This document shows positions 1-21,006 of a DNA stretch of 21,006 nt, piece after piece. Source of the stretch: Selaginella moellendorffii (lineage: Eukaryota > Plantae > Lycopodiophyta); contig NW_003314372.1 in assembly GCF_000143415.4 (NCBI RefSeq), forward strand, positions 498,894-519,899, read 5' to 3'. The notes beneath the pieces are model-generated. The model did not search any database. It saw only the letters and a program-made list of their open reading frames with translations, and had not been told where the DNA came from. A program made the position numbers and the translations under genes. How positions within the stretch are numbered: position 1 is the first letter of the stretch; every line of letters starts with the position of its first letter.

Positions 1-37
1 AAAAAGAAAAAGAAAAAAAAAAAAAAAAAAAAAAAAA
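1..37. repeat. Poly-A tract, truncated by the window edge
   Basis: Nearly pure A run with two G interruptions. Confidence 0.9.
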
Positions 38-1136
38 GAGGGGGCACCAGTTCTTCCTCAGACGGCAGCTCGTCACGCAGAGCTCTGGTTTAACACATGC
101 TTAGATGTCAGATCTCGCTTACAAGTCACCCAGCTAGTGTAACATGGTTTTGTGCACAAGCATAAAAGTCTTTAACCATTAACCTTCATTCAAAGCTATC
201 TCTTTGAACACTCAGGGACTACTTCCCCAGCCTTGATAGCCTCACTTTATGGTAAACTTCAAGACCACACTTTTGCTACACCACTTTGATTTTGCACGTT
301 CTATAAACCATTTACACTTATTTTTCCAGGTATTAATCTATCTAGAATTATCTTTGGGAATTTTGAAAGGACTTTGTCCCTTAGCTTCCTAAGGCTTCTT
401 CTTTTGCAAACTTTCTAATTGCCATATAATCTAATATGAACAATTCCATACTTTAAGCTCTTTATGCTATCATGGTTGCTAAATTTTCCACTCCCAACTT
501 ATATAAGCACCCTTGGTTATGCCCTTTAATTCCTATGATTTAATTTTATCATTTTACTACTTATTTTTAGTTTTATGCCTTCCCTTTAGTTATTTTCCTA
601 ACCTTTAAGAGGGTAGTTTTGCACCTTCTATCATGTTTTAACAAGTATTTTAAAAGATGAACCTACTCAATAACTTAGGGAGTGATTCTTCAATTTGGAT
701 ATGCTCACCATGTAATCCCATACACTAGGATTAACATCACTATGCATAAGCCTTTTTATGCCCATTGCTAGCTATGCCAAAATCTTTTTTTTCCTTTGTC
801 CAATTTAGATAGACAGACTTTTCCCATCTTCGCAACCTTGGACATTGGATGGCACCTCCTATTTATTATTCGTTAAAGACTTAATCCTTTGGGCCTTATT
901 TAATGCCTTCATGATTCCAAACACCACTCCTTGGTGTTTTAAAGTGTTTTGGTGTCCCAATGATAACTTTCTTTGACAATAAGTATTTTCTTTTTCAACA
1001 TTGACTTACTATATCTTAACATAAGAAATTTATCCCTAGAAGGAGTACATTTAACTTCCTTATGCCAATAAGAAGTTTTGGGTAGTTAACTTTTACACAT
1101 CTAATCAATTATTTTGCACCTTTTGCTTAGTTTCCT

Positions 1137-1338
1137 CATTTATGTTATTCAACTTTTGCACTTGGTCCAAGTGCTCCACGTGTCCAATCCCATGACTGAC
1201 ACCCAAAGGCACCACTAATATATCAGCTTGTTACGCTAAGGCCATGCTTATACCCTTTGTCACACTGGTGGTCCAACACCACCTATATCATAGTCCTGTC
1301 TCTTAAAGATTGGGCCATCCATCCATGAGTGATCAACC
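1137..1338 (+). repeat. Left arm of a diverged inverted-repeat pair (partner 2482-2660)
   Basis: tagtcctgtctcttaaagattgggccatccatccatgagtg and gacacccaaaggcaccactaatatatcagc match the reverse complement of 2482-2660 (tagtcccatctcttaaagactaagccatccgtccatgagtg; gacacctaaaggtaccactaacctatcagc). Confidence 0.8.
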
Positions 1339-1968
1339 TAGATCATCCTTAGGATGCTCGTAGATATAAGGAATAGCCTTCCCCAATATTCCTTTTTCTA
1401 TCCCCACCAAGTCCCTTTTAGTCCACAGTCGTGTTCACCAATATTGCCACTGGATTAAGGCCCACAAGCCTGACCACTATGTCCTAATAACCTCTAGAAC
1501 TCCCTTGCTGTATGACCGCATCCTTGGTCACCACACAAGTGGACTATCCCTCTTCCTTTCCACAGTCTGGGACTCTGGGATGACATTTCGAAACACCATG
1601 GCTTTACGGGAGCCTCATGGGTACTCTTCCCACTATCTGCCTTTGGGTGCCATAGACAGGTGGCTAGAGCGAGGTTTCAATGAGCCACACCAGGTATCCA
1701 AGTAGGTAATGCCACCCACACTTGTATTGGGAGCATTGACCATTCGATCTCCCAGGGGAGCTAGAGCCGACTCTTGAACATTTCACCATATTACCTTATT
1801 TATCTGTCTATATTTACTCTAGCCTTGGACTTGCCAATGGTTATATCATCACCCCACACGTGTGTATAGCCTTCTTGGGCTACACTAGCCTTTCTTGGCT
1901 AAACTGGCTCTATTGGGGTCCAACCCCCACACTCTCCTTACGATACTTTTGGAAACCCCCTGCAGCCT

Positions 1969-1987
1969 CCCCCCCCCCCCCCCCCCC
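1969..1987. repeat. C19 homopolymer (G19 on the minus strand)
   Basis: Seen directly; flanked by further C5 and G5 runs. Confidence 0.95.
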
Positions 1988-2038
1988 TTTGGGGGACAAT
2001 TGCTTTGGGCTTTCACCCAAAAACCTGTATTAGTATTC

Positions 2039-2362
2039 GGACTTGGACTTGGACTCGGTCTCAGTCTTGGTTCTAGTTTCAGATTTGAACTCAGTCCCGG
2101 TCTCAGTCTCGGTTCCATCTTGGACTCCATCTCGGGTCCATCTCGGACTCCATCTTGGACTCCATCTTGGACTCCATCTCGGACTCCATCTCGAGTCCAT
2201 CTTAGACTCCATTTGGGGTTTATCTCGGACTCTATCTCGCATTCATCTCAGACTCCATCTCGGGTCCATCTTGGACTCCATCTCAAGTCCATCTCGGACT
2301 CCATCTCAAGTCCATCTCAGACTCCATCAGAGGTCAATCTTAGACTCTATCTTGGACTCCAT
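2039..2362. repeat. Minisatellite: 6-bp GGACTY/RGTCTY units grading into about 21 units of 11-12 bp (TCCATCTYGGAC)
   Basis: Hexamer units 2039-2112; 12-mer units 2114-2362. Explains the low-complexity ORFs in several frames. Confidence 0.95.
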
Positions 2363-2481
2363 ATGTCATGTGTTGGTCCTCTTTTGTCTCTTTTCTAATG
2401 GCTCCACTTTGGGGCTTAGGTATTTTGTGTTTTAAACCCATGTTTCCGAGCATTTAAGGATGCTAAGATTGGGGTCATGGG

Positions 2482-2660
2482 ATGACCACTCATGGACGGA
2501 TGGCTTAGTCTTTAAGAGATGGGACTATAGTATAAGTGGTCTTGGATTACCAATAAGACAAAGATGAATGGACAATAGGCTGATAGGTTAGTGGTACCTT
2601 TAGGTGTCTATCGTGGTAATAAACACATGGACCAAATGCAAAGTTTGAGTGGCATAAAGG
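2482..2660 (-). repeat. Right arm of the inverted-repeat pair (partner 1137-1338)
   Basis: Reverse-complement alignment by eye, with indels. Confidence 0.8.
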
Positions 2661-4668
2661 CCATTCAATGGATTAGCAAGTTCTTAAGTCAGGAATAAGA
2701 ATTATAGAGTTGGTGAGTGAAACTCCATTTAGGAGTCAAAGGTGCGGTTAAGTGACTAAAGTAGAATGGAAAAATTAATTGGTTACACTAAACTCTAACA
2801 ATACAAGATGTGTATTCTTTTTATATTTTCCTTAGCTTTGTGCTTTGTAAAATAATAGGGTTGATTGAATGAAGCTCAAGGATTGGGGGACATTAATGAT
2901 ATTCCTTTTAAATATTCTGATCTATATGTCTCTAATGTCTCTGCTGGTAGATAAACTTTATATGTTCATTTTCATCTTTTTTTCTTTCATATAGCACTAT
3001 CTTTCACTCTTTTTTTTACAGTACTATTCTAGAAGGTGATGGAGAATTAGGTGATTCAAGAAACATGCTGGGCATGGGAAAGATTGAGCATAGTGAGTCA
3101 CTTGGTATATTGGCTAAGAATGGCATTTTTTTTTCCAATTTTTTCATTTTTTCCAGAAAAGTTAATACAAAAAACTCATAACTTGTTTGGTAAGTGAATT
3201 AAATCATTTACCATTTCCAAATCTAATGAGTTGATAAGTTGTCACAAACATGTGATAACACCAAAATGATATGAAAGACCAGCAAAGGAAGTCTCATTAG
3301 TGCTAGAAGGAAAGATATGTAAGATGTATCATTCTTATGATCAAAGTATTCATTTTTATTTGTGGCTATTGAGTGCCTTGTCCTATTCAAGACTGGCTTA
3401 AAAAAATATATAAAACAGACTAGTAAAAAAAATTAAAGAAGAAAAGACTACAATTTCCATTCATATATGATTTCTTTTTCATTTGGTTGATTTCTACAAC
3501 CAAAACATTTTTCTTTAAATACACTCCCTCCTAATTCTACCATTCTTTTGGCACATTTAAATTATCTCATTTAAACTTAGATAGGAATGAACACCTCTGG
3601 TATGCTGTAATTCTTGGGAGATTATAAGTTTTAGCACCCCACAGAGATTCAATCTAGGTAACAGTACTACATTTGTTTAGATCATTGTTGTCATGGATTT
3701 TACAAGTGTGCTTGTTGTTTATGCAAAGTGCTGCTTGAGGCTTAGGTGGGAACCAGATTTACAAAAGGATCATCATTGTGTCCACCAATTTCTACCAAGA
3801 AAACACTTAAAGGAGCTAGGTATAAGAAAAATTGAGGTCAAGAAAACTCAATATTGACATAGAATGAAAAGGCAAGAATGCCTTTTTTTTCTTTGTCCTT
3901 TGAAATTTAGCTAATATGAGCAATCAATAGTCATTGTCTTCTTGAATGCAAGGATGTTGAAAAGTAGCAATAGCAGCTACAAGTTTTTCAAGAGGCAAAG
4001 TCTAATATGTGAGGCAAATAGATATAATGTGTTCAGTATTTATGTGCTATTAAATTTAACTGTTTATTTATATAAAAAGCCTATGTATTGCTAAATTTTT
4101 AAAAAAAAACTCACAGTAATTGTCCAGAATTAGTATCTCACTAAATGAACCAGCTCTACCTATGCATTATGAATTAAGCTTTGTAACAATTCCTTAGACT
4201 AGGTAATTGGATGACAATTGTGCTCGTACAAAGTTGGTAATTGTAAGCAACCAAAGGGAATAATTCAAAAGATGATTTGTTGGGGTTCAAATATAGAGGG
4301 AAAAGGCATATAACCAAGAGTGCACCGTCTTTTCTAATTGTATAAGTGTCATTAGGTTTGAATAGTACTGGGCTGAATAACCTCTAGGAAAGTTTAACTC
4401 AGAAGTTACAATAATGACTTAATATGGGCTAGGTAGAGAAAAGAAGTGTTTGTTTATTTATAAAATCATCATACTCATATATTTAAACGAAAGAGCCGGT
4501 ATAATAATAGCATATACTGGCATCACTTATTCTGGGCATATGCCAAAATCTAATGGCTGAGATTAAACAATGGAGAGCCGTGACTTTTGGGATCATAAAA
4601 AAATTCAATTCTCTTTTAGGGCACGTGAGCACGAGTAGAGAGCGTCAATCATCGCTTGCGGGAAGGTA

Positions 4669-4688
4669 CTCTCTCTCTCTCTCTCTCT
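4669..4688. repeat. (CT)n microsatellite in putative intron 4666-4753
   Basis: Seen directly after the aag|gtac donor. Confidence 0.9.
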
Positions 4689-4753
4689 GTGTGTATTTGT
4701 TTCTCTGTTTGCAAAGGTTTGAGAGGCTCACGGCTTTCTCTGTGTCGCCATAG

Positions 4754-4974
4754 TTGTGCTCGATGATCAGCGAGAACAGGCTCAACGCCTTCCAGACTTA
4801 CGTGGGGAACAAATCCGCCAGCATCCGCCTGCGCAGGTGCATTTGGTAGATCGACGTGCTCTGCTCGGAAATGCGACGAGGATTGGGAGTGAAAGGCGAA
4901 GAGGCTCTGATGGAGCGCACGACAGGGATGACGTCTCGGAAAATGAGGGTATTCACGTTGTCATCGATGACTAG
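4754..4974 (+). pseudogene. Terminal exon of an unidentified captured gene, copy 1
   Basis: Follows a catag acceptor. LCSMISENRLNAFQTY...IW*IDVLCSEMRR...IHVVIDD*, with an internal stop and a frameshift relative to the copy at 12586-12810. Confidence 0.65.
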
Positions 4975-5151
4975 AATCAAGGTTCTTCACTCTCTTGCTC
5001 GTTGCCATTCTTTTTTCGAGTCTCTCAAGTCCCTGTTTGTTCCAGGTTCTCGAGGCTGGAACCACGACTAGAATCAAGGTTTTTCACTCTCTTGCTCTTC
5101 GCTATTCAACTGGAAATATGGTTTTGATCATGTTTTGCTGGGATCGTGCAG

Positions 5152-6418
5152 GGACGTACATCTGGAGCAAGCCTGTGATGAAAGGAACGCACCCTTCTCC
5201 TCGGGACAGCCACAGCTCCACGGCCGTCGGGTCTAAGCTCTATGTGTTTGGTGGTACCGATGGAACCAGCCCGCTAGATGATCTCTTTGTTTTGGATACT
5301 GGTAAGCGAGTTCTATCAAATTTTTTTTCTTGTTCTTATCATCCAATGCAGCTACCAACACCTGGGGGAAACCCGACGTTTTTGGTGATGTTCCTGCTCC
5401 GAGAGAAGGACATAGCACATCTCTCATCGGTGACAACCTGTTAGTGTTTGGGGGATGTGGGAAATCCAGCGATCCCTCAGAGGAGGAGTACTACAACGAC
5501 CTCCATGTTTTGAACATGAGTAATATCCTGTTATCTTTCCTGGTTTTCTTCTAAACTCTTTTTTTTCCTGTAGATACTTTTTTCTGGAAGAAGATTTCTA
5601 CCACTGGAGTCTCGCCTATTCCTCGGGATATCCATAATAAGAACTGTTGCATTGTCATGGGTGGCAAGAACGGTGGTAATGCCTATCTATACGACATTCA
5701 TATTCTGGACACAGGTACATACATTGTGCTGGTTTTAAACTTGCGAATTCATTTGTGTTTCCAGAAACAATGGCATGGCGGGAGGTAAAGACGACTAGTG
5801 CCGAGCTGATGCCAAGAGCTGGTGAACGCAGGGCGAGGCATATTATTCTTCTATGGGGGATGTAACGAAGAGCTTGAAGCTCTGGATGACATGTATTTCC
5901 TCGACACAGGTTGGCTTCTTCTTTTATTGACATTGCTGCTGACAATATGGTTGCCGTTTTTCTGTGAAAAGATGCTGAGGGAGAAAGATCCATCAGAACC
6001 AAAGCTACCCATGCGTAAGGAACTTAAGAGAAGGCGGCAAGAGTATCGTGCCACGCCATTCGTGCTAGACAAGCAACGGGATGCGGACAAGAGCTTGGTT
6101 TCATCTCACGGAGGTATCTGCAGAAAACCTTGGACCTCTCCAAATTTTCTCTGTCAAACTCATGCTACAGAGTTTCAAGCTCACGTTCAGCCGCTAGGCG
6201 AGAAGATGTTCGAGGCTAAAGTAAGCGACGTATTCAACTACAGATACACGCTAGAAGCCTCCATCGATGGGAAGCTCTTCCGTGGGCTGCTCTTCTCGTA
6301 CAAGCCTGGCTTTGCTCAGGCAGTGCAATCTTACATCCTCAGTTACTCTCTAATGCCAGGAAGGAAAGCATCACAGGAGGAAACCACAGCACGTCCAAAA
6401 GGCCGTAGTAAAAGCTAA
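5152..6418 (+). pseudogene. Kelch-repeat (galactose oxidase/kelch superfamily) gene fragment, copy 1; 5'-truncated with internal deletions
   Basis: Kelch motifs PSPRDSHSSTAVGSKLYVFGG and PAPREGHSTSLIGDNLLVFGG; C-terminal FEAKVSDVFNYRYTLEASIDGKLFRGLLF; short GT-AG introns. Deletions near 5630 and 5822 relative to copy 2. Confidence 0.9.
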
Positions 6419-6785
6419 CCGAGCAAAGAGGAGTTCAAAGAAACCATGGATATCCATACCTGCTCTTCCTATAATTATTAAAGTTTCACAAAGTCTTTAT
6501 TACACAGCCTCACCTTTTTTTTGTTCTTCTGGATTATCAGTTGTTTCTTCTTTGTCTACACAATACAAAAGATTGTTTTTTAGTAATGTGCTTTTTTTTG
6601 TTAGTTTACCTTCTTTATAATCTTCTGTGAACACGGACGTGAAAAGGTGATACACTGCTAGAATCCTTCCTAATCGACTCTCTTTTGCAGAGTGGGTGCT
6701 AATACATGGTCCCTACTTTACACTTCTATAATGCAAAAGCTACAGGCTTGCCACAAAGAGGGGTATAAACTGGTGAAGTGCAATG

Positions 6786-7221
6786 ATTTCCTTCCTCAGA
6801 AACGGTAGTGTGGTTGCTCTAGGATCTGACTGGCCTGTAAGCCTGTCAAATACTTTTTCTTCGGCGTTACATGAATGGTTTGTCTCAAGGTGGTAGCAGT
6901 GAATCCACTTGGAGGAATCCGCACAGCCATGGAGAGAACACTTCAGGCTGGAGTCATCCCGAGGAAAGGATTTCTGCATGGGACGTAGTGGCAGGGTAAG
7001 AGATAACAGATGAGAAACTGAAATGCAGTTTTTGTTTTTGGATTCACAGGTACACATCCTCGGCTGTGTATGCAGCTGCATTGGAGGATTTGGTTGGGTT
7101 GCTGACACCAGGAAAGTTTGCTGACTTTGTGGTGTTGTCCGAGTCTCCTTTTGGACAGGGCACAGGCATTTTTCCTCCAGTGGTTGTGTTCGTTGGTGGA
7201 AATTTTGCCTTCCCTTCTTAA
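6786..7221 (+). pseudogene. LAF3: Amidohydrolase-3 (LAF3/YtcJ-like) C-terminal fragment, 3 exons
   Basis: VALGSDWP|..NPLGGIRTAMERT..PEERIS..|YTSSAVYAAALEDLVGLLTPGKFADFVVLS matches the GSDWP and G.L.PGK.AD.V.L motifs; deletions or frameshifts present. Confidence 0.85.
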
Positions 7222-7271
7222 GGCGTTATTCCATAATTACTTGGTCTTTTAAATATAGCATATTTGCGAGA

Positions 7272-7545
7272 AGATTGGTGAGGAGAAAGCAGCCAGAATC
7301 ATCAAGCAGCTGGTAAAGACCTTCAAAGAGATTTATTTGAGGGGCGTGGTTCACCAGAATCTCAAGCTCGACAACATTCTTTCCAAGCTAAACATGCATG
7401 ACAAGTGGTGATCAGCACCTTTAGGAGATATCACAACAGCGAAGTACATGGCAGCTGAGGTGGTGGAGAACAAGGATTGGAGCTCTACATGGCAGCCATC
7501 GAAATGTGGGGGCTAGGAGCAATTTTATACAAGACGCTGGGAAAG
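7272..7545 (+). pseudogene. Degenerate Ser/Thr protein kinase fragment (CAMK/CDPK-like, subdomains VIa-IX)
   Basis: EEKAARIIKQLV..IYLRGVVHQNLKLDNIL (degenerate HRDLKPEN), KYMAAEVV (YMAPEV), IEMWGLGAILY (D.WS.GVILY); no DFG recognised. Confidence 0.8.
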
Positions 7546-8066
7546 GGAGGATACCAGCCAATGGAAGCATTTGATCTCATGTGACAGGGGGCGACCTCTG
7601 TTTCGGATCCACGGCCAACATCTTAGAAAGGAGATCCTCTGCTGCAAACAAGCAAGGACCAATCAGGTTCAGGTTCGATCAGGTTCTGCAACACCCATGG
7701 ATTTGTCAAAAATTGCAGCATTAAGACCGACAAGCTGTGAAGGAGTGGTGTGAAAAGGAGTGCTCCCGGCCTTGAGAACAAGAAAGTTCAAGTGGCTTAA
7801 AAGAAAATGCCAGCAGTAAGTTCCTATTTCCTTTTCACCATTACTAACTTCATTTGCTTGCGTTTTTCTTTTTTGTATTCTCCGGACATCAACATCTCTT
7901 ATGTCTATGGCTGGAAAACATTTTCAGTGGCTGCCGAGAACAAATGCAGAATGAAAACAAGTTGGAACGAAAAGGAAAACGAGGGAGTTGAAATGTAAAG
8001 AAAGAATTGTAAAACGTTTATTGATATATAAATAAAGATCAAAGTTGAATCGAGATCTTTCACTAA

Positions 8067-8094
8067 TCATCCAATATATTTAAATGAAAGAGCC
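8067..8094 (+). mobile_element. Internal Helitron 5'-end-like motif
   Basis: a|TCATCCAATATATTTAAATGAAAGAGCC; 20 of 21 bases identical to 4477-4497; lies at the gene-fragment to AT-rich transition. Confidence 0.55.
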
Positions 8095-8136
8095 TCATTG
8101 ATCATTGCAGTAGGTGGCTCTAATTTTATATATATC

Positions 8137-9218
8137 GCTCAGATGTAGTCTAAGATTTATGTAATATCATAAATTTTCTAACATTTTTTCTTACATTGTA
8201 ATTATACATGACAAAAATAATAACGTATAAATATCATTGAGACAACATTAGTACAAGAACCATCTAAAGAAATGTGATTCATCATCAATTGAACATTAAT
8301 TATATTAAATCTATCTATATACCATTTATGAATTTTCTGGTATATTATATTTTTAGAATAAAGAAAATTTTTATATATCATTATTACCTCAGTATAGAGT
8401 AAAACCTTGCCATTCATTTATCATTATAAAATTTCATCCTTTATAATATTGTAATAAAGCCTTAATTTTAAATATAAATCCATGAAAATAGAGAGATAAT
8501 AACTTATTTTACATTAGCATTCTCTCTATTAAAAAACACATACAGAAATAATGCTAATGATATAAAGTAGAATACTTCTAATATTAAATATTACTCTCAA
8601 AATATAAGAATATAAGTATTAGGAATAAGGGAATATCAAAGATAAATATGTAAAATTTTGAAATTTTTCTAAAAAAATATAACACATAAAGGTAATTTCT
8701 ATCACTTAGTATCATGCAATTCCAAAACTTTCAGTCTAAAGAGATGAAAAATAAAACTCAATAAAAATGGTTATATTTTTTAATTTTATAAGATGTATAT
8801 AGTTTAAGTGAGTTTTAAATCTTTATTTTTGAAACCATTATATTTTAGTGTACTTAAGAAACAAATTTTTTCAAGAGGAAAAATTGTAGATCAATTATAT
8901 GGAGATTTTAAATAAATAAAATAGTTACCAAGCCTCAATATTTAATTGACTCATCTGGCCATGGAATCCCACAGTGAAAAATTCCATTTATAGAAGATCA
9001 TGCAGCACTCAGAGTTTTAAATGTTATATTATGTTATAAGTTAAATTTATTATATTATTTATTATGTTATATTTTTAAAATGGATTTTGAATATAAATAT
9101 TATATTATGTTATGTTAACTATGTATGTAATAATTATGATTATATTAAAATTATAATTATGATTTCAAATTTTTGAAATACTAAAACATTAAGAATAAAC
9201 ATGATGCTCCCAGCGTAG
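8137..9218 (+). repeat. AT-rich Helitron 3' subterminal module, copy 1, truncated within the terminal hairpin
   Basis: Colinear with 10696-11811 from agatgtagtctaagatttat through atgctcccagcgtag. Confidence 0.9.
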
Positions 9219-9219
9219 A

Positions 9220-9538
9220 TATATTGGAAGTTTCAAACCAAATAATGAAAAATATGCAGCTTATTCACAATGAAATATTTTAGATACTGCTCAAGCAACG
9301 GAGATAAAAATCAAAAAACAAACACAATTCTAAATGCAATGAGCAACTAATGGGTGGTCTTGATAAATTATTAAAAGAGATAAATCCCTATACTAATGCA
9401 TTCACAATATTGTAAGAAATAGAGAATGAAGTGTTAAAATTAACAAATTTTCAAGGAGGCATAAATGATATCGTAATACATATAAAAGGCAATTAGACAA
9501 CTGATCCAAGATAATATAATGCACTAGGTTCAAATGAT
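9220..9538 (+). pseudogene. Helitron Rep/Helicase N-proximal remnant
   Basis: YIGSFKP..AYSQ*NILDTAQATE..(fs)NSKCNEQLMGGLDKLLKEINPYTNAF..TDPR*YNALGSND resembles Helitron RepHel motifs IGSLLP, YAQLYI.DT, L..NPY and D.RRYN.P..NE. Confidence 0.8.
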
Positions 9539-10042
9539 TTTAAACATTTAGTTGTACAAAGATGGTATTCATTGATGAATTTTTTTATTATGTCTACTAT
9601 GTACGATATATTTAAAACAAAAAATATGTTCAATATGTTTAAACATGTATTATCAAATCAATCATATACTCTTTCTTCTATAGAATAAAAACTTTATAGA
9701 ACAAAGAGTATCTGATTAATTCAATGCTACATTATTAAAATTAAACATAATTTTTTTACAAAGATGGTATATAGTACACACAATAAAAGATATACTATAA
9801 AGTTAAAAGTAAATTAAGTAGTGACTATAGAAATTATATATTTTATAACTTAAAATAGAAGAGTTGAATAGCTCCAGCTATTATATCTTGTAAATAAGTT
9901 ATACTTTTATCATAATCTTATGATTTTTAACTTTATGATATTGCACAAATATGAGACTACATCTAAGCTAAGAGACAACTCAATATGAGTAGATTCATTG
10001 ATGAATGTGTAATAAGTCTGTTATTTACACTAATAATTTGTG

Positions 10043-10482
10043 CATTGATACATGGACAACAGATACATAAAATATCATTGAGACAATATTAGACAAATAC
10101 AAAAGGCTACCATCTTAAAAAATGTGATTCCTCATCACTTAAAATTTTATTTTTAATAAAGCAATCAATGGACCTTTTTTTATTTTCTGATATGTTATGG
10201 TTTTAGGAAAAAATCAATATTATGAATCATCAATACCATAATATCAGGATAAAAACATAACTTTCATTGAAATATTTTAGTCTCAATGTAAATTTATATA
10301 AAAATAAATTAAAAATAAAGGTAAAAATCTTAATTCATTTTAGCATTCTCTCTATATAAAAACATATCCACAAAGAAACTTAATGATATAAAATATAATA
10401 CCTTAACCTTTAGATAGTACTTCTAAAAAGCATAAATGTAAATATTATGAAGGGACAGGATATCGAATACAAATATGGAAAA
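10043..10482 (+). repeat. Older, more diverged partial third copy of the AT-rich module
   Basis: Shared anchors aaatatcattgagacaa, aaatgtgattc and tagcattctctctat in the same order as in 8194-8655. Confidence 0.7.
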
Positions 10483-10695
10483 AATAATTCAAAATAAAAT
10501 ATAATGTAATTTTAAGGAATATTTTTAAATAAATTTTAAAAAGTACTAAATATAATAAAAGAAAAAAGTATCTAAATTAGAATATAAAAAAGTAATTTCT
10601 ATAAAAATATGATATTTTCTTACATAAAATAGAGGAGTTAATAGTTCTAGATATTTGTTGTGTAAAATATTTTCTCATTAGTAAACTTATGGTTG

Positions 10696-11811
10696 GCTAA
10701 GATGTAGTCTAAGATTTATATAATATCATAAATTTTCTACCACTTTATCCTACATTGCATTTATACATGAAAACATAATAAGGTATAAATATGATTGAGA
10801 TAACATTAGTACATGGACCATATACAGAATTTTAATTATATGATATTAAACCTATCTATATACCATTTATGAATTTTCTGATATATTATAGCTCTAGCAT
10901 AAAGTCAAGATTATATATCATCAAACCCTACTCTACCCCAGTATAGAGTAAAAAATTACCATTCATTTATCATCATAAAGTTTCAGCATTCATAACAGTG
11001 TTATAAAGCCTTAATTTTAAATATAAAAGCATGAATAAAAATAAATAATATTATTATTTTAGATTTATAAAAATAAATACAGAAATAATGTTTATGATAT
11101 ATAATAGAATACTTTCTATTTTAAATATTACTCTCAAAATGCATGAATATAAATATTAGGTAAAAAGGGAGTATCAATGATAAATATGTAAAATATTAAA
11201 AGTTTTTAAAAGAAAATATAACACATAAAGCTAACGTCTTTCACTTATTATTATGCAATTCCAAAACTTTCAGTCTGAAATGATGAATAGAGAAACTCCA
11301 TAACAATGTTTATATTTTTTAGATTTAAAAGATGTATGCACTTTAAGTGAGTTTTTAAATATATATTAAATATATTTTTAACATCATTATAATTGAGTGT
11401 ACCTAAGTAGCACATACTTTGTTAAGAGGAGTAATTATATAGTTTAATAAATCATCAAATAATAAGATTTTTATCAATTATATAGAGATTTCAAATAAAA
11501 GAAGAAATTAGTTAATAAAAAATGACTCATCTGGCCATGGGATCCCACAGTGAGAAATTCCATTTACAGAATATCCAAGACTTCAGTCAACAATCAGAAT
11601 TTTAAATATAATATAATGTACTGAGTTATATTTATTATGTTATGATGTTTGTTGGTGATGGAGTCAATTGTTGAAGATATTTTTAATATAAATATTATGT
11701 TATGTTTAACTATATATCTTATAATTATGATTATGTTAAAAATTACAAATACGCTTACAACTCTTTGAAATTATTAAAATATCAGAAATAAACACAATGC
11801 TCCCAGCGTAG
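10696..11811 (+). repeat. AT-rich Helitron 3' subterminal module, copy 2, complete
   Basis: Direct repeat of 8137-9218 leading into an intact terminus. Confidence 0.9.
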
Positions 11812-11828
11812 CTGGGACTTTTGCTAGT
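11801..11828 (+). mobile_element. Canonical Helitron 3' terminus
   Basis: TCCCAGC-GTA-GCTGGGA perfect 7-bp-stem hairpin (11801-11817), 6-nt spacer, CTAG (11824-11827), then T. Confidence 0.9.
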
Positions 11829-12270
11829 CCTTCTATATTTAAAAGAGTAAGGGCGACATATTCAATCGAGATTCTTTTCGAGCTTAATGGTGGAGATAAA
11901 GACACGTGGGAAAAACAGTTGAGAGTGGAATGCTTCACAAAATCCAACTGTCCAAATCTGTGACGATTGATATAGACGGCCAAGATGGCAATATGGGAGG
12001 TAATGTTTCAATTCTAGATTTGCAACCGCTCCATCGACTGGGAGGGAATGCTTTGCTTAAGTATGCTTTGCAGATTGATATGTAGATGGTACGTTTCATT
12101 TATCCTATTTCTAACCCTAGGAAGGGATTTGTCTCTGTTTGTAGAGTTCATAGAATTATCAAGTTCGTGAAGAAACGAGACACACTTATGGAAAAAGTAC
12201 TCAACAGAGAATATCATCTGGTAAAAGAGTCTCAACCCCCCTATCTTCGTCCCTGCAATTCTAACTTCAG

Positions 12271-12810
12271 ATGTTCCAGGATGACCAAGATATTCCGACC
12301 AAATGCAGCAACGGCAGAGCCTGGCGAGGGACCGAAAAACCTCCTACCAAAAGCCGCAACCTACATTTGTTCCTTATCCAACACCTTTGAGTAAGTTCCT
12401 TCGATTTAGACACTAGAAAAAACTCTAACGCGTTCTTTTTTGGACAGCTCCGGAAGAACTCCTGGGAACGGCACTGGATAACGATCCTAAGCGGCTGAAA
12501 GTCCCAGCCTATTACAACGAGGTTGTGTTTGTTTCTCCATTTGCAAAGGTTTGAGAGGCTCATGGCTTTCTCTGTGTCGCCATAGTTGTGCTGGATGATC
12601 AGCGAGAACAGGCTCGACGCCTTCCAGACTTACGCTGGGAAAAAAATTGCCAGCATCCGCCTGTGCAGGGGCATTCGACAGATCGACGTGCTCTGCTCGG
12701 AAATGCGACGAGGAATGGGAGTGAAAGGCGAAGAGGCTATGGTGGATGGAGCTCACGACAGGGACAACATCTCGGACAATGAGGGGATTCACGTTGGCAT
12801 CGATGACTAG
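12271..12810 (+). pseudogene. Three-exon 3' fragment of an unidentified gene, copy 2 (exons 12271-12390, 12448-12521, 12586-12810)
   Basis: Phase-compatible GT-AG splicing gives QMQQRQSLARDRKTSYQKPQPTFVPYPTPL-TPEELLGTALDNDPKRLKVPAYYNE-LCWMISENRLDAFQTY...VGIDD*; one early TGA in exon 1. Confidence 0.65.
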
Positions 12811-12845
12811 AATCAAGGTTCTTCACTCTTCTGGTGGGATCGCGC

Positions 12846-14185
12846 GTACACCTAGAGCAAGTGATGCAAGGAACACACCCTTCTCCTCGAGACAGCCACA
12901 ACTCAACGGCCGTCAGGCCTAAGCTCTATGTGTTTGGTGGTACCGATGGAACCAGCCCGCTCAACGATCTCTTTGTTTTGCATACTGGTAGGCTCCAAGT
13001 TCTATCGATTTTTTTTTCTTGTTCTTATCATCTGACGCAGCTACCAACACCTGGAGGAAACCCGACGTTTTTGGTGATGTTCCTGCTCCGAGAGAAGGAC
13101 ATAGCGCGTCTCTCATCGGTGACAACCTGTTCGTGTTTGGGGGATGTGGGAAATCCAGCGATCCCTCAGAGGAGTAGTACTACAACGACCTCCATGTTTT
13201 GAACAGGAGTAATATCCTGTTATCTTCCTTGTTTTCTTCTAAATTTTTTTTTTCTTGTAGATACTTTTGTCTGGAAGAAGATTTCTACCACTGGAGTCTC
13301 GCTTATTCCTCGGGATAGCCACACCTGCTCTTGCTATAAGAACTGTTTCGTTGTCATGGGTGGCGAGGACGGTGGTAATGCCTATCTAAACGACGTTTAT
13401 ATTCTGGACACAGGTACATACATTGTGCTGGTTTTAAACTTGCGAATTCATTTGCGTTTCCAGAAACAATGGCATGGCGGGAGGTAAAGACGACTGGTGC
13501 GGAGCTGATGCTAAGAGCCAGGCACACAACAATCAGCCATGGAAAGTACGTGAGTCTCTCATGGGGCTTTTACGTATTTTGTAGCAACTGGTGTTTGGGC
13601 AACTTCGAATCCCTCTGGTCCCGGGCCTTCTCCACGTTTCTCCCTTGCAGGAGATTCCGTGGACGCAGAGTGAGGCATATGATTCTTCTATGGGGGATGT
13701 AACGAAGAGCTTGAAGCTCTGGATGACATGTATTTCCTCGACACAGGTTGGCTTCTTCTTTAAATGACATTGCTGCCATTCTTGACAATATGGTTGCCGT
13801 TTTTCTGTGAAGAGATGCTGAGGGGGAAAGATCCATCAGAACCAAAGCTATCCATGTGTAAGGAACTTAAGAGAAGGTGGCAAGAGTATCGTGCCACGCC
13901 ATTCGTGCTAGACAAGCAACGGGATGCGGACAAGAGCTTGGTTTCATCTCACAGAGGTATCTGCAGAAAAACTTGGACCTCTCCAATTTTTCCCTGTCAA
14001 ACTCATGCTACAGAGTTTCAAGCTCATGTTCAGCTGCTAGGCGAGAAGATGTTCGAGGCTAGAGTAAGCGACATATTCAACTACAGATACATATTAGAAG
14101 CGTCCATCGATGGGAAGCTTTTCTGTGGGCTGCTCTTCTCGTACAAGCCTGGCTTTGCTCAGGCAGTGCAATCTTACATGGCGAG
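12846..14185 (+). pseudogene. Kelch-repeat gene fragment, copy 2
   Basis: Highly similar to copy 1; premature TAG at 13175-13177; last donor appears mutated (gag|at); 3' end replaced by P450 sequence. Confidence 0.9.
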
Positions 14186-14212
14186 ATTTGTTTCGTTTGA
14201 TTCTCAGTTACT

Positions 14213-14694
14213 CTCAATGAAACACTGCAACTTGCAAAAAATATCCCCAATGGTCTTTAGAAGAGCCTTGTTAGACCTCGAGTTTAATAGTGAGTCTCCT
14301 TCTCTCAAGTGATGTTCAAGTGATTTGGAAGCGTGACTAAGACAAGTACATATGGATCCACCCTGATCCGGAAAAGTTCAATCCAGCTGGGAGGTACGAG
14401 ATTCTCACCCATGCTCTGTAACTCTGGCTGGGATTTTTAACTAGAAATATGGAGCATCTCCATTCACGTTCACACCCTTTGGGATGGGAAATCGAACTTA
14501 CAAACTTGCCAAGCTTCAAATCTTCATTGTCGTCCATTACTTCGTTATTACAGGTAAAGATCTATTATTTGTGCCATTATTCCTTTATCTGGGGTTTGAG
14601 GTGGACTGCCTTGGATCCCAACAGCAAAGTTTCTTACTTGCCACATCCAAGACCACGAGACTTCTATTCTGTAAGAGTTTCAAAACTTCTGTAG
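14213..14694 (+). pseudogene. Cytochrome P450 3' fragment, CYP88/ent-kaurenoic acid oxidase-like (CYP85 clan)
   Basis: LNETLQL (ExxR decayed), ISPMVFRRALLDLEFN, VHMDP..PDPEKFNP, FTPFGMGNRTYKLAKLQI (heme Cys lost), last exon SYLPHPRPRD typical of CYP88; introns retained. Confidence 0.85.
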
Positions 14695-15978
14695 TTATAA
14701 AAGAAAAAAGTACTTTACTGAATTGTACCTCATACAATATGATACCTTATGCATTCTCATGCCTCCACTATTCTAATTTGTCCCTGTCACTTATTGACTT
14801 ATCACAAGGAGCGAATCCTTCTTTGAAGTCACAGGATAAAACTCAAAGACAAGAAGATACTCAAAGGCAGGCTTGCCAAGTACATTGTAGAGGCTGTTTG
14901 TAAGTCCCAAATGTTTCTCATCACAGGTCTTTGGAGGACATGCATAGCTTTTATGACCATGGACCAAATGTTGAGAACAGCAGCATCATCAAGAAGAGTT
15001 GCAGTCTAGCATTTAATTTGTCTCACTTCTGGCACAAGACAATAAGGTTGTTAAAAATAAGGTCTTCATTTATTTTTTAACTAAGTCCTGTTTGCACAGC
15101 AATACAATGCATCAGGAGCTTGCTGGAAACTATGATTTACAGAGTTTCCAAGAAGGTATGAGATTCACGCTGATTACAGCAAGTAACTATCAGGTACACT
15201 TTTAGTGTTTTCGCTCATGAATCATGATCTCCCTTATCTTGAGTTTAGAGAAGCCTGCAAGCATCACCAGATTCTAAGAACTCAGCCAACTATGTGTGTC
15301 TTTGGAGGCTGCCATTATAAGTACTTTTTCTTTAAATTTTATATAACCTTCACTGCTATGGATTCTGTGAATGGCATTTTCAGGACCCCATGTTCCTCCT
15401 CTTCCTCCATCTTTCTAAAATTAATGCAGACAATTTCAAGATTAGCAATGTGCTGAAATCATAAGTCAAGCTTGCCATTGTGTTGTTCTTCAACAGGAAG
15501 TTGTCCAGGCCAAAAGGACGCTGAGTGTTCTTCTCTAGAAGGTTTTCCAGGCCTAAAGGGTGATGCAACGCTTTTGGTGGTAGGGATTCGTGTGTGCAAC
15601 CAGACAACGTACTCCATGTTTGCCAAAAGCATTATAGCTTTAGATTGAAGGCTGCAAAATAAACTGGTCTTACTAATATGACTGCTTGGCCACTTCTCAT
15701 GGAAAAGACATGTTTATGAAAAGTTTGCTTCCCTTATATGTAGTAAAGAATATATTTTGATACTATTGGTGTTTGTTAGCTAAAGGTATTGGGCAAAGAA
15801 ACTTTTTATCCAGATAATACTCTAAAGCCTTACAAATTACATTTAACGAAGATTGAGTAATTAAAAACTATTCACTCCATAAAGAGGGAAATTAATTATA
15901 TCATATACATCATAGTATTATCATATTTTATTTAAGATAATATATTTAGACTAATATAATATCATTATGGACATGTTA

Positions 15979-16503
15979 TATACATAAGGTTAATTTCTTT
16001 TGTATTTGCATTTCTAAAAAATATACTTTTTTTTATCAAACTATCATTTGTAATTAAAGGGTTATTATTTTCACTTTATTGACTCTACTTGATGATTATC
16101 TTGTATTATCAATAAGATTATCAATATATATCAATAATATTATCAATAAGATCAAATTACTTTTAAAAGTTCTCTATATAACTGTTTTTAAGCATGGAAA
16201 ACTTTTAGGAAATGAGATCATGTGGAACATCAATTGTAAACATAATTAAATTATAAATTTATTAAGTTATTAATTAAAAAAAAGATTAACACATGACCAT
16301 GTACATAATAATATTAATATACTTTATATATGATATTTTATTTATGAAATATGTTAATATTGTCAATATAAAAATATACATAAGTTAATTGTTTTATATT
16401 TGCATTTCCAGAAAATATAATTTTTTGTATCAATCTTATCATTTATGAGTAAAGTGTGTTTTTCACATCTTATCAACTCTACTTCATGATTCTCTTGTAT
16501 TAG
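15979..16503. repeat. AT-rich diverged direct duplication (about 15979-16108 and 16374-16503)
   Basis: tatacataag..ttaatt..tatttgcattt..tatcattt..actctactt.atgatt.tcttgtatta occurs in both. Confidence 0.8.
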
Positions 16504-17074
16504 AAATTATATTTTTGAAACCTAGATATTAAAGAACATAATACTAAAAATTATAAAATTTAATGTAATATACTACTATATCCATGAATAATTAAAAAGA
16601 AATTCTATATTGCAAGAACTACTGGTTTCTTCTAGCTCTATGAAATTTTTCACTTTATTAATACTATAGAATACCATTATCTAGATAAAATATAAAATCT
16701 ATTTTCAAGGTAAATTAGAAAAGAGAAACATAATTTCAGCTGGGATTGATATTATATTTAACATGGATGTTGTGGAAAATGCTAATCTTGAAGATTAAAA
16801 ATGATTTTTAAAATTATTCTGATTTGTTGAGGAAGATTTGCGAAGCACAAAGGCAAAACATAAAGACTTTCAGAAGCAAGTTGTAAGAATCTCAAGAGAA
16901 CTTAGGTTTACAACCAAACACATTTTATCGGCCCTTTACTAAACCGGCCATAGTCTATTGTTTAGCAAGATTGGCCAAAGTTAATGTTATAAGCCTCATT
17001 ATAATAAGAATCAAGCAGTGTCTACCTACTACCTTCTAAATCTCCTCAAAATCTGTGCATACTTGCACACATCT

Positions 17075-17174
17075 NNNNNNNNNNNNNNNNNNNNNNNNNN
17101 NNNNNNNNNNNNNNNNNNNNNNNNNNNNNNNNNNNNNNNNNNNNNNNNNNNNNNNNNNNNNNNNNNNNNNNNNN
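17075..17174. other. Assembly gap (100 N, true size unknown)
   Basis: Seen directly. Confidence 1.
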
Positions 17175-17262
17175 AATAAAGAGTAGGATCTTGAAAGGCT
17201 TCTTGAATGTTCTTTCCTTGCTGCTCTATCGTTATCTAGCATGTTAGATGAAAGTCTGTAAG

Positions 17263-17576
17263 AATTCACCAGCAATCGTCCAGTCTTGAGCATGTTGCTA
17301 CCAACTCTAAAGTCATGTACAGTTGACCAGCTTCTAGCTTTGTATGAGCACTGGGTCGTGGTGCAGGGATTTATCTGGGGAATCAACTCCTTCGATAATG
17401 GGGTGTGAACTCGGCAATGTAAACTTGGCTTTCCATTATCTGAAACTAATTGAAAATCCAATCTTTTCAGGTGCTTGCGCCCCGAGTTTGCATACAGATG
17501 AATGCTTCACAAACAAACGAAAGCCCATAGAATGATCTAATCATAGTTCACAATGCTGCTCAACAGTTATTTAAAG
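17263..17576 (+). pseudogene. PgiC: Cytosolic glucose-6-phosphate isomerase, two C-terminal exons (intron 17419-17470)
   Basis: [40 protein letters not shown](Q)WG(V)ELG|VLAPRV..MNASQT..LLNSYLK matches the PGI signature INSFDQWGVELGK; two 1-bp deletions. Missed by the ORF track. Confidence 0.9.
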
Positions 17577-17822
17577 GTGAGAGAACTTGGACAGAGCATG
17601 ACTTCATAACTTTTTGATAATGAGTGAGCTCTTGAGCTTTGCAGGTACATCATGGGTAAAGAACACATGCAATCCGTGCTGCAGCACAACCTGGCTTGCT
17701 GAGTAATATCTTATTGCCAAATGTAACGAAGGAAAATGATTTAAGATATTTGTGACAAAGTAAAGTATTGCAAGATAAAAGTTGGTTAGGGTTATCTTTA
17801 TAGTACATGGTTTCAGAACGAA

Positions 17823-19986
17823 ATGACTTCCTCTTTAGAAAATGGTGAGAGCCAGGAAACACGCAGGTTGCGTTTACATCAACCTTTGAGAATCCCTCGG
17901 AAAGAAGTTTCAGGTGCGATTTACAGCCCAGATGCCTATTATAAATTTGAAATGCTTTACAAATGTGTGTAAAATGATTCCTGTAGATTATAAAAGTGGA
18001 GAAGAAGTTGGACTAGAAGAGATTACAAAAGAGCAAAGCGAAAAGGGTAAGAGTTATCCAAACAAAAATTAATAATAAAAAGTTTCCTACTTGTAACATT
18101 TCCTTTTAGACATGGTAAATGAGACCCGAAGAAATGGTTCTTGTGACATGGAAGTGGACGACAAAGGTAGTGAAATTTATATTAAAAACTAAAGCTATCA
18201 TTATTTTATATACAATAGTGAAATCACATAGTGTTGAGGAAGAAAAGAAAACAGTAACTGATGAAGGTATGTTTAGTGTTTGTTCAGATATTTATTAATA
18301 ATAGTTGCCTTATAGAAGATAAAAAGGAAGAGTGCAAAGATGTACAAGAACAAAGAAAAGACAAAGTTAAAACACAAGGTATTTAACACTTAATAAAAGA
18401 AAAGAGAGTATATGTCTAACCAAAAATGGTTAATAGATGATGCAAATATTCATATTCAGAAGAAAAATGCTTTATTTCGTTAAAGTGGGACTTATTCAGT
18501 AAAGTGGGACATTAATTAGCATGTGTCCACATGCCATTTCCTAGTACTTAATTAATATTTATTAATATTTTTATCAGTTTTTTAATTTATTTTTTTATAT
18601 TTCACAATATTATAACACAAAATCATATGAAAAGTTTTTAATTTATAAATTATAAAGTTAAAACTTCAATTTTTTATTGTTGTTATAAAAATGGCATGTG
18701 GCCACACACCATAAGTGGGATAATGAAAAGTCCCACTTTAACGAAATAAAGCATAAAAGCAGACGCATGGATTTGGGTGAAGCTATTAGTATACGAGAAA
18801 TTGATCGAAGTGTGGCACAGCTAATGTTTGCTGGATACACTTTAAATAGTTATGGTTTGAGACGTGGTCGAACTCAGTCACATAATGTTCGTTTGAGGAT
18901 TGATATGACAGATGTTTATGGAAATGAGACTATTACAGTATGGATGTTCTACAACATTGCTGAAAAAAGGAAACAAGAATTCAGCAAAAACAAGTGGCTT
19001 AAGATATATGGCTTTGAAGTGATGAATGCTGACCCAAAATACGATCGTGGAACATGGAACTATACTCTTAAAATTTCTGAATCGACTATTGTAGAAGAAT
19101 TTCAGCATCCAGCACCAAGACTATGTTTGTTGGTTCACACTATACCAATTAGCGAATATATTGGCATTCACAAAGGTCGTGATTTTGTTGGTTCCATAGA
19201 TGCTGTTGTTATAAAGATTAATGATGCAACATACTCATGTGGCAAGTTAACTGTTGCTGATGGACCAAATGTTTGTGATGCCTTGACAGTATGTATAAAG
19301 ACTGTTGCTTATATTACTAACAAGAATGCTAATGTGTACAGATCAAATTTTTTGGCAAATCTATGCCTTACTTCGAAATACTAATGCAAGAATTCTATTC
19401 TGGAAATGCGCCTACAAGATGTTTCATCAATCTTCAGGGTGATGGCATTTTTAAACATGCAAATGCCACTGATATGACAATTATTACCGATGTTATCATT
19501 TGCGATAAAAAGAAATCTCTCGAATATCTGTTTTGTACAATTGCTGAGAACTTTGATGGGGTAAATATGAATTTCCTTTTATGTTTTGTGAATAGCTCTT
19601 AGTTGTTTATTATTTAGCAGGTCAAAGGTTGGTTTGAAATTGATAATTTGTATCCTGTATCTCTACAAACCACTTGCTCATCTTGTAATACTTTGGTTAC
19701 GAAACGGATTTCAAGGTTTGAAGCAGATTGTGAGTCTTGCACATATAAAGGACTTGTAAGGCAGCAAATTTCACTCAAGGGAAAATTACATAGTTCAGAA
19801 AGTGTTCAAGATGTCGTCATTCCTTCATATCTAATTGACCAATTATATCCTCAAGTGTCATCACTACAAGAACTTTGGAGAGAAGATTCTACAAAAGCAA
19901 AGATTCATATGGCTGGTAATCCCCCTCATGGTAGATTTGCAGTAGGAATAGGCAATGGTATTATGGGGTTTGCACCCAATAAATAA
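17823..19986 (+). CDS. RPA70-like ssDNA-binding protein (OB folds plus C4 Zn finger), 8 exons, about 487 aa, interrupted by a MITE in exon 6
   Basis: Exons 17823-17913, 17987-18046, 18110-18166, 18219-18266, 18316-18378, 18437-18466+18759-19288, 19342-19560, 19621-19986; all GT-AG and in frame (1464 nt). DBD-A-like IDMTDVYGNETITVWMF..AEK..ADPKYD..NYTLKISESTIVEE; DBD-B-like PISEY..FVGSIDAVV; CSSC-x14-CESC. Start codon inferred. Confidence 0.75.
18467..18754. mobile_element. 288-bp MITE with 27-bp perfect TIRs
   Basis: ATGCTTTATTTCGTTAAAGTGGGACTT (18467-18493) and its exact reverse complement (18728-18754); AAAA on both flanks; inner inverted repeat ccacatgccattt/aaatggcatgtgg; AT-rich core. 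Confidence 0.92.
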
Positions 19987-21006
19987 ATCAAAAGGAACAA
20001 GATGTTCTTATTAATTCTTGGTTGATGAATACATCTTTTGTGGATTTAGTTGTTCCAGTTTAGTTGTTTCAATGCAATAAAAAATTTCATATAATATGAT
20101 GCTTAGCCCAGCTTAAGATGACAAACTAAACCAGTGTTTCGTAGTAGACATAATCTGGTATGAGATAAGTTTTAGATATATAGTGTATTTTAAATAGGCA
20201 ACGTTCATTGTCAAGCTTTTGATCTTCATTTGCACACATGAATACATGAGTACTCTATCAAGCAGTTAATTTAAATACATAAACTCAAAGACACATGTTT
20301 CACAGGACCCTCTATAACTCTTTGAAAGAAATGTACTTGGAAATTTTCCATACAGTGATAGAAAACTCATCAGGCTCTTATAGTCCTACCTGAGTTCCAG
20401 TTTCGATTGTAAAATCTAGATCTTTTTATCCTCACTTGTTTTTTTTTTTTTTTACATTCACAATATCTGCTGATTCATCTTTCTGTCATACAGATCTTTG
20501 AGTTGGAAAAGAAATCCATTGCTGACAGTGTATTCGCTCAGAACCATCTGGATTTTTCTTATATTAAGAAGCTTGATGTCCCTGATACTCTTGACAAAAA
20601 ACAGTTCCATGCCTTGCACTTTTTATTTTCAGTTCCCGATCTTATACTGAAAGCCACAAATGATACAAGGATTTTTTATTATGTCCAGAGCTAACATAAC
20701 CAGTTCTTTTGCTTTCCAGGAACTTGAACAATCATCTGTAGAAGAACTCCTATTCCACCAAATTCCATTTTTCTTGAACAACAATCCATGTAACATCGGT
20801 TTATCTTGTCAAGCATTCCAAATATACCACTGAGAAAAGTAGTTTATTTACTAATGTGATGTAGTGTATAGAAGGGTAATGTCAAGGAAATTCAGAGAGT
20901 TTTGGAACTGGACTTTGAATCTGATTCTCACATACATTTTATAACATTGATGATTTATTTTGTTGATTTCCTTCAAGAACATTCAAATTAGGTGGGATGA
21001 GATAAA

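What the first reader, a model, noticed from the sequence alone, without database searches (positions are those of the whole stretch)
17823..19986. Divergent RPA70-like gene, intact apart from one MITE, amid decayed cargo
Seen: the ORF-track pieces assemble into one 8-exon frame of about 487 aa with no stop or frameshift once the MITE is removed, whereas every neighbouring fragment is broken. Known: angiosperm Helitrons carry RPA70-like genes. Inference: an element-encoded ssDNA-binding accessory protein that was recently functional, is very diverged from host RPA1, and has a charged leader in place of the RPA70N domain. It could be a lineage-specific Helitron SSB family or a domesticated one. 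Linkage to element B crosses an assembly gap.
Basis: partly seen in the sequence, partly recalled or inferred. Interest (0 to 1): 0.8.

Follow-up and report, generated by a model that had tools for sequence, protein, structure and literature searches.

The report
Divergent Helitron RPA70-like gene, Selaginella
This is a real eight-exon gene for a very diverged RPA70-type single-stranded-DNA-binding protein carried by rolling-circle (Helitron) transposons of the lycophyte Selaginella, knocked out here only by a recent 288-bp miniature transposon; it is a new, unannotated member of a known kind of transposon accessory gene.

Summary
Window 17823-19986 (+) splices through seven GT..AG introns into one open frame. 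Precise removal of a 288-bp TIR element (18467-18754, 4-bp AAAA duplication) leaves exactly 487 codons. A sister copy in public Selaginella moellendorffii DNA (L003, 95-97% identical) has the empty site.

- An exhaustive HMMER search found four relatives, all uncharacterised S. moellendorffii proteins.
- Pfam gives only sub-threshold DUF223 hits.
- Structure supports RPA70. The ESM Atlas model of homologue P0004 matches only RPA70/DUF223/MEIOB-type tandem OB proteins. An AF2 model of the C-terminal domain, built from a family-only alignment, matches RPA70 DBD-C with its zinc ribbon (Foldseek, VIA, Atlas).
- In three of five public loci the gene lies 3-5 kb downstream of, and co-oriented with, a Helitron RepHel. 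One element also carries a canonical, multicopy RPA70-like gene.
- Selection is purifying: pN/pS is 0.34 against the sister copy, and synonymous sites are saturated against distant paralogues.

The host is a lycophyte, not an angiosperm. One paper reported plant Helitron RPAs only in angiosperms.

Another first-stage note (s1-408452) describes a similar module elsewhere in this genome.

The parts
17823..17913 (+). Exon 1 (ATG; start of the charged leader)
   Evidence: GT donor at 17914. Matches the start of P0005.
17987..18046 (+). Exon 2 (60 nt, phase 1/1)
   Evidence: AG..GT.
18110..18166 (+). Exon 3 (57 nt, phase 1/1)
   Evidence: AG..GT.
18219..18266 (+). Exon 4 (48 nt, phase 1/1)
   Evidence: AG..GT.
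18316..18378 (+). Exon 5 (63 nt, phase 1/1)
   Evidence: AG..GT.
18437..18466 (+). Exon 6, part upstream of the insertion. Its last four bases (AAAA) are the target site.
18467..18754 (.). 288-bp non-autonomous TIR element (MITE), superfamily not assigned. It has perfect 27-nt TIRs and a 4-bp AAAA target duplication (18463-66 and 18755-58). It puts a TAA in frame at 18481-83.
   Evidence: TIRs. (empty site in L003). (another copy, 98% identical, at L005 1-150).
18755..19288 (+). Exon 6, part downstream of the insertion (18755-58 is the second AAAA copy). Encodes the first OB fold (DBD-A-like) and the first half of the second.
   Evidence: Pfam DUF223 E 0.036. 54-58% identity to P0001, P0002 and P0004. 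Structure matches of P0004.
19342..19560 (+). Exon 7: rest of the second OB fold and the linker
   Evidence: 53-nt intron 19289-19341 with TACTAAC. Collinear with P0002-P0004.
19621..19986 (+). Exon 8: third OB fold with a CxxC-x14-CxxC zinc ribbon (DBD-C-like), then stop TAA
   Evidence: AF2 model of homologue P0002:160-311 matches RPA70 DBD-C. hhalign aligns the second Cys of the first pair and the whole second CxxC pair.
17075..17174 (.). Assembly gap (100 N) between the gene and the rest of element B
   Evidence: The sister copy L003 is collinear on both sides, with about 82 bp between.
11802..11845 (+). Head-to-tail Helitron junction. The 3' hairpin CCCAGC-GTA-GCTGGG and CTAG of element A are followed directly by the 5' end TCCTTCTATATTTAAAAG of element B.
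12111..14179 (+). Kelch-repeat gene fragment near the 5' end of element B. The same fragment lies upstream of RepHel in L002.

Best explanation
The locus is a copy of an accessory gene of a canonical (HLE1-type) Helitron family of Selaginella.

The protein has three parts after a charged, E/K/D-rich leader of about 118 residues:
- two tandem OB folds, like RPA70 DBD-A and DBD-B;
- a third OB fold interrupted by a four-cysteine zinc ribbon, like RPA70 DBD-C.

It has no RPA70N domain, and the sequence ends just after the last strand of the third OB fold.

By inference from RPA70 and from the rolling-circle model of Helitron transposition, it binds the single strand that RepHel nicks and unwinds, and protects or hands over that intermediate.

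This copy sits in a RepHel-less derivative element. It stayed under purifying selection until recently and was then disrupted by a 288-bp TIR element in exon 6.

Shown here: the gene structure, the insertion with its empty site, family membership, the fold resemblance (on homologues 48-58% identical), co-occurrence with RepHel, and purifying selection.

Inferred: ssDNA binding and a role in transposition.
For: Gene and insertion.

Family: the word search found two relatives. An exhaustive phmmer search with P0002 over 1.84e9 representatives found four, all S. moellendorffii 'hypothetical proteins'.

OB folds 1 and 2:
- Pfam DUF223 at E 0.018, 0.036 and 0.089 in the same register in three members.
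- A family profile against PDB gives yeast RPA1 DBD-A (1ynx) among only two hits, E 1.3.
- hhalign of domain A against RPA DBD-A gives P 0.019.
- The ESM Atlas model of P0004 (pLDDT 0.66) has 10 of 10 nearest sets in RPA70/DUF223/MEIOB, with TM by query 0.53-0.66 over 230-253 residues.

OB fold 3:
- AF2 model built from a family-only alignment, core pLDDT 63-85.
- The top 17 Foldseek PDB ranks listed are RPA70 DBD-C, Teb1 OB-C or archaeal RPA; the best is 1l1o_F, E 1.8e-3.
- VIA gives Z 6.4-7.9 over 120-133 of 152 residues. The first rows outside the RPA/CST/RMI OB group score Z 4.1 or lower.
- The Atlas shape search returns RPA or archaeal RPA-type SSB clusters in all 10 rows, 8 of them with a Rep_fac-A_C label, TM 0.57-0.66.
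- hhalign of domain C against DBD-C gives P 0.015, with the second Cys of the first pair and the second CxxC pair aligned.

Helitron link:
- tblastn places RepHel on the same strand, ending about 3-5 kb upstream of the gene, in L001, L002 and L005 (Pfam).
- In L005 the gene lies between a candidate 5' end at 1006 and a hairpin plus CTAG at 21295.
- 3' ends lie downstream of the gene in L003 (17709) and L004 (12752).

Selection:
- Against L003 there are 13 synonymous and 17 nonsynonymous changes, pN/pS 0.34, with flanks 3.1-3.7% diverged.
- Against distant paralogues pS is about 0.8 (saturated) and pN about 0.33.
Against: - No Pfam family reaches its gathering score: DUF223 gives 14.8 bits against a cut-off of 24.6, and there is no Rep_fac-A_C or REPA_OB_2 hit.
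- Profile-profile comparison with the co-resident canonical RPA70-like genes is not significant on whole proteins and only marginal by domain. The middle domain gives nothing.
- AF2 on the 368-residue homologue failed (pLDDT 36).
- The structural evidence rests on homologues 48-58% identical, not on the window's own spliced product. The VIA Z values fall in the range the tool calls 'middling'.
- The window's element has no RepHel. The gene is separated from the element's 5' part by an assembly gap and about 2 kb with no match in the sister copy.
- ssDNA binding is untested.
Confidence: 0.8

Rival explanations
1. The gene is a domesticated host gene. It was derived from a Helitron RPA-like gene and now serves the plant, which keeps it independently of any element.
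For: The window, L003 and L004 copies have no RepHel within 10 kb. Purifying selection acted between the window and L003 copies.
Against: - The family is multicopy. Several copies are broken: stops in L001 and L004, a frameshift in L003, truncation in L002, and the insertion here.
- Copies lie upstream of Helitron 3' ends and downstream of RepHel in three loci.
- No syntenic single-copy locus was seen.
Confidence: 0.06
2. The gene is captured cargo. A host OB-fold gene of another function (MEIOB, CST or Teb1 type) was picked up by one Helitron lineage and plays no part in transposition.
For: Protein-language-model neighbours include MEIOB and hold'em clusters at the same score as RPA70. CTC1 and Teb1 OB domains are among the structural matches. 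These elements do capture host fragments, such as the Kelch pieces.
Against: - The gene keeps its position and orientation next to RepHel in three element lineages whose RepHel proteins are only 67-77% identical.
- Synonymous sites are saturated while pN is about 0.33. That is long-term constraint inside the element, unlike the decayed Kelch cargo.
- No host counterpart turned up in 1.84e9 representatives.
Confidence: 0.08
3. The open frame is a chance or annotation artefact, not a gene.
For: None beyond the absence of any significant family hit.
Against: - 487 codons stay open across eight exons with GT..AG introns.
- Relatives match at E 1e-41 to 1e-45.
- The last two introns sit at the same positions in paralogues.
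- There are fewer nonsynonymous changes than neutrality predicts.
Confidence: 0.01

Closest known systems
Plant Helitron RPA-like proteins (PHRPA; Pfam DUF223 / REPA_OB_2 / Rep_fac-A_C architectures). Sources: Kapitonov & Jurka 2001 and 2007, from my own knowledge; Roffler, Menardo & Wicker 2015, PMC4683698.
   Same: - A multi-exon gene inside a Helitron, downstream of and co-oriented with RepHel. HELIANO reports this position for RPA in HLE1 elements (PMC11417382).
- Three OB folds, the last with a zinc ribbon, and no RPA70N domain.
- RepHel-less 'mother' elements that keep the RPA gene are known (Mothra, PMC4683698).
- The best weak Pfam hit is DUF223. Two of the Atlas structure-neighbour clusters of P0004 are mostly DUF223 proteins.
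   Different: - It fails every Pfam threshold.
- It is found only in Selaginella, a lycophyte, whereas PMC4683698 reported PHRPAs only in monocots and dicots.
- It has a long charged leader.
- In at least one element (L005) it coexists with a second, canonical RPA70-like gene.
Cellular RPA70 (RPA1), DBD-A/B/C (PDB 1l1o, 4gop, 8rk2, 1ynx)
   Same: - The order of the three OB folds.
- A CxxC...CxxC zinc ribbon inserted in the third OB fold.
- The C-domain model superposes on RPA70 residues about 452-600 at Z about 7.
   Different: - About 12% identity in the structural alignments.
- No RPA70N domain.
- The protein ends right after the last strand of the third OB fold. The segment that follows that strand in host RPA70s in the alignment is missing. 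From my own knowledge, that segment is the helix RPA70 uses to join RPA32 and RPA14, so a canonical heterotrimer is doubtful (inference).
- It is multicopy and transposon-borne.
The canonical RPA70-like genes of S. moellendorffii Helitrons (P0007-P0021; NCBI names such as 'replication protein A 70 kDa DNA-binding subunit E-like')
   Same: Same genome and, in L005, apparently the same element (also close by in L001). They too end without the C-terminal segment of host RPA70.
   Different: They hit REPA_OB_2 (E 1.9e-19) and Rep_fac-A_C (E 2.2e-29) strongly and are 26-29% identical to algal RPA70. The family studied here shows no significant sequence relation to them.

Membership tests
RPA70-like / plant Helitron RPA | Tandem OB folds equivalent to DBD-A and DBD-B | tested here: met
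   Tested on homologue P0004 (54% identical to the window's exon 6). Its ESM Atlas model has 10 of 10 nearest structure sets in RPA70/DUF223/MEIOB, TM 0.53-0.66 over 230-253 residues. Weak DUF223 and 1ynx sequence hits fall in one register. Not tested on the window's own joined product.
RPA70-like / plant Helitron RPA | C-terminal OB fold with a four-Cys zinc ribbon (Rep_fac-A_C type) | tested here: met
   All four Cys are present in window exon 8. The AF2 model of P0002:160-311 matches RPA70 DBD-C in PDB and RPA-type clusters, mostly labelled Rep_fac-A_C, in the Atlas.
RPA70-like / plant Helitron RPA | Sequence match to Pfam DUF223, REPA_OB_2 or Rep_fac-A_C at the curated threshold | tested here: not met
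   DUF223 scores 13.6-15.8 bits against a cut-off of 24.6. There is no hit to the other two. Membership therefore rests on fold and context, not on sequence.
RPA70-like / plant Helitron RPA | Encoded inside a Helitron, next to RepHel | tested here: met
   Met for the family: L001, L002 and L005. For the window copy itself it is inconclusive. The gene lies 3' of the element B 5' end at 11828, but there is no RepHel, there is a gap at 17075-17174, and the 3' end lies beyond the window.
RPA70-like / plant Helitron RPA | Binds single-stranded DNA | not testable with these tools
   Needs a binding assay with a purified intact member.
Cellular RPA70 (host RPA1) | RPA70N domain and the C-terminal helix that joins RPA32 and RPA14 | tested here: not met
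   The N-terminus is a charged leader with no Pfam hit. The sequence ends after the last OB strand: structural alignments stop at RPA70 residue about 600, and host sequences continue beyond that point.
Canonical Helitron (HLE1) | 5' TC, 3' hairpin plus CTRR, insertion between A and T | tested here: met
   Window 11802-11827 has the hairpin and CTAG, followed by TCCTTC. In L003, L004 and L005 the CTAG is followed by T. The L005 candidate 5' end is preceded by A but starts TA rather than TC.
MITE (non-autonomous TIR transposon) | Terminal inverted repeats, target-site duplication, no coding capacity, several copies | tested here: met
   27-nt perfect TIRs. A 4-bp AAAA duplication, shown by the empty site in L003. 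288 bp and AT-rich. A second copy is 98% identical. The superfamily was not assigned.

The most novel reading that the evidence does not exclude
This family may be the lycophyte branch of the DUF223-type plant Helitron RPA lineage. If so, Helitron RPAs predate angiosperms by hundreds of millions of years. That would go against the proposal that they entered the common ancestor of monocots and dicots by horizontal transfer (PMC4683698). In addition, Selaginella Helitrons that carry two very different RPA70-like genes might encode their own two-subunit ssDNA-binding complex, independent of host RPA32 and RPA14.
Probability: 0.3. Interest if true: 0.55.

Novelty: new member of a known kind. Interest (0 to 1): 0.35.

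Why it matters
Helitron RPA-like genes are the least understood part of the plant Helitron machinery. This family shows three things.
- Such genes can drift beyond the reach of Pfam while staying under selection.
- Lycophyte Helitrons carry them, whereas one study found them only in angiosperms.
- One element can hold two very different RPA70-like genes.

It also gives public 'hypothetical proteins' a likely identity: SELMODRAFT_430653, 427832, 412542, 417575 and 432233. It suggests too that several S. moellendorffii genes named 'replication protein A 70 kDa subunit' are transposon genes.

Tried and rejected
- AF2 on the 368-residue homologue P0004 with a 7-row alignment gave pLDDT 36 and was unusable.
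- hhalign of the whole-family alignment against the Selaginella canonical RPA70-like alignment gave no relation, probability 0.1. By domain it was only marginal, P about 0.02 for A against A and C against C, with nothing for the middle domain.
- A family-profile search of PDB sequences gave only two hits at E about 1.
- P0006, the fifth hit of the exhaustive search, is a 1261-residue repetitive metagenomic protein at 26% identity. I treat it as a low-complexity false positive.
- In-frame splicing around the TIR element: by hand I found no GT..AG pair around it that restores the frame, so the insertion is disabling.
- Searches of the scan's own notes by sequence returned nothing.
Exons were searched one by one by reference, and the natural database proteins P0002 and P0004 served as full-length proxies.

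Full report
**What is there**

Window 17823-19986 on the + strand holds an ATG, eight exons and a TAA. The exons are:
- E1 17823-17913
- E2 17987-18046
- E3 18110-18166
- E4 18219-18266
- E5 18316-18378
- E6 18437-19288, interrupted by the insertion
- E7 19342-19560
- E8 19621-19986

All seven introns are 49-73 nt and GT..AG. The first five junctions are phase 1. Intron 6 (19289-19341) has a TACTAAC branch site.

**The insertion in exon 6**

Exon 6 is interrupted at 18467-18754 by a 288-bp AT-rich element with perfect 27-nt terminal inverted repeats. AAAA lies on both sides. Read as it stands, the frame hits TAA at 18481-83. By hand I found no GT..AG pair around the element that restores the frame.

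Removing the element and one AAAA (292 nt) leaves 1461 coding nt, or 487 codons.

**The empty site and the source organism**

An exhaustive HMMER search returned P0005, which is SELMODRAFT_430653 of Selaginella moellendorffii. Its locus is L003, on GL377700.1.
- L003 aligns with window 16826-21006 at 95-97% identity.
- It lacks the element and reads CAGAAG-AAAA-GCAGACGC at that point.
- It is collinear across the window's 100-N gap.

The window's Kelch fragments match another S. moellendorffii scaffold at 86-98%. The window is therefore from this species or a very close relative. It is a lycophyte, not an angiosperm.

The L003 copy is itself dead. It has a 1-nt deletion in exon 6 and a 35-nt deletion in intron 4. 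That explains the odd public gene model.

A second copy of the TIR element, 98% identical, lies at L005 1-150. The element family was therefore active recently.

**The family**

I never built, searched or folded a joined protein.
- The 178-residue translation of exon 6 downstream of the insertion found two S. moellendorffii hypothetical proteins at 57-58% identity.
- phmmer with P0002 against 1.84e9 representatives found four true relatives, all from the same species and all unnamed.
- The exon translations align collinearly with P0002, P0003 and P0004, including across both C-terminal splice junctions.
- tblastn finds the same three C-terminal exons, with introns at the same places, in L001, L004 and L005.
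- Most copies carry a lesion. L001 and L004 have stops, L002 is truncated and L003 has a frameshift.
- Over those three exons, L005 is the only public copy without a stop or frameshift.

**Is it RPA70-like? Sequence evidence**

Sequence evidence alone is weak but consistent.
- Pfam DUF223, the first OB fold of plant Helitron RPA-like proteins, hits three members at E 0.018-0.089 in one register. All three are below threshold.
- A family profile against PDB gives two hits. One is yeast RPA1 DBD-A (1ynx, E 1.3), in the same register.
- Domain-wise hhalign against an RPA70 alignment gives its best values on the collinear pairs: A against DBD-A at P 0.019 and C against DBD-C at P 0.015. The second Cys of the first pair and the whole second CxxC pair are aligned.
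- The middle domain gives nothing.
- Whole-protein hhalign against the Selaginella canonical RPA70-like genes gives nothing.

**Is it RPA70-like? Structural evidence**

Structure is clearer.
- The ESM Atlas holds its own model of P0004 (pLDDT 0.66). All ten nearest structure sets are RPA70, DUF223 or MEIOB-type proteins, with TM by query 0.53-0.66 over 230-253 residues. One cluster has members that carry both DUF223 and Helitron_like_N.
- My first AF2 run, on whole P0004, failed (pLDDT 36).
- The second run covered the C-terminal domain P0002:160-311 with a six-row, family-only alignment. It gave pLDDT 60.6 overall and 63-85 in the core.
- For that model, the top 17 Foldseek PDB ranks listed are RPA70 DBD-C, Teb1 OB-C or archaeal RPA. 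The best is 1l1o_F at E 1.8e-3.
- VIA-align gives Z 6.4-7.9 over 120-133 of 152 residues. The first rows outside the RPA/CST/RMI OB group score Z 4.1 or lower.
- The Atlas shape search returns RPA or archaeal RPA-type SSB clusters in all ten rows, eight of them with a Rep_fac-A_C label, at TM 0.57-0.66.

The caveat is that it was tested on homologues 48-58% identical to the window's exons.

**How it differs from cellular RPA70**

The N-terminal 118 or so residues are a charged E/K/D-rich leader with no domain hit. The protein ends just after the last strand of the third OB fold. Structural alignments stop at RPA70 residue about 600. Host RPA70 sequences continue beyond that point. From my own knowledge, the missing segment is the helix that joins RPA70 to RPA32 and RPA14. 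A canonical heterotrimer therefore seems unlikely, but this is inference.

**Link to Helitrons**

- In L001, L002 and L005, tblastn and Pfam place a RepHel (Helitron_like_N E 7.6e-39, PIF1 E 7.9e-37) on the same strand, ending about 3-5 kb upstream of the family gene.
- The three RepHel proteins are only 67-77% identical, so these are distinct element lineages.
- In L005 the gene lies between a candidate 5' end at 1006 and a hairpin plus CTAG at 21295. That 5' end resembles the window's TCCTTCTATATTTAAAAG but starts TA rather than TC.
- The same 20-kb interval in L005 holds a canonical RPA70-like gene with REPA_OB_2 and Rep_fac-A_C.
- A related canonical gene lies downstream of the family gene in L001. 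It is present on many scaffolds at 96-100% identity, so it too is probably transposon-borne.
- L003 and L004 have Helitron 3' ends downstream of the gene, at 17709 and 12752.

In the window, element A ends at 11827 (hairpin plus CTAG) and element B starts at 11828. Element B carries the same Kelch fragment that sits upstream of RepHel in L002. It has no RepHel; the only Rep trace in the window is at 9407-9535, in element A.

The window copy is best read as the accessory gene of a RepHel-deleted derivative. This resembles the rice 'Mothra mother element', which keeps its RPA gene but lacks RepHel (PMC4683698). The link remains indirect because of the gap and about 2 kb upstream of 16826 that has no match in L003.

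**Selection**

- Against L003 there are 13 synonymous and 17 nonsynonymous differences (pS 0.044, pN 0.015, ratio 0.34). Neutrality predicts about 6 and 24. Flanks differ by 3.1-3.7%.
- Against distant paralogues, synonymous sites are saturated (pS about 0.8) and pN is about 0.33.

The family has been kept as a protein throughout the divergence of these element lineages, and this copy was constrained until recently.

**Comparison with what is known**

RPA70-like genes in plant Helitrons are long known (my own knowledge, and PMC4683698). HELIANO reports RPA domains enriched downstream of RepHel in HLE1 elements (PMC11417382), which is the arrangement seen here.

Three points are new.
- This family lies outside Pfam thresholds and is known only from Selaginella.
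- It coexists with a canonical RPA70-like gene in at least one element.
- The host is a lycophyte, whereas PMC4683698 reported Helitron RPAs only in monocots and dicots and proposed horizontal transfer into their common ancestor.

That tree is the main next step.

A first-stage note on another piece of this genome (s1-408452) describes a module of an unknown ORF, RPA70, a second Zn-ribbon/OB gene and RepHel. It agrees with what I saw in L005, and partly in L001.

**Verdict**

This is a new, very diverged member of a known kind of transposon accessory gene. Interest is moderate.

Noticed in passing
window 11802-11845: Two Helitrons abut head to tail. The hairpin CCCAGC-GTA-GCTGGG and CTAG are followed at once by TCCTTCTATATTTAAAAG, the 5' end of the next element.
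   Followed up: partly
window 4692-6336 and 12524-14179; L002 1-1213: Two copies of a Kelch-repeat gene fragment, 90-94% identical to each other and 86-98% to a Kelch gene model that lies upstream of RepHel in L002. This looks like cargo captured by this Helitron lineage near its 5' end.
   Followed up: partly
L001 17781-21088; L005 18009-20090; proteins P0007-P0021: A canonical RPA70-like gene (REPA_OB_2 plus Rep_fac-A_C) lies a few kb from the family gene. It occurs on many S. moellendorffii scaffolds at 96-100% identity. NCBI names some copies 'replication protein A 70 kDa DNA-binding subunit C' or 'E-like'. They are probably Helitron genes rather than host RPA1 paralogues.
   Followed up: partly
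L003 10001-11835 (SELMODRAFT_430653): The public gene model of the sister copy skips exons 3 and 5 and switches frame in exon 6. The locus has a 1-nt deletion and a 35-nt deletion in intron 4, so it is a pseudogene annotated as a protein.
   Followed up: yes
L001 12986-14712: A MORC-type gene model (HATPase_c_3, Morc6_S5) sits between the family gene and the canonical RPA70-like gene. I did not settle whether it is Helitron cargo or a host gene.
   Followed up: no
window 1895-2435: A GC-rich stretch with overlapping 130-167-codon ORFs made of short tandem repeats (LGLHLG / SRTPS-like; self-matches at 2085-2365). No Pfam hit.
   Followed up: no
window 8137-9218 and 10696-11811; L003 16984-17710: The AT-rich last 0.7-1.1 kb before the Helitron 3' end is repeated inside element A and is shared with the 3' end of the L003 element. 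The first copy runs into a Rep N-terminal remnant at 9407-9535.
   Followed up: partly
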